A stretch of DNA of 64,000 bases. It comes from a virus. Its lineage: Duplodnaviria; Caudoviricetes. Location of the stretch: IMG/VR virus record IMGVR_UViG_3300046786_000888, positions 14,106 through 78,105 of that record, one strand, 5' to 3'. The position numbers were made by a program, and so were the translations under genes. This document shows, one piece after another, positions 1-64,000 of this stretch (positions are counted from its first letter, which is position 1; the number at the start of each line of letters is the position of its first letter). The notes beneath the pieces were generated by a model. It had not been told where the DNA came from and did no database searches. It saw only the letters and a list, made by a program, of their open reading frames with translations.

Positions 1-17
1 ACCTGTTTGAGATAGTC

Positions 18-458
18 TCACTGGTCAAGGATGTCGACGTCGATTCGATACTCAGCAGAGTTACGGCCTCCGGTTTGAATGTACATGTAGTACGTACCGG
101 ACGTTCCAATTCGCTGGGTCGTTACCGAATTATTGCGACGGCTGAGCTTCGAAGGCTCGGCGGTCATAACTTCGCTACCTGCCGCGTCAAGTACGATGAC
201 GCTACGCAGACTGTTTTGATCGCGGATATTAACTTGCATCACACCAGTTGCCGTGGCTTGGAACTGGTAATAGTCGCTAATTCCGTACTTGCCGTCAGCA
301 GTATCGTACTTGGCGCTAGCGGTGTTAATCACCACGCCGCTAGCATTGACTGTCCGGCGCTGCTGGAAGTTAGTTGACTCGCTGCGCTGCTGGCCGGGGA
401 ACGCCACGCCCGAGGCCAGAACGGCGTTGAGTTCGAGGTCGCGGGTGAGTTCGGACAT
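18..458 (-). CDS. PPC/pre-peptidase C-terminal-like beta-sandwich protein, probably virion-associated
   Basis: 146 aa; pattern 'DYYQF...GTYYMYI...YRIDV' is typical of PPC-like domains. Confidence 0.5.
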   Translation of the reverse strand: MSELTRDLELNAVLASGVAFPGQQRSESTNFQQRRTVNASGVVINTASAKYDTADGKYGISDYYQFQATATGVMQVNIRDQNSLRSVIVLDAAGSEVMTAEPSKLSRRNNSVTTQRIGTSGTYYMYIQTGGRNSAEYRIDVDILDQ

Positions 459-646
459 GTATAAGTACCGGCAGTAATTAAATTATAGATCGAAGATAAG
501 CAGACGCGGTTTAAATATTAGCTCCCGTCAGCTCATCGGTCGCGGCAGGAGGCAAGAAAGCAATTAGCTCGAAAATTTTAACCGCGAATACCAACAGTAC
601 CTCTTTAGTGAAATTGCGAAATATCAAGTACACCTAGATGAGGTAG

Positions 647-2239
647 TTATGTAATCAATCCATAGTTCTTCCATGTCCCAGGGGTGCCTGCAGCAACACA
701 TACTGATCCGTAATACCCGGCAGAAGCCGGTACAGGATTCAATGTGAAAGAGCCTTGCGCCCAATTACCGGTGGTAGGAAATCCGCCACTGGTAAACGTA
801 ACGTTTTTACACACAAGATTTCCAGTAACGGAAACAAATTCCCACAGGGTTGCTTCTGTAGTAGCAGTGTGGTCGGGTGAGTCGAGTACTACATCAGAAT
901 TTACACCTTCAAACGAATAATGACTTGTCACTATAGTACGAGTTACGTTGTTGATAAGTCGCGCCGTAACAATATCAAACAGTTTAATTGCACGACTAGA
1001 GCCAACCGAACCGTCGCCAATTATAGTGTTTCCAGAAACAATCAAGTTATTTAACGATGCAAATATCAAACCATACGCCCGAATCTCCCTAATTGTGTTG
1101 TTTCTAACGGATACACTATTGCCACGGGGGGTGCTATCGAAACCTTGCACTTCAATGCCGTACAGAACCGTAGAAATCTGATTGCTCTCAATTTGCACAT
1201 CTCTCATTGGAGTGTCAATGTCAGCGCGCACTCGGATTCCATACGCAGATTGAGTGGCTCCATAAGGGTCGTTGTAGCGGCTAATTCTATTGTTGGAGAT
1301 AATGAGCCTGTTAATTTGCTGACCACTAGTGTTTGTAGTCACCCCAATGCCAACTCCATTAGGAGAGTCACTCATGGTATAGCACTGGTTTGCATCAATA
1401 ACTATGTCATCGAAACCGTTTTCTACAACGATCGCATCGCGTCCGTATGAAATGTTGTTAGCAATAGTAACTGTACTACCGGTGACAGCAGCACCGCCGC
1501 CGACATCTATTGCCGGTGTGCCAGGCAAAAAGAGAGAGTTATTAGTTATCAAAACATTCCTGCTTTGAGGGAACGTAACTTCGCTTCCCAGGTAAGCATT
1601 ATTTTGGCTGAACTCTAGATAGTTGCAAAGGATTCCGGTAAAGGATACGAAGTTTCGGTTAAATCTACATCCATTAATTCTAGACGGTTTGTCGGCATCA
1701 AACGAAATGGTGCCAGCGATGTACAAAGCATCACCAAGGTTATTAAAGTTACAATTAAGAACTGTGCTGCCATGAATCAAACTAAGCCCACCATTAAAAG
1801 CTCTGTAGTTGTAGGAGATTGTTCCTCCATGCCAACTTTCGGTTTGAGTTGCATCAGTATTTATGCCTTGAAATACAATGCCTTCAATGGATACAGGTAT
1901 TGAGTTTGTCGCAAAATCAAAAGCGTACTTTAAGGTTCCTGTTGTAATGTCAACGTTAATAGTCACTCCTTCGCCAGCGACCCTTTTCAAGCTTGCCGAC
2001 GTGACGACACAGCTAGATCGAACTAAGTAAGTACCTGCAGGGAAAAATACATATCCAGCCCCACTATTAAACGCCGTTTGTATAGCACTAGAGCTATCAA
2101 CTACCCCGGTAGAATCCGCACCAAAATCCTTAACACTTACAACATCCCTTAACTTATCATCAACAGTCCGCTCAACCGCACCAGCACCCGAAGCATTAAA
2201 AGCTTCACCGGGAACCGTAATAAAATTGCGGGCGACCAT
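647..2239 (-). CDS. Tailspike / pectate-lyase-fold beta-helix receptor-binding protein
   Basis: N-terminal 'SGAGAVERTVDDKLRDVVSVKDFGADSTGVVDSSSAIQTA...VFFPAGTYLV' (Pectate_lyase_3-like) followed by many I/V-x-I-x-x-N beta-helix rungs. Confidence 0.85.
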   Translation of the reverse strand: MVARNFITVPGEAFNASGAGAVERTVDDKLRDVVSVKDFGADSTGVVDSSSAIQTAFNSGAGYVFFPAGTYLVRSSCVVTSASLKRVAGEGVTINVDITTGTLKYAFDFATNSIPVSIEGIVFQGINTDATQTESWHGGTISYNYRAFNGGLSLIHGSTVLNCNFNNLGDALYIAGTISFDADKPSRINGCRFNRNFVSFTGILCNYLEFSQNNAYLGSEVTFPQSRNVLITNNSLFLPGTPAIDVGGGAAVTGSTVTIANNISYGRDAIVVENGFDDIVIDANQCYTMSDSPNGVGIGVTTNTSGQQINRLIISNNRISRYNDPYGATQSAYGIRVRADIDTPMRDVQIESNQISTVLYGIEVQGFDSTPRGNSVSVRNNTIREIRAYGLIFASLNNLIVSGNTIIGDGSVGSSRAIKLFDIVTARLINNVTRTIVTSHYSFEGVNSDVVLDSPDHTATTEATLWEFVSVTGNLVCKNVTFTSGGFPTTGNWAQGSFTLNPVPASAGYYGSVCVAAGTPGTWKNYGLIT

Positions 2240-2319
2240 GACTAACTACCGTCGTACCTAAATTATACCCGACCAAAAAACCAGTCGCCGTAGACTAGAG
2301 CAAACCACGGCGCATCAAA

Positions 2320-2628
2320 ATGAACCAGTACAGCATATTGAACGCAGTAATATACGAGTTGCTGATTGGCCTAATAGAAATCTGGCCGAAGCTAAAGCTA
2401 AACCCGTGGGTTCGTGCGGCACTAAATTGGTGCCGGCATGACTGGGTCAAGTGGCGTACAGAACAGACCCTGAAGGATGTGGACAGGCAGGCCCAGGAAA
2501 TTGTAAAAGAGTGGGAGGCGCAGAAAAAACCCAAGTACGAAATAATCGAACACAAACCCGATGGGTCGAGAGCTCAGGACTTGTTGGGCGGCGCCATGGA
2601 AATCAAATCGACCTGGCGTAGGGACTGA
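2320..2628 (+). CDS. Hypothetical protein with hydrophobic N-terminus
   Basis: 102-aa ORF filling the gap between genes. Confidence 0.55.
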   Translation: MNQYSILNAVIYELLIGLIEIWPKLKLNPWVRAALNWCRHDWVKWRTEQTLKDVDRQAQEIVKEWEAQKKPKYEIIEHKPDGSRAQDLLGGAMEIKSTWRRD

Positions 2629-2755
2629 TCCAAACCCCTATCCTCGCCCCTGCAAGGCTGCGGTGCGCCAAAACACATAACTTCCCTACCGCACCCCGCG
2701 CACACCTAAATGTAAGCTTCCAGTCCTAAACTATAAATAACCCGCCCAGATTCTT

Positions 2756-2944
2756 ATGTCTGCCGCAATCGCCTTTTTAGCTGCCCACTGGGTCGACATC
2801 GTCGCTATTGGCGCCGCACTTCATGCTTTAGCACTCGTTATCGTCAACACCACTCCTACCCCTAAAGATAACGAACTGTACGGCAAGTTCTACAAAGTCA
2901 TCGAAGTGATTGCCGGTATCGTAACCAAAATCGCTAAGAAGTGA
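2756..2944 (+). CDS. Small holin-like membrane protein
   Basis: 62 aa with a TM helix, a TPTPKD turn, a second helix and a basic C-terminus. Confidence 0.55.
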   Translation: MSAAIAFLAAHWVDIVAIGAALHALALVIVNTTPTPKDNELYGKFYKVIEVIAGIVTKIAKK

Positions 2945-2946
2945 TT

Positions 2947-3234
2947 TCAGAAAGGTCGGTTAGATTCCTCTATCTCACTGACCTTCTGTACAAATCCCTC
3001 CCTTAAAGTACGCAACTCGGACATCACGAGTGCGTCTAACTTATTTTCAAATCTGCACAGCGCCTTGTCGACCTTGTCGAACGCTGTGTTCATATCATTT
3101 TTTGTTGCAAACTCTTCCGCCAATCGAATTTCGATGCGATCCACGCGGTCGTTAACGTCTGAAAATCTCTTCCAAGTTAAACCCGCGCCACTAAGCAACG
3201 TAGAGACGAGTAACGTCAATAGCCATTCGGGCAT
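2947..3234 (-). CDS. Single-TM coiled-coil protein (XhlA/holin-like)
   Basis: N-terminal TM segment followed by 'RVDRIEIRLAEEFATK' coiled coil. Confidence 0.5.
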   Translation of the reverse strand: MPEWLLTLLVSTLLSGAGLTWKRFSDVNDRVDRIEIRLAEEFATKNDMNTAFDKVDKALCRFENKLDALVMSELRTLREGFVQKVSEIEESNRPF

Positions 3235-3270
3235 TGTTCATTAGAGCCTCCGATTCTATTTTATAAGTTT

Positions 3271-3666
3271 TTAGGCAGCTTCGTTTTCCTCGTGTGGCGG
3301 CAATAGCGGCACGGAACACAATTCTTCGTAGTGCTTAGCCGAGTCAGACTCATTGTGATCCCGATTAACCCACTCTAAAATCTTTAATTCACGTTCATGC
3401 CTCCAAAATAACTGTGTCCTATACCATTCACACCATTCAATATTAGACTTTTTCAGATTACAGCAACCACATGACGGTATAAGATTTGCCCTAGTCGTTG
3501 TTCCTCCTTTCGATTTAGGCACAACGTGATCTAATGTTTGGGGGTCTTTTCGTCCGCAATATGCGCACTCGTGTTTCCACGCGGCGAAAATGTCTTTTCT
3601 GAATCTCTTACGTGCTGTAGATCTTGTTAAGCACTGTAGCTCAAAAAGCAAATCATATTCCGTCAC
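3271..3666 (-). CDS. HNH endonuclease
   Basis: CAYC...TLDHVVPKSKGG...NLIPSCGCCNLKK. Confidence 0.9.
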   Translation of the reverse strand: MTEYDLLFELQCLTRSTARKRFRKDIFAAWKHECAYCGRKDPQTLDHVVPKSKGGTTTRANLIPSCGCCNLKKSNIEWCEWYRTQLFWRHERELKILEWVNRDHNESDSAKHYEELCSVPLLPPHEENEAA

Positions 3667-3735
3667 ACTGCAGGTGCGGACTAGCTACATTCTAGTGAAT
3701 CAACACACAGCCTGTGTTAACCGATGCTAAAGAAC

Positions 3736-4248
3736 TCAGCTAACTAAGGGAATCGGGGGCTGAATCTCAATTTCGAGCTCAGACGTACTAATAGCGCGGC
3801 CGACACGAACCGACGCACCATACTGATTTAGGCCCGAAGCACTGATGATGCCGGACCCGGTCGAATACGGTGTGATCTGTCCCTTGTACTTGGAAAGAAA
3901 GTAGTCGGTGCCGGGTACCAGCTGTGTGCCGCCGGTGATGTTGGCGCCGGTCACAACCACAACGCCGTCCAGATTGACTTCGACCTGCGAACCCGCCGTG
4001 ACGGTCTGAGCTGCTGCGCCGATGGGGTAATAGAACGCAGTTGCCACGCCGCTCAGCGCGGTAGCTTTGACCGCCAGGCTGTTACCGCTGGTGTAAACGA
4101 TGTCGCCTTGGGTTAAGTTTTCGCCGGCAAATAGGACGTAAGGCGACGTATAACTCGAAGTCGTGCCGCCGCCGTTGACGAGCCAAACCTGGCTACCGTT
4201 TGAGGTGTAGCTAGTGTAGCTGCGGTTAAAAATATTGCGGGACGTCAC
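3736..4248 (-). CDS. Virion structural protein, capsid cement (DUF2190)-like
   Basis: 'AGENLTQGDIVY...KATA...IGAAAQTVTAGSQVEV..DG' pattern; paralogous to 5014..5490. Confidence 0.5.
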   Translation of the reverse strand: MTSRNIFNRSYTSYTSNGSQVWLVNGGGTTSSYTSPYVLFAGENLTQGDIVYTSGNSLAVKATALSGVATAFYYPIGAAAQTVTAGSQVEVNLDGVVVVTGANITGGTQLVPGTDYFLSKYKGQITPYSTGSGIISASGLNQYGASVRVGRAISTSELEIEIQPPIPLVS

Positions 4249-4312
4249 GGCACTAGGTGTTTCTTAAATTATAGACTCAGACAAAACGAGAAGAGCAAAC
4301 AAGATCGCTAAG

Positions 4313-4534
4313 TTACAAAAACAACCCGTACCAAAGTGCTAAACAAACAGCACCTAGAATCGTGGTCACAAAATCCATAAATTCAGGCGTACCGCGCCCC
4401 GATAAATCCCAGAACTCTTTAAATGCCGCAACTAAAACAACGACCAAAAAAGCAATAGGATGCCCTAGCGGATAAAACATAGCGAAAACGCTGAGTCCTG
4501 CCGCGAAATGGTAAACTTTGTCCTTAGCAATCAC
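4313..4534 (-). CDS. Small multi-TM membrane protein
   Basis: 'DKVYHFAAG...AAFKEFWD...DFVTTILG' with three hydrophobic segments. Confidence 0.6.
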   Translation of the reverse strand: MIAKDKVYHFAAGLSVFAMFYPLGHPIAFLVVVLVAAFKEFWDLSGRGTPEFMDFVTTILGAVCLALWYGLFL

Positions 4535-5010
4535 GCGGGTGTATCGCCGTACCGAATAATCGTATAGCGAGTTGATGCTGCTGTGTTTGAGAAAGTCTGA
4601 AGAACGCCGCTGTTATTGGCAAAAGTGCCGCTGTAGGTGCACAAAATACCACTTGTATAAAGAACAGCGTACTCTGTAATAACAGTGGTAGAGCCGTTCT
4701 GTACTAAATGAACCTCACTGGTTTGAACCTCGCGTCCACGCTTGGCTTTGATATGGTACCGAGCGGAATCAAGAAGACCGCTGGCAAAAACATCAAGCGT
4801 CGTCCCTGCCGTTGTCGTTGTCGTGACGGGAGTTAGACAATTTGTTTGAAAGTAAGGATAACCCGCGTAACGAGCATCCAAACCACTGACTGTAACTAGC
4901 TTGTTTTTATCCGAATCCGCCGCTTCGTAGCGATCAACGACAGGCAGCTGGATGTAACCGCTGGGAGAAGGACCAATGTCCGAAAAAGCCGAGATTTTAC
5001 GGTTGGTCAC
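4531..5010 (-). CDS. Virion structural protein with one copy of the tail-fibre C-terminal repeat domain
   Basis: 'LDVF..G..SARYHIKAKRG.EVQTSEV...TEYAVLYTSG' aligns by eye to the repeats in 5639..7264. Confidence 0.65.
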   Translation of the reverse strand: MTNRKISAFSDIGPSPSGYIQLPVVDRYEAADSDKNKLVTVSGLDARYAGYPYFQTNCLTPVTTTTTAGTTLDVFASGLLDSARYHIKAKRGREVQTSEVHLVQNGSTTVITEYAVLYTSGILCTYSGTFANNSGVLQTFSNTAASTRYTIIRYGDTPA

Positions 5011-5013
5011 AAC

Positions 5014-5490
5014 TTAAGCGTCTTCTAAAAGTATTTTAGAGCCGTCTTCGGCTACTAAGTATTCTATCAGAGGTGATTGATCTTCCGTAAGTAAAGCTGT
5101 ATTTGTGCTGCTTGTTAAAATACCGTCCTCAATCTCAATTTTGATCGTTCCTGCACCTAACGCAACACCAACTTGAGTTACATAAAACGGATCAAAAAAC
5201 TCTATATAACCAGATGCAACATTATTAAAATCGGTCGTAAGAATACCTGACCCGTGAATCGATAAATATGCTGGTTTGCCCAGAGTCAGTCCCGCCGTAC
5301 TAACAGCGGCGTAATCCGTCAGAACAATTCGGACGCGCGACCCAGCTTCAGTCACGCCGTCCGAAATGCCGACCACGCGGGACCGATCGGCCGAAAAAGG
5401 ATCAGCAGGAATAGCGTAGCCGCTGCTGTTAATTGCAACAGCTACGCCATTACCGATGTATTCGCCAGCAGTAACAACACTAAAAGCCAT
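5014..5490 (-). CDS. Virion structural protein, cement-like paralog
   Basis: 'AGEYIGNGVAV...PAD...VVGIS' similar to 3736..4248. Confidence 0.5.
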   Translation of the reverse strand: MAFSVVTAGEYIGNGVAVAINSSGYAIPADPFSADRSRVVGISDGVTEAGSRVRIVLTDYAAVSTAGLTLGKPAYLSIHGSGILTTDFNNVASGYIEFFDPFYVTQVGVALGAGTIKIEIEDGILTSSTNTALLTEDQSPLIEYLVAEDGSKILLEDA

Positions 5491-5516
5491 ACTGCGGCAA
5501 GAGAACTAACTTAATT

Positions 5517-5639
5517 CTAACCTTTTCCCTGTCCGCGACTTTTTTTGCGGCCATGAGAGGGCTTACTGTGCAATCCGTCTCCCTGTCGGGTCTTTTTGGG
5601 CTTCGACTCGATGAGTTGGGTGTTCTTAGGCTTGGCCAT
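5517..5639 (-). CDS. 40-aa basic protein (KKTRQG...RGQGK family, recalled from cyanophages); below the ORF-track cutoff
   Basis: Translated by hand: MAKPKNTQLIESKPKKTRQGDGLHSKPSHGRKKSRGQGKG*; ATG overlaps the tail-fibre stop (TAATG). Confidence 0.7.
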   Translation of the reverse strand: MAKPKNTQLIESKPKKTRQGDGLHSKPSHGRKKSRGQGKG

Positions 5640-7264
5640 TAGGGTGTGACGCGAACGGGACGGAACACGGTCGGCGCAGCGGTGTTGCTGTAGGCAACGA
5701 TCTCGACGAAATCGCCGACAACGGAACCGCTGAACGTCGCTAGCGTACCCGAACTGAACACAACCGAGTGTTGCGATAGATACGCATCAGACGGTGTGTG
5801 TACAACAGTGAGATCAGAGCTCTGGACTTCGCCGCCACGGTCGACATTAACCGTAATGGTCTTGGTACCAGATGCCTGGACCGGATAGCGGTCGATCAGC
5901 GTGCCGACAGTCGACGCGGTCGTGATCGGCAGACCCTCAGTGTCGCCCCAAATAACTGGCCTATAGGTCGTATAAGCAGTAGAGGTTGGATAAGCAACAA
6001 TTTGAACGTTACCGCCAGCAACCTGACCGCTAAATGTCGCAAGTGCCCCACTCGAATAGACAACCGAGTGCTCTGAACTAAAGCCACTGACCGCTGTGTG
6101 GATAACGGTAACATCGGAGTTCTGGACATCGCCGCCACGCGCAACGTTAACGGAGTAAGTCTTAGTGCCCGAGAAGCTGACCGGGTAAGAATCGAGGACC
6201 TTACCGGTAAATGCTGTCGAGTAAGACGAACTTACAGTAGTGCCGTTCCAAACAATCGGCCTGAATACCGTGCGGTCGATCGAATTGCTATATCCGACCA
6301 GCTCAACGAAACCGTCAACAAGCTGCCCGCTGAACGCAGCCAGAATGCCGCTGCTAAACACGACAGAATGCTGCGAAACGTACGCATCACTCGCATCATG
6401 AATGAGCGTGATGTCGGAGTTTTGTACCTCATTGCCCCGCTGGACGGCAATCGAATAGGTCTTGGGACCGACGTAAGACGTCGAGTAGCTGTCCAAGACA
6501 ACCAAATCGGTCGTTCGGGTCGTTTTAGTTGGAGTCGGAGGATCAAGCAGCGAAGTCCAGTTGCTACCGTCCCAGATTTTGATGACGCTGGTTGTCTGGT
6601 CGTACCAAACCTCGCCTTCAACCACAGCAGTCGGGGGCGTCTCGCGGTACGCCACACTGCGGCGGGCGTCAGGTTCATACCAAGAATCCGAAACAGCGTC
6701 GTAAATAAGGAGATTGCCCAGATCTCGGTTGAACCAAAGCAGCCCGTCGCGAGGCGGAGCGTTATTACCGACGCCAGACGGTGGTGTTTCGGACGTGTAC
6801 GCGAGGGCTTCGGCGTTAAGCTGATACCAGCCCGGATTTGCGGCTCCGGAAACGTAGACGAACGTACGGCCTTCGTTCTCGTCGAACCAAATAGTCCCTT
6901 CGTAGGCACCGGAGGGAGCTACACCGCTTACGATCGCGCCAGGAATACGCTGTGCGTCAGCGTTAATAGTTGTATAAGTACCACTAGGTGCGAAGTAAAT
7001 GCCGGATCCAGGAGCGAGGCCGGAAGCGCCCACGCCGCCGCCAGTTACTCCGCTTAGAGTAGTATTTAAATCTTCTAAAGCGCGTACAACACCCTCAAAG
7101 TTCCAAGGGTATCCTGCAGAGCACCTTGAGTAAGAAGTGGTTCCCATGCCGCTCGCAGTCGCAATCAGTAAATCAATAACCTCGACGATACCCTGAAAAT
7201 TATGCTCATGCAGAGCACGGGGCTCTAGTCCGTGCGTAAGGCAAGGAGGATTATTCTGTAACAT
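5639..7264 (-). CDS. Tail fibre / virion structural protein
   Basis: 541 aa; 'G.IWFD...FVY....W' fibre repeats followed by three tandem ~88-aa beta domains; SD GAGGAGG upstream. Confidence 0.8.
   Translation of the reverse strand: MLQNNPPCLTHGLEPRALHEHNFQGIVEVIDLLIATASGMGTTSYSRCSAGYPWNFEGVVRALEDLNTTLSGVTGGGVGASGLAPGSGIYFAPSGTYTTINADAQRIPGAIVSGVAPSGAYEGTIWFDENEGRTFVYVSGAANPGWYQLNAEALAYTSETPPSGVGNNAPPRDGLLWFNRDLGNLLIYDAVSDSWYEPDARRSVAYRETPPTAVVEGEVWYDQTTSVIKIWDGSNWTSLLDPPTPTKTTRTTDLVVLDSYSTSYVGPKTYSIAVQRGNEVQNSDITLIHDASDAYVSQHSVVFSSGILAAFSGQLVDGFVELVGYSNSIDRTVFRPIVWNGTTVSSSYSTAFTGKVLDSYPVSFSGTKTYSVNVARGGDVQNSDVTVIHTAVSGFSSEHSVVYSSGALATFSGQVAGGNVQIVAYPTSTAYTTYRPVIWGDTEGLPITTASTVGTLIDRYPVQASGTKTITVNVDRGGEVQSSDLTVVHTPSDAYLSQHSVVFSSGTLATFSGSVVGDFVEIVAYSNTAAPTVFRPVRVTP
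5642..6496 (-). repeat. Three tandem ~88-aa domain repeats in the tail fibre C-terminus
   Basis: LDSY...KTY.I.V.RG.EVQ.SD.T..H...QHSVVFSSG.LA.FSG recurs three times. Confidence 0.9.
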
Positions 7265-7293
7265 TCAAATACGGACACCTCCTCACTTCGATT

Positions 7294-7923
7294 CTACCGC
7301 AGATTACGCGTCGCACAGCGGTCGCAATTACAGCTAACGCTTTCTAGGTTGGGAAAATCTCGACCTTTTTCGCCAAGATTATGCTTTGTATAAGAATTAT
7401 AAACAACGCGAGCTGCTTCAGCCTTACAAACAAAGGTACCTAAATGAGTTCGTTGACCCATGACGCACAAATAAGCCTGCCATTTCTTCAAACGTTTATG
7501 CCAACTAACATTGGGTACTCCACTGGTATTGCTACGTCTAGTGGATTGATTTGCAATCTGAATGTCTCCATTTATATCTAACCTAAGATTATAAACGTTG
7601 TTATTGTAAGGATTTCTATCTATGTGGTCTATTTGAATGTCTTTAGGATCTTCATTATGCACCATGTAGTAAACAACACGTGCAACATAATAGCTTTTAC
7701 CTTCAATCGTTATCTCCCAGTAAAATTTGTCTCTACGGCTGTGATGAACTTTTAAATTTCCCGCCACTTTTCCCGCTTTTGCGGTTCGACTGCGGTTAAC
7801 CTTCCAAACCAACCCCGACCACTCTCCGTACTTATCCGGCGAAATCTCAACAATCTCCAGCAGTTCATTCAACCGCTCAAGCGGCGGCATGGGTTTATAC
7901 TTAGGCATCGGCCTGGTCAGCAC
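7294..7923 (-). CDS. HNH homing endonuclease with AP2-like C-terminal DNA-binding domain
   Basis: 'ARVVYYMVH...IDHIDRNPYNNNVYNLR' plus 'NTSGVPNVSWHKRLKKWQAYL...HLGTF...EAA'. Confidence 0.85.
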   Translation of the reverse strand: MLTRPMPKYKPMPPLERLNELLEIVEISPDKYGEWSGLVWKVNRSRTAKAGKVAGNLKVHHSRRDKFYWEITIEGKSYYVARVVYYMVHNEDPKDIQIDHIDRNPYNNNVYNLRLDINGDIQIANQSTRRSNTSGVPNVSWHKRLKKWQAYLCVMGQRTHLGTFVCKAEAARVVYNSYTKHNLGEKGRDFPNLESVSCNCDRCATRNLR

Positions 7924-7970
7924 AGGTTGATCGCGCCCTGGGGAGTTGACAGCTCCGCCAGGGCTTTAAA

Positions 7971-8348
7971 CTATAACACTTTTTTTTGCTTATTCAACCG
8001 AGCGCTAACACGTTTAACGACGTTAACTGAGATACCCAGTAGAGCCGCGACTTTCGAGCAACTTAGTCCTTGCTCCAGTTGATACTCTATTTCTTTTGTA
8101 CGCCAGGTGTTTCTTTCCAACATGTCAGCTCTTTTTTTAACGGCCAGTAGCTCAGGCTCTTTTGACTCCTTTAAAAGAATCTGATGTACGCGCTGTTTCG
8201 AGATTCCGAACTGATCCGCAATCTGCTGGAGCGAAAACCCTTCCTGTATATACAGAGTGTAGATCCGCTCAAAACGCTCTTTGCGAGCTTCCTTGCTGGC
8301 GTATTGACCCCAATAGGTCTGGACGTCTTCTTTGGATTTGATTTGCAT
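7971..8348 (-). CDS. Tandem helix-turn-helix (sigma70 region-4-like) DNA-binding protein
   Basis: Two HTH motifs: FSLQQIADQFGISKQRVHQIL and LSCSKVAALLGISVNVVKRV. Confidence 0.75.
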   Translation of the reverse strand: MQIKSKEDVQTYWGQYASKEARKERFERIYTLYIQEGFSLQQIADQFGISKQRVHQILLKESKEPELLAVKKRADMLERNTWRTKEIEYQLEQGLSCSKVAALLGISVNVVKRVSARLNKQKKVL

Positions 8349-8369
8349 GAGGGATTAAAAGCCCGCTAC

Positions 8370-8399
8370 AGACTAGGCCCCCTTAGAGCAAACTGTCAA
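8370..8399 (-). promoter_or_regulatory. Sigma70-type promoter for the tandem-HTH gene
   Basis: TTGACA-N18-TAGTCT on the minus strand, preceded by TAAGGG. Confidence 0.6.
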
Positions 8400-8402
8400 C
8401 CC

Positions 8403-8576
8403 TTAGAGCTGCCCAGAGCAAGCCTTCCGTAACGTCCGCTGCTCATGGCGAAAACCCTCTTCAGCTAGCATCCAGGCAGGCACCCCGATCTCAGAGCTCT
8501 TTTGCCGACACAGTTGCCAAAAAGCGGTATCAGGTGATTCCAGGATCTTATTCCGGGCAGAAAGCGTAGAATCCAT
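8403..8576 (-). CDS. 57-aa hypothetical protein (not in track)
   Basis: Hand translation MDSTLSARNKILESPDTAFWQLCRQ...; sits directly below a promoter. Confidence 0.5.
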   Translation of the reverse strand: MDSTLSARNKILESPDTAFWQLCRQKSSEIGVPAWMLAEEGFRHEQRTLRKACSGQL

Positions 8577-8597
8577 GATCGGAATTAAGTTGCACCA

Positions 8598-8628
8598 AGT
8601 ATAGGACCCTTCAAACAGCGATTGTCAA
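8598..8628 (-). promoter_or_regulatory. Sigma70-type promoter
   Basis: TTGACA-N19-TATACT, preceded by TAAGGGG like the promoter at 8370..8399. Confidence 0.5.
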
Positions 8629-9074
8629 CCCCTTAAACTCCGGTATTACCACAGCGCTTCTCCAAAAACAACGTCTGAAAAAAGTGTTCGGAGCTCTGTC
8701 CGCTTAACGTGAATTGCACTCATACTGGGTTAGTTATGTATTTAAATAAGTAAGTGGTACTTTATAACAATTAGGGCACCCCTTAAAGTGCGTTTTAATG
8801 CGTGCCTTTAAATGCACACCTCAAATACGCTTAGCTAAAGGCGTCAGCACCTAGCAAAACCCGTTAAGTTGGTCTTTAATAGAAAATCCTTTTTAAAGAG
8901 CCCTTTGAACAGACCCACTAAACCAGAGCACTCTGTGCGCTTAAACCCTTGCTAAGCGACTGTCTCATCTGTCTTAACTGAGATTACAGTCAATCCCGAT
9001 CGGGAAGAAAATCTGCTGCAAACAGACCCATACGTGCTGTGCGCTACACTGAGCATGTTGAGGCACCATGATTC

Positions 9075-9758
9075 ATGTGTAACTCGGTACTACTACTTAT
9101 GTTCGGCCTGCTGGACGCCGAACCCCTACCGCTGCCTGAAGATCCGCCTGAGCACACCGAACAGCTCGACTACCTCCGCATAGACCGCCACGGCTCCTGT
9201 GTCGTCGCGACCTGCCAATGCCGCCGGACGCCTCCGGTAGCCCTCTTAGCCAAGGATTTCGAGCGCCGTTGCCGACTGGCCAGCTCGTTTGCCTGCCCGA
9301 TTTGCACAGCCGAGCTCAAGGGCGCCGCAACAAGCTCAGCGTCCGATCGGTTCCAAGCCTGGATGCTTCAACATAAATACGTCATAGACCCAGCAGAACA
9401 CCTGTACGCGTCTGTACTGCCGAAACGCCTCGTCGATTCGACTGACGGCACCTTGATGCGTCCACGCCGCTTTATCTGCGCCAGATTTTTCGGTGTCGAC
9501 CTTGAAACCAAGGACAAAGTCCTTATGAAATGTGGCGATGCGAACTGTTTGAACCCTCACCACATGCATCTTGCGGCTAGTCCTGCTAAAAAGGTAAGCT
9601 CCGACATGCACCTAGACGTTCTGCGATGGGCCAAGCGCAAAATGACGAACAGAGCAATCCAGGAGCTTATCGAGATGACTCACGGCCAAAATATTTCGGT
9701 GAGGACTATCTCCGCGCTAAGAAACAAACCTCTGCAATCCGAGTGCATCGCGATCTAA
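9075..9758 (+). CDS. Zn-binding protein with degenerate HNH (His-Cys/HNH_3-like) module and C-terminal HTH-like helix
   Basis: CxC...CxxC N-terminal; 'RPRRFICARFFG...VLMKCGDANCLNPHHM'. Confidence 0.6.
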   Translation: MCNSVLLLMFGLLDAEPLPLPEDPPEHTEQLDYLRIDRHGSCVVATCQCRRTPPVALLAKDFERRCRLASSFACPICTAELKGAATSSASDRFQAWMLQHKYVIDPAEHLYASVLPKRLVDSTDGTLMRPRRFICARFFGVDLETKDKVLMKCGDANCLNPHHMHLAASPAKKVSSDMHLDVLRWAKRKMTNRAIQELIEMTHGQNISVRTISALRNKPLQSECIAI

Positions 9759-9958
9759 TTGAGGTGTTAAAATCCGATCAGCCGTTATCTGCTACAGAAA
9801 TAGCCGAAGCTTTAGGGATGTCCAAAGTGGCAGCTCTTAGCCAGCTCAAGCGACTGATTAATTTGAAATTAGTTTGTCAAATCAAGTTTGAGCATCACGT
9901 TTATTACTGTACAAACGGCATTTTTACTGATCTCATAGATACCTCACTCTTAGAATGA
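9743..9958 (+). CDS. Winged-helix HTH protein (ArsR/MarR-like)
   Basis: 'LIEVLKSDQPLSATEIAEALGMSKVAALSQLKRLINLKLV...VYY'; GTG start at 9743 preferred over the track start 9626. Confidence 0.7.
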   Translation: MHRDLIEVLKSDQPLSATEIAEALGMSKVAALSQLKRLINLKLVCQIKFEHHVYYCTNGIFTDLIDTSLLE

Positions 9959-10371
9959 GTTTTTCTGAAACCCCGCAAAAGCCTTTTCTCTGGCGCTCGG
10001 AATATATCGTCGAGAATCTGCCTAGTTGGATCTACACGGACAACGAAGAGCCTCGGACCGAGCCAGAATGCAAGGCCAAAATCAGCTCTTTAGAGTACAC
10101 AATTAAGGATATCGAGCTTCAAATCGAGATTCGAGAGCTTGAACTCAAGACGGGTAGCTCCCGCCACGGCAGCGCTTTCGATCACGACAAATGGAAAACC
10201 CAGGCGTTGCGGGCGAAACAGACACACATGTATCTGTTAAACGCATACACATATTGGTTGTTAATTAATAAGCGTCAAGAAACTCTAAATATGTCGAAAC
10301 TTGATGCAGTTATCAAACTCTTAATCGAAGAGCCTAAAGACTTTATAGCTCAATTAGAAAAGCTTCTGTAA
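9955..10371 (+). CDS. Hypothetical coiled-coil protein
   Basis: 138-aa ORF, ATGA-coupled to the upstream gene. Confidence 0.7.
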   Translation: MSFSETPQKPFLWRSEYIVENLPSWIYTDNEEPRTEPECKAKISSLEYTIKDIELQIEIRELELKTGSSRHGSAFDHDKWKTQALRAKQTHMYLLNAYTYWLLINKRQETLNMSKLDAVIKLLIEEPKDFIAQLEKLL

Positions 10372-10380
10372 AATAAAACC

Positions 10381-10500
10381 AGCAGTAACGACAAGAAGGG
10401 TTCGTTTCTGCTACCGTCGGGGGTAGCGCTCGTTTTCACCCTTTCCGAGCGCTGGAAAGTGAAGGTCTTTGCCGGGCGCCCGGTGAAGACCCAGCCCCCT
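10381..10500 (+). promoter_or_regulatory. Highly structured 5' leader / candidate cis-regulatory RNA
   Basis: Four stems in 120 nt, starting 7 nt after TAAAAT (10369-10374); G-U pairs favour the plus strand. Confidence 0.5.
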
Positions 10501-10507
10501 TCTACCT

Positions 10508-10840
10508 ATGTCACAAAATCAAATCGTCATCTCAGATCTCAACAAAATCCTACGCAGCATCGACACTTCCCTTCAAGTAATTGCAAACTCTAAATCTGGG
10601 TCATTAACCACGGCGTTTATTAACAAGCGTGCTCTTGCTGAACGTCTTGGTGTGCCGTCGGTAAAAATCGACAAATTGATTTACCAAGGAATTATCTCTG
10701 GTGGGAAATCCGGACTGGTCGAAGGAAGACATTTCTGTAAGCTAGATCCGGAAGAAAATAACACAAGCAACTATCTTTACGATAGCGCTAGAGTGCTAGC
10801 GGATGCTTGGAACAATTTCACGGGGTATACCGATGCCTGA
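10508..10840 (+). CDS. Xis/MerR-like HTH DNA-binding protein
   Basis: 'FINKRALAERLGVPSVKIDKLI...LVEGRHFCKL...YLYD'. Confidence 0.6.
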   Translation: MSQNQIVISDLNKILRSIDTSLQVIANSKSGSLTTAFINKRALAERLGVPSVKIDKLIYQGIISGGKSGLVEGRHFCKLDPEENNTSNYLYDSARVLADAWNNFTGYTDA

Positions 10841-11243
10841 CCTCAGTCAAGTCGCACAGCGTCTCAAGTTCAACCTGTTTTCAGGCTCGGAGACCAAAAA
10901 ACGTATGGCGGCTAACGTCGCCCGCATGATCATCGGAGATATCATCACCCTCCACGACGAATTCAAAACTTATAAGGGGGAGGGTGCTTTATTTTTCAAT
11001 ACCAGCAACGCTGAAGCATCTCAGTTTTTGACGGTCAAGGACATCCAAACCGACATGGCTCTGGCCGAGGAGATGATGAACAAAGACCTAGCAACATTCT
11101 TTAAAAAACTGATTAAAGTTATCGAAAAAGAAAAGGACGATCCTATCGTCGTGATGCTCGACATAAACGGCATGAGTATCCATGTACTGGATAAAAATAA
11201 AATCGATGAAGTACTTGAAGAGCAAGTAGCCAGTGCCGATTAA
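10833..11243 (+). CDS. Hypothetical protein
   Basis: ORF overlapping both neighbours; start at MPDLSQ. Confidence 0.65.
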   Translation: MPDLSQVAQRLKFNLFSGSETKKRMAANVARMIIGDIITLHDEFKTYKGEGALFFNTSNAEASQFLTVKDIQTDMALAEEMMNKDLATFFKKLIKVIEKEKDDPIVVMLDINGMSIHVLDKNKIDEVLEEQVASAD

Positions 11244-11811
11244 TGCCGTAGATTTTGTCTCGCCGGTAGACGTAGTAGCCGCTGCAACTGCTTTTTTTGA
11301 CGGAGAGATAGATTTAGACCCTGCCAGTAGTCATAACGCGAATACGCTTATACGAGCTAATAGATACTTTTGTCCTGAGGACCAAGGGCTTAGGCAGATT
11401 TGGAGAGCTAAATCTGTATATCTGTATCCGCCACGGGATCTTTTGACTGGGTCGGAACAACCGCCGGATAGAAGCCTGTGGACAAAGAAAAAAAGATTCG
11501 TTAAGTCTGCGCAGAGAGTCTGGATGGAGGAAATGCTGCGCAAATATACGCTAGGTGAGTTCGAAGAAGGTCTCCTATTTTTAACTTCAACGGACGTCGC
11601 GTTGATAGCCGCTCAGAAAATAGGGCTAGATTTGCCTATCTGCATACTAAAAGAACATCCAAAACTTAGAAACGACGACAAAGAATTTAGTAAAGTCAAT
11701 ACAAACAAGATATACGGATTTATTTATTACTTTCCGTCTCCTTATAAAGCAGATAGAAAGATTCTTGAATTCAGTGCGTTGTTTAGTACTCTCGGGCGTG
11801 TGTATATTTAA
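11233..11811 (+). CDS. Phage Dam-family N6-adenine methyltransferase-like protein with altered motif IV
   Basis: 'IDLDPASS..AN..I.A..YF..EDQGL.Q.W...VYLYPPR' matches the phage Dam layout, but NPPY is replaced by YPPR. Confidence 0.7.
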   Translation: MPINAVDFVSPVDVVAAATAFFDGEIDLDPASSHNANTLIRANRYFCPEDQGLRQIWRAKSVYLYPPRDLLTGSEQPPDRSLWTKKKRFVKSAQRVWMEEMLRKYTLGEFEEGLLFLTSTDVALIAAQKIGLDLPICILKEHPKLRNDDKEFSKVNTNKIYGFIYYFPSPYKADRKILEFSALFSTLGRVYI

Positions 11812-12076
11812 TCGGTTGACGAGTGTCGTAAGAGTTATCTGGGCCAAACTTATCGTTTTCGCCAAAACCTAAACCAACAGGAACACCGCGCATTTTTTTA
11901 CGCAGATATTCCCTCGATATCCGTTGTCCCCTCTCTTGCGGACTTTCGCTCCACACAGTTCCGGCCATGCGAATATCAGCACGCTGTCGGTACCGGTAGT
12001 CGTGCTTAGCGAAAGGAGCCTCCGCGTGGAAAGCTACCTTTCGCTCATGTTTTCCTATTGGAATTTGATCAGACAT
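11783..12076 (-). CDS. Hypothetical protein
   Basis: ORF contiguous with the minus-strand operon. Confidence 0.55.
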   Translation of the reverse strand: MSDQIPIGKHERKVAFHAEAPFAKHDYRYRQRADIRMAGTVWSESPQERGQRISREYLRKKMRGVPVGLGFGENDKFGPDNSYDTRQPIKYTHAREY

Positions 12077-12566
12077 TCCAAGTCGTTAAACGCTTAACTT
12101 GATCTTCATTGATGTTGCCTTGGGCAAGCCCCATAGCCCGAGGATCATACTGAAGATTAAATGCGGGGTCTTTGGCGATAGCAGCAAAACGAGGTTGAAT
12201 CTCGTCTAGCCCACGTTTCACGTATTGGTCATATAAGTTAGCGCTCTTGACTAACGTGTCCTCAAAACGTTGATGAGCAGAGCTACCTAAAACAGGGTAG
12301 TCGCCTTGATTTAATTGAGTTTGGAACCGTTCTTGTTCGCCGGTCATAAAGGGACCGAATTGTTCTTGAATACGACCATAGTAATCAGCAGGCTCGTTTC
12401 CTTCTCCTAAAAATCCGAGCATCTTACCTTGAGTCGCGCCTGCCATGCTCCTATATTTCCCGCCGCGCTGTTGAAGATCTTTAGCTAATTGCTTACCTTC
12501 TTTAACAGCCTGCTCGACCGAAGACTGAGCTGCTTCTAAAGCTTGTTGTTGCGGATTAGCGCCCAT
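12069..12566 (-). CDS. Hypothetical protein, possibly internal virion
   Basis: Q/G-rich 165-aa ORF with its own -10 element. Confidence 0.6.
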   Translation of the reverse strand: MGANPQQQALEAAQSSVEQAVKEGKQLAKDLQQRGGKYRSMAGATQGKMLGFLGEGNEPADYYGRIQEQFGPFMTGEQERFQTQLNQGDYPVLGSSAHQRFEDTLVKSANLYDQYVKRGLDEIQPRFAAIAKDPAFNLQYDPRAMGLAQGNINEDQVKRLTTWNV

Positions 12567-12626
12567 AGTCTTAAAAACCCTTACTCAAGTATACCGAATC
12601 CACTAGCGACAATCAGCACGTATCTG

Positions 12627-13940
12627 TTATCGTCCTGCTCCGCCCTGAAAAGTAGACACGATATGCCGACGTAATTGATCAAAATTACTGTATGGCGTCA
12701 TATATCGGCTGCCTGCGCCTCGTGGAGCGAGAAAATCAATACTGGCAATCGTACCGTCGGCTGAACGAACGTTTCCTGTTCCTCCTTGTTGGCCGATAAT
12801 CTGACCCGACGCGATCTGTTGACCCGGTCGGACTAAGATGCTCTTATCGGCCAAGTGCCCGTAAAGAACATCGACCTTCTTATTAGTTAGCGGATCAAGT
12901 GACTCGACAACAACGTAGTTGCCGTAACCGCCTTCTCGACTGACATCTTTAACCACGCCGCCTAAGACTGCAGGGAAACGTTTACTAGGGAAATACAGAT
13001 CAACTCCAGGCTGTCCGCTGGATTGTTCGTACACGACAGAGGCGGGTTTCTCGAAGGAGGATGGAGTTGACGCAGGAGCTCCAGAGGAAGATAACTGCGA
13101 GTTTATTAACGCTTCTTGACTAGCTTGACTGCTATCGTATGCTTTTTGCGTCATCTTAGCTCCCAGAATATCCATAACTAATTTTGAAGGGTCGTTTCCT
13201 CCTGGAGAGCCTCCCAAGAACAGTGCTTCATTCGCTTTGTATTTGTATTGCTCCGCAAGTGCTAAACCTTCCTCTCCATATTTTTCGGGGTCTGCTTTTA
13301 TTGCTTCGGCGGCTTGTAAATAAACTTGTGCTTTCTGCGTGTCGCCGGCCACAGGCTGGGCAGCTTCAGATAGAGCGTACTGAGTGACGATATTCTTTAA
13401 CGCGCCTTGAAAATCGTATCTAGGCAGACTGATCGGGGTAACACCAGCGGCCTGGCTGTCTTGTTGAACTTGATAAGGTACGCCGCCACTGGGTTTCTGA
13501 AGGAAACCTTGGAGTTCGCTCAGGGATTTAACAGGTTGACCGTAGTAGCTGCGCCCTTGCAGCGTGGGAAGACTCGCCCATTCTGGAGCGAGTTTTGCAA
13601 TAGTCTGCGGCGTAATCGGATCTTTGGTGGGGTCGACCCCACGCCGCTTCATTAAATAAATTGCGGCGAGGTCCTGTTCTCTCGGACCGAACCCCTGAAG
13701 ACCTAAAGCTTTCTGTGCCTCGGCATAAGTGCCAGGCATAAATTGATAACGTCCAGCAGCAGCGCTTCCTTCGGGAAAACCCTTAGTTCTTACAACTACA
13801 TCCGGATGCTTAGAGAAATCTTGAAAACGACCGCCGCCAAACATGACGTCGTAACCGCCGCCTCGACGAGAACTATCGGTACCTTCGGCGTACGCGATCA
13901 GATCAAGCCACTGCCGTGTCAGCGGGTTATCTAACGCCAT
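12627..13940 (-). CDS. Lambda-R-like lysozyme fused to an M23-peptidase-like C-terminal domain
   Basis: 'LDLIAYAEGT...YDVMFGG..F.DFSKHP...SAAAGRYQF...T...Q..AA..L...EWASLP' plus 'GYGNYVVV...VLYGHL...VRPGQ.I..GQ.IG.QGGTG'. Confidence 0.85.
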   Translation of the reverse strand: MALDNPLTRQWLDLIAYAEGTDSSRRGGGYDVMFGGGRFQDFSKHPDVVVRTKGFPEGSAAAGRYQFMPGTYAEAQKALGLQGFGPREQDLAAIYLMKRRGVDPTKDPITPQTIAKLAPEWASLPTLQGRSYYGQPVKSLSELQGFLQKPSGGVPYQVQQDSQAAGVTPISLPRYDFQGALKNIVTQYALSEAAQPVAGDTQKAQVYLQAAEAIKADPEKYGEEGLALAEQYKYKANEALFLGGSPGGNDPSKLVMDILGAKMTQKAYDSSQASQEALINSQLSSSGAPASTPSSFEKPASVVYEQSSGQPGVDLYFPSKRFPAVLGGVVKDVSREGGYGNYVVVESLDPLTNKKVDVLYGHLADKSILVRPGQQIASGQIIGQQGGTGNVRSADGTIASIDFLAPRGAGSRYMTPYSNFDQLRRHIVSTFQGGAGR

Positions 13941-13958
13941 CTGTCTGCTATTTATTCA

Positions 13959-14255
13959 TCATTCTACCGAATCTTCTGAATCATCGAACATCTGCACATT
14001 AGTTTCTACAGCGACCCCTATCTGCTGCATAACGGTTTTATACGCCCTCTCTTTACACATTAACTTTAAGATCATCACCCAGAAAAACTGGTCTCGGTCA
14101 CTTCCATTATTTAAAGATTTAGCTTTAGCCCTGATGCGCGTTAGCACAAATTCGTCTTCGAGCGTCAGGCCGCAACGAAGATCTCGCATTCCTCCGTCAG
14201 AACTTGCGGTTGCCACGGGCAGAACCCACTCTCTGATTATCCTACACCGAATCAT
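13959..14255 (-). CDS. nblA: NblA-like phycobilisome degradation adaptor (alternative start 14189)
   Basis: 'LTLEDEFVL...KSL...QFF....KLMCKERAYKTVM' follows the NblA pattern LSLEQQF...M...FL...M..RE..Y..L. Confidence 0.6.
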   Translation of the reverse strand: MIRCRIIREWVLPVATASSDGGMRDLRCGLTLEDEFVLTRIRAKAKSLNNGSDRDQFFWVMILKLMCKERAYKTVMQQIGVAVETNVQMFDDSEDSVE

Positions 14256-14384
14256 TAACGTACGTCTCAGAAGACTAAGTGCTTTCTGTAAACAATATAA
14301 AGTCCGGGCTAGGACCCACCTGAGACCTTTACAAGACCCATAAAGCTCGTTATCATTACTGAGCCATCCTTATTCACACGGCAG

Positions 14385-14654
14385 ATGTTTGAAGGCAAGA
14401 CCCTCCTGACGATCGCGGAGACCGCAGAATTTTTAAATTGCTCTAGCGGTTTCGTGCGCAAGCGCATCGCACTGACCGAATCAAATAACCCCGGCGGCTG
14501 GCCCAAAGACATCTATGTAAATCTGCAGCCTTCTGGAGCTAAGTCTCTGTATCGCATCAACAAAGATGCTCTGCAGAACTATCTGAACGGTGCGGATTCG
14601 TCGGCTAAAGTAGAAGACGATGCAGCACAGACCGCAACGGCGGCGACTTTTTGA
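14385..14654 (+). CDS. Excisionase-like HTH_17 DNA-binding protein
   Basis: 'LLTIAETAEFLNCSSGFVRKRI...YRINKDALQNYL'. Confidence 0.75.
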   Translation: MFEGKTLLTIAETAEFLNCSSGFVRKRIALTESNNPGGWPKDIYVNLQPSGAKSLYRINKDALQNYLNGADSSAKVEDDAAQTATAATF

Positions 14655-14656
14655 AC

Positions 14657-15190
14657 ATGACGTACACTGAGACCTTCGCTTCGACACCGGCATCGGCTTT
14701 GATGCCCACGCAGATTGAGGAGCGGATCATCTCGGTGGAACCAGAGCCCCAGCTTCAGGATCTTCTTCTGAATCTGGTGGCTCTGTCGTCATATGCGCAT
14801 CAGCTTTACACTCAATCTCATCTTATTCACCTAAACGTAGAAGGGCCGCTGTTTCTCCCTATCCACGAGTTTTTAAAGGGTCAGTACGACCTTCACATCG
14901 GACATTTTGACAAATTGGCTGAATTTGTCCGCACGATGGACACTCTTATGCCGATGTGTCAGAAAGGTTTATTAAACGCATATAAAGGATTTAAACACTG
15001 TAAGTCTTATGACACTCGCGATATGCTAGTAACTTATTTAAAAAACCTCGAAGACTTCGGAATGCAAGCTAAAGATTTGGGAGAGCTAGCTCGCACCGTA
15101 AAAGCTCCCGACGTAGAGAACTACGCAGCTCAGCTAGTCGACGATTCCTTCAAAGCCGCGTGGTTCCTGAAGAGCACACTTCGGGGTTAA
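14657..15190 (+). CDS. dps: Dps / ferritin-like protein
   Basis: 'LYTQSHLIHLNVEGPLFLPIHEF...Y...DKLAEFVR' is the Dps signature H(W)NV.G..F...H...D..AE; C-terminal 'AWFLKS'. Confidence 0.85.
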   Translation: MTYTETFASTPASALMPTQIEERIISVEPEPQLQDLLLNLVALSSYAHQLYTQSHLIHLNVEGPLFLPIHEFLKGQYDLHIGHFDKLAEFVRTMDTLMPMCQKGLLNAYKGFKHCKSYDTRDMLVTYLKNLEDFGMQAKDLGELARTVKAPDVENYAAQLVDDSFKAAWFLKSTLRG

Positions 15191-15828
15191 ATCTGAACCC
15201 ATTGCCCGCCTACATAAATGTATAAACCCGAAGGCGCTGCTGCTTGATACATAACAGTGCCTTCAGGTGAACTTACAGGCAATCCTGTAGTTACAGGAAC
15301 ACCCGAAGCCTTAATACAACCAGAAGATAAAATAGCAGAATAAGAACCTGATGCTGCGGTAGCACCTGAAGCAATAACAGAATAATAAGAGCCAGAAGCA
15401 AAAATAGCGCCAGAAGCAATAACAGAATAATAAGAGCCAGAAGCAAGAATAGCGCCAGAAGCAATTACAGCCGAAGAGGCGGAAAGAGCTGAATTAGCCG
15501 AGTTAGCAGAAGTGGCAAAGGCAGATCCTATGGTTTGCCATGTAGAACCTGTCCATACTTTCATAAAGTATGTACTTGCGCTGCTGTCAACCCACGTTTC
15601 GCCTACCGAATTTCCCGTTTGTCCTGCTGGAGTCGCGTTAGGCGCAGTTGTGCCGTAGTGACTTGATCCGATTTTTCTAATCGCGCCGCCTGTGTCTTCT
15701 AAGTAAACACCTGGTTCGTTGGCGCCGTAATTAACAGCAAGTTGCCCTAATTGCAGTGTTGCGGGCTTCGGACGATCGGAATTCAATCCCGAACGAAGAC
15801 TAAGCAAGTTAACCGGTGTAGAAGTCAT
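15187..15828 (-). CDS. Virion fibre-like protein with internal tandem repeat
   Basis: 'PATLQLGQLAVN...LED.GG.IRKIG' N-terminal domain, fibre motif 'GETWVD...MKVWTG..W', S/A-rich repeats. Confidence 0.7.
   Translation of the reverse strand: MTSTPVNLLSLRSGLNSDRPKPATLQLGQLAVNYGANEPGVYLEDTGGAIRKIGSSHYGTTAPNATPAGQTGNSVGETWVDSSASTYFMKVWTGSTWQTIGSAFATSANSANSALSASSAVIASGAILASGSYYSVIASGAIFASGSYYSVIASGATAASGSYSAILSSGCIKASGVPVTTGLPVSSPEGTVMYQAAAPSGLYIYVGGQWVQI
15331..15467 (-). repeat. 45-nt (15-aa) tandem repeat, about 3 copies
   Basis: IASGAILASGSYYSV / IASGAIFASGSYYSV / IASGATAASGSYSAI; the first two copies are near-identical in DNA. Confidence 0.9.
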
Positions 15829-17360
15829 TAAGAGTAAACTCCTCCGTTTATAGGGGTAGCAGGTATAGGAATTAAATCACCATTAGCATACGTTCCGCCA
15901 TCTAAAAAATTTACCGGAGTAGTCACAGGATTACCATTTGCGTAAGTCCCCCCATCGTACGAATTCAAATTACTATAATCTATAGGGGCAAACGGATCAA
16001 ATTCATTGACAGTAAACATTTCAAAATTTTTAGCCTGAAGTGTTGCAAAACTGTTTAAGTCTCCGGCATTTAAAGTTTTTGACATCATATTGTACATATC
16101 TGGATACATCATGTGACTAGGCATATCATTTTGAGTTGGAGAGTATCTCTGCCACCAAACTAAATCTCGTTCTCTTTTAAAAAAAGAAAATTGTTTTTGT
16201 AAATCTTTATCGAACTTTTCTCGATACCATTCATTCAAAGGCTCGTCATTTGGTTGAGGCAACCACGGTGATACTGCGCTCTCTTGTTCGTATTTTTTTG
16301 ACAAGTCCCACATAGCCGCGTATATGTGCTTACACCAGCGAGGTTGATAATAAAACAAATTAGGATCAGAATACACTCTCTGTGTGTACTCTGGTATATT
16401 GTAAATTTCGTTTAAGTATATAAAACCAAAGTCTCTGGCGTAGCCAGGGTTATCGATACTGTTTGAGACGCGAGGTGTTTGGTCTGGTCCCGCGTCATAT
16501 TGTCCGGGCGTCATATTGAAAACGCCCGTATATGGATATCTACGCTTTAGTGATTCCTTGTACAGATCAAAGCCTTCTCGCCCCAGAAAATCGGGGCACG
16601 TGCATTGAGTCCGCATTTCTGTACTTAAAAAATCTCCTACATTTGGGGGCCCTGTAGCGGGAACAGCCAAAGTATTTGCGTCCACGACGCTCCAACTGTT
16701 CTCCTTTGTTCTAGAAAGAAAAAGCGTGTTAAAAATAGGCGCATAAGAAGGAGGCAAAGGAGTTCCATTGAAACCAACCGCCGTTACTGTGTAGTTGTTA
16801 AATCCATACTGTCTTTCGGCGCCAGAGGAATCAAATCTGTTAGAGACTACTTCACCTGTAAAAAACGAAATAGGAGCTCCAAATTTAGAACTTAACCTAA
16901 CTGCATAAGTGTTATCGTCATAATTACTTACGGACTGAACAGAGTACCCAAAATCTCTGAAGTTAAAAGAATCACGTGGACGAACTCCGACCATCCACAT
17001 TTTCATATCCGACCTGGTTGTCGGATACATGAAGGCTACGCCAGGAAGGTATATTCCTAGGCCCGGAGCTCCCGAAACATAATATTTAAAGCTATACGAA
17101 AGACCGTCGTAAGCTTGTTGTGCATACATCGATAATTCGTATCCCCTTCTCCAGCGACTCCATAGAGAAGCGTAATTGTAATCACTTAGAACACTAAAAT
17201 CCTTAGTATTTACGGCGGGTCGAAACCGTCGCTCGAACGGCAAAGGTCTGTTCAGTTCCGTCGGTTTATCCGATCCTGACACATGAGAAACAGGTCGTAA
17301 ACTCGAATTAACACCAAAAGAACGAAATCCGAAGTTATCCGACCCCTTTCGACGTGACAT
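15828..17360 (-). CDS. Protein with SWIM-type Zn finger in the structural module
   Basis: 'QCTCPDF' ... ~90 aa ... 'WCKHIYAA'. Confidence 0.6.
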   Translation of the reverse strand: MSRRKGSDNFGFRSFGVNSSLRPVSHVSGSDKPTELNRPLPFERRFRPAVNTKDFSVLSDYNYASLWSRWRRGYELSMYAQQAYDGLSYSFKYYVSGAPGLGIYLPGVAFMYPTTRSDMKMWMVGVRPRDSFNFRDFGYSVQSVSNYDDNTYAVRLSSKFGAPISFFTGEVVSNRFDSSGAERQYGFNNYTVTAVGFNGTPLPPSYAPIFNTLFLSRTKENSWSVVDANTLAVPATGPPNVGDFLSTEMRTQCTCPDFLGREGFDLYKESLKRRYPYTGVFNMTPGQYDAGPDQTPRVSNSIDNPGYARDFGFIYLNEIYNIPEYTQRVYSDPNLFYYQPRWCKHIYAAMWDLSKKYEQESAVSPWLPQPNDEPLNEWYREKFDKDLQKQFSFFKRERDLVWWQRYSPTQNDMPSHMMYPDMYNMMSKTLNAGDLNSFATLQAKNFEMFTVNEFDPFAPIDYSNLNSYDGGTYANGNPVTTPVNFLDGGTYANGDLIPIPATPINGGVYS

Positions 17361-17366
17361 AGCAGA

Positions 17367-17936
17367 TCAATAGAATCCGCCTTGTGCGAGGATAGTTAAA
17401 CCGGAAGGACTCAAACCGCCCGATGCGCCAACACCGGAAGCGCCGGCAGGTCCCACGCCAATATAGCCAGCACAGAGAATATACCCTTTTTCGAGATACA
17501 GACCTTCATTCTTACCGATCTGAATAGGGCCGATTAGGTTTGTATCGCCGGTACGAGGGACAGGAGCCATCACAGCAGGCAGCTGCACCCCTAAGGGATA
17601 CCCGAAGGTAGATCCGCTTAGACCCACTTCAAAACGCCCGATCATCAGAGCAGACGATGTAGAGGGTGCCGCCTGATTGGGCATGTACACGTACAGACCG
17701 ATGTCAGCTGTACGAATACCGCTGTTGTCTGGATAATCCTCGTTGCTGACAATCGTGATGTCCTCGACAAGAGCACCATCCTCGGACGGAAGATCCCCTA
17801 CGCGAACAAGTTGAATAAGGGAACCCAGAGAAGGATTGATCGGATTACAAGTCGGGGTGGCGTTAGTAATCCGTGCGCCCCGTAAAAACGGACGATCGAT
17901 CAGGCATGGACTTTTGTTGGTCGATGTGCTCGCCAA
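17367..17936 (-). CDS. Hypothetical virion structural protein
   Basis: Beta-rich 189-aa ORF in the late operon. Confidence 0.55.
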   Translation of the reverse strand: MASTSTNKSPCLIDRPFLRGARITNATPTCNPINPSLGSLIQLVRVGDLPSEDGALVEDITIVSNEDYPDNSGIRTADIGLYVYMPNQAAPSTSSALMIGRFEVGLSGSTFGYPLGVQLPAVMAPVPRTGDTNLIGPIQIGKNEGLYLEKGYILCAGYIGVGPAGASGVGASGGLSPSGLTILAQGGFY

Positions 17937-17996
17937 TTCCGACTATACCCCCTCTCTGTGTTAGAGTAAGGGGCCCTGAAACATACCGCAAGTCTA

Positions 17997-18710
17997 ATGC
18001 AGGTCAAGTTCGTTTGTAAAAACTGCGGATCAGAATTTTTCCGAAACGGAAACGCAGCCGCTGTCTGTAAGCTTACTTTCAGGCAAAAAGGTTTTGTTTA
18101 CTGCTCAAAGGGTTGCGCTAGTTTCAAACATGGCGGCCACAAAAATAAGCTATCCGAATATAAATCATGGCTGGCTATGAGGAGCAGATGTGATAATTCT
18201 AACCACGACGGCTACCATCGATATGGCGGTAGAGGAATAACCTACGACCCAGCGTGGAACGACTTCTCAGTTTTCCTAAAAGACATGGGAGAAAAACCTA
18301 CTCCCAAACATCAATTAGAGCGAGTAGATAACGATAAAAACTATAACAAAGAAAATTGTATCTGGGCTACAAGAAAGGAACAGACTCGAAACCGTGGAGG
18401 AGCCAGAGCGACAAGGCTCTACACCTATGATGGTAAGACTATGTGCGTAAAAGATTGGGCAGAATACGTAGGAATCAGCAATACCAGTATGCAGAAACGC
18501 CTTAATAACGGATGGCCATTAGAAAAAGCTTTTTCTAAAGAAAAGCACGATAAACCAGATTTGTATACCTTCAACGGAGAAACTATGAGTTTATTAGAAT
18601 GGGCCAAAAAATTAGATATACCTAAACAAAGACTATGGACTAGGCTTAAGGCCGGATACCCTTTAGAAAAAGTATTTACGAACGAGAAATTTAACCGATG
18701 GAATAAGTAG
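17997..18710 (+). CDS. Free-standing HNH homing endonuclease with C-terminal HTH repeats
   Basis: 'YKSWLAMRSRC...Y..YGGRGI....W.DF..FL.DMG....LERVDND.NY..ENC.WAT..EQ..NR' plus two 'YT..G.TM....WA...I....RL..G.PLEK.F' repeats. Confidence 0.85.
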   Translation: MQVKFVCKNCGSEFFRNGNAAAVCKLTFRQKGFVYCSKGCASFKHGGHKNKLSEYKSWLAMRSRCDNSNHDGYHRYGGRGITYDPAWNDFSVFLKDMGEKPTPKHQLERVDNDKNYNKENCIWATRKEQTRNRGGARATRLYTYDGKTMCVKDWAEYVGISNTSMQKRLNNGWPLEKAFSKEKHDKPDLYTFNGETMSLLEWAKKLDIPKQRLWTRLKAGYPLEKVFTNEKFNRWNK

Positions 18711-18757
18711 ATCAAAATCCCTTTATGGGGCCTTTTTCTATGTGCAGGGCTAGTTTA

Positions 18758-19198
18758 TCAGCCTAAACCCCGTAAAGGGTTGTCGGTTTTAAGAGGTGCG
18801 GGCTTGGCTATAGCTGAACCCATAAGGGGAGAAGGTTCTCCCTTGAATCCGCCGAGACGTTCAAGAATTTTATTAAGACGCTCTTCGTCTCGTTGTTGGG
18901 CGATGTAATCAGAAATCATTCGAGTAGCCATGCCTTGCGGGGCTGGTTCCATGCCTCGAATGCCTCGGACTAAATTACCGATACCTTCGAGTAACAGACT
19001 TCCTCCAACCCACGCATTGCTAAACGGGCTATCCGATAGACCCGGTTTGCTGGGACTAGGGCTGGTAGATGGAGCTAAACCTTCGGCCGCAGTTGAAAAC
19101 GCATCCACGTTGTACTGCGGACTCTCAAATGCTTCGGGAATCGAAGTGCCGAAGTCGTACCCGCGAAGGGGTAAAGCGTTGGAAAAATAGTCCGCCAT
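18758..19198 (-). CDS. Hypothetical protein, possibly ejection/pilot
   Basis: Gly-rich helix 'VGGSLLLEGIGNLVRG'. Confidence 0.55.
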   Translation of the reverse strand: MADYFSNALPLRGYDFGTSIPEAFESPQYNVDAFSTAAEGLAPSTSPSPSKPGLSDSPFSNAWVGGSLLLEGIGNLVRGIRGMEPAPQGMATRMISDYIAQQRDEERLNKILERLGGFKGEPSPLMGSAIAKPAPLKTDNPLRGLG

Positions 19199-19208
19199 AG
19201 GTCAAGCC

Positions 19209-20954
19209 TCAGTACAGGGGCATTTTTTCGATGGTCTGGTACGCCTGCGGCGCAAGCGTAGCGTTAAGATCCGCTGCGCCTTGAGTACCGAAAGCGGCAT
19301 TCATCGCGGCGGCTCTGGCCTGTCCTGCTGCATTATTAGGCGTATTTGTACCCATAGATGTTCCTAAAATAGCCCCTTGTGCATTAGGCATCTGCTGGCT
19401 AGGTCCACGGCGCTGCATCTGGAGTTGCAGTCGATAGGCCAGATCAGGGTTACGACGTGCCCAGGTCTCAAAGTTGGCTTCGGACTCAATACCTACAGAG
19501 GCAGGGGCACCCGCACTCTTAAGAGCCCCGATAATTTGTTCCGCACGTCCCGGAGCGTTTGCGTAAGCCGACTGAACACGGTAAAGATCACCAATGTTCT
19601 GGTACTGAGAAGCATCTTGCCGAAGACCTTGTGCTGCATTTTGAACAGCTTGACGATAATCGGAGTCGCGTGAATCCATGAGCTGGGGAACGGAACCTGC
19701 ACCCATAGAACTGCCGACGGGAGCTGCAGGAGCACGACCGCCGATCGGTGAAGGCATAGCAGGTGCGACAGGAGCGGCAGAAACGCCGACCGAGCTTGGA
19801 TTGACAGTTCCGGGGATTGCGTTGGTACTGCCGGCGATTGGCTGGGGCGCGGTGGTTAAAGGAGCGCCAGTAACAGAGGGCGTGTTTGCGCCAGCCTCAG
19901 GTGTCGCGGTGGGAACACCTAACTGGGTCTCGCCCGGCATTGCGACTTGTTGGGGTTGTCCTTGACGACTGGACAAGTAAGCCGCGAGGCCCAGCCCGCC
20001 CAGCATTCCGCCGCCAACAAAAGGCGCGAGAGGAATACGCCGTGCGGCAGCGGTCCCACCGGTTGCGGCAGCTTCAGCAGCGGCAGTAGAAGAAAGAAGT
20101 TGCCCGAGATCGACAGTGTTAACTCCGCCCATTGCGTTCGCTCGGGCCGCAATAGGGGATCCTTCAGGTAACGCTACACCGCGCCCAATAATTTCGTAGA
20201 CATTTACAGGCTGAATACCTGGTTCGACTGCAGAGCCCATCGTACGGGCAAGAGCTCCGCCTGGGCCTTCGGTGCTTAACCCTGCGCCGGTCGAAGGAGG
20301 AGCCATGCCCCCTCCGGCGGAACGGGTAAGACCGCCGCCAGTCGACATATATTGTTGAGGAGAAGTCTCTAGCTGCCGAATAAGCGGAGAGTCGAATCCC
20401 TCCTTGCTTAACAAAGCTTCCATCACGTCATCAGCGTTGACACCACGCTCGGCGGCAGTAGTCTCGACGATGGAACGGATCCGGTTATATCCCTCAGGAT
20501 CACGACGCATAAGCTCTTTACCGTACGCAAATGCGGGTTCGGGAGCCTGAGGGGAGCTAAGAATGGGGTAGGGGCGAACGGTAGTGCTAGCGGGAATGTC
20601 CTGACCGACCGGCAAGGAACGCTGCCCAGGCGCAACACCAGGAGCACGAGCCGGAAGAGTCTCGCGAGGAACATCAACCTGAGGATATCCGGCACGACGG
20701 GGAACTTGTTCGGCCGGAACTTCGCGAGGAACAGGCAGTTGTTTTTGAAAACGCCCGGTGGCCCGATCAGGAGGAACGTTTAAACGTGGCTGAACCGCAG
20801 GGCCGGTCGGTCCAACGGGAACTGCAGGACGGCTAGGTTGGATGGTCTGCCGGATTTGCCGAGGAGTCGGAGGCTCCGGAATCATGTTATTGATCATCCG
20901 AAGACCGCCTTCAACAAGCGCTCGGATGGCCTTTTCGTATGAGCTGTACGACAT
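19209..20954 (-). CDS. Pro/Ala/Gln-rich probable internal virion (ejection) protein
   Basis: 581-aa low-complexity ORF with a 'GGGMLGGLGLAAYL' hydrophobic segment. Confidence 0.55.
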   Translation of the reverse strand: MSYSSYEKAIRALVEGGLRMINNMIPEPPTPRQIRQTIQPSRPAVPVGPTGPAVQPRLNVPPDRATGRFQKQLPVPREVPAEQVPRRAGYPQVDVPRETLPARAPGVAPGQRSLPVGQDIPASTTVRPYPILSSPQAPEPAFAYGKELMRRDPEGYNRIRSIVETTAAERGVNADDVMEALLSKEGFDSPLIRQLETSPQQYMSTGGGLTRSAGGGMAPPSTGAGLSTEGPGGALARTMGSAVEPGIQPVNVYEIIGRGVALPEGSPIAARANAMGGVNTVDLGQLLSSTAAAEAAATGGTAAARRIPLAPFVGGGMLGGLGLAAYLSSRQGQPQQVAMPGETQLGVPTATPEAGANTPSVTGAPLTTAPQPIAGSTNAIPGTVNPSSVGVSAAPVAPAMPSPIGGRAPAAPVGSSMGAGSVPQLMDSRDSDYRQAVQNAAQGLRQDASQYQNIGDLYRVQSAYANAPGRAEQIIGALKSAGAPASVGIESEANFETWARRNPDLAYRLQLQMQRRGPSQQMPNAQGAILGTSMGTNTPNNAAGQARAAAMNAAFGTQGAADLNATLAPQAYQTIEKMPLY

Positions 20955-20979
20955 CCTAAAGACCTAGCCTGAGTTTATA

Positions 20980-21600
20980 TTAGCGCCAATCTGCAAAGAA
21001 ATACAGACGGTCAGCACGAGACACATCAGGTGGGCCAGGAATAGCTTGGATAAACTCTGCGCCACTACGTTCAAATCTGTACCTAGATGCCACGGGGTCT
21101 TTGTAGTTAGCGACGTAAAGCATTTCAGAAAGACGTCCTGTTTCATATAAGTAGTTTTGTCGCCAAACCTTGGCAACTTCTGTTTTATCTTGAATATTGA
21201 TCGAACGGTTAACATCACCAAGGATCGTTTCTTGGCGGTTTGTCGCGCGTCCGGCGGCAAGTTCCGTCAGTCGCTCAGCTTCTTCGCAGCGTTCAATTTG
21301 CTGCACAATCTTGTCGTAATAAAATTCGCTAGGAATGCTGTTACACGCTTCTAATAATCTTGCATAGTCTCCGGCGGGCACCGTAGCTATGTTGTAGCCA
21401 AGGTGGTAAGTTACACGACTAAAGTTAAAATCATCAAGTCTATAACCAAAAACCTGCGCAGGGTTACGCGTTAACTGATTAACAGCCGCGTAAATTACTT
21501 CCCTTTTAGTGGCGTCGGTAGTATCAGGTTGAAAGACAACGCCTTGTTGAGCTAGATAACTTTGGAGTTGCTCTAGTTCTTGTTGTGTAAACTGAGCCAC
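20980..21600 (-). CDS. Hypothetical protein, possible head-tail adaptor
   Basis: Helical 206-aa ORF downstream of the capsid genes; function assigned by position only. Confidence 0.4.
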   Translation of the reverse strand: MAQFTQQELEQLQSYLAQQGVVFQPDTTDATKREVIYAAVNQLTRNPAQVFGYRLDDFNFSRVTYHLGYNIATVPAGDYARLLEACNSIPSEFYYDKIVQQIERCEEAERLTELAAGRATNRQETILGDVNRSINIQDKTEVAKVWRQNYLYETGRLSEMLYVANYKDPVASRYRFERSGAEFIQAIPGPPDVSRADRLYFFADWR

Positions 21601-21655
21601 AACTACCGACGCCTACAGTACACCTATTGTACTCTTTATTTATCTATCCCAAGGA

Positions 21656-22096
21656 TCACTCAACGTAGATCGAATCACTGAGAATCTCGTCCCAATTAAT
21701 GTGTTTAATCTGACGAAGCTGTTCCAATTTCGTAAAACGTTCCCCTGGAAGGGACATACGAAGCTCAATAATTTCAGTTGCGGTTTTAAGTCCCACGCCG
21801 GGGAGGATCTGGGTCAGCAGTTCCGGAGTAGCTGCGTTGAGGTTAAACCGGTTCGGTGCAGGCACTTGCGGTTTAACAATCTGCCGTCCCCGACGTGACT
21901 TAACGGGTTTTGCGTCGTTTTCTGTAGAGGTATCTCCTTCCTTCTGCTCGATCTGATTTTTATGGGCAAAAAAAACTTTACCTGTTGTTTTAGACTTAAC
22001 CATAAAGTACTCACCATCATCATGAGTGCTTAAAATATCGACTTTTACGCCGCTGGGTGTGTACGTGACGTCTTTAGAAACAGTGGCAGTCATCAT
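21656..22096 (-). CDS. ComEA-like helix-hairpin-helix (HhH_3) DNA-binding protein
   Basis: 'FNLNAATPELLTQILPGVGLKTATEIIELR....F.KLEQLRQI'. Confidence 0.8.
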   Translation of the reverse strand: MMTATVSKDVTYTPSGVKVDILSTHDDGEYFMVKSKTTGKVFFAHKNQIEQKEGDTSTENDAKPVKSRRGRQIVKPQVPAPNRFNLNAATPELLTQILPGVGLKTATEIIELRMSLPGERFTKLEQLRQIKHINWDEILSDSIYVE

Positions 22097-22155
22097 GGAG
22101 ATACGACTTTCGCGCAGTATAGGACAAAGTTAGAATAGAAAAAAGTCAACGGACG

Positions 22156-22635
22156 ATGCCAAACCCCTTTAACTTACTTAGATTCGCAAATCAAGTGCCT
22201 GGCGTAGGTAAAGCTCTGAGAGCTATCTATGCCGTAGCTCCTGATGTAGGCATTGGACTGCCCGTGGAGCTCATGATGTCCGAGAAAAAGTCACCTAAAA
22301 AAGAAAGAACTGCAGGTCTGAACACAGCTGCAGAGGTTGCCACGTCGCTCGTTCTTGGTGGAGCTGAGACAATTCCTCAGCTGACGCAACTGGCTACCGA
22401 TCCTGCAATCCTTAGAGCTTTAGGACAGGAGGGGCTGAGTAAGAACGAAATAATTCGAAATTTAAACGCACGGGCACGCACGATTAACCCCAGTATGTAC
22501 ACAGAACAGCTCGTGGAACAAATCGTCGAGGGGCGAGTTGATGCTGAAAAAGAACGATTAATGCAGGAAGCACGGAATCGCTTACGCGGGATCCAAGTGC
22601 CATTACCTACATCCGGACTGATGGGGCTGCGCTAA
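22156..22635 (+). CDS. Hypothetical protein
   Basis: 159-aa ORF with its own TAGAAT -10 at 22131-22136. Confidence 0.6.
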   Translation: MPNPFNLLRFANQVPGVGKALRAIYAVAPDVGIGLPVELMMSEKKSPKKERTAGLNTAAEVATSLVLGGAETIPQLTQLATDPAILRALGQEGLSKNEIIRNLNARARTINPSMYTEQLVEQIVEGRVDAEKERLMQEARNRLRGIQVPLPTSGLMGLR

Positions 22636-22640
22636 GGCAA

Positions 22641-22666
22641 TAAAAAACCCCTCCCGAAGGAGGGGT
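22641..22666 (-). terminator. Rho-independent terminator after the capsid operon
   Basis: ACCCCTCC-TTCG-GGAGGGGT followed by a T-run on the minus strand (cUUCGg loop). Confidence 0.9.
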
Positions 22667-22688
22667 CCCCTTTGCCGACCTGAGTATA

Positions 22689-23567
22689 TCAGGTTGGAAC
22701 GGTCGAGCTGTAGATGGTGGACTCCACCACGCCGCCGGGCTGAAGGGCCACATCGTCGCGCTTAGGAGCGACGTCAGGCACAATCCAGCACACTTCGCAA
22801 ATAGCGAGTGCTTTGTTCTTACCGGCCAGTTTGCCGGCTTGAGCGCGCGGATCGAAGGTACCCGAGGCGAGAGTCAGACCAGAAGCCGCGACGCCGCCCA
22901 GGTTACGGGTGGCGAACAGTTTCCAGGTGGTCTCGGCGCTAAGGGCAGACAGCTTGCTGGAATCGATGATGTTCACCGAAGCATTGCTGCCGTTTTCGAT
23001 TCGGCTGCTGGCGCCGGTCACGGACACGCCGAACTGACCAGACACCACGGTGCCGTCGCTGCGCAGACCTTGGTTCATTGCGGGAACCAGGCTGAGCTGA
23101 GGAGTGGCCGAACCACCGCCCACGCCGCTGCTGATGACGTCGCCGCCGTCAACACGCAGAGAGGCACGGTACACGTAGGCACCTGCAGGCACTTTGATAC
23201 CGTCAGCGATATCGGCGCGAATATCCTTGTGGTAATCCGGCGAAGGAATGACCACATTGGCGCTGCTGAAAGCTTGGTTAGAGCCGTTCAGACCAGAACC
23301 GTAGGGCTGAGAATAGTACTCAAGCTGGTTAACGGAACCGTTGGCCTGATAAGACAGGTCAACATAACCGATTGCCTGCTGAGCAATCCAGCCGGGACGG
23401 AACACTACGCCGACGGGACCGCCAATAGGCTGAGCAGTCAGAGTTTCAGAGGTTCCGTTCTCGTTGTTAAAAACAACGGACTTTTCTTCGTGCCAGTAAC
23501 GAAGAACGTTGGTGTAGTTACCAGGATAAATCTTGGCAACTTGTAACTGGTTAGGGTTGATCGCCAT
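22689..23567 (-). CDS. Probable minor capsid / decoration protein
   Basis: Directly follows the major capsid gene, has SD GGAGG and the same strongly biased codon usage, and is followed by a terminator. Confidence 0.6.
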   Translation of the reverse strand: MAINPNQLQVAKIYPGNYTNVLRYWHEEKSVVFNNENGTSETLTAQPIGGPVGVVFRPGWIAQQAIGYVDLSYQANGSVNQLEYYSQPYGSGLNGSNQAFSSANVVIPSPDYHKDIRADIADGIKVPAGAYVYRASLRVDGGDVISSGVGGGSATPQLSLVPAMNQGLRSDGTVVSGQFGVSVTGASSRIENGSNASVNIIDSSKLSALSAETTWKLFATRNLGGVAASGLTLASGTFDPRAQAGKLAGKNKALAICEVCWIVPDVAPKRDDVALQPGGVVESTIYSSTVPT

Positions 23568-23582
23568 CGTTAGTACCTCCTA

Positions 23583-24591
23583 TCAAGCGTTAAAGGAGTA
23601 AGCGATGGTGGCGAAATCAGCATTCAGGAGTTCGAAACCTGCGTACAGGCTCCAAATCATCATGATAAAACGGCTGAAATCGTCGTTGTTATTCAGGAGC
23701 ACCTGAGCGTTGTTGCCGCCGATACCGACGCCCACGCTTTGGGGACCGAAGAACATACCGATTGCGCTCTCATAGGATTTAGCCGTACCGCCGATGGTAG
23801 CGGTCTGGCTTTGAGAGGGCATGTTGGTCGATTCGAAGAAGCGCACGCCTTCGAACACGAAACCGGTGGGCATGATCGGCTCGCCGGCCACGAAGCTGGC
23901 TTGACCGAAGCCCTGACCCATGTAGATAGCAGCGTTGGGCTGCATACCAGACATGAGGGGATTGATCTGACCGTTGCCAGGATAACGAGCCACTTCACGG
24001 AAGTCGCTGTTCTGACGCAGGTGCATCAGGAAGGTAGGATCGCACACACAGCGATAGAAACCGTCCTGATAGGTAGGAACGTTACGCTTACGCAGGCTCT
24101 TCACCACGCGCAGCAGGTCGTCCTTAACGTCGAACTTAGCTTGTTCGGCGTTGGTGTAGGTCAGCGAACCGACGGCGAGGTCGCCAGGGTAGTAATAACC
24201 ACCTTGGGTGTCGGAAGCTTGACCCTTAGAAACTGCTTTCAGGAGTTCGTTGATGAACACCCGGTCACGCCAACGACGATAGTCGTCGAGCAGAGTCAGC
24301 GAACCGATGGACTGGTGGAACGCGGTGAGGTTACCGGTATCCAGCAGCAGACGCTGAGCGGTGATCAGGGTCTCGCGAGCAATCTTAAAGGTGCTCGGCT
24401 GAGTAGGATCAGTCGGGTCGGCAGGGCCAGTGTACTCGCGGAGAGTCACGAGCACTTTGTCCTTAACGATATTCCGGCTGTTGGCAGTACCGATGGTCTG
24501 CTCAGCAGTGCGCTCCCGAGACTCCTTAGAGCCGGGGTTGCCCCAGAAACGATAACGGTCAAGCTGAACGGTTTGGCCGGGTTGTTTGCTA
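23583..24591 (-). CDS. Major capsid protein (N4-gp56-like), exon 2
   Basis: Frame is open from 24590: SKQPGQTVQLDRYRFWG... to 'GFVFEGVRFFESTNMP'; joined to exon 1 it gives 371 aa. Confidence 0.85.
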
Positions 24592-25586
24592 CCTAAAATG
24601 CTTTAATAAGCACCGCAAGGCTCTTTATCCTTGCGTAACATCAACTTAAGGACGTTGATGAGCAGACTATATCATCACCCACAGCGGGTAAATCCCCTGT
24701 TTGGGTGCTCCGCGCTCGTGTCACCTTATCGGCTTCTACAACAAACTTGTTGCGGTCAGCCTCGCTCCACTTTGACTTACCTCGATTGGTTCGAGTGTCA
24801 TAGCGAAGGTCAAATTTGTATTGCATAGCTTTACATCCGTAAGGTTTTAAAACCTCTACAAATTGCCTGGCTGATGTTCCGTTAGCTCGAAGATTCCACA
24901 GGTTGGGATTTTTCTTTGCCATCGGAACACGAGGAACTAAGGAAGCTCCTGTCAGGCTCTCTATCCAATCCGAAACAACCAAAGCTGTATCGTAAGGGAT
25001 ATATAAAGCTAGCTCAACAATGCGTTCCCGAATGTAGGGATCTCCCGTACGCGTGGACGTACCGCGCTTACGTAGGTGAAGGTTTCCGTCATCCATGTAA
25101 AGGAGGGCTAAACCTTCTAACCCTATATCTCTAAGGAAAGAAGCTGTAAATTCTTTCTTCCCGCGAGGGTAGAGCTCTCTATAAATCGGTAATAGCAGCT
25201 CTTGCTGATTAGACCACCACTGACAAGCAGGAAAACTTCCCGTTTGGCAGTCGGCTTCTCTTTCCTTAATAGGCTGTTTTATGCCGAAAATACGATTGAG
25301 TCTTCCAACTTTCCAGCGGAGAAACTCAAATTGTTTTTGAGCATGAGTGATGTGAAGGCTAGGGTAGGTCGTGACCTGCCTCAGACAACCATCGCCCAAA
25401 CAGACCCCTTTAAGAAAGGAGCGGTCGCTTCGAGAGAGCATTTGAACAGTGTTAGTCGTTGAACCTTCCAGTCATTTCTGGCTGGCTTGGCTGCTGATTA
25501 GCCTCCCTTTCGGGTCCGGCTTTCCAGCAATTCACGGAGTTTAACCGATAGGCTTTCACCTAAAGGGACTCTAGACACATAGGTCC
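24592..25586 (-). mobile_element. Group I self-splicing intron (995 nt) in the major capsid gene
   Basis: P1 exon GACUU pairs with IGS GAGUC (U-G at the splice site); P10 CUA/UAG; P GAAUUGCUGGAAA, Q AAUCAGCAGCC, R GUUCAACGACUA, S GAUGAUAUAGUC; P3 CUCCGUG/CGCGGAG; P8 and P9 stems; terminal G; removal restores the frame GAC-TT|T-AGC. Confidence 0.93.
24641..25441 (-). CDS. Intron-encoded double-motif LAGLIDADG homing endonuclease
   Basis: 'FLKGVCLGDGCL' and 'GLALLYMDDGNL' motifs, 266 aa. Confidence 0.9.
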   Translation of the reverse strand: MLSRSDRSFLKGVCLGDGCLRQVTTYPSLHITHAQKQFEFLRWKVGRLNRIFGIKQPIKEREADCQTGSFPACQWWSNQQELLLPIYRELYPRGKKEFTASFLRDIGLEGLALLYMDDGNLHLRKRGTSTRTGDPYIRERIVELALYIPYDTALVVSDWIESLTGASLVPRVPMAKKNPNLWNLRANGTSARQFVEVLKPYGCKAMQYKFDLRYDTRTNRGKSKWSEADRNKFVVEADKVTRARSTQTGDLPAVGDDIVCSSTSLS

Positions 25587-25693
25587 AAGTCGTGCACAAC
25601 CACAGGCTCTGCAGCCATCTCTACAACGTACGCAGGATGCGGACGATAGAGCTCTGCACCGAGCAGCTTCGGAAAATCATTGTCGACGAACAA
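25587..25693 (-). CDS. Major capsid protein, exon 1 (35 codons + 2 nt, TTG start)
   Basis: SD GGAGGT at 25701-25706, 7 nt before TTG; MFVDNDFPKLLGAELYRPHPAYVVEMAAEPVVVHD. Confidence 0.88.
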
Positions 25694-25773
25694 AGCGTCA
25701 ACCTCCGAAGAACTACATACGTAGTTTAACTAGAAAAACCTCAGAGTAAAAAGCCTCTGTCTCGTTTTTAGCG

Positions 25774-26487
25774 TTAGCCTAACTTACGGCTGAGATTACG
25801 TACGCTCTCTGGCAGTTGGTAATAAATAGAGCCGTAATTGGACACATGCTTGGCCGCACCGCCGCGATAAATAAATCTGAAGGGTACGGACATTAGTCCA
25901 GGTTCCTCCGTACGGATTGTTTGCGTATACGTTTTGCAGTACACCGGAGGGTTATAAACCCACTCAGAACGGTTAGCTGTCCCTTGAGGACCTAATGAAT
26001 TCGTAAGTATCCCACCTTCTACACGCCCGTGGGAAACACCACCGCCGGTGATACCTTGCTGTCCGGTATTACCTGTAGGAGTATTGTAAGGATCGTAAAC
26101 CTGGGAATCGGGAGCCGACCCTCCGAAGTACGTATACTTCCCAGCATCACGCTCACCGTAATCCGGTCCGGTAAAAGTCTGAACTTTCCGTCCGGCAATC
26201 GTGTCGACAGTGACCGGACGATAACCTTGATAAGAACTTAAAACACCACTAGGCGCATAATCTACATTTTCGTAATTATTCCAATAGCCGGATATCGCGG
26301 CAGGCACCTGGCGCCACGCGGTGGAATAAGTTCCGCTGTAGCTGGGGGAACCATCAACAATTACGCCTAAATCGGCTCCGGTATCTCGGATACCCGAATT
26401 TAAGACGATAAAACCTTCGTGCGAAGGCCCGCTCTGGACACGATGCGGCCCCGAATCGTATTTGTAATTTCTATAAGATATATACAT
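25774..26487 (-). CDS. Hypothetical virion protein
   Basis: G/Y/T-rich 237-aa ORF in the head module. Confidence 0.6.
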   Translation of the reverse strand: MYISYRNYKYDSGPHRVQSGPSHEGFIVLNSGIRDTGADLGVIVDGSPSYSGTYSTAWRQVPAAISGYWNNYENVDYAPSGVLSSYQGYRPVTVDTIAGRKVQTFTGPDYGERDAGKYTYFGGSAPDSQVYDPYNTPTGNTGQQGITGGGVSHGRVEGGILTNSLGPQGTANRSEWVYNPPVYCKTYTQTIRTEEPGLMSVPFRFIYRGGAAKHVSNYGSIYYQLPESVRNLSRKLG

Positions 26488-26513
26488 TTAAAGCAGTCAG
26501 GGCTGCCTTAATT

Positions 26514-26696
26514 CTAAGCGGCGGGGGTATCCTCAGCCGGAGCTACAGGGGAAACCTGACTGGCGATTGCCCGAATATCCTCGCTGATCAGATTCACATC
26601 CCGAGCGTAGTTTGCCTTGAGTTCTTCAAGCTCTTTTTTGAGCTGCTCGACTTCAGCATTTTCGCCGCCACGGCGACGACCGAGTGGGTTAGGCAC
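26514..26696 (-). CDS. Small hypothetical coiled-coil protein
   Basis: 60-aa ORF in an operon-like arrangement. Confidence 0.55.
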   Translation of the reverse strand: MPNPLGRRRGGENAEVEQLKKELEELKANYARDVNLISEDIRAIASQVSPVAPAEDTPAA

Positions 26697-26699
26697 GGA

Positions 26700-26882
26700 T
26701 TACTTACCTTTGCTCTTCTTGTATTTTACAGCCTTTTTCTTCGCCTCCTCGCGTTTTTTCGTCCGCTCAGGCAAATCACTTTTTGTCTCTTTCTCGTACT
26801 CAGCTACTTTAGCTTTAGAAATTTCACCTCGCTCCTGCATTGCGTAGAATTTACGCCTTTGTGCCTCAGATTTAAAAGGCAT
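26700..26882 (-). CDS. Small basic protein (MPFKSEAQRR family)
   Basis: K/R-rich; the N-terminus is a pattern I recall from phage head modules. Confidence 0.6.
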   Translation of the reverse strand: MPFKSEAQRRKFYAMQERGEISKAKVAEYEKETKSDLPERTKKREEAKKKAVKYKKSKGK

Positions 26883-26932
26883 CTTAATAAACGCTTTTTA
26901 ACAGTATACTCAATAAAAACACCGTATATCCA

Positions 26933-26961
26933 ATAAAAAACCCCCGTTGTCCAGACGGGGG
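26933..26961 (-). terminator. Rho-independent terminator after the scaffold gene
   Basis: CCCCCGT-CTGGACA-ACGGGGG followed by TTTTTT on the minus strand. Confidence 0.85.
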
Positions 26962-27018
26962 CAGAGTATGTTCGTCCACCATGCGAGCGGTGCTCCACAC
27001 CGCTGAACTTATTTTAAC

Positions 27019-27972
27019 TCAGTTGCCATCAAGGAACAGCAGCTTGGCTCGCAAAGCCTCAGGGGACATGTTGTTCAGGTAACGCCAGGCTTGGTCAGGA
27101 GCCTGGTTCATAACCTGACCAAACTGTTCCCACTGCATGTTGGGATCTTGCTGAGGTTGACCGCCGGTAGCAGCAGCGGGCACGGCAGGAACTTGGTCAT
27201 AGTTCAGCCGATAATTTTGCTGTTGAAGAGCGGCGCTAGCCTCGTCAGCAGCGATCTGCTCATCGGTGCGCAGGTCAGTGGGATACACCTCAGTGAAGAA
27301 CCGGTTGGTGTAATCAGCAAGCTGATCGGGATCGGTCAGGATCTGCTCCATCGCCATGCCGCGGGTGGCAATTTGCTCAAGAGTCTGATGCTGTTGAATT
27401 AGGGCGTCCTCCAGAGTGGTGGAGTACTGATTCAGAATCGCCGGAGCTTCCAGACCGAAGTGGTTAACGACGGCGGCGCTTGCTTGGCTTAACTGCGGCT
27501 CCTGCGCCGTAGAAGTCGGCGAGGAAATTGGGGTCGTATAGACGTTGTTGGATAAGGTCGGCTGAGCCGTAGGGGGTTGGTAAGCCCAGGGCTGTTGGAC
27601 CTGTGAAGCCAGATTGCTCTGTTGAATATCCTGCGCCGCCAGTTGGGGCTGCGCTAACGATGCTGTCTGGCTGGGGGACGGGGAGAGCCGGGAGACGATC
27701 CGGTCCAGGCTGCCCAGCGCTGCTTCCCACGGGTTGCTCGGGGAGGAGGCTGACGGAAACTGGCTGGACTGGCTGCTGATAGAAGGGGCCGTAGCCAGTT
27801 GTGCCGGCGACGGCGCTTGGGCTGTAGTTGCCGAAGCTACCGCCGGGGTAGGGGTTTGCGCTACCCACTGAGGGTAAACGGTTGAGCCCATATCCGGGGA
27901 GAAGGCCGCCTGGGGCGCCGCTACTGCCGGGGAGACCGGGCTCGGGGTCGAAGCTGGGATCGCTTGGCTCAT
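27019..27972 (-). CDS. Probable capsid scaffolding protein
   Basis: Lies between portal and major capsid; disordered Q/P/S/A N-half, helical middle and short C-terminal helix. Confidence 0.6.
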   Translation of the reverse strand: MSQAIPASTPSPVSPAVAAPQAAFSPDMGSTVYPQWVAQTPTPAVASATTAQAPSPAQLATAPSISSQSSQFPSASSPSNPWEAALGSLDRIVSRLSPSPSQTASLAQPQLAAQDIQQSNLASQVQQPWAYQPPTAQPTLSNNVYTTPISSPTSTAQEPQLSQASAAVVNHFGLEAPAILNQYSTTLEDALIQQHQTLEQIATRGMAMEQILTDPDQLADYTNRFFTEVYPTDLRTDEQIAADEASAALQQQNYRLNYDQVPAVPAAATGGQPQQDPNMQWEQFGQVMNQAPDQAWRYLNNMSPEALRAKLLFLDGN

Positions 27973-29704
27973 AGCTGCCCGAGTAAGTTAGTTCTTGCGC
28001 AAGGTGATCGAAGGTGCGGTAGAGAAGAGGCGTTATATTTAACCTCGGGTCTGCCGCTAAGGGCTGGGTCGGCGCAAGAGGGTGCGGCGACTGCATCAGC
28101 TGATTTAATGTTAGCAGGAAATTTTGTAGCGCGGCTTGCGTTTGTTGAATCATTCTGAAGGGGAATCCCTTCAACATTTCAGATCGCTCTAGATCACTCT
28201 TGTCTGGGAACAAGTAACGCAGAGCTTCCACGCTGTCAACACCGAGTTCTTGAAGATTTCGAACAACGATTGACTTTTGGTTGATGTCATACGCCGTGTC
28301 TTCGTATACATCGCCCTGGAAGCGATACGTGACTTCGCGGTCACCATCAGGCGGAAGACCAAAAACGCCGCTAGGAACTTTGTTTTCCGAAAGAGCTGTT
28401 TGGATAGCAATATCGACATCACGTTCGTACTTAGCCAAACGTTTCTGATATTTTTCCACAGCTTCCGGAGTTTCTTCTTTCGGTTCTTTAGGTGGGGCCA
28501 AACCCATAACCGAAATAAAGCTCTCTCGGAAAATCTGCTCTTGATGATAAATAATCATCTCCAGCAGACGGCAGAAGCCGTAACTTAAAAAACTCTTATT
28601 TTTACGAAGAGCAGTCGCCTGAGCACGACCCATAAGGCCCTTAATCTCAGTCGCAGTGGCACCGGCGCTAATTGATATTTCATCAACGCCGCCGAGTGCA
28701 GTTCGAATTTCCTCTCGTAATAAAAGGGCATAACGATTCATGTCCCCGTTAACGGGGTCAGGGGTCATATAACCGACTCGATCGGACGGCTCGACGTTGG
28801 CAATGATCCGAGGAACTCGAAGACCCCCGATGCCAGATTGCGATCCGAAAGGATCCGAGACCCGTGTGGATGGAGAATCTAAACCGCCAAATCCACTTTG
28901 ACTGCTGATCGTCGGACGGAAGTTACGATCGGTATCACTTGCCTCCACCAGATCGCTACGTGGACGCGAGCTGATGAGAGTCGGGTTGCCAAAGAACTCG
29001 ATGTTCTTGGCGATATTCTGCATCATCTGATCATGCAGAACAATCTGCTGCATGAACGGTTCGAACTCCCCCTCACCTTCAGTACCGCTAGCGTTTGGTT
29101 TGTTCAGAACCTCCACGGCGGGGATAAACCCGAGCGTATTAGGACGGCTGTTTCGGGGAGTAATGACGGAGCCGGGCTCTAAGTCAAAGCTCAGTTCCGT
29201 ATCGGCTTCATATTCCGCGATTGTCTCGGCCGTGATCGAAATACGGACGTACCTTTTGTTTTGTCCGTAAGTATTCGAAGGTAGTCCGAGATTACCGTTC
29301 TTAACTTTGTAGGAGTACAGGATCACAACCTCTTCAATCTCTCCGTTGAGGTCGTGGTAAACCCGGTACTGATTTTTGTTGAAGAAGTAAATCTGGTACT
29401 TAAGTTTTGGATCAGGTCTGAAGTAAAAAAGACCCGAACCGTCGATCAAAAAATTCCGAACGATAGCCGGGAAGCGGATATCAAGTTTATTAAGTTTTAT
29501 CAGATCATCCAGAAACTTACTACGAGCTTTATACGTATCCTGCTCACAATAGAAAAACAGACCCTTCTTAATCATAAGAAGGGTCATCTGCTGGACATGG
29601 CTCAGCACCACCATGGTGGCGGATTGCTTAGAGCGATCCTGAGTTCGGGCTGCCTCCAGAATCTCACTGAATCGTCCTCGGACACTTAGAAGATCTGCAG
29701 GCAT
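27464..29704 (-). CDS. Probable portal protein with long C-terminal extension
   Basis: 746 aa; lies between terminase and scaffold; 'RFPAIVRNFLIDGSGLFYFRP', 'LGFIPAVEV.N', 'IAKNIEFFGNP' fit a portal layout. Confidence 0.7.
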   Translation of the reverse strand: MPADLLSVRGRFSEILEAARTQDRSKQSATMVVLSHVQQMTLLMIKKGLFFYCEQDTYKARSKFLDDLIKLNKLDIRFPAIVRNFLIDGSGLFYFRPDPKLKYQIYFFNKNQYRVYHDLNGEIEEVVILYSYKVKNGNLGLPSNTYGQNKRYVRISITAETIAEYEADTELSFDLEPGSVITPRNSRPNTLGFIPAVEVLNKPNASGTEGEGEFEPFMQQIVLHDQMMQNIAKNIEFFGNPTLISSRPRSDLVEASDTDRNFRPTISSQSGFGGLDSPSTRVSDPFGSQSGIGGLRVPRIIANVEPSDRVGYMTPDPVNGDMNRYALLLREEIRTALGGVDEISISAGATATEIKGLMGRAQATALRKNKSFLSYGFCRLLEMIIYHQEQIFRESFISVMGLAPPKEPKEETPEAVEKYQKRLAKYERDVDIAIQTALSENKVPSGVFGLPPDGDREVTYRFQGDVYEDTAYDINQKSIVVRNLQELGVDSVEALRYLFPDKSDLERSEMLKGFPFRMIQQTQAALQNFLLTLNQLMQSPHPLAPTQPLAADPRLNITPLLYRTFDHLAQELTYSGSYEPSDPSFDPEPGLPGSSGAPGGLLPGYGLNRLPSVGSANPYPGGSFGNYSPSAVAGTTGYGPFYQQPVQPVSVSLLPEQPVGSSAGQPGPDRLPALPVPQPDSIVSAAPTGGAGYSTEQSGFTGPTALGLPTPYGSADLIQQRLYDPNFLADFYGAGAAVKPSKRRRR

Positions 29705-29722
29705 TTTACGAAAACGACGTTG

Positions 29723-30565
29723 TCAGGAGTCCGGAAGAAGGTACTCCTTCACTCGTTCTAGTTTAAACAATTCTGGCGGTAAAAGATCATGCGGGTACGG
29801 AGTCAGTACGTGATCTTTACGCCCAAGAGGATCTGTGCCTCCTGCTTCCGCTTTATACGCATCGAGGAAGTCAAGCATCTCTTGACTATACGCAGGAGCG
29901 TGTGCGTTAGGAATGTCGTCGTAGCAGTGAGAGAACGAAGTGAGCTTACGCTTAAGGCGCTCAGCTCCTCCCATCCAACTGAAGTGCCAGCCCGCGTCGC
30001 AATTACCAACAACAAGATCGTTGGGGTTCCGACGGATTTCGGAAAGCGTCTGACTGAGGTGCTCGTGCAAAACCACGGTGCCGCAGGTCCAGTTCGTTGG
30101 CGGTTTTGTTGCGTCGCCTTCAGGATCAACGACGCGAAGATCCGCACGGCCGTACATCATCGGCATCGACAAGCGCACACAACGCTTAGTGTCTTCTTTA
30201 GCTAGTTTTACAGCTTCTAAAAGCGCCGACGGCTTAGGAATCTCGTCAACATCCGAAAAAAAGAACGCAGAGTCGGGTGGAGTCATACGCATACCTACGG
30301 CAAGAGCGTCCCGCTGTGCGAATTCACGGATCCACGGGCTGGGAGCGATATCCGGAGGCGGAAGCTCGACGTGGAGAATTTGAATCTTTTCTTCGGGCAG
30401 CCCGAGCTTACGAATTGTCTCTAAACAAGTAAAAGGCTTTTCGTCGCCCTTAAAAGTACGGTTTGCGTCGGTGATTATAAACCCATCTACGACGTCTTTA
30501 AGCATTTCGACGCGCAGTGCAAGTAATTCGGCTTCGTTAAAGTAAAGAAAGCAATCAAATAACAT
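29723..30565 (-). CDS. GT17-like glycosyltransferase
   Basis: 'FDCFLYFNE.ELL.LR...L..VVD.F.I.DA..TF.G..K', 'SDVDEIP', 'GWHFSWMGG'. Confidence 0.85.
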   Translation of the reverse strand: MLFDCFLYFNEAELLALRVEMLKDVVDGFIITDANRTFKGDEKPFTCLETIRKLGLPEEKIQILHVELPPPDIAPSPWIREFAQRDALAVGMRMTPPDSAFFFSDVDEIPKPSALLEAVKLAKEDTKRCVRLSMPMMYGRADLRVVDPEGDATKPPTNWTCGTVVLHEHLSQTLSEIRRNPNDLVVGNCDAGWHFSWMGGAERLKRKLTSFSHCYDDIPNAHAPAYSQEMLDFLDAYKAEAGGTDPLGRKDHVLTPYPHDLLPPELFKLERVKEYLLPDS

Positions 30566-30655
30566 AAAAAGCTTTTGAAAGACAGAAAAAGCTTAGCATA
30601 ACGCCTAAAAAACAGTGTCTTGTGTACATCTTTATAAGATTTTGTAATAACTACA

Positions 30656-31147
30656 TTACTTTAAATTTTTGTTCTTTTTCCAAACCCATTTTTCCCTGCC
30701 TCCCGGACGACAGTTTTCTCTATGAGTAACCCATCTACAATTCTCAGGAGTGTACCCAAGCTTATTTTTTTCTCTATCAAGCTCTAATTCTTTTCTTGCT
30801 CCGTTCGCAAGAGCCCAGGACTCAAAGGCTTCAAAGTTTTCCGCCCACTCAGAGCATACAGTTATGTTCTTACGTATATAACTTTCATGATTATTGCACC
30901 TACACTTCATGTCAACCCAGCGATCATACAGCCAAGAATCCCCTGATCTGCGATCTCGTCCTCTGGTAGCTTTGCCGTGCTTATAAACCGAATGAACATA
31001 ATCAGGTTGACTCATTCGATATTTCTGAGCGCAGGACCTACAGCGTTCAGGCTTTTTGTGCTGTTGAATTAGTCTTATCTTTCCGCAGTCAATACAAGTG
31101 TGCTCAACGTATATATGATTTCCTTTCCTTACTGCCATGCTCGGCAA
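30656..31147 (-). CDS. Free-standing HNH-type homing endonuclease
   Basis: CxxC...CxxC followed by 'LYDRW.DMK.RC...ITVC.EW...F..F..WA...LELDR....GY.PENCRWVT'. Confidence 0.75.
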   Translation of the reverse strand: MPSMAVRKGNHIYVEHTCIDCGKIRLIQQHKKPERCRSCAQKYRMSQPDYVHSVYKHGKATRGRDRRSGDSWLYDRWVDMKCRCNNHESYIRKNITVCSEWAENFEAFESWALANGARKELELDREKNKLGYTPENCRWVTHRENCRPGGREKWVWKKNKNLK

Positions 31148-31383
31148 CTCCAGTAGCGAGCCTTGAGTTTACTCCCAGGATTATCGCAGTTGTGTCGCGC
31201 CAGAAAGGCTTGCTTTCGATCAGGGTCATTTTTTTTAATAGTCATATTTGGATCACCAAACCGCACCAAGCGCACTTGACCGTTTTCACGTGCCGCAACA
31301 GCAGATTTCTTACCTCCGCCAGAATCACGACGAGGTTTGTTATACCCGTCAAACACTTCTCCGGCGATCCGAATCTTAGCCAT
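31129..31383 (-). CDS. Small basic conserved phage protein
   Basis: 'VRFGDPNM.IKK.DP.RK.AF.ARH.C...A.YWSC..W'. Confidence 0.7.
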   Translation of the reverse strand: MAKIRIAGEVFDGYNKPRRDSGGGKKSAVAARENGQVRLVRFGDPNMTIKKNDPDRKQAFLARHNCDNPGSKLKARYWSCRAWQ

Positions 31384-31601
31384 CAGCCTTTATTCTTTCT
31401 CTTAATGTACTCAGAAGCTCGACGACGCGCTTCTTTAGCTTTTTCAGTATTGGGGACGTGCGTATTCACCGGTTTGTTGCCGGCGGTCGCCCGTTTTTTC
31501 TTTTCGTCGGTGGCGCGACGCTCATCCTCGCTCATGGAAGCCCACGCTGCTTTAGGCAGATAGCGTTCTGTGCGACCTTTTTCCCGCGCTAAATCAGCCA
31601 T
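31383..31601 (-). CDS. DUF5872-like protein, C-terminal half
   Basis: 'RYLPKAAWASMSEDERRATDEKK...VPNTEKA'; start MADL 2 nt after the upstream stop. Confidence 0.6.
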   Translation of the reverse strand: MADLAREKGRTERYLPKAAWASMSEDERRATDEKKKRATAGNKPVNTHVPNTEKAKEARRRASEYIKRKNKG

Positions 31602-31603
31602 AA

Positions 31604-31834
31604 CTAGGACTTTTTGCTTTTTTCGTATTCTTCGCGAGTTTGCCAATCCTCCTTGGACCAACGACTGAGCTTGTTCTCGCTAGATTTCTTACCTTCGTAC
31701 CTTCCGCCCGCCTCTTTGTAGTATTTAACAGCAAGCTGCATTGCTCTGGCCGAATGACCACCTAAGCGCTTACGGGCTTTAGCTTTTGCCGCCGCCCATT
31801 TTTTCGGGTCTCTTTTTACAGCGGTTTCAGACAC
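31604..31834 (-). CDS. DUF5872-like protein, N-terminal half
   Basis: 'SARAMQLAVKYYKEAGGRY...LSRWSKEDWQT'. Confidence 0.6.
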   Translation of the reverse strand: MSETAVKRDPKKWAAAKAKARKRLGGHSARAMQLAVKYYKEAGGRYEGKKSSENKLSRWSKEDWQTREEYEKSKKS

Positions 31835-32150
31835 TGGCTACAGGGGTTCCATTACCCGGCGAAACAGGAATACCGGTACGCGGCCCGCGCTTGGCGGCGG
31901 CCTTTCGAAGCATTTCCGCTTTTATTTCTTCCGTGGGATCTTGAAAAGGAGCAAACTCATCTTCGTAAGTACCGTAGGGACCGTACTGAGGAGGAATAGG
32001 AGCGTTCGGAGCCTCCTCACTTACTTGATTTTCATAATCATCACTGCGCATGGCCGCACGTTGCGCCGTTCGCTGACGACGAGACGCTAACTCCTGGGCA
32101 TTAAATGCCTTAGTAAAGAAGTCGCCGGCTTCGAGAAACGGGTCTGCCAT
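31827..32150 (-). CDS. Hypothetical protein
   Basis: ORF in operon. Confidence 0.55.
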   Translation of the reverse strand: MADPFLEAGDFFTKAFNAQELASRRQRTAQRAAMRSDDYENQVSEEAPNAPIPPQYGPYGTYEDEFAPFQDPTEEIKAEMLRKAAAKRGPRTGIPVSPGNGTPVASV

Positions 32151-32162
32151 TGTTATAGTCTA

Positions 32163-32360
32163 TTACATGCTGCCGATTTGTTGCGCTACGAGGGCTTTGG
32201 CTATTAAGTCCGATTTCAAAGCCGACATGAAATCGGAAGACGCCGCACCTCTTTTCTGAAGAGAGCTTAATATGTCGTCGGCGTCTAGACCAGCACGCTG
32301 ACGAAAACTAGAAGCGCCGCTTCCTAAATATTGCAGTAAAGCCGAGTAAGTATCGTCCAT
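32163..32360 (-). CDS. Hypothetical protein
   Basis: ORF in operon. Confidence 0.5.
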   Translation of the reverse strand: MDDTYSALLQYLGSGASSFRQRAGLDADDILSSLQKRGAASSDFMSALKSDLIAKALVAQQIGSM

Positions 32361-32362
32361 GC

Positions 32363-32650
32363 TTAATAGAGAATGAAGGCGTGCTCCACGGTGCTGATAC
32401 CGCTTACATGTGTCACAGAAATAGGCAACAAAACGTCTGTTCTGATGTGATCAAAAGTTAAAGGAGTTCCTGGAGAGTCCGCCAAGATAACGCAAAGAGA
32501 GTGATCAACGCTTTTGTTCTTGGACTCTACAAAAACACCTCGACAAGCGGGAAAAGTGGTATCTGTACCAGAAGCGTTTACTCTAAAACCGCTTGCGTAA
32601 GGCAAAGAAGCCGATTGTCCGTAGACAGACCCAAAGGCGCGGACATCCAT
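32363..32650 (-). CDS. Head-spike-base-like protein (RCAP_rcc01079-like)
   Basis: 'PACRGVFV...L.VILAD...LTF.....LLPISVTHV' resembles that family. Confidence 0.5.
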   Translation of the reverse strand: MDVRAFGSVYGQSASLPYASGFRVNASGTDTTFPACRGVFVESKNKSVDHSLCVILADSPGTPLTFDHIRTDVLLPISVTHVSGISTVEHAFILY

Positions 32651-32653
32651 GCT

Positions 32654-32881
32654 TTAACTGTGATCTACATTCGATTCTAACTCACCAATCAAGCACTGAA
32701 GGTACCAGGCCGCTTTTTTAAGGTCCTCCACGCCGTTTTTAAACTTGTATCGCCAAACATATTTAGCGATATTACCGTGACAGTAGTCCCGAAACCCTTC
32801 GGGGCCTAGTTGAGCCTTCAAAGCGTCGATGCACTCGATAGTACCCGACGTATAGTGCGAAGGATGATTGACGTTGTCCAT
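32654..32881 (-). CDS. DUF3310 (T7 gp1.7/SaV-like nucleotide kinase family)
   Basis: 'DNVNHPSHY....IECID...YC.GN..KY.WRY..KNGVEDLKKA.WYL'. Confidence 0.9.
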   Translation of the reverse strand: MDNVNHPSHYTSGTIECIDALKAQLGPEGFRDYCHGNIAKYVWRYKFKNGVEDLKKAAWYLQCLIGELESNVDHS

Positions 32882-32887
32882 AAAAAT

Positions 32888-33769
32888 TCAGATCTGAAGC
32901 ATTGTATCGCAAGTTATGAGCTCTGCCTGTTTCTGAGCAAGCTCTGTCGAGTATTTAGTGTCATCATGTGCCAATAAACAGCACGGATGAGGCTTATAAA
33001 CGCCATTTTCTTCAATAACCGGGATGCACCGCCGATGTTCGTGCCCAGCAGGGACGTTTTCGAACGCCAGACCCATAGAACTACGATCCGCTAAGGGCCA
33101 ATTTCTAAAATCGACGATTTTTACGCTTTTTGCGGGATCCATACTGTCACTTTTAACGTATTTAACCGCATCCGTGTTATCCAGTATCATTGCGGCGTAA
33201 TAGGGACTTGCTATCTGAGCAAAAAACTTGATTTCGTGATCAACCACGAGGGTTTTTTGTACATCAAAACCTCGATCAGACCAGACATTCGGTGTGCGTC
33301 TAGTTAAAAGGTACCGATAATGATTATCAAACGGTATCTTCTGCCCTTTAAAGGTTTCATAGCGAATAAAACCTGGCTCAAGCCCGTGCGCAGCCAATCT
33401 AGGCTTCCAACGCAACCAGTATTTAAAGTGATTCCAAGTTATAAGCATGTCATTTTCTTGATATATGTAATAATCGTACTTGTAGTTCATACAAGCGTGC
33501 ACTAAATCGTGTTTATGCGCCCAGGTCAGTCCCCATCCGGCATATTCGGGGCCTGCGACAACTATGTTTAGCTCTAACAGACCATGAAAAGGTCGCAAAA
33601 GTTGCGCTAGTTTATCAACGTCACTCTGCGCCTCGTAATTTACATATATAAACACAGAAACTTTAAGCTCAAACTCTGTATAAAGCTTCAAAACTTTCAG
33701 CAACTTTTCAATCCGAGCCAAAGGATCGTAAGCCGCAATAGCAACCCACAGTGTTTTACCAAAAACCAT
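32888..33769 (-). CDS. Probable GT-A fold glycosyltransferase
   Basis: 'YDYYIYQENDMLI' DXD-like motif; located among glyco genes. Confidence 0.55.
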   Translation of the reverse strand: MVFGKTLWVAIAAYDPLARIEKLLKVLKLYTEFELKVSVFIYVNYEAQSDVDKLAQLLRPFHGLLELNIVVAGPEYAGWGLTWAHKHDLVHACMNYKYDYYIYQENDMLITWNHFKYWLRWKPRLAAHGLEPGFIRYETFKGQKIPFDNHYRYLLTRRTPNVWSDRGFDVQKTLVVDHEIKFFAQIASPYYAAMILDNTDAVKYVKSDSMDPAKSVKIVDFRNWPLADRSSMGLAFENVPAGHEHRRCIPVIEENGVYKPHPCCLLAHDDTKYSTELAQKQAELITCDTMLQI

Positions 33770-33770
33770 G

Positions 33771-35294
33771 TCAATACTCGACAGAAAAACTACCTCTACG
33801 CTGAAGAAAAGTTATTAACCAAGTGTACGCATCTAGCAAGTCGTCATGAGCGGTAGCACCTACGTTAATCAGCTGGTCGAACAACGCATCGAACTTGCGA
33901 TATTTGTTAAAAACTACTTTTTGATTTTCTAAAAGACCCAGCGTGCCTCGGAAACGAGCGATTTTGTCGCCCCTAAAGCCTTTGACCTCGTGGATATGTA
34001 GATTGCTTAGCCCTCTTTCGTTCAAAAGAACGCGCCGGAGGTCCGCAGCGAGGCTTGCTTGATACGCCACGGATTCAACAACGAGCGTCACCGTGGAATA
34101 TGTCGGCTGATACTCCCCGTTGTACTTAGTTAAGATACCCCACTCAAGCAGCATGTCGCACAGCAGATCTATTTTTTCAAGATTTCCTATAGAACGACAC
34201 TGGTGTGCGTCTACGATGTAGTACTTATCCTTTAAGCGGCCTCCCAGGACAAACGCTGTGTAGTCAGACGTCTCGTTTTTACTGGCCGAAAGATCGATTC
34301 CGAGCGCCAAGCTGTCGAATTCGGTTGCCACGTCCCCCTTAATCAGCAGATCCGGGGAAACAACCAGATCACTTGTAGCTACGGGCTGTTGTTGATACTG
34401 AAAACAAAACGCAACCGGGTCGAGTTCTTTCTGTTGTAACAGATAATCAACAGACCATTGAGTCTGCCAGTAACTCTTGGGTTGGCCTTTGTCGTCGTAT
34501 GTCAGCGCTTCCTGCATAACCTGCTTCCACCCTTTTTCGGGCACAAACATCGTCTTGTGGATATCCAACGGATGGAATCGAGTGCCCAGACAAATAGATC
34601 TACCGCCTTCGAACACAATGGGAGCGATAACGCTACTCCAGTTATTATTCATCTCCTCCCGAATCGTCGGGTTTTTAATGTCCGCCGAGCTTTTTATAGG
34701 GTCATCGATCAGCACCAGATGAGCACGCTTAGACGTGATACTGCCTCGCAGACCCGCAGCCCTTAGCGTAAATTCTTCGTCACCTAACCGAGGGATATTT
34801 GCGTAGTCGTAGTCAATAGACCAACCTATATCGGACTGCATCCCCGGTTTGAGCCGACAGGTGGGAAAGATCTTGCGGAACTCCGAGGAGTCGACAATTT
34901 GCCGAATAATCCGGGACTTCGGAATAGCGGTAGCGATGTTGTAACTGACATAAATAATCTGTAGGGGTCTCCTGGCGGCTGTATGCCGACCGATGCACCA
35001 CGCGGTAAACATGTTGAGCACCGTGGACTTCGCGGAACCTCGGGGCGCCAAGATGTCAAGATTAGGCCCAGCTATGTCCAGAAGATACTTATTACTTTCG
35101 TTAGTTACTAAGTGCTCATGCCATTCGAGCATGTGCGGCGCAGGAGGTTTATCTAAGAGAGTACAGAAAGTATGAAAGTCGTTGGAGGCTTTAGTGTAGA
35201 TAGTTTCTATTACATTGTTATCCCCGGCTTCGACTGCCTTTAAAGCCCGTAGTTGAGCTCCCCGGCGATACGCAAAAGTCTCTCTACTCGGCAT
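33771..35294 (-). CDS. terL: Terminase large subunit
   Basis: Walker A 'APRGSAKST', Walker B 'LVLIDDPIK', 'FQYQQQP', RNase H 'GIDLSAS..DYTA' and 'HDDLLDA'. Confidence 0.93.
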   Translation of the reverse strand: MPSRETFAYRRGAQLRALKAVEAGDNNVIETIYTKASNDFHTFCTLLDKPPAPHMLEWHEHLVTNESNKYLLDIAGPNLDILAPRGSAKSTVLNMFTAWCIGRHTAARRPLQIIYVSYNIATAIPKSRIIRQIVDSSEFRKIFPTCRLKPGMQSDIGWSIDYDYANIPRLGDEEFTLRAAGLRGSITSKRAHLVLIDDPIKSSADIKNPTIREEMNNNWSSVIAPIVFEGGRSICLGTRFHPLDIHKTMFVPEKGWKQVMQEALTYDDKGQPKSYWQTQWSVDYLLQQKELDPVAFCFQYQQQPVATSDLVVSPDLLIKGDVATEFDSLALGIDLSASKNETSDYTAFVLGGRLKDKYYIVDAHQCRSIGNLEKIDLLCDMLLEWGILTKYNGEYQPTYSTVTLVVESVAYQASLAADLRRVLLNERGLSNLHIHEVKGFRGDKIARFRGTLGLLENQKVVFNKYRKFDALFDQLINVGATAHDDLLDAYTWLITFLQRRGSFSVEY

Positions 35295-35348
35295 GTTGAT
35301 AAACTGACAGCGCTGTTATAGTGATTGTACTCGATTCGCCGCGTTTGC

Positions 35349-36521
35349 ATGTCGAAAATCCTTTGGTATGGTGATGCCTGTAGTAACACAGGCTTTGCGA
35401 GAGTAACACACAGCGTATTAGACGTTCTTAAAAACGAACACGAAGTCGTGGTGATGGGAATCAACCACACGGGTGATCCTCACGATAAACCGTATAAGGT
35501 ATATCCGGCTTGTCCTGGGGGCTCAGGCGATCGATTCGGTATCGGCAGGATTCCAGAGATCATCGAAAAGGAAAAGCCGGACGTCGTGATCTGTCTTAAC
35601 GACATTTGGGTCGTGAACCAATTCTGGGAGCGCTGTCAGTTCCTAAAAAATCAGATTGGTTTTAAGTTTATTGCTTACTTCCCGGTAGACAGCGAAAGCT
35701 ATTTCCCGGACATGCTGCGGCACATAAAACACTGGGATCTAGCAGTAACTTTTACCGTACCGTCTGCTGAGCGCGTCATGAAGTATGGGGCCGATGCGCC
35801 TCGACTTGCTGTGCTTCCCCACGGTGTCGATACAGGCCGCTTCTATCCGATCGACAAAGCTGAGGCCCGAAAACGAATCGGAATCCCCGAAGATAAATTC
35901 GTGGTGCTCAATGCAAACAGAAACCAACCTCGTAAGCGCATCGATTTAACGATCAAGACCTTTGCCGAGTTTGCAGTGAACAAACCCGACACCATGCTGT
36001 ACCTACACATGGGTACCAAAGACATGGGTTGGGACATCCTGCCGCTCTTTAAACACGAGATGCAGCGCCGTGGCCTAGACGACGCCAATCGCCTGATTCT
36101 GACTTCGGCGAATATCAACTACCTGAGCGCACCTCCGGACGAACTGCTAAATACGATTTATAACGCCTGTGATGTTGGCATCAATACATCCGACGGGGAA
36201 GGCTGGGGTCTCGTCAGCTTCGAACACGCAAGCTGCCAAAAACCTCAGGTGGTCCCCAAACACACCGCGTGTCAGGATATCTGGGAAGGTGCGGCCGAAC
36301 TTATCCCCATTTCCACATGGGTTGTGGATAAAGACTTAGGAGTTGAGCGAGGTCTCATCGACATAACGCAAGCTGCTCGCATTTTGGACGATTTATATTT
36401 TGCTGCGGATGTCTACAACGAAGTTGCCGAAGCGTGTTACGCCGTTACACAAAAGCCCGAATATCGCTGGGAATCGATAGCCGCAGGCTTTAGCGCAGCC
36501 ATTAAAGATCTGGGAGTTTGA
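35349..36521 (+). CDS. GT4-like (GT-B) glycosyltransferase
   Basis: 'TGFARV', 'PHGVD...FYP', 'NRNQPRKRID', 'YNACDVGIN.S.GEGWGL...E'. Confidence 0.9.
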   Translation: MSKILWYGDACSNTGFARVTHSVLDVLKNEHEVVVMGINHTGDPHDKPYKVYPACPGGSGDRFGIGRIPEIIEKEKPDVVICLNDIWVVNQFWERCQFLKNQIGFKFIAYFPVDSESYFPDMLRHIKHWDLAVTFTVPSAERVMKYGADAPRLAVLPHGVDTGRFYPIDKAEARKRIGIPEDKFVVLNANRNQPRKRIDLTIKTFAEFAVNKPDTMLYLHMGTKDMGWDILPLFKHEMQRRGLDDANRLILTSANINYLSAPPDELLNTIYNACDVGINTSDGEGWGLVSFEHASCQKPQVVPKHTACQDIWEGAAELIPISTWVVDKDLGVERGLIDITQAARILDDLYFAADVYNEVAEACYAVTQKPEYRWESIAAGFSAAIKDLGV

Positions 36522-36523
36522 TC

Positions 36524-37606
36524 ATGCAATCACAAACTCGTTATTATCACCTCTACAGTGACGTAATTCATCCGACAAAATCAACGGATGACGGAGTTCC
36601 GACTGTTTACGAACAAGCTGAAAACCTAGGAGGTAAATTTACCAGGATCGTAAAAGGGCTTCCAAAAGACCACGTCGCTAACTTCAGCCCCTCGATCGTC
36701 CGCTTCAACGGATCGCTTTACATCGCGTGGCGATCTCAGCCTGAGGCATTCGGCTTCCGATATGACAACAAGTACTTCTATCTGAACGGGCAACCTAATG
36801 AAATTTACTTTGGGATGCTCGGGTCAGATGATGCCTCGGTCATAGGTACTAAGAAACTTCGTCCCAAAAAACATCGTCTTAGTTACGAGGACCCGCGTCT
36901 TTTTATCGGACCTGACGACAATCTGTATGTACAGTTCGTAGCTTCGACTTACGCCAGTAAGTTCGATTCGAACCCAAATAAGTTGTTCTCGCAGCCTAAA
37001 GTCATCGTCTGCTGGATCAATGACAAATTCGACGCAGTCAGTGCAGCCATCCCTCCGATTGGAAAAAATCGAGTCGTGGGCGCACCTGAAAAAAACTGGG
37101 CGTTCTTTAGTGCGAACAACGAACTGAATTGCCTCTACTCAACACGACCTCTAGTTGTCGAGCGAGAATCGGGCACACCCATCGAACTCGACACAAAGGC
37201 TTTAGATAAAGCGGCACAAGGTTGCCCAACTTTTAATTCCACGGCGCCTATCGACCTCGGCTATTGCTACTTAGTGTTTTATCACTGGAAGCACATGACG
37301 TGCACTCCAGACGGTAAGCCCTATCTGATTTACCACGTCGGGGCTTATCTAGTAAACAAAGACTTCACTCAGCTGACCTACATGACCGAGGAGCCCTTGT
37401 TTACGGGTTCCTTGAACGACAGAGTCATCGAGTGGACAGACACTTTCGGCAATCCGGTGTCTAACCAGCCGGCGGTGATCTTGCCGTTCGGAGCCTTTAT
37501 GGAAGGCGACGAGCTTGTAATGTCTCTGGGAGTCAACGACGCCTTTATGGGAATCTTTAGGACCAAGTTAGAAAATATTATGCGCCGAATGAAGAAGGTC
37601 GATTAA
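36524..37606 (+). CDS. GH130-like five-bladed beta-propeller glycoside hydrolase/phosphorylase
   Basis: 'NFSPSI', 'YEDPRLF', 'EKNW.FF', 'VILPFG....DELVMSLGVND'. Confidence 0.7.
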   Translation: MQSQTRYYHLYSDVIHPTKSTDDGVPTVYEQAENLGGKFTRIVKGLPKDHVANFSPSIVRFNGSLYIAWRSQPEAFGFRYDNKYFYLNGQPNEIYFGMLGSDDASVIGTKKLRPKKHRLSYEDPRLFIGPDDNLYVQFVASTYASKFDSNPNKLFSQPKVIVCWINDKFDAVSAAIPPIGKNRVVGAPEKNWAFFSANNELNCLYSTRPLVVERESGTPIELDTKALDKAAQGCPTFNSTAPIDLGYCYLVFYHWKHMTCTPDGKPYLIYHVGAYLVNKDFTQLTYMTEEPLFTGSLNDRVIEWTDTFGNPVSNQPAVILPFGAFMEGDELVMSLGVNDAFMGIFRTKLENIMRRMKKVD

Positions 37607-38133
37607 GCTCGTTCTTCGTTTTCAATCGTAGTCCAAACTAAGACGGCAGCCTCATCAACTAATTGTTGAAGACCAGGCTGCCCGTCGAGGGTGTTGATCA
37701 ACTCACGAATTGTGCGATCGGCGCCGGCGAGGATAAGACCACGGCGATCTAAACCATCTGAAATAGCTCGTACAGCTTGAATATGGCTACGCAATTCTTT
37801 TTGAATAGCTGAGATCTTCGTCGCAGCGGATGCGGGGTCGAGCATTTGGTTGCTGACCATGTCCCGTACATTTCGGATGTCAATTTGTAAGTCATCAATT
37901 TCACGAAGTAATACTTTGCGAAGATCTTCTTTCGGAAACTTCTCCTGAATCCAAGCGGTTAAATCAGCGATGCTGCCTGTATAGCCAGGACGTAAGAACC
38001 TGGCATACAGATACGCCTCAATGTCGCTGGTGGTGTTCTTGGCGTAGTGGATAAATGCGCCTTTGTTTGATGCGTCAAGCGAAGCTAACCACGCGGCAAC
38101 CGTGGTCGAATCACCTATTGCGGATTTGATCAT
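37603..38133 (-). CDS. Helical hypothetical protein (candidate terminase small subunit)
   Basis: All-alpha 176 aa; nearest same-strand gene upstream of terL; assigned by position only. Confidence 0.35.
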   Translation of the reverse strand: MIKSAIGDSTTVAAWLASLDASNKGAFIHYAKNTTSDIEAYLYARFLRPGYTGSIADLTAWIQEKFPKEDLRKVLLREIDDLQIDIRNVRDMVSNQMLDPASAATKISAIQKELRSHIQAVRAISDGLDRRGLILAGADRTIRELINTLDGQPGLQQLVDEAAVLVWTTIENEERA

Positions 38134-38822
38134 GCGAAACCGCCGGCACCGAGAGCAGCACCGCGAGCTTCGCGACGCAATGCCAGCTCTTTTTCACCTT
38201 GGCCTTTGAGCAGTGCCAGGTTCTTACCAATATCTAGGTTGGCTTGTGTCTGAGCGAGAACCTGCGCGTTCCGAGTATTCGCAGCGTTGGTACCTACGTC
38301 AGTGATACCTTTAGCTAGGTTGGTGTACTGAAGACCTAGGACGTCAGCGCCTTTTTTGGCCAGATCAGCCTGAGTCTCACCGCCCAAAAGTTCCATAGCA
38401 GTGCGACCCTTAGCCGCCATTTCCTGCTGCCCGATTGCTGCCCCCGCTAACTGAGAAGCAATACCGGTCTGAAGCCCCGCCATCTGAGACTCTTTAGAAC
38501 GAGCCCCAGTAAACATGTCGTAAACAGACTGACCGATGAGATTAGTCTGTGCAGCTTCGGCTCCTAAATAAGGAGCCATGTTTGCCATAAGTTCTTGACC
38601 GGCATAGGTCAATCGAGTATTGATCGGAGCTAACTGGGCGTACAGGGCGCTGTAATCGGCAGGTTGAGAAGAGCCGCCACCGCCAAAAATACTGCCAAAT
38701 GCGGAACCAAGACCGCCGGCCAGCATTCCAATGCCGCCGAGAGTAGAACCTAAACCGCCAGCTGCGGCTCCGGTTCCAGCAGCTGCGTTGATTGCCCCGA
38801 GGGCCAAAGGTGCCATTGCCAT
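38130..38822 (-). CDS. Probable DNA-pilot/ejection protein
   Basis: Gly/Ala-rich N-terminus 'GAAAGGLGSTLGGIG..GGLGSAFG', A/Q-rich helices. Confidence 0.6.
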   Translation of the reverse strand: MAMAPLALGAINAAAGTGAAAGGLGSTLGGIGMLAGGLGSAFGSIFGGGGSSQPADYSALYAQLAPINTRLTYAGQELMANMAPYLGAEAAQTNLIGQSVYDMFTGARSKESQMAGLQTGIASQLAGAAIGQQEMAAKGRTAMELLGGETQADLAKKGADVLGLQYTNLAKGITDVGTNAANTRNAQVLAQTQANLDIGKNLALLKGQGEKELALRREARGAALGAGGFA

Positions 38823-38826
38823 TGGA

Positions 38827-39612
38827 TTAGCCCTTCCTTACACCGATGTTACTGAAAGGCTGCATAGCAGCCGAAAGCGTGGAACTTAACGCAGAAGCAT
38901 TAGGCGGTGCGAACGCTGCAACAGTAGCTGCACCGAGACCGGCGGCCATAGCAGCATTGGCGTTATACATCGCAATCTGCCGCTCTTTCCACGCGTCGAT
39001 GTTGGCCTTTTCGATGTCGCGTGCATACCGAGCCCGCTCACCTTGGCGAGTCAGCTCGGAAGTCAAAAGTTGAGACTTCAGAAGATTCTGAAGCCGCATC
39101 TCTTCAACTTGACGAAGTCGCTCGGGATCACCAAGCTCCTTCAAATAAGTAACAAGATCTTCGACAGTTTTATCTTGCTGTTGAGGAATCGTAGTTCCTG
39201 AATACGGAGCCGTGGTAGGAGGCAACGTAGTAGAAGGAGGAGGCGGAAGAGTAGGTGCCGGAGGTGCAGTTCCGGGAGTTACAGTTCCAGCATCCGCCGC
39301 GGCTGTTTCAAAAGGGCGCTGTTTAGGAGGCTTAGCCGCAGGGCGTCCTTTATCAGGATCAAAGCCCTCCATGTAGGAAGCTTTGGCGTAGATATCTGCC
39401 GGTGTCTGTGAGCCGGTCATCCGCTCAAAAGCCTGCGGATCCTGAACCATACGACCAAAACTTTCGGGGCTCTGCCAACCCATCGCAGGGCCAGCCCAAA
39501 GAACGGGCCTGCCGTCAAGAATTGCTAGTTCGCCGCCGCCGCGCATCCAACCTGCGGGATCGAGCAGAGCTGCAGCGTATTCAAAAGGGCCGCGAGCGTT
39601 GATGTTTGTCAT
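38827..39612 (-). CDS. Probable internal virion protein
   Basis: Pro-rich linker and A-rich C-terminus; start at MTNIN. Confidence 0.55.
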   Translation of the reverse strand: MTNINARGPFEYAAALLDPAGWMRGGGELAILDGRPVLWAGPAMGWQSPESFGRMVQDPQAFERMTGSQTPADIYAKASYMEGFDPDKGRPAAKPPKQRPFETAAADAGTVTPGTAPPAPTLPPPPSTTLPPTTAPYSGTTIPQQQDKTVEDLVTYLKELGDPERLRQVEEMRLQNLLKSQLLTSELTRQGERARYARDIEKANIDAWKERQIAMYNANAAMAAGLGAATVAAFAPPNASALSSTLSAAMQPFSNIGVRKG

Positions 39613-39613
39613 G

Positions 39614-40315
39614 TCAGGGCACCTGGGTGGCGAGTTGCTGCAGCACAGAACTCTGAGCAAGGTTCTGCGGAGCAGTCAGATTTTGAATAGCTGTATTTAG
39701 AAGCCCTTGCGCTGTCGAATAGCCGGACTGAACTCGTTGCCGCTGGATATCACCAAGCGTAGAAAGTTCTTGTCGCTTAATGCCGCCACCGACTTCTAAC
39801 TCAGCCCGCTTCAGGTCGGCGCCCAGTTCCATCTGCCGGATAGCAGCGCTGATCTGCCCCTCCAGAGCTTTTAAAGCACGTTCACGAGCACCGAGCTCCT
39901 CAAGTTCAGCGCTGCGTCCGGCCCGAATTTGACCGTAAACATCCTCGGCCGACGGACCAGCGTCAAGGCCAAAGAACCGACCAAAACGTTGACGGGCTCG
40001 TTCCTGTTCGATCAGCCGAGGAATCAGGTCCTCGCTAAGAATGGCCTTAGAGCCGGGGGCGTCAGAAGTCTCAGGAAGCTTGCCGCGAAACGCAGCAACG
40101 AGATCCGGAAGTGACGCACCTACCGCCGAACTTAACAAAGGTGCGATGATATTCTGCCGGTTAAATCCAGGAGGAGTAGCACTAGCAGATAAGTCTGGTC
40201 CTGCAGTTTGAGATTGTAAAACACTCTGAATAACAGCAGGAGCCACGCCGGCAGCGGTCAGCTGCGTGACTAACTGAACTAACCCACCTGCGGCGGGTGC
40301 GGCTGCAGCGACCAT
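39614..40315 (-). CDS. Probable internal virion protein
   Basis: A/Q/G-rich helical ORF in operon. Confidence 0.55.
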   Translation of the reverse strand: MVAAAAPAAGGLVQLVTQLTAAGVAPAVIQSVLQSQTAGPDLSASATPPGFNRQNIIAPLLSSAVGASLPDLVAAFRGKLPETSDAPGSKAILSEDLIPRLIEQERARQRFGRFFGLDAGPSAEDVYGQIRAGRSAELEELGARERALKALEGQISAAIRQMELGADLKRAELEVGGGIKRQELSTLGDIQRQRVQSGYSTAQGLLNTAIQNLTAPQNLAQSSVLQQLATQVP

Positions 40316-40318
40316 TAG

Positions 40319-40555
40319 TTACTGACCTCCCGGATTGTCATATTGAGTGCCCGAAAGAGCCATTTTCTTATTTGATTTTACTTGATCTTCTGGGTTATTA
40401 GTAGCAACCAAATTCTGCTTTTGTTCCGGCGAAGGTAGCGCAGCTGTTTGGGGGAATGTAGAAGCCATATACATTTTTAAAAACGCACCGGGATCTAATG
40501 CCGGTGCGTCGCGGCGAACATCCCGTTCCCTAAGTTGTTGTTCGCGTAAGTTCAT
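40319..40555 (-). CDS. Hypothetical protein
   Basis: ORF in operon. Confidence 0.5.
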   Translation of the reverse strand: MNLREQQLRERDVRRDAPALDPGAFLKMYMASTFPQTAALPSPEQKQNLVATNNPEDQVKSNKKMALSGTQYDNPGGQ

Positions 40556-41058
40556 CAGCCGAGGTTCTGGAATGCCACGCTGGGCGGAATATTGTTCGAA
40601 GCAGGTGCGTTCAGCATCGAATACTGCCCGCCGTAATTAGGCAGATCAAATTCGGCAGGACGCTGACGACTTAGATACTCGGCACCCTCGTCGCCCTGTT
40701 GGGTCAGATTTTGGATGTACGAGAGGAACACGTCGATCAACGACGGATCTTGCAGAATCGCCGAAACGAGTTCCTCGATTTCTTCTGCGGCGGCTTCATC
40801 GTTGACGCCAGCCTGGAGACGTCGCTCCAGTTGCACTTTCATCTCAGGCTGAGACGTGTCTGGATACGCATTCAGCGACCGAGTCGGCTGCGTCATCATG
40901 CCGTTGCCTTCCATGCCGGGCATCGGAGGCGCAGCACGGTAGTAGTTCTTGAGCACCGTAGCGACCATAGGAGTCGCAGCAGCACGTTCAGCCGGGGTCC
41001 GAGGGACAGGTAAACCCAGGACGCGAGCCGCTAATTCGTAATCGGAGTCAGAGAACAT
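40555..41058 (-). CDS. Hypothetical protein
   Basis: ORF in operon. Confidence 0.55.
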   Translation of the reverse strand: MFSDSDYELAARVLGLPVPRTPAERAAATPMVATVLKNYYRAAPPMPGMEGNGMMTQPTRSLNAYPDTSQPEMKVQLERRLQAGVNDEAAAEEIEELVSAILQDPSLIDVFLSYIQNLTQQGDEGAEYLSRQRPAEFDLPNYGGQYSMLNAPASNNIPPSVAFQNLG

Positions 41059-41321
41059 GAACTAACGGCTACGTCTTCTAGTTCCATTTTAGTACGAAGC
41101 TTCAAGATTTCGCCGGGTTGCACCTCCAGTACGATGCAGATTTTCTCCAGCACTTCTGGACTCGGAATGTAAAACTCGTCCGAACAGATGTTGCGCGTCG
41201 TTGTCGGCGATAGGTCAGCTAACTTGCTGAGCCGGAAAGACGAAATCCCACGCTCAATCAGGATTTCGTCTAATCGGTTAATTAAGCGTCGTTCTGACGG
41301 ACGAGAACTGTAGAAGGGCAC
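41031..41321 (-). CDS. Xre/Cro-C1 (HTH_26-like) transcriptional regulator
   Basis: 'RLDEILIERGISSFRLSKLADLS.TT..NI........LEKICIVLEVQPGEIL'. Confidence 0.85.
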   Translation of the reverse strand: MPFYSSRPSERRLINRLDEILIERGISSFRLSKLADLSPTTTRNICSDEFYIPSPEVLEKICIVLEVQPGEILKLRTKMELEDVAVSSCSLTPITN

Positions 41322-41356
41322 AGCCGTTATTTAATTAATAGCTGTATCCTATCAAG

Positions 41357-42124
41357 CTAGAAACCTAAATTTTTAGCTCGCACGAATTCCAGGTTGTACG
41401 TGGTTAGACAGGGCGGGAACGCCGGGTTGTTAAACGGGTTTTTATAAGGTTTGCCTTCAACGTGCCCTTGCCACGCCTCAGACCATTTGGCGTGCATGTA
41501 CGTCTTATTGAGCTCGTGCGCCATGTGGATCTTGTTGGCTAGCTCAGGTTCGGAGCGCCAGGTTTGGGACCCGTCGGCGTAAGACCCAGTCAATTCCCCG
41601 TGGTAATACGGTACGCCGACCGACATCACACGTTTAAAGTCTTCGTCGTGTTGAAACCGCATACCCCAATCAAGGTCTTCGCAGTAAGCGGGGTAGAGAT
41701 TTTCATCAAACAACCCATAGCGCTGCACCGCCCAATCTTTTAAAAGAAACACATCCCAGGCCCCGTTGTCCCCGTGCACCACGCCGATCTCTGGATCCTG
41801 AGCTTTCTCATACATTGCTTTTAAAAAGCCTGGCGTAAACATAACGTCATGATTTACAATAAGCCAATACGGTGCGTTCATAAAACATTTAATCGTCATA
41901 TTCCAATACCCAGAACAACCTATATTTGCAGGTAAATGACAGACCTTTACTTTGTGCACATACTTATGAGGAATTGTCTTCAACGCATCTAGCTCCTCAG
42001 TTATTTCGTCTCTACCGTTGTTATTAAAGACGACAAAAGTATCAACAGGAAAATCAATGCTGTAAAAAAGCCTGTAAACCCAGTGGGGTGCGTTAACGAC
42101 TCCAGTGCTCACTACAGGAATCAT
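41357..42124 (-). CDS. GT2-like glycosyltransferase
   Basis: 'NIGCSG.WN', 'LIVNHDV.F', 'GLFDENLYPAYCED.D'. Confidence 0.85.
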   Translation of the reverse strand: MIPVVSTGVVNAPHWVYRLFYSIDFPVDTFVVFNNNGRDEITEELDALKTIPHKYVHKVKVCHLPANIGCSGYWNMTIKCFMNAPYWLIVNHDVMFTPGFLKAMYEKAQDPEIGVVHGDNGAWDVFLLKDWAVQRYGLFDENLYPAYCEDLDWGMRFQHDEDFKRVMSVGVPYYHGELTGSYADGSQTWRSEPELANKIHMAHELNKTYMHAKWSEAWQGHVEGKPYKNPFNNPAFPPCLTTYNLEFVRAKNLGF

Positions 42125-42192
42125 GTGACTTTTGTAAATAATCAATATACTAACTCAAAATCTGCTATCTTACTGGCACCTAATAAAATGAA

Positions 42193-42909
42193 ATGACCAA
42201 ATATCTCTGGAGTCCGGAACAGAAAGCCATTATTCCTGTGACACAGCCTGCGTTCCTGATGAACGAGGATGATTCTGGGCTGTGCCAGATGTTCCGCGTG
42301 GGGATCCCGGAACGTGAGCTCATCGAATTCTGCAAGCAGTTCGCGGACCCTGCCAAACGTTTTATCGACGGAGGTGCGCACATGGGAGCTTATAGCATAT
42401 TGCTGTCCGACCTATTCAAAAACGTCGATTCATTCGAAGCGCAACGCCGTACTTATTTCCAGCTCTGCGGCAACATTTATATCAATGAAAAAACCAACAT
42501 CATTCCGCACAACTTTGCCCTGACCAACCACTCAAACACATACGGTCAGACAACACTGTACGTAGTCAGCGACGACGGCGGCGGATCTTCGGTCATCAAA
42601 CCTGATGAAGCTCAGATTAAATCCAAAGAAAGCGTCGAAACCCTTCATATCGACAACTTTGAGTGGTCCGACGTTGGTCTGATCAAATTGGACGTTGAAG
42701 GGGCTGAACTCGAAGCGATTCAAGGTGCAAGCGAAACTTTGAAACGCTGTAAATTCCCGCCAATCTTATTTGAGTCCAACGGACCCGGCGCCCACAACCA
42801 AAAACGCTTTGAGCTTTTTAAATATCTAATGAACGAACTTCCTTACCAAGTCGGACACATTAAAGGTTTCGACAACATGTTTATTGCTCTTCGACAAGAA
42901 TCTGCATAA
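42193..42909 (+). CDS. FkbM-family SAM methyltransferase
   Basis: 'FIDGGAHMG.YS', 'FEAQ', 'LIKLDVEGAELEAIQGA'. Confidence 0.9.
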   Translation: MTKYLWSPEQKAIIPVTQPAFLMNEDDSGLCQMFRVGIPERELIEFCKQFADPAKRFIDGGAHMGAYSILLSDLFKNVDSFEAQRRTYFQLCGNIYINEKTNIIPHNFALTNHSNTYGQTTLYVVSDDGGGSSVIKPDEAQIKSKESVETLHIDNFEWSDVGLIKLDVEGAELEAIQGASETLKRCKFPPILFESNGPGAHNQKRFELFKYLMNELPYQVGHIKGFDNMFIALRQESA

Positions 42910-43330
42910 GATCCACACCAGATTCGCGCAGCATGTCGACCGACAGATTGAAGTTGGCTTGCCAACGGTCGGGGATAGGCAATTCAGGCACAACGATCCG
43001 GCGAACACCAGCCTGAATCATCAGTGTCGTGCAGTTACAGCACGGCAGAAACGGCCAAACATAGACTGTCGACCCGGACATATCGATACCAAACCGAGCA
43101 GCCTGCGCAACAATATTCGCTTCGGCGTGCACTGTGCGCAGGTATTTCTCGTCTCGGTTATTGAGCCGCCCAGGCAAATCGGCAATACCCCGAGGCAGTC
43201 CGTTGTACCCTGTCGCTAAAACACGCCGGTCTTTAACCGCGACTGCGCCAACCTTCGTAGAGGGATCGAGGCTCCAATCACTGATGTGTTTTGCCAGGTC
43301 AAGGAACCTGCGATTCCACTTTTCCGTCAT
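42881..43330 (-). CDS. dCMP deaminase
   Basis: 'S.DPSTKVGAV....TGYNG', 'HAEAN', 'PCCNC'. Confidence 0.92.
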   Translation of the reverse strand: MTEKWNRRFLDLAKHISDWSLDPSTKVGAVAVKDRRVLATGYNGLPRGIADLPGRLNNRDEKYLRTVHAEANIVAQAARFGIDMSGSTVYVWPFLPCCNCTTLMIQAGVRRIVVPELPIPDRWQANFNLSVDMLRESGVDLMQILVEEQ

Positions 43331-43713
43331 GTAAAAGCAACACGATCTGCTTTAGGGTCCTCACAGGAGTAGACCATTCCTGGGACCCACTCTTCCATTT
43401 TACCATTATCCAGTTTGACGACGTAACGCCATTGGGGTTTTCCGTCCCTTCTTAACGTCTTCTTATACCCCACGACTTCGCCTTTCTTGTTTGGCAGAGA
43501 CATCCCAGCCGAACAAGTACGTTTAGCGATCCGATCTCCCACGGCGAACCTCATGTTCGGCTGTTCAGTTGCAGTCATACAGACTCCGTTATCTCTCAAC
43601 ATGTTTAACACGGCCGCCATGCGAGCGGGAGAATCCAAAATTTCATCTTTAAAATCTTCATGCCAAAAAGCATAAAGTCCGAGCTCAAGCAGATTTGGAT
43701 TGTGCTCGGGCAT
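43327..43713 (-). CDS. Hypothetical protein with C-terminal SH3-like beta-barrel
   Basis: 'FAVGDRIAKR....KKGEVVG....YVVKLD'. Confidence 0.5.
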   Translation of the reverse strand: MPEHNPNLLELGLYAFWHEDFKDEILDSPARMAAVLNMLRDNGVCMTATEQPNMRFAVGDRIAKRTCSAGMSLPNKKGEVVGYKKTLRRDGKPQWRYVVKLDNGKMEEWVPGMVYSCEDPKADRVAFT

Positions 43714-43936
43714 TGCGCTCCAGACGAGCCTTGTGGATCCGAAGCTTACACAAGCCCCGGTAGAAAAAACCAAAATGTTCAGCGCTCGTCACTCTTGTGC
43801 GCTTTCCGCAGAGCGGGCACTCGGCAACAAAAAACTGCGGGTTACGGGCCGAGTAGTCCCCATGGCGCTTACCGCAGTCCAGACATGCCTGCTTGGCCGT
43901 CTTGAGTTTATCCAGCTGTTCCTGGATAGCTTCCAT
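43685..43936 (-). CDS. Small Zn-ribbon protein
   Basis: CLDCG...CPLCG; similar to 45989..46216. Confidence 0.55.
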   Translation of the reverse strand: MEAIQEQLDKLKTAKQACLDCGKRHGDYSARNPQFFVAECPLCGKRTRVTSAEHFGFFYRGLCKLRIHKARLERNARAQSKSA

Positions 43937-44141
43937 CGAGGATGCCGCGCAAGTAATGAGCGGTAATATAGCAGTCTTCACTCAGCGCATCGGCTTGCGC
44001 GTCGCGATACAGCGCCTCAATCCACTCGGCTGTAGCCTCCATCACCACGCGGGCTTCCGACAAATATGCGTACCAATCATGCGACTCATGAGACTCAGCC
44101 AGTTGCATGGCCACGTATTTAAGCAAAGGATGCGTTTCCAT
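43908..44141 (-). CDS. Hypothetical protein
   Basis: ORF immediately downstream of the tRNA. Confidence 0.5.
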   Translation of the reverse strand: METHPLLKYVAMQLAESHESHDWYAYLSEARVVMEATAEWIEALYRDAQADALSEDCYITAHYLRGILDGSYPGTAG

Positions 44142-44159
44142 GTGATTTAGTTAATTAAA

Positions 44160-44241
44160 TACCCAGGACGAGACTCGAACTCGTACGGCATAACGCCTCA
44201 GCATTTTAAGTGCTGTGTGTCTACCATTCCACCACCTGGGC
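44160..44241 (-). tRNA. trnL: tRNA-Leu (anticodon UAA), no encoded CCA
   Basis: GCCCAGG/CCTGGGT acceptor, D-loop GGAATGGTAGAC, CAGCA-CTTAAAA-TGCTG anticodon arm, long variable arm, ACGAG-TTCGAGT-CTCGT T-arm. Confidence 0.96.
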
Positions 44242-44291
44242 GCTTTGCCAGATTAGCCCGAAATTTTCGGCCCGCAACAAACTTGTAACAA

Positions 44292-44507
44292 TCAACCGAC
44301 TGTCAGTTTCCCTTCCCTAATCGCCTTCTTTACAAAATACAACTCTTTCTCCCGCACCAAATGCCAAGAACTTACATAGCATTTGTCGCCCCACACCGAC
44401 TCGATTACGACTGAGTCTCCGTCGTTGTGTGGACTAGAACGTACGTTCTCCGCTATTGCCACGTCAAAATCAAATTCACAGTTGTCTGCGTTTGTTTGTT
44501 CTGTCAT
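44292..44507 (-). CDS. Hypothetical protein
   Basis: ORF; start MTEQ. Confidence 0.45.
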   Translation of the reverse strand: MTEQTNADNCEFDFDVAIAENVRSSPHNDGDSVVIESVWGDKCYVSSWHLVREKELYFVKKAIREGKLTVG

Positions 44508-44533
44508 ACTGCTACTACCCAAGTTCTACCCCC

Positions 44534-45151
44534 GTGCCGCACAGTCTAGACCCAAAGTACAACATTCACAATGACTGGGTGCGCAATCTGGTCTCCGCGT
44601 GGGAACTCGCTAGCTCGGAGCCTAAAGCACCAGAACTTCACTTTAATCCACTCGACCAACGAATTATCGTCGAAATTGGAATTTATGAGGGAGCCTCAAC
44701 AGTTTGGTTCTCCGACAACCTGCTTGAGCACCCCGACAGCAGACTGATCAGTATCGACCCGTTCACCGGCTCTGAGGAGATGATCCGGGATCCCCAGCAG
44801 CATCCCACGCTGTCCCAGATCGAATTCACAGCCCGATCCAACGTCGCCAAGTCCAAGCACCCCGGCAAGGTCCGCATTGAAAAGGGCTGCTCGTGGGACC
44901 TCTACCCGAACCTCAAGGCCGAGTTCACACAAGGCATCGACATCCTGTACATCGACGGTGCGCACGATAGCACCTCCGTCATGCGCGACATCGCCCTGTA
45001 TGCGCCCCATGTCAAATCAGGCGGTGCCATCCTATTCGACGACTACGGCGCTGAGTCTGTGCGCGTTTCCGTAGATGCCGCCGTCAACTCCTTCCTCTCC
45101 CTTGAAAAGGGTGTACTGTGTCCGTGGCAGCTCTGGACCGTCAAAAAGTGA
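44534..45151 (+). CDS. Class I SAM methyltransferase (Methyltransf_24-like)
   Basis: 'IVEIGIYEGAST', 'DILYIDGAHD', 'GGAILFDDY'; GTG start inferred. Confidence 0.88.
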   Translation: MPHSLDPKYNIHNDWVRNLVSAWELASSEPKAPELHFNPLDQRIIVEIGIYEGASTVWFSDNLLEHPDSRLISIDPFTGSEEMIRDPQQHPTLSQIEFTARSNVAKSKHPGKVRIEKGCSWDLYPNLKAEFTQGIDILYIDGAHDSTSVMRDIALYAPHVKSGGAILFDDYGAESVRVSVDAAVNSFLSLEKGVLCPWQLWTVKK

Positions 45152-45190
45152 CCGCCCAGACACTGCTTATCACATTCGCCATCTACACCC

Positions 45191-45454
45191 TTGCAGTCGT
45201 CCTATTCTTCTGGATTGCCTCAAGAATCGTACCCTGATCAACCCAACGTGCTTAAATTCGACACCAATTCTTACCTAGAAAAACGCGAAAACCGCCTACA
45301 TGACATCATGAACGAATACCTAGACGACGAGGAGTTTGAAGCGCTCGCAGTCGCAATCCTCAGCCATCTCCAAGACGAATACAGACATCACTCCGAAAGA
45401 TGCGGCAAACTCAAGCGCGTCTTTGAACTTCTTCAAACCGGAAACATCCAATGA
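45191..45454 (+). CDS. Hypothetical protein
   Basis: ORF in plus-strand accessory operon. Confidence 0.55.
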   Translation: MQSSYSSGLPQESYPDQPNVLKFDTNSYLEKRENRLHDIMNEYLDDEEFEALAVAILSHLQDEYRHHSERCGKLKRVFELLQTGNIQ

Positions 45455-46011
45455 CCACGCCAACCACAGCGGTTGAAATCAAGATCAACTACAGCGGCAG
45501 CGGTCGGTACGACGGACTCCCTGAGCACACATTCACCATGCTCATGGAAGACGCTACGGAGATCTCATCTGACTCGTGGTTTCTCCTGTTCGAGCGTGTT
45601 TTAGGTGCCCTGGGTTATTGCGAAACCGCCATCATGTCGGGCGCCTGCAGTCTCGCCTTCAACGACCTGCGGGACCCTGAGGAAATGAAAAAGGTCGCCA
45701 CCGAACACGACCTACGACTCGTCGAAGACCCGGACCCAACCCCAAACATCAAACTCGAACCGACCAAAAACCCAGAGAAAAAACCCCTGTACGAAATCGT
45801 TAGGGATGATTCAGATCTTTACGGATCTGTATGGACTCAAAAGCTAGCTAAGATGTTTAGGGTCATCGCCGACCAGATCCAAATTAGCGGTGAGGACCAG
45901 TTCGGCGTTTACCAAACCACGGGGGAAGACATCCGCGAATGGTTGTACTGCGAAGCTCAAAAAGCAGAAAACTTCTGGGGCTCCGACCATGAATCCGAAC
46001 ATCAACCATAG
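45451..46011 (+). CDS. Hypothetical acidic protein
   Basis: ATGA-coupled ORF. Confidence 0.6.
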   Translation: MTTPTTAVEIKINYSGSGRYDGLPEHTFTMLMEDATEISSDSWFLLFERVLGALGYCETAIMSGACSLAFNDLRDPEEMKKVATEHDLRLVEDPDPTPNIKLEPTKNPEKKPLYEIVRDDSDLYGSVWTQKLAKMFRVIADQIQISGEDQFGVYQTTGEDIREWLYCEAQKAENFWGSDHESEHQP

Positions 46012-46216
46012 AGCGTTTATCAAAAAGCTCGAACAAGCGTATCAATGCTGCCATTTCTGCGGCACGCTATACGGCAAACCTCGCGAAGGAGCTAGTACGA
46101 TGTGGCATGGGACGTGTGATGTGTGCGGTGAATCCGCCACGGTCACCGAAACCCGCGACTACGGATACTTAGATAAAGGTATTCAAAGTATTAAAACCAA
46201 ACACAAACTCAAATGA
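45989..46216 (+). CDS. Small Zn-ribbon protein
   Basis: CHFCG...CDVCG. Confidence 0.6.
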   Translation: MNPNINHRAFIKKLEQAYQCCHFCGTLYGKPREGASTMWHGTCDVCGESATVTETRDYGYLDKGIQSIKTKHKLK

Positions 46217-46467
46217 CAGTCTGGAACTCAGTTGTTCCTTCGTTACGAACAAACCAGCGAAACATTCTGCGTTTAGTTGCACAGCACGAACAACGCAACC
46301 CTCACGAACCCTGTTACCTAGGAAAAGTTACAGCTTCCCGCAGAAACGTTTTCCTAAAAGCTGTTGCTTCTTTAGAAGATAAACAACTGATCGATATAGA
46401 GCGAACAGGTTCAAACTTTCAAGCGTGGAAAGTCAAATTGCTTATACCCATAGATACAGTTATTTAA
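46213..46467 (+). CDS. Hypothetical protein, winged-helix-like
   Basis: 'LRTNQRNILRLV...LEDKQLIDI'. Confidence 0.5.
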   Translation: MTVWNSVVPSLRTNQRNILRLVAQHEQRNPHEPCYLGKVTASRRNVFLKAVASLEDKQLIDIERTGSNFQAWKVKLLIPIDTVI

Positions 46468-46496
46468 ACGTCAGTAGTCATTACCACTAATCACCC

Positions 46497-46841
46497 ATGA
46501 CACAACAACATCCCATCACCCCACCACCTGAGCTATTTGCCGAGTGGTGGGAACAGGCAGACCAGTATCAAGACGATCCAAAGACATACTTCGACTACGT
46601 TGCCACCGAAGCCGCCCAATGGGGTGCTGATCGGGAGTTGGAGGCGTGCTGTGAGTGGCTGCACTGGCAAAATCTAGCGACACACCCGGAGCTAATCCCA
46701 TCACTCCGCGCCGCTCGCCGCCCCAAGCCGCCGAGCTTGAAGGAGCAGGCGCTAGAACTGCTGGACAAAGCAGAAGACCCTAGATGGGATATCAATGATT
46801 TCACTGTTGTCCGCCGCGCACTGGAGCAACTTGATGACTGA
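46497..46841 (+). CDS. HPITPPPEL/WGAD.ELEACCEW/RPKPPSLKEQAL family, copy 1
   Basis: Shares four conserved blocks with 47040..47432 and three with the truncated 63726..64000. Confidence 0.75.
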   Translation: MTQQHPITPPPELFAEWWEQADQYQDDPKTYFDYVATEAAQWGADRELEACCEWLHWQNLATHPELIPSLRAARRPKPPSLKEQALELLDKAEDPRWDINDFTVVRRALEQLDD

Positions 46842-47043
46842 AAATCAAATCCATTTCATACGTGGTTGCTGTACAACAATCCTTATGTTTGCAGGGATTG
46901 GTTTATTGGCTGCAATCTTTTTGTCACCTGATGAACCTGTAGACAAATCAAAGTTTGAAGTCCTTGATCAGTACGAAGGTTGTTCAGTAATCCGTTACAC
47001 TGATTCCACATCTCGCTGGCATTACTTCCTTAAGTGCTCATGA
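46834..47043 (+). CDS. Small membrane-anchored protein
   Basis: TM helix followed by 'FEVLDQYEGCSVIRY...YFL.C'. Confidence 0.65.
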   Translation: MTENQIHFIRGCCTTILMFAGIGLLAAIFLSPDEPVDKSKFEVLDQYEGCSVIRYTDSTSRWHYFLKCS

Positions 47044-47432
47044 CACAAGAACACCCCGTCACACCACCACCGGAGCTGGTAAAGCAATGGCGAGAAGCGC
47101 CCGAGTTTTCTGCGCTGTCTCCGTGTGTGATGGTGACAGTTACCACCACTAAGCTGCAAGACATCGCTACTCAAGCCGCCCGATGGGGCGCAGACGCTGA
47201 GCTGGATGCGTGCTGTGAGTGGATCCCCAAGTGGACACCTTGGGACGCTGATCAACTCCGCGCCGACCGCCGCCCCAAGCCGCCGAGCTTGAAGGAGCAA
47301 GCGCTTGAGCAGTTGGATGGAATTGCAGCCGTATTCCAAATGTCTCACGGCGGCAACCTTGTATGTGACACCATCCGCCGCGCACTGGAGGCACTGCCCG
47401 ACAGCATTGTCGTATTTCCTTCTCAGTGTTAA
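47040..47432 (+). CDS. Paralog family, copy 2
   Basis: Same conserved blocks as copy 1. Confidence 0.75.
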   Translation: MTQEHPVTPPPELVKQWREAPEFSALSPCVMVTVTTTKLQDIATQAARWGADAELDACCEWIPKWTPWDADQLRADRRPKPPSLKEQALEQLDGIAAVFQMSHGGNLVCDTIRRALEALPDSIVVFPSQC

Positions 47433-47609
47433 AAGCATTAAAAAGCGGCAGGATGTCACCCCCACCGCTCTTGCAACTGGATCTCACTCCAGTCGCTTTG
47501 CTGCTTTCTGATCAGCCCCAGCACTGTAGCACACGGCAGGTATCAGCATGTATTACCTGAAAACAGGAATCAGCTAATACTTGCCCGCTTACGACCCGTC
47601 TCAATTTCC

Positions 47610-47798
47610 ATGTCTGAACTTTCCTCCGCCGCGCAGGCGGTGATTACTGCCAGCAACTGTGCTGGGTCTCGAATCGTGCAGTTGCACATTGCCGCCGCCC
47701 TGCGAGCCGCTGCGGATGAGGTATGCCTCCGTTGGGCTGAGCTGAAACATCCTGCAGATGTTTTGAACACCATCGCTGACGAGCTTGAAGCCTCGTAG
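47610..47798 (+). CDS. Hypothetical Ala-rich protein
   Basis: 'IAAALRAAAD...LNTIADELE'. Confidence 0.55.
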   Translation: MSELSSAAQAVITASNCAGSRIVQLHIAAALRAAADEVCLRWAELKHPADVLNTIADELEAS

Positions 47799-48139
47799 TC
47801 ACCTTCACTCGTATGCTTGACGACATAACTCCTGAGGAAAACGAGCGACGCTTTAGAGAGTGTATGGAACGGATCCACAACTTAACCCGCGAAGAACTGG
47901 TAGAGGTGATGGGCGAAGAATGGCTTGAAGACTATCGCCGCAAGTTCTCTTAGTCAAACTCACTAAACACTATGACTGACGAACAAATCGACACACTCCG
48001 AACACTCATTCAAGGCGAAATCGAAGCCGCTCTTCAAAATGAAAACGGCTACCGATTTGCATTCGAACAAGAGCAGACAAACGATCAAGGTTGGGAAACC
48101 TTCAAGAAGTTATTTAAGTCCCACTAACCGCACTCACTA

Positions 48140-48367
48140 ATGAAACTCCTCAGCGAAAATCTGGATTTTAATAGCTACCCAGATGCTCTCTGGGAATTAG
48201 GATCACAGTTCATCATCTCCCGTGGCTACGAACAAGAAATAGACGTCGACTCCCTGATGGTACTTCTGTGGAAAATGCAGCAACGCATCGAAAAGCTGGA
48301 ATCCCTGACCACGCCTGGATTCTGCGGCGAAACTTGCGACAAAACCTCTACACTCACAAACGAATGA
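48140..48367 (+). CDS. Hypothetical protein
   Basis: ORF in a tightly packed small-gene run. Confidence 0.55.
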   Translation: MKLLSENLDFNSYPDALWELGSQFIISRGYEQEIDVDSLMVLLWKMQQRIEKLESLTTPGFCGETCDKTSTLTNE

Positions 48368-48374
48368 GGTTGTT

Positions 48375-48629
48375 ATGACCGACCTTGAACTGATCGAAGC
48401 TGCAAACAGAGCCGGTCTGTGCGTGGCACAGTGCTGGGACTTAGACGAACTCTATAATCTCGATGCAGTAGAAAACACAGAGGACTGGATTCGCGATTCG
48501 CAAACAGCGGACGAACGCGACGAAAAGGAACGCGTGGCAAACCACATCCGCCTACGCGCTCAAGAGAAAATGAACAATCTGCGTGAGTTTGCCGAACTGA
48601 TCCTGGCTGCGGAGCGAATTCGAAAATGA
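48375..48629 (+). CDS. Hypothetical protein
   Basis: SD GAGGT, ORF. Confidence 0.55.
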   Translation: MTDLELIEAANRAGLCVAQCWDLDELYNLDAVENTEDWIRDSQTADERDEKERVANHIRLRAQEKMNNLREFAELILAAERIRK

Positions 48630-48868
48630 CCACGCTGCGCCAACTACTGCAAGAACTCGTGGAGGAGATTGATAAAACGCCCCCTCCTTTAGCTCTCGGG
48701 TGTTTAGCCGATCGTTGCCGCGATTACCTGGACGATCACCCAGAACGTCAACCAACAGTAGAAGAACTGCACGCCCTGTGGGACGAAATATGGTCCGACC
48801 CAAACAGGATGCGTTACATGCACATAATATACGCTCAACAAATTTTAGAAAAATGGGGTAATAGATGA
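48626..48868 (+). CDS. Hypothetical protein
   Basis: ATGA-coupled ORF. Confidence 0.55.
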   Translation: MTTLRQLLQELVEEIDKTPPPLALGCLADRCRDYLDDHPERQPTVEELHALWDEIWSDPNRMRYMHIIYAQQILEKWGNR

Positions 48869-49050
48869 GCCTAATACACAAATTACAAATTAATCCTGAA
48901 CTGTATCCTTTATGTCTTACAAACGCCCAACTAAAGACTATCTTGGAGTTAATTGCCAACGAAGTCGAAGAACGTGGCGATAAACACCTAGACCTAGATC
49001 CAGGTGAAACATCAGATTGGTTACGCCAAGAAGCCGCATCTATCGACTAG
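48865..49050 (+). CDS. Hypothetical protein
   Basis: ATGA-coupled ORF. Confidence 0.55.
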   Translation: MSLIHKLQINPELYPLCLTNAQLKTILELIANEVEERGDKHLDLDPGETSDWLRQEAASID

Positions 49051-49083
49051 CGCAATCCAACAGCGTTTTTCTGAGGTGCCGTC

Positions 49084-49239
49084 ATCGACGACCAAACTCG
49101 CCAGAACTGGCTCAAAGTAAAAACGGCTCTAGAAGCCGCCGGTAAAACTGAGTCACACTTTTACAAACGTGCAGTTGCTGTCTCAAAAGGACAAGAAGAC
49201 CCTGGTTTTGAAAAATACACTGCTCAATTGTTCCAATGA
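49084..49239 (+). CDS. 51-aa protein (..TRQNWLKVKTALEAAGKT.S.FYKRA family) with apparent ATC start
   Basis: SD GAGGT 6 nt before ATC; in-frame TGA three codons upstream; no ATG/GTG/TTG available. Confidence 0.5.
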   Translation: MDDQTRQNWLKVKTALEAAGKTESHFYKRAVAVSKGQEDPGFEKYTAQLFQ

Positions 49240-49412
49240 CGTACTACACCGGCGCAAATAAATAGATTTGTCAGAAAGTAACTCAAAAAAATGCCCGTGC
49301 GAACCCACGCAACGGCATCGGATTCTTTATCGCACTCCGAAGCCCTCTCCCCAAGGGCTTTAAACCACAAACGCCTCCAGCGAGGACGAGTTTTAGTCCG
49401 CATTTGCCGCAT
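49224..49412 (-). CDS. Small membrane protein
   Basis: 'LWFKALGE.A...D.ESD.VA..RT.IF..Y..TN.FI.AGV.RHWN'. Confidence 0.6.
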   Translation of the reverse strand: MRQMRTKTRPRWRRLWFKALGERASECDKESDAVAWVRTGIFLSYFLTNLFICAGVVRHWNN

Positions 49413-49540
49413 CAGAAGCCCATTTTTTCTTGCAAAACTCTGAAAAGAGCGTTTTGCACTCTTCGTTAGTCACTCCGAGATAAACGGCAGCCTTCGGCAC
49501 GTTCCATTTAGCGGTATAAAGCCGCTCAAACGGATCGATT

Positions 49541-49744
49541 TCATTTGATTTGGAGTTCTCCATTGGAATCCCAGCTCATATAAACAGTCATACGCTGTCG
49601 ATCCGCATCAGAACGGAACTTTTCCACGGTGGTGGGACTGCCCTTACCGCTCAGCTTGATCAGCTTAGCGAGCTCATCCACGATGGGCACGCCGCTGAGA
49701 ACGTCGAGTTCAGTAGGCACAGTCGGGGCTCCCAGCTGCCCCAA
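49541..49744 (-). CDS. Hypothetical protein
   Basis: ORF. Confidence 0.45.
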   Translation of the reverse strand: MGQLGAPTVPTELDVLSGVPIVDELAKLIKLSGKGSPTTVEKFRSDADRQRMTVYMSWDSNGELQIK

Positions 49745-49797
49745 TTTAAATCTTTAATCGCAAAAAAATATGCGATCCCAAATAATTTAAGAAGAGC

Positions 49798-50337
49798 TTA
49801 GGCTCCTCGCAGCAGATAATTTAAGAGAGGATTATCGTAGGGAGACTGAGGAGCACCCAGCGCAGGGCGTTGCATCTTCTCTCGCATCAACTGTTGATAG
49901 GCTTCCTGCGACATAGGCAGGCGCGGATCTTCGCCCACGGGGATGTTGCCCTGGGCCACCATATCGCCGCCGCCTAACTCCGCCTTGCGAACACCAGGAA
50001 GAGCAGGACCGGGAAGATACATCTTGCGAATGTCGTCCGCAAAGTCAGGGTTAGCTTCAATCAGCCGCTGAACGTCGGTAGGCGAGAGACCTTTGCGCGA
50101 ACGACGAGCATCACCGCGTTCACCGCCGATATCAAAACTAGGAGAACCCGCAATAAGCTCAGCAACAGCGAGCTCCATAAAACCACGGGGATCGATAGCG
50201 GGCGAATTCATTTGAGGATACGCAGTGCGCCAGGTGCTGGGATCGTCTGGCATCCCGACCATAGGCCGGGAGCTCTTAGGACGCGAGTAAACGTTCCCGG
50301 CCGCTGTGACGGTGTACTCGTTAGGGTCCTGATTCAC
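49798..50337 (-). CDS. Hypothetical protein, probably virion
   Basis: P/G/Q-rich ORF downstream of the 850-aa gene. Confidence 0.55.
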   Translation of the reverse strand: MNQDPNEYTVTAAGNVYSRPKSSRPMVGMPDDPSTWRTAYPQMNSPAIDPRGFMELAVAELIAGSPSFDIGGERGDARRSRKGLSPTDVQRLIEANPDFADDIRKMYLPGPALPGVRKAELGGGDMVAQGNIPVGEDPRLPMSQEAYQQLMREKMQRPALGAPQSPYDNPLLNYLLRGA

Positions 50338-50362
50338 AGCGGGCTAAAAATCTAGACTAAGT

Positions 50363-52915
50363 CTAGCGTCCGAACAACAACTCAGACAAACCAAACTCGC
50401 CACGGCGTGGGTTAAACCGTTCGCCCGCAAGTTCTAGCCTTCGCTGCAACTCAGAACGATTTTGCTGACGTTGCTGTTCGGTTCGTTGTGCTTGTGTCAA
50501 AGGTCGAATTTGCGCAGTTAACGGCTGTGGGCCTGTACGGGCAGGGCTAGCCACACCGGTTCGAGGCGCAGTACCGAGGGCTTGACGCAGCTTAGGCACG
50601 ATGCCCTCTCCGGTTTCTTGACGCACCACTTCGTTCAGTGCCCGAGCTCCGGCAGTGCCCACCATACCAGCACCGATGCCAGGTGCCAATGGTGCTACAG
50701 CAGGCAGTGCCAAGACGGAAGAGGCGGCTGCCGCCGTAGGCAGACTCTGTACGAACTCCCTACCCATCTGCTGAGCCATGGGCGCAAGCCCTTCGCGATA
50801 CCCAGTCTGAATAGCTTCGGGACTAGGAATCAAATCCGCAGCCCCAGGAAGAAGAGCCGAGGGAGTGCGACGCAAAGCCCGGACATATTCACCCGCACCC
50901 TGCGCAGCAGCAGATACAGGATCCATAGAGTAATAACTACGTTTATAAGTCTCCGAACCTTGCCTATACGGATCGGACCTATAAGGTTGGATGGGGACCG
51001 TTGCACCGGTATCCGGATCTATGTAACCGAATTGCCCACTAGGCGTCGAAGCTCCGAAGCCCAGCTGTTGGTACCACAAGGAGCGTTTGTTGCCTTTTTC
51101 TCCGCCTGTACGAGAGCCTTCATTACTTAGCGGCGCATTGCGCACAACAGCGCCTGCAGGTATACCTGCCCTAGCGTTTGCTTTAACAAAATTCATCACA
51201 TCTTGTTTTAGCTCGTCCGGTACACCCGCATCGCTGTAGTTCCCGTTTATGCTGAAATCTATATTATATAAACCAGCATAAGGCTTTTCATTTAACAAAG
51301 AAGCCACATTTTCATTTATATCTCTTGGATCTAAACCGCCGTAAGCAGGATCCCTATTTATTTCGACTTTGTACGGAACACCCGAAGAAGAATAAAACGT
51401 CTCGCTAATTGTGGGCTCAAAGTCATCAGGCACATAAGACTTATTGCGATCAAAAAACGCTAACTTCTCAGCAGCCGCAGGGTACAATTCCTCAAGATCC
51501 ATAGAAGACAAATATTGGCCGCCACCCGCACCTGCCGAACGTGTTGGAACCTCTGCCATTTTATTAGGCAGATCTTCAATAAACCCATATAAGAAGTCTG
51601 TAGCATCATATTTCTTACTTGTGTTCTGTATGTTGTTTTTAACTTTAGAGAAAGCCCGCTCAATAGCTGTTACGGGACCTAAATCAATGACGTCCCGAGG
51701 GAACGCATAGGCAATATCCGTAGCATTTGGATCCTGTAAATTCTGAAAATAGTTCTGTACTTTCTCTATCTCGCCAAGAGGCAGTTTCTCATAATTAACA
51801 GGAAGATAACGTCCGTACTGATTAAGAAGATCGGCTTTAGCGACACGTAAACCGCTACCCGAAGATCCTCGAAGGACATCAAGCTGCTCAGGATACGTAG
51901 AAGCAAAACGACGTATGTCTTCCTCCGTCTTTCTAGGACCTTCAAAATACCCAGAGTCTTGGTCCTCATCCCAATCCACATCCGGGGCTCTGGATTCGCT
52001 CGGCAAAACACCAGATTCACGTAAAGAATCGTAGATGTAGTCGGGATCCGCCCCACGCTCCTGCAAGAGGTTATACAGGCTATCAGCAAACTCTCCGGGA
52101 AACTCATCGGCTATCTGTAAAGTTCCAAATTGATCTCTAGCTACTCGGCTACGGAGCCACTCGTTGTCGTAATTTCGGGTCGCATCGAGTTGAATAGGTT
52201 CATCAAAAGCCTCTCCGGCAAAACCAGAAACAGCTCTATCTAAAACATCAAGGGCACGTAACGGTGCAGGCGCGTCAAGTCCCGTTAGAGCAGTGCCGGC
52301 GGGGTAAGAAGGAATGACGACTTCAGGAGTCCCCAAGAAAGCAATGTCCCGCGATATTACGGAAGGACGGAAAGATGCGGATGTGGCAGCAGTTCGCTCC
52401 GCAGGACTAAGTTCAGAAGTAGGTTCTCCTGTGCCGACCCGACCGCGAAATCCTTGTCCTGTCTCAACGCCACGGCGTTCAGTAGAAGGTGTGGACGGGT
52501 TAGGATCGCCGTATTCCCCAGGCGCCTCGCCGAACAACTGGCGCAAAGCATAGGCATCCTCAAGTCCCGCCATTGCGTTAAAAGCACCGCTATTAGGCGT
52601 ATCCATCAAGCGGCTCAAGTCCTGCATGAGCTTGGGCGTATTTCTAATGCCCCGCTTAACCTCTATACCTTGTTGAATAGCTTCGGGCACTGGACGAGTG
52701 CGGCCGGCTTCATCCAGCGATATATCGCCAAAAAGACCTCGAATATTTCTAGGATCGTCAAAAAAACGGCTCACCCGCTGATTAAAAAGCGCAGGCTCTT
52801 CAAAAGGCAGCTCAAGTTGATAACCGTACGCCCGTCCGAGGGGTTGAATATCTGGAGAACCGACAAAATTCTGCCACTCAGCACGATTTAAGCGCTCAGA
52901 ATTGATATTGGTCAC
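50363..52915 (-). CDS. Large probable internal virion/ejection protein with a GNAT-like segment
   Basis: 850 aa; 'NIDFSING...NKRSLWYQQLGF' motif; A/G-rich C-terminus. Confidence 0.55.
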   Translation of the reverse strand: MTNINSERLNRAEWQNFVGSPDIQPLGRAYGYQLELPFEEPALFNQRVSRFFDDPRNIRGLFGDISLDEAGRTRPVPEAIQQGIEVKRGIRNTPKLMQDLSRLMDTPNSGAFNAMAGLEDAYALRQLFGEAPGEYGDPNPSTPSTERRGVETGQGFRGRVGTGEPTSELSPAERTAATSASFRPSVISRDIAFLGTPEVVIPSYPAGTALTGLDAPAPLRALDVLDRAVSGFAGEAFDEPIQLDATRNYDNEWLRSRVARDQFGTLQIADEFPGEFADSLYNLLQERGADPDYIYDSLRESGVLPSESRAPDVDWDEDQDSGYFEGPRKTEEDIRRFASTYPEQLDVLRGSSGSGLRVAKADLLNQYGRYLPVNYEKLPLGEIEKVQNYFQNLQDPNATDIAYAFPRDVIDLGPVTAIERAFSKVKNNIQNTSKKYDATDFLYGFIEDLPNKMAEVPTRSAGAGGGQYLSSMDLEELYPAAAEKLAFFDRNKSYVPDDFEPTISETFYSSSGVPYKVEINRDPAYGGLDPRDINENVASLLNEKPYAGLYNIDFSINGNYSDAGVPDELKQDVMNFVKANARAGIPAGAVVRNAPLSNEGSRTGGEKGNKRSLWYQQLGFGASTPSGQFGYIDPDTGATVPIQPYRSDPYRQGSETYKRSYYSMDPVSAAAQGAGEYVRALRRTPSALLPGAADLIPSPEAIQTGYREGLAPMAQQMGREFVQSLPTAAAASSVLALPAVAPLAPGIGAGMVGTAGARALNEVVRQETGEGIVPKLRQALGTAPRTGVASPARTGPQPLTAQIRPLTQAQRTEQQRQQNRSELQRRLELAGERFNPRRGEFGLSELLFGR

Positions 52916-52951
52916 GGCTAAAGATTCTTTAGCTTACTTTAAACGAATTTC

Positions 52952-53185
52952 GTGCTCCGTCTTAGCATATACAAGTACTCTGACCTCCCCTTCGTGGCAC
53001 GGGAGTGGAACACCCCTACTCGTGAGCCGTGGAACGGGGTAATCAAAACAGCATTAGACGCTGTTGATCGACACAACGCATTTTATTTCCAAACAAAGGA
53101 TCATAAACACCTAATTGCTGCTGAATTATTACGAAGTTACGTTAAATTCCTGAAAGATCTCCTTGTAGAGTCCGAAAAAGTTTGA
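52952..53185 (+). CDS. Hypothetical protein
   Basis: ORF followed by a terminator. Confidence 0.55.
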   Translation: MLRLSIYKYSDLPFVAREWNTPTREPWNGVIKTALDAVDRHNAFYFQTKDHKHLIAAELLRSYVKFLKDLLVESEKV

Positions 53186-53189
53186 GTCG

Positions 53190-53215
53190 TCGCCCCACGC
53201 GGGCGATTTTTTTTT
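53190..53215 (+). terminator. Rho-independent terminator
   Basis: TCGCCC-CACGC-GGGCGA followed by T9. Confidence 0.8.
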
Positions 53216-53596
53216 CGTTCAGGGCCTGTCCGTATACTGACACTAAACCTTTTGGCCCCGATTTTCCCGCAAGATTTACAAAGGGTTCTCGCCGGCGGCG
53301 ACGTCAAACGCACACAATTAAAAAAAAGGGGCAGGTTGCGTACAGACGCGCGGGTGCGGGGGAGCTGAGTTTGTATAACGAATCAAATAGCAATCGTTAT
53401 GTATTACAAACTCCTACTCTTGTTCTATTCTTTTTACTGAGCGGGGGAGGATACCCCTTTAACTAAAGAGAATTCAGATCGTGAAGCCGCTTGACTAAAG
53501 GGCAGACGTGGTGCTAGCGCGTGCGCCCGCGCGCTTTCCTTTAGCTAGCTAGCTGACTGTGCTCTGTGTGCTTTTGCTGACCGCACGCTTAGGGGG

Positions 53597-53626
53597 TTGA
53601 CGGGATGCGCTGATGGGGGCTACCTT
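53597..53626 (+). promoter_or_regulatory. Sigma70-type promoter in front of the large structured RNA
   Basis: TTGACG-N18-TACCTT, preceded by TAGGGGG like the 8.4/8.6-kb promoters; predicted +1 at about 53633 coincides with the first stem. Confidence 0.6.
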
Positions 53627-53632
53627 TAGGTC

Positions 53633-54410
53633 ACTGGAGGAACGGGGCGAGAGCCACGCCGCCAGGGCACCTAGACAACTGAATCAACTCTCGCGACGGC
53701 CGAACTGGCCCCGCGCGTCTGCCGCTGATGGTAGGGAGCACTTCCCCGAAGTGTAGGCAAGGGCAGGCAAGGTGTGCCGGAACGAGTGCGGCGAGAGTTG
53801 TAGTAGGTAACTAGGTGAAAGAACCTTGGTAATTGAATAGTGGAACAAGCACCGACACGGTGAGGGTAGGCGAACTAGCGCCGCACCGTGCACGGCCTTG
53901 ATGCGGATTGCGCCGATGGGGTGCGCAATAGCCAGACGGCGGCGGCCGGACTGAAATTAACGCGAGCAGTGGCAGGCTCACCGTTCCACAATGTCAGGCT
54001 GTGCTTTGTCAGCTGGCACCTTTAACTAGGTGAACAGTTAATGACAAGAACAGTTGTTGTAGTTGTTGTCAGCTAGTACCGCAAGGGAACGTACGGATGA
54101 CACAGCTTAGCCCACCAGACTCCAGCTACGGTGCAGTGCTAAGTGCCAGACCTTTAAGGTCACAGCGTGGGTATAAGGGTAGGAGATCCCCCACTAGAGA
54201 GTAATGAAGCCCAGACAATAACTACAACAACGTAACTAGAACTATACGGGCGGCGCTGAGCTTCCAGCGCCATAAGTGTGATCAAAGCCGAGCAGTAAGA
54301 CTGCGAAAGGTATAGGTCTCTACCTAAGTGTGTAGCACAGCTAAATGGTTTAGCTAAGTTGCACACACCTAACATGACGAATAGCCCGTGGCACGCAGTT
54401 AGTTACAGCT
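53633..54410 (+). ncRNA. Large (~780 nt) ornate structured non-coding RNA; GOLLD-sized, family not confirmed
   Basis: No credible ORF; at least 12 helices, including 10-bp 53685-94/53791-800, 18-bp 54053-70/54214-31 and 7-bp 54232-38/54400-06; GNRA loops, an E-loop and a predicted pseudoknot. Confidence 0.8.
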
Positions 54411-54419
54411 TTGCACTTG

Positions 54420-54785
54420 TCACTTTGCAGGCTTTGTCTGTCTGGTGGAGAATTCCAAGTTGTACCCTTTACGATCCGCACTGTTCTTTAAGCGATGATC
54501 CTTGCACGAGAGAAGTTGTAAGTTCTCCAATGTGTGCAAGCCACCCTTAAATAGTGGGATCTTGTGGTCGACTTCGTATTCTTCACCTGATTGATTAAGT
54601 CTGTCTCGTTGACGATAGAGTAAGTTGACTTGCTCAATCTCGTCTAACGAGCTTAATTTAATCTGGTGACTATAACCCCGTACACAAACTTGATCTGCTG
54701 AGGGGCAAGCTTTCCTTATTTCATCCAGTGATGTAAGGATTTCAGGTTCCACGCGGGCGATTATGTCTTTGACGTAGTCGTTCAT
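54420..54785 (-). CDS. Small HNH endonuclease convergent on the ncRNA
   Basis: 'YEVDHKIPLFKGGLHTLENLQLL....HRLK'. Confidence 0.85.
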   Translation of the reverse strand: MNDYVKDIIARVEPEILTSLDEIRKACPSADQVCVRGYSHQIKLSSLDEIEQVNLLYRQRDRLNQSGEEYEVDHKIPLFKGGLHTLENLQLLSCKDHRLKNSADRKGYNLEFSTRQTKPAK

Positions 54786-54977
54786 TTAATGTTGCCGGGG
54801 GCCAGTAGTCTACCAGACTAAGAGAGCAGGGGCATTTTGTAAGCTGTAGCTAACTCAGTGCGTATATTTTAGTTTGGAGCAACAGTTCTGAACTGTATTA
54901 GGGCGGAGCCTGTTAACTACTAGCTTTGTCCAGGTTAAGTATTAAGTTTGATCCGATAGGATCATTCTTGATCACAG

Positions 54978-55036
54978 ACTGATTCTCTCCCCCAGCCACG
55001 GGTTAGGTGAGGGATTCTTCCCTCTTTGTTGTTAGC
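54978..55036 (+). repeat. ACTGATTCTCTCC / GAGGG-hairpin leader element, copy A
   Basis: ACTGATTCTCTCC-variable stem-TGAGGG.ATTCTT.CCCTC-TTTGTTGTTAGC. Confidence 0.65.
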
Positions 55037-55053
55037 TGCCAGCCGTGTAGCTG

Positions 55054-55380
55054 GTGAATGTTATGGACATCAAGACCAACAATCAGCCTCGTCAGCCTAT
55101 GTCAGGGCTGACCCTTTCTTTGTTTGTCGGTGACAAGCAAGCTGCCAAGATTCGCAAGCAGTTTGACTACTTAACTGACACTGAGTTTGAGGATGAATCA
55201 TTCATTATGTACAAAGGTTATGTGTACGCAATGTCTGACTTTATGCGTATCGAACAAGATTCTACTGGTGATCTTGCACAGTCTGGCTGGCACGGTTACA
55301 GCTCAGACTCATTCTTTAGCGGCGTGTTAATCAAACTGTGTGATGACGGCGATGTCATCCTTGGTCGCTACTGTTCCTGA
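55054..55380 (+). CDS. Early hypothetical protein
   Basis: 'WHGYSSDSFFSGVLI...D..V..GRY'. Confidence 0.65.
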   Translation: MNVMDIKTNNQPRQPMSGLTLSLFVGDKQAAKIRKQFDYLTDTEFEDESFIMYKGYVYAMSDFMRIEQDSTGDLAQSGWHGYSSDSFFSGVLIKLCDDGDVILGRYCS

Positions 55381-55411
55381 ATTCTCTAACTAACTTGACT
55401 ACATTCAGATC

Positions 55412-55666
55412 ATGAACTACACTTACACAGCTTCACACTTCCCTAACAATGTCAGTTGGTATCGTGAACTTGTGCACCTTGATGGTGAACTTGTTGGTGA
55501 GATTAGCGAACCGACCGACTCTACTTCTGCACGCAGAATCTATCGCGTCGGTAAGTATGTCCCCTTTCAAGTTGCCGATGGGTGTGTAACTCTTGTCAGC
55601 TTTGTGACTAAGTTCGACACAGTTTCTGAGTGCAAAGACTTCATCAACAACGGAGGAATCAAGTGA
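55412..55666 (+). CDS. Early hypothetical protein
   Basis: ORF in early run. Confidence 0.55.
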   Translation: MNYTYTASHFPNNVSWYRELVHLDGELVGEISEPTDSTSARRIYRVGKYVPFQVADGCVTLVSFVTKFDTVSECKDFINNGGIK

Positions 55667-55869
55667 ACACTTTTACTCTCGCAACTGGCCGTCAAGTTGA
55701 GAAGAATGCTACGCACTGTGTGGCTGTTAAGACTCGCGGCCGCTGGAATCACCAGTGGTTCAAGTCTGACCGTGGCGCACAGAATGAGATCAAACGTCTG
55801 CGCAGTTATAGTGCAGACACTGTTGCGTACTACGACATTCAAGAGTTCAAGCTTATCCGTCCCGACTGA
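55663..55869 (+). CDS. Early hypothetical protein
   Basis: SD GGAGG plus GTG start overlapping the upstream stop. Confidence 0.55.
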   Translation: MNTFTLATGRQVEKNATHCVAVKTRGRWNHQWFKSDRGAQNEIKRLRSYSADTVAYYDIQEFKLIRPD

Positions 55870-55946
55870 TTCTCTCCTGTAGCTATCCCCAGACTGCACT
55901 GCAGTTTGGGTTAGTTACATGAGGGGTTCTCCCTCATTGTGTTAGC
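55865..55946 (+). repeat. ACTGATTCTCTCC / GAGGG-hairpin leader element, copy B
   Basis: ACTGATTCTCTCC-long stem-TGAGGG.GTTCT.CCCTCA-TTGTGTTAGC. Confidence 0.65.
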
Positions 55947-55970
55947 ACTCACCTCTTCGTGAGGATTGTT

Positions 55971-56303
55971 ATGACTTTAACTCGCAACACTGAGATCATC
56001 GCACCACGCGCTGTTGAGTACTTGTCAGGCGAGGAGTCTGGCTTGTTTACCTACGAAGACTTGCAGGACATTGCACTGCATGGTTGCGCAAAGATGGCAC
56101 CAAACAAGCTCGCGTATTATCACGATACGTGGGACTTCTTCATTGAGTTTGAGGATGAAGTAGAAGACTTCTTTTACGATAAGTACGGCGACACTTGGCT
56201 AGATAAGTTCTCCAACAACAGCACAAGTGTTCGCGGCATGGTTAATCACATGGTGTGGACCTTTGTCGACTCCATTGCCAAAGAGATCACAGGAATCAAA
56301 TGA
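55971..56303 (+). CDS. Acidic early protein (candidate Ocr-like DNA mimic)
   Basis: 20 D/E versus 9 K/R in 110 aa; 'DIALHGC...LAYYHDTWDFF.EFEDEVED'. Confidence 0.5.
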   Translation: MTLTRNTEIIAPRAVEYLSGEESGLFTYEDLQDIALHGCAKMAPNKLAYYHDTWDFFIEFEDEVEDFFYDKYGDTWLDKFSNNSTSVRGMVNHMVWTFVDSIAKEITGIK

Positions 56304-56310
56304 CTATCAT

Positions 56311-56345
56311 CCCGCTAACGCGGGGCCGACTCACACAATTACAAC
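56311..56345 (+). repeat. CCCGC-loop-GCGGG mini-hairpin cassette, copy 1
   Basis: CCCGC-TAAC-GCGGG-GCCGACTCAC-ACAATTACAAC. Confidence 0.75.
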
Positions 56346-56354
56346 ACCAACATC

Positions 56355-56630
56355 ATGGCACAGATTCAACACTACTGCGCACAGAATGATCGCAACGGTA
56401 ACCCTCGCCGTTGCTATGTATTGCTGGATCACGGCAATCCTGTTGCTGCGTGGGATGAACAATTCTATGGGCACCATGCCGTGCCTGGTGTGTGGCGCGA
56501 CGATGCCTACCACGCCGAACGGATTAACTGCACAATCGCAAAGTACAAGCAACTACTGCGCACACTTCCCTCACCTAACTGGGCACATGATGTCCCCGGT
56601 TATTCCCATTTACGCACACTCTGTTCCTGA
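56355..56630 (+). CDS. Early hypothetical protein
   Basis: 'HYCAQND.NGNPRR.YV'. Confidence 0.6.
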   Translation: MAQIQHYCAQNDRNGNPRRCYVLLDHGNPVAAWDEQFYGHHAVPGVWRDDAYHAERINCTIAKYKQLLRTLPSPNWAHDVPGYSHLRTLCS

Positions 56631-56632
56631 CT

Positions 56633-56827
56633 ATGTACGACACTGAAATTGCACTCGATCGTGAGTTCATGCGTCGCATGATTCGAGCATACGAGCAGGA
56701 CCTATTGAAGCTAGTTAATGAAACGCCTTATCATCCCGGTAGTGATTGGGCGCAGGAGCATTTACAGCTACTGGAACTGCTGCGACAACAAACATTCTCC
56801 CCACTCAAACAATCCATCAGATTCTGA
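56633..56827 (+). CDS. Early hypothetical protein
   Basis: ORF. Confidence 0.5.
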   Translation: MYDTEIALDREFMRRMIRAYEQDLLKLVNETPYHPGSDWAQEHLQLLELLRQQTFSPLKQSIRF

Positions 56828-56829
56828 TC

Positions 56830-57045
56830 ATGATGTACAACCACATCCGTGACTTCCACAAAGACCAGATCTTGCACGTTGTTAACAACTACATGACATC
56901 AGAGATGCGCAACCATCTGATGCGCGAATGTCCGGCTGCATACAACTCACTGTGTGGCCGTGTAGTTATCACGTCGCAGGTACAAGATACGGGCCGCAAG
57001 ATCATCGAGCGCCCTACAGATGTACATCTTTCTGAATTTGATTAA
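56830..57045 (+). CDS. Early hypothetical protein
   Basis: 'VNNYM..EMR..LM.E.PAAYN.LCG'. Confidence 0.55.
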   Translation: MMYNHIRDFHKDQILHVVNNYMTSEMRNHLMRECPAAYNSLCGRVVITSQVQDTGRKIIERPTDVHLSEFD

Positions 57046-57047
57046 CA

Positions 57048-57080
57048 CCGCTGCGCGGGCCGACTCACCTAATTACAACA
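57048..57080 (+). repeat. Mini-hairpin cassette, copy 2
   Basis: CCGC-TGC-GCGG-GCCGACTCAC-CTAATTACAAC. Confidence 0.75.
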
Positions 57081-57094
57081 ACATCACAAACACC

Positions 57095-57370
57095 ATGCAA
57101 GAGCCTAACCTCGTCCTTCTTGATTCCCACGGTGAGTACATCCCGCAGATGTACTGTGCAGATGCCGACGAACACTGGGCTAAATGTGTAGGTGTTGACT
57201 ACGACGATGTGCTTATTTGTCAGGCTGGCCCAGATCACGAATGGTATTGGGAGGCATGGCAGAGCATCTTAGACAACGCCAGCATCGTTAGCGATGATGT
57301 AACATGGCGGCTGCATCAGGATGGCGATCTGTGGGAAGTTCCCGACGGATACGAATGGCCTGATGCTTGA
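57095..57370 (+). CDS. Very acidic, Trp-rich early protein
   Basis: 21 D/E versus 2 K/R in 91 aa. Confidence 0.65.
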   Translation: MQEPNLVLLDSHGEYIPQMYCADADEHWAKCVGVDYDDVLICQAGPDHEWYWEAWQSILDNASIVSDDVTWRLHQDGDLWEVPDGYEWPDA

Positions 57371-57376
57371 ACCTGT

Positions 57377-57405
57377 CCCGCTACGCGGGGCGCCCTCACA
57401 CAACA
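57377..57405 (+). repeat. Mini-hairpin cassette, copy 3
   Basis: CCCGC-TAC-GCGGG-GCGCCCTCAC-ACAACACC. Confidence 0.75.
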
Positions 57406-57642
57406 CCTAGCCTTTTACCTTACTCACAGTGAATCACTTTCCTTACGATCTGTACAAACTGGACAGTCACTCTTTGTCCTACCACTCGCTCGCAAAGTAT
57501 AAACAGATCCTGCGCGATGAAGTACTACCTTTCGATGTACTCGCCCGCATTGAAGACGAGATCATCCCTGCACTTGAAGCAATCCTTTCAGTGCACGAAT
57601 CTCTCTGATATTTAACTAACCAAACACAACAGGACTAGCACC

Positions 57643-57990
57643 ATGCGTAAGATCGAACAGCAAATGTTGGAAGCGATCCATGCACGCCGCAACTGGAAGT
57701 GTGGCAACACAGAGGTAGCAGCAACAGTATTTACCCACGCGAAGAAACCAATCGACCGCGTAACTATTTACCTATACGGTCACCCAATCGCAGTAGTCAC
57801 ACCCGACACAGTTACCGTATCCGATTGCGGCTGGCAGACACCTACAACCAAGAGTAGGCTTAACGCTTTGCTGCGTAACTTGTGCGGCGCTGGCGTATAT
57901 CAGAAGGATAAGAAGTGGTACGGATATGCAATCGAAGAGACTGAGTGGCTGATTGAGAAGTGCTCACGCCACGTGTTCGTCAGAGCCTAA
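57643..57990 (+). CDS. Early protein (MRKIEQQM...GWQTPTTKSRLNA family, recalled from cyanophages)
   Basis: Motif pattern. Confidence 0.65.
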   Translation: MRKIEQQMLEAIHARRNWKCGNTEVAATVFTHAKKPIDRVTIYLYGHPIAVVTPDTVTVSDCGWQTPTTKSRLNALLRNLCGAGVYQKDKKWYGYAIEETEWLIEKCSRHVFVRA

Positions 57991-58196
57991 CCAAACAAGG
58001 AGCTAATACCTAACCCAGCCAACCCACCTAACAACTCCGGTTTGTTGATGCCAGGCGCGGATTCTCCACCGGGTCCGATACCTGGCACACCAGCAAGTGA
58101 GCCGGCGACACCTAAAGGCATCCGCCCGATTAAACCAAGCGGGCCGATGTTTTCGTCGATGTACTTACTGAGAAACTGAGCGGCTAACTGTTCCAC
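57987..58196 (-). CDS. Small Gly/Pro/Leu-rich protein, inverted relative to its neighbours
   Basis: 69 aa filling the gap between plus-strand genes. Confidence 0.45.
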   Translation of the reverse strand: MEQLAAQFLSKYIDENIGPLGLIGRMPLGVAGSLAGVPGIGPGGESAPGINKPELLGGLAGLGISSLFG

Positions 58197-58401
58197 TTAA
58201 CCCTTACTCGTTACTCAAGTCTAGCAATGCCTTATTACATTCAGCGCCGAGACAACAGCAACACCGTCGAAACAATCGACGAGATCACAGACTCAAAGGA
58301 AGCTTATCGTGTGGCTCGTGAGTATGGCTTAGCGGATCCCACGGCCCGTTATTACATAGCAAAGAAGCCCTGTAAAGCTTGGTTAGAGAGTTAGCGTCCA
58401 T

Positions 58402-58430
58402 CCCGCTTCGCGGGGCCGCCGCACAGTTTA
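58402..58430 (+). repeat. Mini-hairpin cassette, copy 4
   Basis: CCCGC-TTC-GCGGG-GCCGCCGCAC. Confidence 0.75.
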
Positions 58431-58450
58431 ACTTCACAATCACAACAATC

Positions 58451-58768
58451 ATGAAACGTCTTTTCTTTTTGATTCCTTTTGTTGTCTTGTCTCCCATGCA
58501 GGCTCGTACAGTAAACGCAACTGTATATCATGGGTGGTATCACAATCGCACCACATATTGTGGGCAAACATATCAACACTGGGGTGTGACAGCGGCGCAT
58601 CCTTGGTTGCCTTGTGGAACGAGGGTGCGAGTTACTTATGCGGGCAGATCTTTAACTGTGCCCATCACAGATCGCTGTGACTGTAACTCAATCGACTTGT
58701 CCGCAGGTGCAGCGTATCGCTTAAACATACCCCTCAACGACACAAGGAGGGTACACATTAGTTACTAG
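58451..58768 (+). CDS. Secreted RlpA-like double-psi beta-barrel (DPBB) protein
   Basis: Signal peptide MKRLFFLIPFVVLSPMQA; 'ATVY...T..GQ......TAAHPWLP.GTRVRVT.....V.I.DR....IDLS..AA..L'. Confidence 0.85.
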   Translation: MKRLFFLIPFVVLSPMQARTVNATVYHGWYHNRTTYCGQTYQHWGVTAAHPWLPCGTRVRVTYAGRSLTVPITDRCDCNSIDLSAGAAYRLNIPLNDTRRVHISY

Positions 58769-58801
58769 TAACAGATCACCCTTCACTCTTTCCTCTCACG
58801 A

Positions 58802-59065
58802 TTGATGATAGTCCCCTCGCACTTCTCCCTACAAAGCTCTTCAGAAGCTTTGCTGGATTTAATCCCTCCTGCACTCCTACAACAACTCGTAGAGTATCAG
58901 CTTGAGGAAAGTCCTGAATTGGATTGGGCGCAAGAACACATCGTAGCTGCTGCAGAATTGTGTAACTACATCGACATGATGTACGGCCCCAACTACGGTA
59001 ATAGTGTACTCGTCAGAGCTGCAAAACAACTTCGTAAACGCCTCTCGATTGAATCCAATGACTAA
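58802..59065 (+). CDS. Early hypothetical protein
   Basis: ORF. Confidence 0.5.
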   Translation: MMIVPSHFSLQSSSEALLDLIPPALLQQLVEYQLEESPELDWAQEHIVAAAELCNYIDMMYGPNYGNSVLVRAAKQLRKRLSIESND

Positions 59066-59285
59066 AGCACCTCTCGGTTACCTACAGAAACAGATGATCT
59101 TCTTCATGCGCAAGTACATAAACTTGTACGGTCCGGCCATTTCGCACGCTTTCTGCATCCACGGCGACGCGGCTTCCCGCAGAATCGCAACTTCTTTAGA
59201 AAAGCGAGATATTATTTACATCGATAGGGCTTACGAGATGTGGTCTGTTAGACCTAATCTGGATCACCCCGTGTTCAACCAATGA
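59058..59285 (+). CDS. Early hypothetical protein
   Basis: 'LG.LQKQM..F..KY...H.F....A.RRIA.SLEKR.I'. Confidence 0.55.
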   Translation: MTKAPLGYLQKQMIFFMRKYINLYGPAISHAFCIHGDAASRRIATSLEKRDIIYIDRAYEMWSVRPNLDHPVFNQ

Positions 59286-59452
59286 CAACCATGATCTCCA
59301 TTATTGCTGGAAGCTTTCTATTTGGTTTGGGGTTTGCTTTAAGAGCTCCCGTGTTTATGATCTTGGGACTCGTGATCATGCTGTTTAGATCTAAATAAGT
59401 TGCGCACGTCTAAGCCGCTCGGCTAATCTGAGCGGCGTGCCTACTTCTATCA

Positions 59453-59707
59453 ATGACAACAAACGAGCATATCTTTTATCAAGTGCCAGCACACTGGATA
59501 AACGCTTTGATAAAAGACGACCTAAGTATTTTCGAGGACAAGCCCTTAGATAGAAAAGCTTTCAGTAAATTCGTAACTAACTTCATCGAAGGGGGAACGA
59601 TTTTATCGGTTGGACAATCTCCTTACTTTAGCAAGCATCATGACGCTAGACCTTACGGAGTGTTACCGTGTGATGTAGTAGACGTTAAAGTCTCCTACAA
59701 TTACTGA
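59453..59707 (+). CDS. Early hypothetical protein
   Basis: 'Y.VPAHW..ALI.DD.S...PYFS..HDA..YGVLPCDV'. Confidence 0.6.
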   Translation: MTTNEHIFYQVPAHWINALIKDDLSIFEDKPLDRKAFSKFVTNFIEGGTILSVGQSPYFSKHHDARPYGVLPCDVVDVKVSYNY

Positions 59708-59712
59708 TTCTC

Positions 59713-59786
59713 GGGGGTCTAGCACTCTGGTTGAATGCCGCGTGCTCATAACACGCATAAGATGGGTTCGATTCCCATGGCCCCTA
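59713..59786 (+). tRNA. tRNA with CAU anticodon (elongator Met or lysidine-Ile2), no encoded CCA
   Basis: GGGGGTC/GGCCCCT acceptor, GCGTG-CTCATAA-CACGC anticodon arm, ATGGG-TTCGATT-CCCAT T-arm; lacks the initiator 3GC pairs. Confidence 0.92.
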
Positions 59787-59799
59787 TTATTCACACACA

Positions 59800-60171
59800 A
59801 TGACTGAACCCGCCTTAATCAATCCAAAATTACTAGGAGTCTGCCCAGCATGTAATCAGAAAGAACAAGTAACGATTGAATCAAGACGAACGAAAGAGGG
59901 GCATACAAGACGACGAAAAGAATGTCGCGCTTGTAGCCACAGGGCTACGACTTACGAAGTAGATGACGTGTTCTACAGCCAAGCGAAAACAATGCTTTCT
60001 CAGGTACAGAATTTGTTCAAACTCTTTAAGGAATCCAAAGCATCTAAAGAACACGCAAGCTGCGATGCGTGCGTTCACAAGACACGAACGGGCTGTGGCT
60101 ACGACTTCCCGGAATACAACACGCCAGAAGCTATCGACTGCATTTTCTACGAGGCAACTAGCTCTAGCTAA
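59800..60171 (+). CDS. NrdR-type Zn-ribbon protein
   Basis: 'CPAC......ESR......RRRKECRAC.HR.TTYE' is the NrdR N-terminal ribbon; no ATP-cone; second Cys cluster at the C-terminus. Confidence 0.75.
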   Translation: MTEPALINPKLLGVCPACNQKEQVTIESRRTKEGHTRRRKECRACSHRATTYEVDDVFYSQAKTMLSQVQNLFKLFKESKASKEHASCDACVHKTRTGCGYDFPEYNTPEAIDCIFYEATSSS

Positions 60172-60586
60172 CTAAACGGCTTGGGTAGCAAAACACGTTA
60201 AGTTGAGAGCTTTCAGAAAATGTTTATTTATAAGCGATCAAAACATACCAGACGATAGAAGGTAACTAACAGACATAAAGTATTGTGTGCTTTATGCTAC
60301 CGTAGCTACGGTTTTAGCTAAGCCATGCAGACCCTCAAAGAACTTCAGAGCTTCGATGTGTTCAGTCGGAAAACAGGAGCCTGGAAGTTTCTATGTGCAG
60401 TAGAAGCCCACACACGAGACCAAGCTAAAGAAGTCGCCATGCGCGAGCATCACATCGGTAACTGGAACAACGTCTGCGTTTACCCAACCAAATGAAGCGC
60501 ACCTATTTACAGGATCCGTACAAAGCGCTATGATTGACGGGCGGCACCGGCCCTAAACGTGGTGCCCTTCCTTTTTCTCTGATCAC

Positions 60587-61009
60587 ATGACCATCAAACT
60601 CCCCTCGATTCTCAAACTCGCCGACACAGCAGCTACTGCATGGAGCGAGTGTGACATAGCCCTCACTCAAGTTAATGAAGCTTTCGGCACTCCCTTCGAA
60701 GCTGCCCGTGACAACTTGCTGGCAGACGTAACACAAGCAGATGGCGAAGGTTTTGATCTCGGCTTGTTTAGCGGAGCTGACAGTAAGTTCAAGTTCCCTC
60801 AGTACAAAACCAACATCGTCGTCCGCATCTCCCGCAAGCCCACGCCGCACGACAAACTGCAGAAGCTCGCGGATAAAGTTTCTGATCTTGAACAGCAGCT
60901 CAAGCTCGCCAAGCTTAAGCTCAAGCAACAAGCCGAGCTCCTCGTACAAACAGGAGAATGTGATCAGGTCACTGACAAAATCTCGCTCGCTTTCACCCGT
61001 CTCAAATGA
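60587..61009 (+). CDS. Hypothetical coiled-coil protein
   Basis: 140-aa ORF. Confidence 0.6.
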   Translation: MTIKLPSILKLADTAATAWSECDIALTQVNEAFGTPFEAARDNLLADVTQADGEGFDLGLFSGADSKFKFPQYKTNIVVRISRKPTPHDKLQKLADKVSDLEQQLKLAKLKLKQQAELLVQTGECDQVTDKISLAFTRLK

Positions 61010-61148
61010 GCCCCAAAGTAACTAACGCGGTAGCCTTCCTGATCGCTTCGATCGGGATGGCTTTCGCCTTCCTAGGTGCGGTCGGCACCGAACCAACTTT
61101 CACTACGCATCATCAGCACACAGATCAATCCTACGAAGAGACAAAACG

Positions 61149-62345
61149 ATGAATCATTACTTCCTCGCTTGTTCAATTTCTGGCACAGTTCGTCAGAGTG
61201 TACAGATTGCATTTGACGATCTTAAATTACCGGATCAGACGATCAAGACTCTGCGGGAAAAGAACACAGTTTCTATCCGCCCTTCACTCTCAAATGCACT
61301 GAAGCATAAACTCGATGAACTGCGAGCTATGCAGCGGGAACTTTACGATGAGTGCACAATTCATTTCGGCGACTCCCATTTTGTTACCGAAGGTTATTTC
61401 TACAAAGCTCACGAGTACATAAAGGACATCAAGTATTCGGCTGAGAGAGCTAACGAAGAACTGCGTGAGCTTTGGGATCAAGAGTACGCGGCGTGGCAAG
61501 AAACTACGGAGAACATCCTTCGTCCCTTGTTTAAAGACGAGAAAGAATATGATCTGGCCTTTTTGGCATATATGAAAGTATTTCCAACGAAGGCTGCTTA
61601 CCACGCTCCGATTCGTGTATCAGTAGTGGGTCCTCTCCCTGTGATGCTAGAGGTGGCAGACGAACCAATCGCAGGGGACATTAAATCGTTGCTTGCCTAT
61701 GAGAACAACATCAACACGGCTCAAGTTCTCGAAGCAGCCAAGTCCTCTGCCGCCGATCGAGCACTCACTATGAGTGCTGAACTTCTAGACGATCTAGATG
61801 CTCGCACGATCACAAAGATAGGTAAGCAGCAGACTGGTTCTGACAAGAAGCGCGGCAGTTGGGAAATCACAGCTAACAAATTGAAGCTGATCAGCGATTC
61901 CGTTCCCGGATTTGATCAGCTCTCTGTGTTGGCCACGCGGTTGCTCGAATGCGGCAAGCTCCTTACTTCTCCCGATAAGTCAACCTATCGTCAAGCACAG
62001 CAAGAGTTTCAAGTCATTCAGACCGCCATCCGGGAGGAACTGGAATCTATCTGCAACAACAGAGACGAATCCAAAGGGCTTGAGAAGCTCAAGCAATCTC
62101 TCGCCCTTTCATCTAAGTACAAAAATCTTTGCGAACGAATCAAAGGTGCCGAAAACAATTCGCATCTAAACCTGCTTGTGTTTGAGGCAAACGTAGAAAT
62201 TGATGTGTACGAACAGCGAGCTAAGAACCTCCGTCGACTTATCGAACGACGCAAGGAACTTATTTCAGCAGCTAACGAAAACCTCGAAGAACTCATCACC
62301 GACATCAATCAACCAAATCCAGAATCAATCGCATGTGATTTTTAA
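61149..62345 (+). CDS. Helical protein, DUF3150-like partner of MoxR ATPase
   Basis: 398 aa, coiled-coil rich, upstream of the AAA+ gene; weak motif recall only. Confidence 0.45.
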   Translation: MNHYFLACSISGTVRQSVQIAFDDLKLPDQTIKTLREKNTVSIRPSLSNALKHKLDELRAMQRELYDECTIHFGDSHFVTEGYFYKAHEYIKDIKYSAERANEELRELWDQEYAAWQETTENILRPLFKDEKEYDLAFLAYMKVFPTKAAYHAPIRVSVVGPLPVMLEVADEPIAGDIKSLLAYENNINTAQVLEAAKSSAADRALTMSAELLDDLDARTITKIGKQQTGSDKKRGSWEITANKLKLISDSVPGFDQLSVLATRLLECGKLLTSPDKSTYRQAQQEFQVIQTAIREELESICNNRDESKGLEKLKQSLALSSKYKNLCERIKGAENNSHLNLLVFEANVEIDVYEQRAKNLRRLIERRKELISAANENLEELITDINQPNPESIACDF

Positions 62346-62545
62346 TGACACGCACTCTCTACGTAATTAAAACAGCACAAGGTTATTTAGCGGCTGACGG
62401 TTCATCTACAACAGACCCTTTTGACGCAATTTCATTTGTCGATTTAGATACTGCAGGTGTACGTGTTCGCCAAGCAGCATCTCATTTAGCTAAAGACGTA
62501 ACCATCTGCCCCGTTCAAGTTCAATTCCCCAAGCCAATCAAATGA
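62345..62545 (+). CDS. Hypothetical protein
   Basis: Coupled ORF. Confidence 0.55.
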   Translation: MTRTLYVIKTAQGYLAADGSSTTDPFDAISFVDLDTAGVRVRQAASHLAKDVTICPVQVQFPKPIK

Positions 62546-63729
62546 ACAACACTCTTTTTGCCAAGCTTCAGAATTTTCGCGGCGCTCTCAATGCAGCCAC
62601 GCTCGAACGAACCGACGTTATCGACGGATTGCTAAGCTGCTTGCTTTCGAAACAGAATGCCTTTTTACTCGGTGCGCCAGGCACAGGCAAATCTGACCTA
62701 GTAAGAAACATCTGCAAAGGCATTACCGGCGTCAATTACTTTGGTTACCTGTTGACTCCGACTACTGATCCGTCGGAAGTCTTCGGTCCAGTGGCCGTAA
62801 CTAAGCTGCTACAAGACGAATATCAGCGTGATATCAATGGCTATCTGCCTTCAGCACACGTTGGATTTTTGGACGAACTCTTCCGTGGTTCTTCCGCAAT
62901 TCTAAATTCTCTTTTGACTCTGCTCAACGAAAGAACTTTTAACAACGGCAAAAGCACTATCATCACTCCGCTGCAAAGCATCGTCGCCGCTACCAACAGC
63001 TGGCCGGAGGAGGAGTCGCTTCAAGCATTTAGCGACCGTTTCTTGTTCCGCCCCACAGTGCATACGCTCAAGAAACCGACTTCGAAGCGCGTTCTCGATC
63101 AATGGGCTTTGGGTATTGAGCAACGTCCGGAGGTGGGCGAACACATCACGCTCAAAGAGCTCAGCGCTCTTCAGGACGAGGCGGCAAAAGTGAATATATC
63201 AGAGGAGTTTCTAGACAAATTCAACAGTGTATGGGAGCTCCTATCGCAGCGCGGCATTTCAATCAGCGACAGACGTCGGGTCCAGATCCTCAAGTTCCTT
63301 CGGGCTTGGGCGGTCGTCCAGGGCGACGACACACTACATCCGGAGCATATGCACGGCAGCATCGTACATATCGTTTACACGAGCTCTGATGATCAGCAGG
63401 TAATCTGCGAAGTTCTAGAGCAGGAGATTCCCACGGCGGCCAAACTGTTCGCGGACGCAAAACGAGCAACCTCAGGGGTTATGGCTGAGTTCCAGGCGAC
63501 TGTGCACCGCAGCCGTGCAAACAATCTGGAAGGTCTAAACGAATATGTAACGATGCTGCGCAAGTATCACAAGGATGTGAACACGATCAAGGGGAAAGTG
63601 GACGAGCTACTGACGAGCGACCGTACCAAAATGAGCGCATCCGAGCGCATGAACGGCGTTAAGCTCACGCAACAGCTTCAAAACAATCTGGACTCTATCG
63701 CCCGCGAGATCTCGGAGATTGCACAATGA
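62542..63729 (+). CDS. MoxR/RavA-family AAA+ ATPase
   Basis: 'LLGAPGTGKS', 'EVFGP', 'FLDELFRGSSAILNSLLTLLNER.F', 'AF.DRF', 'ISDRR'. Confidence 0.9.
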   Translation: MNNTLFAKLQNFRGALNAATLERTDVIDGLLSCLLSKQNAFLLGAPGTGKSDLVRNICKGITGVNYFGYLLTPTTDPSEVFGPVAVTKLLQDEYQRDINGYLPSAHVGFLDELFRGSSAILNSLLTLLNERTFNNGKSTIITPLQSIVAATNSWPEEESLQAFSDRFLFRPTVHTLKKPTSKRVLDQWALGIEQRPEVGEHITLKELSALQDEAAKVNISEEFLDKFNSVWELLSQRGISISDRRRVQILKFLRAWAVVQGDDTLHPEHMHGSIVHIVYTSSDDQQVICEVLEQEIPTAAKLFADAKRATSGVMAEFQATVHRSRANNLEGLNEYVTMLRKYHKDVNTIKGKVDELLTSDRTKMSASERMNGVKLTQQLQNNLDSIAREISEIAQ

Positions 63730-64000
63730 CGCTTGAAGAACATCCCATCACCCCACCGCCGGAGCTAGCGCAGCAGTGGATGACCGAGTTCTACGGCACA
63801 CCCATTGCGCCGGGCGAGGCTAGCACTTACCTTGCCAACCGCACCGCCCAGTGGGCCGCCGACCAGGAGCTGGAGGCGTGCTGTGAGTGGCTGAAGTTAG
63901 AAGGTCACGAGCACGAGCATGAAGCACTTCGCGCCGCCCGCCGGCCCAAGCCGCCGAGCTTGAAAGAGCAGGCGCTTGAAATGCTTGGGAACGCTTGGGA
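63726..64000 (+). CDS. Paralog family, copy 3 (runs off the window)
   Basis: MTLEEHPITPPPEL...WAADQELEACCEW...RRPKPPSLKEQAL. Confidence 0.75.
   Translation, partial: MTLEEHPITPPPELAQQWMTEFYGTPIAPGEASTYLANRTAQWAADQELEACCEWLKLEGHEHEHEALRAARRPKPPSLKEQALEMLGNAW

Follow-up and report, generated by a model that had tools for sequence, protein, structure and literature searches.

The locus and its homologs

The region under study lies in a window of 64,000 nt (the whole stretch of viral DNA analysed), at the point where leftward structural genes give way to rightward early genes in a cyanophage-like genome; the preliminary description had placed it there too. The portal protein shares 41% identity with its counterpart in Synechococcus phage S-EIV1, the nearest isolate, which infects a freshwater Synechococcus; the phage is a relative of S-EIV1, with freshwater or estuarine picocyanobacteria as its probable hosts. 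At the corresponding place, the same small ORF and terminator occur in S-EIV1 with a gap of ~0.65 kb, yet neither a homologous RNA nor a boxA is there. No ORF of at least 100 aa was found in 52916–54420, which bears out the original view that the stretch holds no credible protein, and the neighbouring small proteins matched no RNA-binding or regulatory family in Pfam or PHROG.

About 50 homologous loci were found in IMG/VR and metagenome contigs, 43 of them with non-identical 5′ domains. The covarying homologs sought at the outset thus exist, and compensatory changes occur in most of the helices listed initially; all nine pairs of complementary segments given there are fully complementary. A blastn search with the region and a tblastn search with the 850-aa neighbour against 50,697 phage records returned no match. 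An 18-mer scan of genome contigs gave 22 matches in unrelated bacteria, none of which passed the nhmmer check; we therefore regard them as chance and name no host from them. Four RNA libraries, drawn from three studies, contain contigs of relatives, a weak indication given that the contigs are strandless and DNA carry-over is possible. In three of the four runs no contig covered the flanking genes, an observation that is not probative since the runs were chosen by this stretch. Contig ends near 54410 proved unusable as RNA ends and were rejected.

The 814-nt stretch 53597–54410 folds on the + strand at −311.9 kcal/mol compared to a shuffle mean of −280.5 (z = −5.09, none of 20 shuffles equal), and on the minus strand with z = −2.16, so the shuffle control for stem content favours the + strand. 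G-U wobbles, said earlier to fall on the plus strand, do so: the helices of the 5′ domain in 31 homologs hold 150 G-U against 53 A-C cells, as fits a + strand RNA, and the core of this domain contains invariant U-G and G-U pairs. Across the family at least 12 helices have covariation support, including helices whose strands lie 140–450 nt apart; compensatory changes keep the helices while the G-U/A-C asymmetry marks one strand, as expected of a structured non-coding RNA. GNRA loops and 60-nt invariant cores are present in the family and H-type pseudoknots in relatives. Conserved, tertiary-looking structure on this scale goes far beyond the needs of any known antitermination leader, a point against reading the RNA as a leader.

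The view largely holds that 53597–54410 is a genuine non-coding RNA, conserved and elaborately folded, with which the early transcript of a freshwater cyanophage begins. The 3′ boundary at 54410 does not stand, since conserved structure continues past an HNH gene to ~54950. On balance, the stretch is probably the 5′ two-thirds of a single long early transcript that is left untranslated. The unit is ~1.3 kb long here and 0.70–0.95 kb in relatives without the HNH gene. In relatives one and the same conserved early-gene leader (hairpin and U-run) invariably marks the end of the non-coding span, and the terminator scan listed no canonical terminator between RNA and leader.

Promoters and first hairpin

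Three elements precede the first large domain:

53491–53535, + strand: upstream promoter-like site P1 (TTGACT 53491–96, 18-nt spacer, TG-n-TAGCGC ~53512–20), of presumed function
53597–53626, + strand: promoter P2 (−35 TTGACG 53597–53602, 18-nt spacer, −10 TACCTT 53621–53626)
53634–53665, + strand: first hairpin, in a boxB-like position (CUGGAGG/CCGCCAG stem; inner GGC-GAGA-GCC stem capped by a GNRA tetraloop)

P1 is found in ~40 relatives, where TTGAC and TGnTA are kept and the spacer is variable. It runs directly into a GC-rich hairpin of alternating purines and pyrimidines (53516–53535), picked up in the terminator scan and followed by TTTCC. Promoter P2, ~106 bp away, had already been recognized as TTGACG-N18-TACCTT and is conserved as TTGAC-N18-TAnnnT. 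In nearly all of ~45 relatives TTGAC is invariant and the spacer is fixed in length and free in sequence. Among the −10 variants (TACCTT, GATCTT, CATGCT, GATATT and others) only A2 and T6 are conserved, and a consensus promoter scanner missed the site. Transcription would start at ~53630–53634. A conserved promoter precedes the first RNA domain only.

The stems of the first hairpin change in a compensatory manner in relatives (CCGGAGG/CCUCCGG, CUGAAGC/GCUUCGG), with GAGA, GCGA, GCAA or GAAA loops. The MAFFT alignment is poor at this place, so the pairing counts given below for the 5′ domain understate its pairing. A 4-bp pairing between AGGU 53628–31 and ACCU 53823–26 was dropped, being inconsistent in relatives and perhaps upstream of the start.

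boxA-like elements around the 5′ domain

Two boxA-like elements flank the conserved 5′ domain at fixed positions:

53667–53678, + strand: boxA-like element 1, GCACCTAGACAA, doubling as the 5′ strand of helix P2
53821–53840, + strand: boxA-like element 2 with a D4-like tail, GAACCTTGGTAATTGAATAG

The first lies ~35–45 nt after the predicted start and directly after the covarying GNRA-capped hairpin, the second ~190 nt after the start. A boxA leader is placed just downstream of a host-type promoter and beside a boxB-like hairpin, and this is the arrangement found here. Relatives carry GAACCTTGAAAA, GAACCTAGACAA or GAACCTTGAGAA at the first position, and GAACCTTGAAAA is the general cyanobacterial boxA (PMC8461337). 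At the second position the family consensus is GAACCTTGACAA(CTGAATAG), with exact GAACCTTGACAA in at least 17 loci. The boxA and D4 of the picocyanobacterial spacer read GAACCTTGACAACTGCATAG, the reverse complement of the boxA primer (PMC9769826); 30 of 48 loci are within 4 mismatches in 20 of this sequence, which comes from papers and may not be that of the actual host. With the same proviso about published sequences, the family consensus GAACCUUGACAA followed by CUGAAUAG is almost identical to the picocyanobacterial rRNA-spacer sequence (PMC9769826, PMC8461337).

The copies in the window match at 10/12 and 10/12 positions, and the second with D4 at 16/20, compared to a published boxA rather than that of the actual host. 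Matches of 10/12 quality are common by chance (17 sites in the window), and the window copies being 2/12 off the consensus, the argument rests on the relatives. At the level of the family, the sequence identity with the published boxA is evident. Conservation of the first may be structural since it is one strand of a covarying helix. A TTGACA within GAACCTTGACAA was considered as a third promoter and dropped because no −10 is conserved at the right distance.

Host rRNA-type boxA around the 5′ domain points to Nus-factor antitermination and to a role as early-operon leader, and not solely to an RNA standing on its own; with boxA copies in its RNA, the phage seems to make this RNA as the host makes rRNA.

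Helix-closed domains upstream of the HNH gene

The body of the RNA consists of the following domains:

53668–53817, + strand: conserved 5′ domain M1 (helix P2 53668–74/53811–17; P2a 53678–80/53806–08; P4 53685–94/53791–800; P5 53698–701/53707–10)
53840–53989, + strand: middle domain, window type M2w (outer helix 53840–46/53983–89; hairpins 53856–62/53884–90, 53907–13/53923–29 and others)
54005–54048, + strand: hairpin M3, with conserved loop UUUAACUA
54053–54231, + strand: accessory domain M4, closed by an 18-bp helix 54053–70/54214–31
54246–54389, + strand: domain M5, window type (closing helix 54246–51/54384–89 around four hairpins)

In 31 distinct homologs 88.3% of the cells of M1 are paired, against 31–41% when the partners are slid. 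Thirteen pairs changed on both sides and the covariation score was reached by none of 500 shuffles. The irregular hairpin 53719–53766 is invariant and contains GCCGCYGAUGGUAGGGAG...CCCCGAARYGUAGGC. Compensatory changes were observed in relatives for the CACCTAG/CTAGGTG and CAACTCTCGC/GCGAGAGTTG helices, as well as for GTGGAAC/GTTCCAC, CACGGTG/CACCGTG and TTGCGC/GCGCAA in M2w, all five proposed from this single sequence. In M2w, 9 of 46 predicted pairs show compensatory changes among four distinct sequences; most relatives have one of at least four unrelated domains in its place. The M3 stem, also part of the original proposal, covaries (CACCU/AGGUG, UUGUCUU/AAGACAA, GUUGCC/GGCAAC).

M4 was found in only 5 distinct sequences and is precisely absent from others, L030 for example. 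Its 18-bp helix, as first described, has 3 pairs changed on both sides, as have 3 inner pairs. The module at 54074–54090 reported at the outset, a sarcin-ricin/loop-E-like AGUA/GAA motif with a GCAA cap, is invariant in all five sequences carrying M4. Two other early proposals did not survive. The CTGGCAC/GTGCCAG pseudoknot is contradicted by one of the five carriers, which has TTAATAC with no compensating change, and by the many loci that retain the 5′ element without the partner domain. The helix GTAACTA 54232–38/TAGTTAC 54400–06 is not conserved, its 5′ strand being missing in most relatives; TAGTTAC belongs instead to a much better conserved long-range helix with 54841–54855. M5 of the window type has one other distinct copy (L030, ~97% identical), in which a single A-to-G change gives a G-U pair on the + strand; relatives have a hairpin and an H-type pseudoknot in its place.

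As judged from these comparisons, the RNA is modular, whole helix-closed domains being swapped, present or absent between relatives. Such exchange occurs even between relatives that are otherwise 80–97% identical. The short words UAACUA and YUUGUC recur in the RNA.

Long-range helix, HNH insertion and 3′ part

Beyond M5 the unit continues as follows:

54397–54411, + strand: 5′ strand of long-range helix P-LR, pairing with 54841–54855 (15 bp, one G-U)
54420–54785, − strand: HNH endonuclease gene, 121 aa (Pfam HNH, E 1.2e-6; PHROG endonuclease VII/HNH)
54841–54855, + strand: 3′ strand of P-LR, pairing with 54397–54411
54856–54947, + strand: 3′ domain G (UUUAGUUU, hairpin 54870–54895, then GGGCGGAGCC region)
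54948–55062, + strand: end of the non-coding unit (three GATC(A) boxes 54948–54975, then the three-hairpin leader G2)

P-LR forms in the unconstrained minimum free energy fold of 53633–54962, with an RNAduplex energy of −24.1 kcal/mol. In 28 distinct relatives it is 92% paired, 6 of its 15 pairs having changed on both sides, and it reaches 20–25 bp in relatives. Here it spans the antisense HNH gene. This gene is absent from all relatives but one (L107), which has a homologous gene at the same place. The inserted block (~54439–54829) replaces ~110 nt kept in other loci, namely a GUCCAG hairpin and a CGAUGGC module. This distribution shows the gene to be a lineage-specific insertion into the RNA. 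Lying antisense within the unit, it would collide with rightward transcription, a point against the rRNA-operon-like reading given below.

Domain G is 80–96% identical in relatives. Its inner stem covaries (CGGG/CCCG, CAGG/CCUG, GAGC/GCUC) and its consensus fold is otherwise weak. The end of the unit is conserved in ~30 relatives, and hairpins 1 and 3 of G2 covary. G2 begins at ACTGATTCTC (54978), includes GAGGGATTCTTCCCTC then TTTGTTGTT, and stops at the start codon (ATG, 55063) of the first early ORF. Its motif is repeated at 55865 and at 59703, the latter immediately 5′ of tRNA-Met, and the element is on the terminator-like list of the terminator scan.

A proposed early unit resembling an rRNA operon

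We lean towards reading the locus as an early unit built like an rRNA operon, with tandem host promoters, a hairpin and boxA, and a long folded RNA continuing into the early genes. Two host sigma-70-type promoters would be followed by the GNRA-capped hairpin and a boxA-like element, then by the strongly conserved, pseudo-symmetric 5′ domain with its closing helix built on the first boxA. The second, presumably single-stranded, boxA and D4-like element would come next, and then a chain of helix-closed domains with a 15–25 bp long-range stalk, ending at the leader of the first early gene. Host RNA polymerase would start at promoter P2, and host NusB/NusE (S10), with NusA/NusG, would load on boxA as on rRNA transcripts and render the polymerase both fast and resistant to termination. 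An untranslated RNA of such length and so rich in hairpins could then be completed and folded, and transcription could continue past the hairpin-plus-U elements and reach the early genes. What we infer here is the loading of Nus factors, antitermination and read-through. Processing of an RNase III type at the long stalk P-LR is plausible and could set the RNA body free; such processing, like any role of the body itself, is put forward conditionally.

In cyanobacterial rRNA operons, the boxB hairpin, boxA and D4 of the 16S-23S spacer (Iteman nomenclature), used by the Nus-factor rrn complex, show the same order of hairpin and boxA. Host-type promoters upstream, a long, untranslated and highly folded RNA downstream and long-range stalks around internal domains are further likenesses. 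In contrast to an rRNA operon, this unit is phage-encoded, its body has no Rfam rRNA match and it runs into protein-coding early genes; moreover, two boxA copies flank one conserved domain, the first of them within a helix.

Phage use of the host boxA signal for early antitermination is well known from the nut sites of lambda. In T7, according to the statement in PMC3709561 citing Savalia 2010, a boxA antiterminator lies behind the host-dependent early promoters A0–A3. The likeness to T7 is that host boxA is borrowed directly behind early promoters of host RNA polymerase, and in the same account early transcription resists termination (PMC3709561). The leaders of T7 and lambda are short, whereas here 0.7–1.3 kb of conserved structured RNA is involved, the host is cyanobacterial and no N-like protein was identified. 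If the boxA reading is true, cyanophages hijack the rRNA antitermination system, which is documented for T7 and lambda and for which we found no literature on cyanophages. The boxA match would also provide an independent clue to the host, picocyanobacteria of the Synechococcus/Prochlorococcus clade, for a freshwater phage lineage that is uncultured and found worldwide.

Only a handful of large structured RNA classes have been described from bacteria and phages, most of them without a solved function. With dozens of natural variants and rich covariation, the structure of this RNA can be modelled now, and the expression logic of the family, a host promoter with host rRNA boxA, appears clear.

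Alternative explanations

The RNA could act in trans as a free-standing ‘ornate’ RNA, belonging to a new class that resembles GOLLD/ROOL in kind, with boxA and tandem promoters serving only for quantity and a body with a job of its own, such as assembly or scaffolding, host-factor capture or swappable decoy domains. We regard this as possible and rather unlikely. It overlaps with the rRNA-operon-like reading and differs in taking the RNA body as product, not leader. The number of covariation-supported helices, the 60-nt invariant core, GNRA loops, the loop-E/sarcin-ricin-like module and the pseudoknots of relatives would suit such an RNA, as would domain exchange between close relatives, typical of fast-evolving accessory loci, a stalk that could serve for processing, and downstream genes with their own repeated leader. 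Set against this are the missing terminator, the lack of a partner protein (neighbouring small ORFs having no informative family in Pfam or PHROG) and the fact that the unit always adjoins the first early gene. A bolder version, to which we give slightly less credit still, is that the machinery by which the host makes rRNA (tandem promoters, boxA/Nus, processing stalk) would, within minutes of infection, turn out large amounts of a ~1-kb RNA of a new class that works as a machine or scaffold; its interchangeable peripheral domains, for example the sarcin-ricin-loop look-alike in M4, might bind host factors or defence nucleases, as decoys or platforms.

It appears improbable that unconnected small elements (hairpin cassettes, MITE-like insertions or separate sRNAs) merely adjoin one another in an intergenic region prone to recombination. 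M2, M4 and M5 are each self-closed by a helix and are gained, lost or replaced independently, M4 has 18-bp inverted ends and AGAAC repeats at its flanks, and the words UAACUA and YUUGUC recur. However, a covarying long-range helix and a fixed domain order join the parts, M4 and the other modules occur at this locus only (in the genome and the fetched loci), and the first domain alone has a conserved promoter before it.

Very improbable is an element acting as DNA (replication origin, packaging site or operator array), in which inverted repeats would only mimic RNA structure. The divergent junction of late and early blocks, the GTCCAG...CTGGAC palindrome in relatives and the GATC boxes (54948–75), both resembling protein-binding DNA, and a Z-DNA-prone (CG/TG)n tract after P1 could suggest it. 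Against it, G-U is tolerated three times more than A-C on the + strand, the core has invariant U-G and G-U pairs, the folding excess is strand-asymmetric, relatives have pseudoknots, and helices covary over 140–450 nt.

Relation to known large RNAs and introns

A divergent GOLLD, ROOL, HEARO or OLE, or a group I/II intron carrying the HNH gene, is hardly credible, in spite of a size and lake origin like those of GOLLD, an HNH gene inside a structure loop like homing genes in group I introns, and a partial group I intron match elsewhere in the genome: the Rfam models are silent at E ≤ 10 (region and genome) and at E ≤ 1 (12 relatives), no tRNA was found in or beside the RNA across 37 related loci, flanking exons are lacking, the structure begins a few bases after the promoter, and the HNH gene lies antisense and is missing from nearly all relatives.

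GOLLD (RF02032), of which a variant had been suspected, was not matched at E ≤ 10 anywhere in the 78-kb record; its model (conserved 3′ half, pseudoknots, E-loops) was found neither in 53300–54700 at this threshold nor in 12 homologous loci at E ≤ 1. ROOL (RF03087) gave no match at E ≤ 10 in the genome, nor in the control genomes, so this is a result of the model search alone. OLE and HEARO, proposed for comparison in the preliminary description, and the other large-RNA families were equally without match in the region (E ≤ 10) and the 12 loci (E ≤ 1). At gathering threshold, Rfam reported only a tRNA in the whole window. At E ≤ 10 the region gave two chance matches (a snoRNA and an HCV element), and the 12 relatives gave only low-complexity miRNA/snoRNA matches, upstream. 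The nearest tRNA, Met-CAT at 59713–59786, is ~5 kb downstream, unlike the tRNA adjacency of GOLLD. Group I intron (RF00028), recognized by a conserved P3–P8 core between exons, was absent from the region, the sole genome match being partial (25426–25534, minus strand). Likenesses to a hammerhead core (CUGAUGA...GAAA), a kink-turn, 4.5S RNA and a glutamine riboswitch were dropped as their Rfam models matched nothing. Since the RNA matches nothing in Rfam 15, be it GOLLD, ROOL or group I intron, it is, on these searches, a new family and not a GOLLD variant, and the alternative suggestion of a new giant RNA class stands.

GOLLD and ROOL are large ornate RNAs of phages and prophages whose function is not known (PMC12286853, PMC5737381). 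This RNA shares with them the size class (0.6–0.8 kb and more), carriage by phages, lake origin, many pseudoknotted or long-range helices, GNRA and E-loop-like motifs and variable peripheral domains (PMC12286853, PMC5737381). It differs from them by having no covariance-model match, by its place away from tRNAs, by the preceding boxA and by its fixed position at the head of the early operon.

The likeness to HNH homing genes of phage group I introns lies in a small HNH gene in a terminal domain closed by a conserved helix, carried by two lineages at the same site and missing from others. In contrast to intron HNH genes, the gene is antisense and replaced ~110 nt rather than adding to a loop, and the RNA is not an intron. 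Domain swapping and repeated HNH invasion amount to a natural test of which parts a large RNA can do without.

A new family of large, structured RNAs in phages

The RNA proposed in the preliminary description (~780 nt, 53597-54410, + strand) is real and represents a new family of phage RNAs, large and structured; it is longer than proposed, bounded differently, and is not the GOLLD variant offered as one option. With Rfam 15, no relevant family was hit in the region at E ≤ 10 or in twelve relatives at E ≤ 1, nor did the models for GOLLD, ROOL and the group I intron give a relevant match anywhere in the genome. No tRNA was found in or beside the RNA. We found no description of it in the literature, and pieces of it may be among the thousands of short unnamed motifs (mean 67 nt) predicted in IMG/VR intergenic regions by a 2023 survey (PMC10690425). 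A partial match to RF00028 (group I intron) lies at 25426-25534, minus strand (32.9 bits, E 3.9e-8, under the gathering score).

Genomic setting and relatives

The source record is 78,105 bp long with an IMG/VR completeness rating of 97%, and the window is its final 64 kb. The genes left of 52915 point leftward; among their products are the terminase, tail and lysis proteins, a portal-like protein and one of 850 aa without family; the rightward genes from 55063 on are small and functionally unassigned. Over 98% of its length, the portal-like protein shares 41% identity with its counterpart in S-EIV1, a 79-kb phage of polar freshwater Synechococcus and the sole match among 50,697 phage records. 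The DNA runs containing the stretch are labelled freshwater or lake metagenomes. The RNA locus therefore lies in a divergent junction of 2.1 kb, in a phage that is related to S-EIV1 and probably cyanobacterial. The following gene lies ahead of the promoters:

52952-53215, + strand: small ORF of 77 aa without family; a strong intrinsic terminator (GTCGCCC...GGGCGAT plus T9) lies behind it

This ORF and its terminator, upstream of the promoters, are syntenic with a small ORF and terminator at S-EIV1 44706-44918; neither an RNA homologue nor boxA was found in the corresponding S-EIV1 gap.

Relatives were gathered by neighbour-protein search, three exact-motif scans of IMG/VR and one of JGI/ENA metagenomes. 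The conserved 5′ domain (M1) occurs in 63 loci so obtained; removal of contained regions leaves 51, and 43 of the 5′ domains are non-identical. The 22 matches in bacterial genomes were due to chance and were rejected. Every locus has the same order: small rightward ORF and intrinsic terminator, upstream promoter-like site P1, promoter P2, 700-950 nt free of ORFs, a conserved three-hairpin leader and the first early ORF. P2 was found as described (TTGACG-N18-TACCTT, 53597-53626). Across relatives TTGAC is invariant, the spacer is fixed in length and free in sequence, and the -10 element keeps only A2 and T6, which is the signature of a real promoter.

Folding and covariation

All nine complementary pairs listed initially are perfectly complementary at the coordinates given for them, and the lack of a credible protein was borne out, with no ORF of at least 100 aa within 52916-54420. 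The folding of the 814-nt stretch exceeds chance (z = -5.09 against shuffles on the + strand, -2.16 on the - strand).

For M1 (53634-53817), a structure written from the window's fold was tested on 31 distinct sequences. It was 88.3% paired, compared with 31-41% when partners were slid; 13 pairs were changed on both sides and the covariation score was reached by 0/500 shuffles. Support is strongest for the previously noted CACCTAG and CAACTCTCGC helices, with C-G/A-U at 18:12 at one pair and C-G/U-A at 17:10 at another. An irregular 48-nt hairpin (53719-53766) is nearly invariant, and some of its pairs are fixed as U-G or G-U. There were 150 G-U cells against 53 A-C cells, and the folded strand is therefore the + strand. 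The word (C/Y)GAUGG follows a hairpin twice in the family, as GCYGAUGGUAGGG in the 5′ core (window 53719-53735) and as NCGAUGGCRG in D6 of the relatives, the domain replaced by an HNH gene; its repetition hints at a recurring tertiary or protein-binding motif.

Further downstream, nine compensatory pairs in four distinct copies of the window-type middle domain (53840-53989) cover all three helices proposed there, and three compensatory pairs in five copies support the 18-bp helix of domain M4. In the hairpin 54005-54048, the loop UUUAACUA is kept while the stem is wholly changed between relatives. Two other proposals were not upheld. The pseudoknot met one counter-example and showed no compensatory change. 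The GTAACTA/TAGTTAC helix lacks its 5′ strand in most relatives; its 3′ strand, always present, pairs instead with a segment 138-153 nt downstream. This long-range helix, P-LR, is 92% paired in 28 sequences, shows two-sided changes at 6 of its 15 core pairs and extends to 20-25 bp. In the window it joins 54397-54411 to 54841-54855 and is part of the minimum-energy structure predicted for 53633-54962 despite a 390-nt insert between its strands.

The segment UAGUACC-GCAA-GGGAAC (54074-54090), invariant in 5/5 M4 copies, carries an AGUA/GAA bulged-G (sarcin-ricin/loop E) signature under a GNRA loop. Mimicry of the ribosomal sarcin-ricin loop by this segment would be speculation.

Domain exchange and the HNH gene

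Relatives with 80-97% identity in the parts they share differ by whole helix-closed domains. The middle domain has at least five unrelated versions, and M4, present in five sequences, is cleanly missing in others. The window-type M5 (four hairpins, 54246-54389) is common to one other lineage; most relatives (e.g. L066:2280-2360, L019, L023) have a hairpin and an H-type pseudoknot in its place. Both pseudoknot stems covary (GACG/CGUC with GGCG/CGCC; GCAACC/GGUUGC with GCCACG/CGUGGC or ACGGU/ACCGU with GUGGU/ACCAC). No copy of any RNA module turned up at other sites of the genome or of the retrieved loci. P-LR encloses the following gene:

54420-54785, - strand: HNH ORF, 121 aa

All relatives but one lack it and carry in its place a hairpin-CGAUGGC module and a long hairpin, GUCCAG...CUGGAC. 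The HNH gene is therefore a selfish element inserted in the RNA gene and not a partner. The exception (L107:640-1060) has a homologous gene, likewise antisense and in the same P-LR-enclosed domain, where it also replaces the GUCCAG hairpin and CGAUGGC module; two lineages with HNH at one site suggest repeated homing. The 3′ end originally set at 54410 is an artefact of this insertion, and a conserved domain, G (54856-54947), with at least one covarying hairpin, follows downstream.

boxA-like elements and expression

Directly 3′ of M1, most relatives carry GAACCTTGACAA, and CTGAATAG or CAGAATAG often comes next. A published primer targets the antitermination boxA in the 16S-23S spacer of all marine and some freshwater picocyanobacteria; its reverse complement gives this boxA as GAACCTTGACAACTGCATAG (PMC9769826). 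For cyanobacteria in general, boxA reads GAACCTTGAAAA, with D4 as CTGCATA (PMC8461337). Within 4/20 mismatches of GAACCTTGACAACTGCATAG, a primer-derived reference that may not be the host's own, were 30 of 48 loci. Right behind the first hairpin is a second copy, which in relatives has the form GAACCTTGAAAA, GAACCTAGACAA or the like and also serves as 5′ strand of helix P2 (53668-74/53811-17). In the window itself, both copies are weaker (GCACCTAGACAA at 53667, GAACCTTGGTAA at 53821); the case for boxA rests on the family because chance matches of such quality are not rare.

As in an rRNA operon, tandem host-type promoters precede a hairpin with boxA and a long RNA that is folded, untranslated and closed by a long-range stalk; the unit continues into genes headed by hairpin-U elements. 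For T7, a boxA antiterminator downstream of host-dependent early promoters has been published (PMC3709561). Given these features and this precedent, the most likely mechanism, favoured by a little over even chances, would be that Nus factors load at boxA, so that host polymerase completes the long RNA and runs into the early genes. The folded body is much larger and better conserved than a leader would require. An independent function for it, less likely but compatible with Nus loading, is a serious possibility. Evidence of expression is weak and at contig level: four RNA libraries from three studies contain contigs of relatives. Nus loading would give this RNA family a testable expression mechanism.

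Other flanking signals

Right behind P1, an alternating purine-pyrimidine GC/GT tract (53516-53535) is Z-DNA-prone and hairpin-forming. Upstream of P2 it varies between relatives (L078, L070, L109) from about 18 to >40 nt, followed in some by a weaker boxA-like GAACCCUGACA. Three GATC(A) boxes ~11 nt apart lie just ahead of the early-gene leader (54948-54975) and in the same place in ~30 related loci, with TAGATT at a -10-like distance in most relatives (CTGATT in the window); together they could form a methylation- or protein-controlled early-gene promoter. ARAGORN found a tRNA-Met (CAT) at 59713-59786 (+), missing from the Rfam gathering-threshold listing. The motif ACTGATTCTC (59703-59712) adjoins its 5′ end and also heads early-gene leaders at 54978 and 55865, a recurrence that suggests a shared processing or start signal.

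Follow-up and report, generated by a model that had tools for sequence, protein, structure and literature searches.

Between small early genes of a cyanophage related to Synechococcus phage S-EIV1 stand four short GC-rich hairpins, which raise the question of whether they work as DNA, in the manner of a promoter, as RNA in the early transcript, or as sites at which genes are exchanged. The initial annotation of the window (the whole 64-kb stretch of DNA analysed here) had proposed structure-based early promoters or recombination sites. To our knowledge, no phages other than the N4-like ones, with their giant injected polymerase, have been proven to use structure-based promoters.

A repeated cassette between early genes

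All four GC mini-hairpin cassettes that had been described are present with the sequences claimed for them (Table 1), each shortly 3' of a stop codon; the stops at 56301, 57043, 57368 and 58392 precede cassettes 1–4 by 7, 1, 6 and 7 nt. As also described, every hairpin is followed by a GC-containing box, GC(C/G)..C(T/G)CAC, and then by a leader, which is G-poor at all four; leaders of 30, 35, 39 and 36 nt lead to start codons at 56355, 57095, 57429 (GTG) and 58451. The pattern of hairpin plus box occurs at four sites in the window, all on the + strand, where shuffles expect 0.04, and the whole 78,105-bp genome (97% complete) holds no further cassette. In nearest-neighbour folding the stability of the four hairpins alone is unremarkable; the signal is their repetition, strand bias and conservation rather than hairpin stability. 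Rfam has no family at the four sites, and megablast of the cassette region against GenBank phages gave no match. Stop-codon readthrough into the next gene is ruled out because an in-frame TAA lies in the loop of cassette 1.

Table 1 Cassettes and neighbouring features of the early region (positions in the window)
Feature	Position	Strand	Details
Canonical hairpin and T-run terminator	53189–53215		Between late and early blocks
Possible host-type promoter	53597–53626	+	TTGACG-N18-TACCTT; head of + strand early block
First early operon	55054–56303	+	Four ORFs, one with DUF7222; no cassette
Cassette 1	56311–56354	+	Hairpin CCCGC-TAAC-GCGGG 56311–56324, loop TAAC; box 56325–56339; -10-like CACAAT 56334–56339; predicted start A56346; leader ends 56354
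Module after cassette 1	56355–57045	+	ORFs 56355–56630, 56633–56827, 56830–57045; no family assigned
Cassette 2	57047–57094	+	Hairpin (A)CCGC-TGC-GCGG(G) 57047–57059, loop TGC; 4-bp core 57048–57058, outer pair A.G; one G fewer ahead of box; CAC 57066–57068; predicted start A57080
Gene after cassette 2	57095–57370	+	91 aa, no family
Cassette 3	57377–57428	+	Hairpin CCCGC-TAC-GCGGG 57377–57389, loop TAC; box GCGCCCTCAC 57390–57399; hexamer CACAAC without final T; TACCTT 57417–57422 immediately 5' of GTG start
Module after cassette 3	57429–58394	+	ORFs 57429–57608, 57643–57990 (Kyano_Gp96 domain), 58227–58394
Cassette 4	58402–58450	+	Hairpin CCCGC-TTC-GCGGG 58402–58414, loop TTC; alternative pairing of 3' arm with CCGC inside box; box GCCGCCGCAC 58415–58424; hexamer CAGTTT 58424–58429; predicted start A58436
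Gene after cassette 4	58451–58768	+	Secreted DPBB_1 (RlpA-like) protein

The four belong to a repeat family of about 80 distinct homologous cassettes, which always point in the direction of the genes and are spread at 1–5 copies per contig over roughly 35 contigs of related viruses. A scan of viral contigs with the hairpin plus GCCGNC gave mostly chance matches in GC-rich phages and was dropped. The commonest box is GCCAAC, not GCCGAC. The complete relatives, of 87 and 82 kb, have cassettes nowhere but in the early region, which is rich in orphan ORFs and where the cassette fills the entire stop-to-start gap. Within the homologous set it starts 0–8 nt 3' of a stop codon and ends 27–39 nt ahead of the following start; the distance from hairpin to start codon is 23–39 nt in 30 of 32 cassettes, with a mode of 27 nt that recurs before at least five unrelated genes. 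S-EIV1 itself has different hairpins ahead of its early genes, one of them with a GCAA loop on the gene strand.

Gene content between cassettes varies among relatives, a possibility raised in the initial annotation, and even close relatives differ by whole modules, a gene together with its cassette having been gained or lost. L005 is without 56833–57093, L004 and L006 have additional modules adjoining cassettes, and 57993–58226 is an insertion relative to L004, which is without those bases; the DPBB_1 gene has a cassette upstream in most relatives. Because the cassette modules are repeated, recombination between them would also shuffle early genes. HNH genes lie near cassettes, and the IMG/VR contigs L004, L024 and L164 end within about 55 nt of one. 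Even with these contig ends, the nearby HNH genes and the differing modules in its favour, we consider it highly unlikely that the cassette is primarily a recombination site, its hairpin being the target at which a recombinase or nuclease specific for DNA structure mobilises gene cassettes, as at integron attC: the readable breakpoints lie at start codons or in leaders and not in the hairpin, no recombinase was found, and homologous recombination between repeats suffices for the pattern.

Selection on stem and loop

The core GC-T(N)NC-GC is nearly invariant among the roughly 80 distinct cassettes, and around it the stem covaries. At stem pairs 2 and 3 there is either C-G or a double change (3 T-A, 5 A-T), with no unpaired cells, and the covariation score of 0.207 compares with 0.085 ± 0.015 in shuffles and was reached by none of 500. 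Since changes in the outer stem come as compensatory pairs, with no intermediate in which one side alone has changed, a base-paired structure is, on this comparison of sequences, under selection, as DNA or as RNA. Differing stems stand side by side within one contig (L148, L155), which argues for base pairing and against a dimer-binding palindrome; the occurrence of both 3- and 4-nt loops at a fixed register from 3' arm to box likewise favours pairing. The initial annotation had seen selection on a DNA rather than an RNA hairpin, and the part of that claim that concerns the hairpin stands. As to the molecule, folding energies separate neither RNA from DNA nor top from bottom strand, and a wobble-asymmetry test on the inner stem pairs was uninformative, wobble pairs being absent from those positions in true cassettes. 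As outer pair, T.G occurs in 5 alignment rows, and in 7 cassettes against 2 with A/C; about a quarter of cassettes have a stem of only 4 bp.

The loop had been described as varying only in its middle, with the template strand always reading G..A. Of 80 distinct cassettes, 76 conform, their gene strand reading T..C, and the rule extends across orthologous sites, where T..C is kept despite changes in the middle base and in loop length. T-N-C triloops account for 45 of the 80 and T-NN-C tetraloops for 32, the other 3 (TAT, TGAA, TAAA) having no C at the end, with 4-nt loops making up 40% of cassettes. Both C-GNA-G and GTTA are classic stable DNA loops. The description fails for five loops, TAT, TGAA, TAAA and TTGT (4 of 80) together with GGC in L007, and these are homologous cassettes with the non-GNA loops that the initial annotation had itself named as refuting its proposal.

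Candidate start sites and the reading molecule

A YANNNT hexamer lies 3' of the hairpin, followed 7 nt further on by a pyrimidine–purine step that is conserved at about 22 nt 3' of the hairpin. Among 30 distinct cassettes chosen without anchoring on the box, 25 have A as the second base of the hexamer and 23 have T as the sixth, although the leaders contain only 17% T (and 8.5% G); the full YANNNT occurs in 19, and the step stands 7 nt past the hexamer in 24. The first base is usually C (CACAAT), and the hexamers of cassettes 2 and 3 are poor. In the leaders TANNNT is only modestly enriched (30 of 80, where shuffles give 18.8 ± 3.7). Since the cassettes are copies of one another by homology, conserved leader positions do not count as independent observations. 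Contigs that carry an early protein, looked up for transcript ends, were DNA contigs only. As read from sequence, hexamer and step are spaced like the -10 element and start site of a bacterial promoter. A consensus scanner found no sigma-70-type promoter at any cassette, and both a -35 element and a Shine-Dalgarno sequence are absent from the cassettes.

Our leading reading, a tentative one, is a promoter/stem-loop cassette for early genes that is read by the host polymerase, the hairpin replacing the -35 element. The cassettes would then serve delayed-early genes as compact modules, in the way that PeSL cassettes do in T4-type phages. Host RNA polymerase would start at the pyrimidine–purine step about 22 nt past the hairpin (predicted for cassettes 1, 2 and 4 in Table 1), the YANNNT 7 nt upstream would serve as a weak -10 element, and the GC mini-hairpin, at about -34 to -22 in place of a -35 hexamer, would be a selected, sequence-specific upstream element. 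It would probably be recognised as the folded template-strand C-GNA-G or via its heptamer, by a factor that may be encoded in the cassette-less first operon. In favour of this reading count the repetition of the cassettes and their strand bias, their restriction to the early region, the stem covariation, the fixed register, the -10-like positions and the gain and loss of modules, as well as the ordinary terminators that the phages use elsewhere, none of which stands within 300 nt upstream of any of 81 cassettes. The product would be short G-poor leaders of 6–18 nt without a Shine-Dalgarno sequence, which would require an unusual mode of initiation, and we know of no DNA hairpin that is used by a host polymerase. 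No candidate for an activator was found; the sole HTH protein found (L001:485-1045), weighed also as a phage sigma factor of the ECF type or another, resembles a homing endonuclease. In place of a cassette, the first early operon is preceded by another kind of repeated leader element (54975–55053 and 55868–55970).

The phage has an SSB-like gene (L001:1008-1652). As for an RNA polymerase, the genome gave no match to Pfam RNA_pol and lacks the catalytic motifs by which single-subunit and two-barrel enzymes are known, and phmmer with T7 RNAP, N4 RNAPII and mini-vRNAP against this genome and S-EIV1 gave a best E of 0.13 (0.01 for the control, T7 against N4 RNAPII). Only two ORFs exceed 800 aa, one a primase-helicase and the other with a poor predicted structure (pLDDT 0.36); the 850-aa ORF beside the early region was rejected as a hidden polymerase, having no family, no solved-structure match and a low-confidence predicted structure. 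The absence of a phage RNA polymerase that had been remarked on for the window thus extends to the whole genome, and the search suggested for the remainder found no such gene there or in S-EIV1, although a very divergent enzyme may have escaped these sequence searches. Kinship with N4 was rejected too, as all N4 ORFs searched against this genome by phmmer gave no match at E below 0.001.

These results bear on the N4-like structure-based early promoter that the initial annotation had put forward, in which supercoiling would extrude a template-strand hairpin for a phage-encoded or virion-carried polymerase not recognisable as such. Its GC-TNC-GC heptamer is that of N4 P1 (GTTGC-TTC-GCAAC, 89–101) and P2 (GAAGC-TCC-GCTTC, 565–577), read from the N4 genome, and the heptamer and the G..A loop, with the selection on a hairpin and the varying gene content between cassettes, are what stands of the initial interpretation. 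Cassette stems of 5 bp, the early-region location at 1–5 copies per contig and the SSB-like gene also suit it, and the box resembles CGACTCAC / CCCTCAC, which T7 and T3 promoters have as their core. N4 promoters have been described as a conserved core with flanks that vary while pairing is kept, which the cassettes match (PMC4496689). Against it are the negative polymerase searches and the lack of N4 protein matches, the missing conserved purine 5 nt past the hairpin (the spacer being GCC(G/A)/GCGC), the 40% of loops with 4 nt and the five that are not G..A, and the position of the cassettes, which lie in the early block yet are absent from the first four + strand genes (55054–56303), which may be the first to be expressed. 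We regard this form as quite improbable. Improbable as well is a physical DNA-hairpin promoter of the N4 type, with an extrudable C-GNA-G and sequence-specific contacts, in phages without an RNA polymerase gene, where either the multisubunit polymerase of the host, aided by a small phage factor, or a type of enzyme not yet recognisable from sequence would read the hairpin.

The main rival, possible if on the whole unlikely, is an element that acts in RNA, with a polycistronic early transcript from a host-type promoter in which a sequence-specific protein binds or cuts the intercistronic hairpin and single-stranded box; after cutting, the element would shield either the upstream cistron at its 3' end or the downstream cistron at its 5' end, which is how the RNase III sites between T7 early genes function. 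No special polymerase would be necessary, and the first operon would need no such site. The early block is bracketed by a plausible promoter (53597–53626, read from sequence and below the consensus-scanner threshold) and canonical terminators, and the cassettes lie between cistrons, with no terminator within 300 nt upstream in any of 81. Given the size of the ribosome footprint, the minimum spacing of 27 nt to the start codon would leave the hairpin just beyond it. The outer T.G is a wobble pair on the gene strand only, UAAC and UGAA are recognised RNA tetraloops, and the differing early-gene hairpins of S-EIV1, with the gene-strand GCAA loop, count on the same side. On the other side, U-N-C triloops have no special stability that we know of, the 4-bp stems would be weak as RNA protectors (-5.3 kcal/mol), the -10-like geometry is left unexplained, and no ribonuclease or RNA-binding protein was found. 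The complementary C-GNA-G loop is moreover a stable DNA loop, with an N4 structure available (PMC4496689).

The position of the hairpins directly 3' of stop codons would also suit a factor-dependent attenuator or terminator that stops or pauses read-through at module ends, the box being only the start of a shared leader, and PeSL stem-loops do act as terminators (PMC2839356). This is very unlikely: an intrinsic terminator has a T-run after its hairpin and no cassette has one, whereas ordinary hairpin and T-run terminators are used elsewhere by the same phages, with 5–9 T. Downstream genes would be left without a start signal, and the box is conserved at a fixed register to the hairpin.

An extremely unlikely reading makes the cassette a CRISPR-repeat look-alike that mimics or pairs with a type I-E repeat and interferes with host CRISPR-Cas. 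On the bottom strand, GTCGGC-CCCGC-loop-GCGGG of some cassettes agrees with actinobacterial I-E repeats in arrays, and with these only, over their 5' part and hairpin, and RNA anti-CRISPRs are known that consist of solitary repeat units between phage genes (PMC10651486). Such a unit (Racr) has full-length likeness in the transcribed sense, whereas here the likeness is antisense to the genes and partial, without a 3' handle and with an upstream flank that varies, and the commonest box differs from the matching one. The scan of bacterial genomes gave 81 matches, none cyanobacterial, which consisted of chance matches and type I-E CRISPR arrays and pointed to no host; its pattern itself forced the CRISPR flank match.

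A widespread freshwater and estuarine cyanophage clade keeps the N4 hairpin core before its early genes, with clean covariation and with no polymerase gene found. If the cassette acts in DNA, hairpin promoters would not be tied to the N4 enzyme and DNA structure could steer host transcription; if it acts in RNA, the early transcripts of cyanophages would contain an intercistronic signal of a new, sequence-specific kind. In both cases it marks the boundaries of shuffled early-gene modules and offers a ready motif for locating early regions in a poorly annotated lineage.

Comparison with N4, T7 and T4-type systems

The RNase III sites between T7 early genes and the intercistronic hairpins of T4 resemble the cassettes in being hairpins between early cistrons of a polycistronic unit. 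The cassettes differ in a stem of only 4–5 bp, too short for RNase III, in their invariant core and in a box at fixed register. T7-group promoters are likewise signals of about 23 nt with CGACTCAC or CCCTCAC followed by an A/T-richer patch. Here, however, no single-subunit polymerase gene was found, the cassettes have no G start, and the hairpin stands where those promoters have their AT-rich -17 to -13 element.

N4 P1–P3, which are read by the virion RNA polymerase gp50, share with the cassettes the template-strand C-GNA-G, 5-bp stems and few copies upstream of small early genes. Promoters of the N4 type are marked by a template-strand hairpin with a 5–7 bp stem and a 3-nt G-N-A loop closed by C-G, and by a GC-rich heptamer whose flanks may vary as long as they pair; the cassettes agree in both, with triloops in 45 of 80. 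N4 transcription starts 5 nt past the hairpin (loop centre at -11) and the start-like step of the cassettes is at about 22 nt; the N4 spacer is an A/T ruler, the cassette spacer is GC-rich; 4-nt loops are common in the cassettes, unlike N4; and no virion RNA polymerase or other phage RNA polymerase was found here.

In the PeSLs of T4-type phages the sigma-70 boxes at -35 and -10 are near consensus, the DNA upstream is AT-rich and a Shine-Dalgarno sequence is present (PMC2839356), whereas the cassettes have only a weak -10-like hexamer without -35 or Shine-Dalgarno sequence, and a sequence-invariant hairpin core with a strand-specific loop. Common to the two are the repeated stop-to-start module in an orphan-rich early region and a GC-rich stem-loop placed in the spacer or the -35 region. 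Genes are gained and lost together with PeSL cassettes between close relatives (PMC2839356), as they are with the cassettes described here in L005, L004 and L006.

Lineage, genome layout and the cassette family

The phage belongs with the cyanophages of the S-EIV1 lineage on sequence grounds: its genome carries a Kyano_Gp96 domain gene and a portal-like protein 41% identical to the counterpart in Synechococcus phage S-EIV1, which was the sole match among GenBank phages. The source contig measures 78,105 bp (CheckV completeness 97%; window, bases 14106-78105). A plus-strand gene block runs from about window position 55000 across the contig end to about genome position 7800 and contains early ORFans, a MoxR ATPase, an SSB-like protein, an exonuclease and a D5-type primase-helicase; the minus strand carries structural and lysis genes.

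Features in and around the early block and elsewhere in the window
Feature	Position	Strand	Remark
Major head protein fragment	23583-24455	-	next to LAGLIDADG ORF; joint span 23583-25441
LAGLIDADG homing endonuclease ORF	24641-25441	-	adjoins major head protein fragment
tRNA-Leu (TAA)	44160-44241	-	elsewhere in window
Canonical bidirectional terminator	53189-53215		between plus-strand early and minus-strand structural/lysis blocks
Stretch of >1 kb without convincing ORF	53200-54400		80-91% conserved in relatives
Possible promoter	53597-53626		TTGACG-N18-TACCTT
Segment missing from relative L005	54034-54830
HNH endonuclease gene	54420-54785	-	inserted in non-coding region upstream of early genes
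Second leader element, copy 1	54975-55053		ahead of gene 55054
First operon (four early ORFs)	55054-56303	+
Second leader element, copy 2	55868-55970		ahead of gene 55971
Hairpins, cassettes 1-4	56311, 57047, 57377, 58402	+
Opposite-strand 69-aa ORF	57987-58196	-	inside 234-nt insertion 57993-58226
tRNA-Met (CAT)	59713-59786	+	within early block
Ordinary-type promoter/stem-loop	60506-60580		just ahead of gene 60587

The initial annotation had reported four GC mini-hairpins just past stop codons, each followed by GC(C/G)(A/C)C(T/G)CAC-like sequence and an A/C-rich leader. All four were found again with this box and a G-poor leader, 1-7 nt after the stop and 30-39 nt ahead of the next start codon. 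The combined pattern occurs four times against 0.04 expected, on the plus strand only, and a search of the rest of the 78,105-bp genome returned zero further copies. Relatives were gathered in two independent ways. The MoxR gene, which lies 4 kb downstream of the cassettes, led to 22 loci (protein identity 66-99%), and a box-only scan with no hairpin in the pattern led to 52; together these gave ~80 distinct cassettes on roughly 35 contigs, on the gene strand in every case. Among 63 box matches, those that run into an A/C-rich leader with a start codon after it have the hairpin upstream, with one degenerate exception that occurs in two contigs (L153 and L160); the others are unrelated coding sequence. 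In the complete genomes of two relatives (87 and 82 kb), cassettes are confined to the early region, with two copies (plus one stem variant) and one, respectively, and contig L152 holds four inside 1.6 kb, some separated by single small genes. The cassettes are a real, conserved, structured family of cis-elements, and a literature search found no description of it.

The ORF-poor stretch upstream of the early genes lies downstream of the possible promoter and drew nothing from Rfam. The second leader element reads GATTCTCTCC ... GGGTTAG ... GAGGG(A/G)TTCT(T)CCCTC, a terminator-like hairpin, ... TTGT(T)GTTAGC, and then a second hairpin. Its first hairpin covaries in relatives (TGAGGG/CCCTCA at L016:1813, GAGGGA/TCCCTC at L019:2570), and the element may serve the first early operon as an attenuator or a structured 5' UTR.

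Hairpin anatomy and the DNA and RNA readings

The closing GC...GC of the hairpin is invariant. Outward of it the stem reads CCGC/GCGG (69 cassettes), CAGC/GCTG (6), TCGC/GCGA (3) or GTGG/CCAC (2), and the fifth pair is frequently open. When 35 triloop cassettes chosen by heptamer and box only were aligned, stem pairs 2 and 3 were C-G or doubly changed and in none unpaired, with a covariation score above 500/500 shuffles and every slid control. Loops in distinct cassettes are TTC (27), TAAC (25), TAC (12), TAGC (5), TCC (4), TTGC (2) and, once each, TGC, TAT, TGAA, TAAA and TTGT; a cassette in contig L007, its arm damaged too, has GGC. The first loop base is T in every cassette except one and the last is C in 76/80, and at the orthologous site ahead of gene 56355 homologues the loop is TAAC, TAGC, TAC or TTC depending on the phage. 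Variant stems coexist inside single contigs (L148 and L155), and the loop has 3 or 4 nt yet the 3' arm-to-box register is constant; together these facts speak for a hairpin that folds and against a palindrome bound by a dimer.

GNA and GTTA are very stable DNA loops closed by G..A, and we know of no meaning for a U..C loop rule in RNA. As to whether the hairpin acts as DNA or RNA, the evidence points in both directions. An RNA element, a possible but rather doubtful reading, poses no polymerase problem; the unit in which the cassettes lie is flanked by a plausible promoter and real terminators, T.G outnumbers C.A at the outer pair, and S-EIV1 has unrelated hairpins in similar position, one with a gene-strand GNRA loop. 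However, the G..A loop rule favours a template-strand DNA hairpin, G..A being the closure of very stable DNA loops (PMC4496689).

The cassettes are not intrinsic terminators: none has a T-run, and textbook terminators are present elsewhere in the same genomes. In the 300 nt preceding each of 81 cassettes no such terminator was found. That the cassette is an attenuator is improbable. The idea of a CRISPR-repeat look-alike, which is hardly credible, came from the cassette's partial resemblance, in antisense, to type I-E repeats. Actinobacterial type I-E arrays at L255:5050-5330 and L276:3340-3560 have repeats whose reverse complement, CCATCCCCGC-NNNN-GCGGGGCCGAC, closely resembles cassettes 1 and 4, CAT flank included; this is probably coincidence.

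Other hairpins occupy comparable places. S-EIV1 carries modules of its own between early genes (KJ410740, ~43420-43842, minus strand; loci L002/L003), in which TGATCCGTCAAAGCGGGT precedes a 7-bp hairpin around a conserved TGCAAAC loop with a covarying stem (CCGGTAG/CTACCGG versus GGCTAGG/CCTAGCC), as well as CCACCC/GGGTGG hairpins 15 and 24 nt ahead of start codons. Ahead of the gene that comes after cassette 3, some relatives (L016:3897, L006:5820, L007:3308) have quite different hairpins, GTAGCC-TACA-GGCTAC or TGTGG-TTGT/TTGC-CCACG, then (T)ACACAAAC; position and ACACAA motif are kept and the stem is wholly changed.

A downstream -10-like signal

Thirty distinct cassettes, from loci not anchored on the box, were aligned with the box's invariant CA as reference. 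A pair of positions 4 nt apart holds A in 25/30 and T in 23/30, in leaders with a T content of only 17%, and a pyrimidine-purine step lies 7 nt past the conserved T in 24/30. These distances match those between the two key bases of the bacterial -10 hexamer and the start site. The hairpin would then sit at about -34 to -22, the place expected for a -35 element; no -35-like sequence was found at the cassettes. The G-poor leaders, without a Shine-Dalgarno sequence, would span 6-18 nt, which fits the sharp 27-nt minimum in hairpin-to-start-codon distance seen ahead of at least five unrelated genes. The hexamer, mostly CACAAT, is weak, and cassettes 2 and 3 have poor versions of it, which implies a helper factor; no candidate was identified. 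Tentatively, and short of calling it probable, we read the cassette as a promoter/stem-loop element used by the host polymerase, with the hairpin as its upstream element. The region's best sigma-70-like promoter match, TTTACA-17-TATGAT at the ordinary-type arrangement ahead of gene 60587, has a hairpin and T-run immediately after it.

Comparison with N4 promoters and T4-type cassettes

The suggestion that the cassettes are N4-like early promoters holds in part. In the N4 genome, P1 reads GTTGC-TTC-GCAAC, then TTAT, then G, and P2 GAAGC-TCC-GCTTC, then TTTT, then G; the cassettes have the identical heptamer GC-TNC-GC in the same strand sense. The family also fits what is published on the N4 promoters: their GC-rich heptamer is conserved, the repeats flanking it are free to vary while pairing is kept, and their loop contains a sheared G:A pair (PMC4496689). 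However, the geometry of the cassettes is not that of N4 promoters, the first operon has no cassette, and no polymerase was found. Searching the genome with Pfam RNA_pol gave no hit, motif searches failed to find motif B, motif C with T/DxxGR, or DxDGD in a long ORF, and ~50 ORFs gave no PHROG or Pfam match for polymerase or sigma. With T7 RNAP, N4 RNAPII and N4 mini-vRNAP as phmmer queries against this genome and S-EIV1 the best E was 0.13 (T7 RNAP and N4 RNAPII recover each other at E 0.01), and N4 proteins had no match in this genome. The sole orphan ORF >800 aa has a predicted structure of low confidence. We consider an N4-type promoter read by a hidden polymerase unlikely.

Variation in gene content between cassettes, which the initial annotation proposed to check, is borne out, in that entire modules come and go among close relatives. 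L005 has no counterpart of 56833-57093, a span comprising a gene, cassette 2 and its leader; L004 has an additional ORF of ~186 nt after cassette 2 and lacks 57993-58226; and L006 has an additional cassette-plus-gene module between two cassettes. Readable breakpoints fall in leaders or at start codons, not in the hairpin, and a recombination site, as also proposed, is a very improbable role for the cassette. Several metagenomic contigs terminate at a cassette; these ends and the module differences match the shuffling behaviour of the promoter-early stem-loop (PeSL) cassettes of T4-type phages (PMC2839356).
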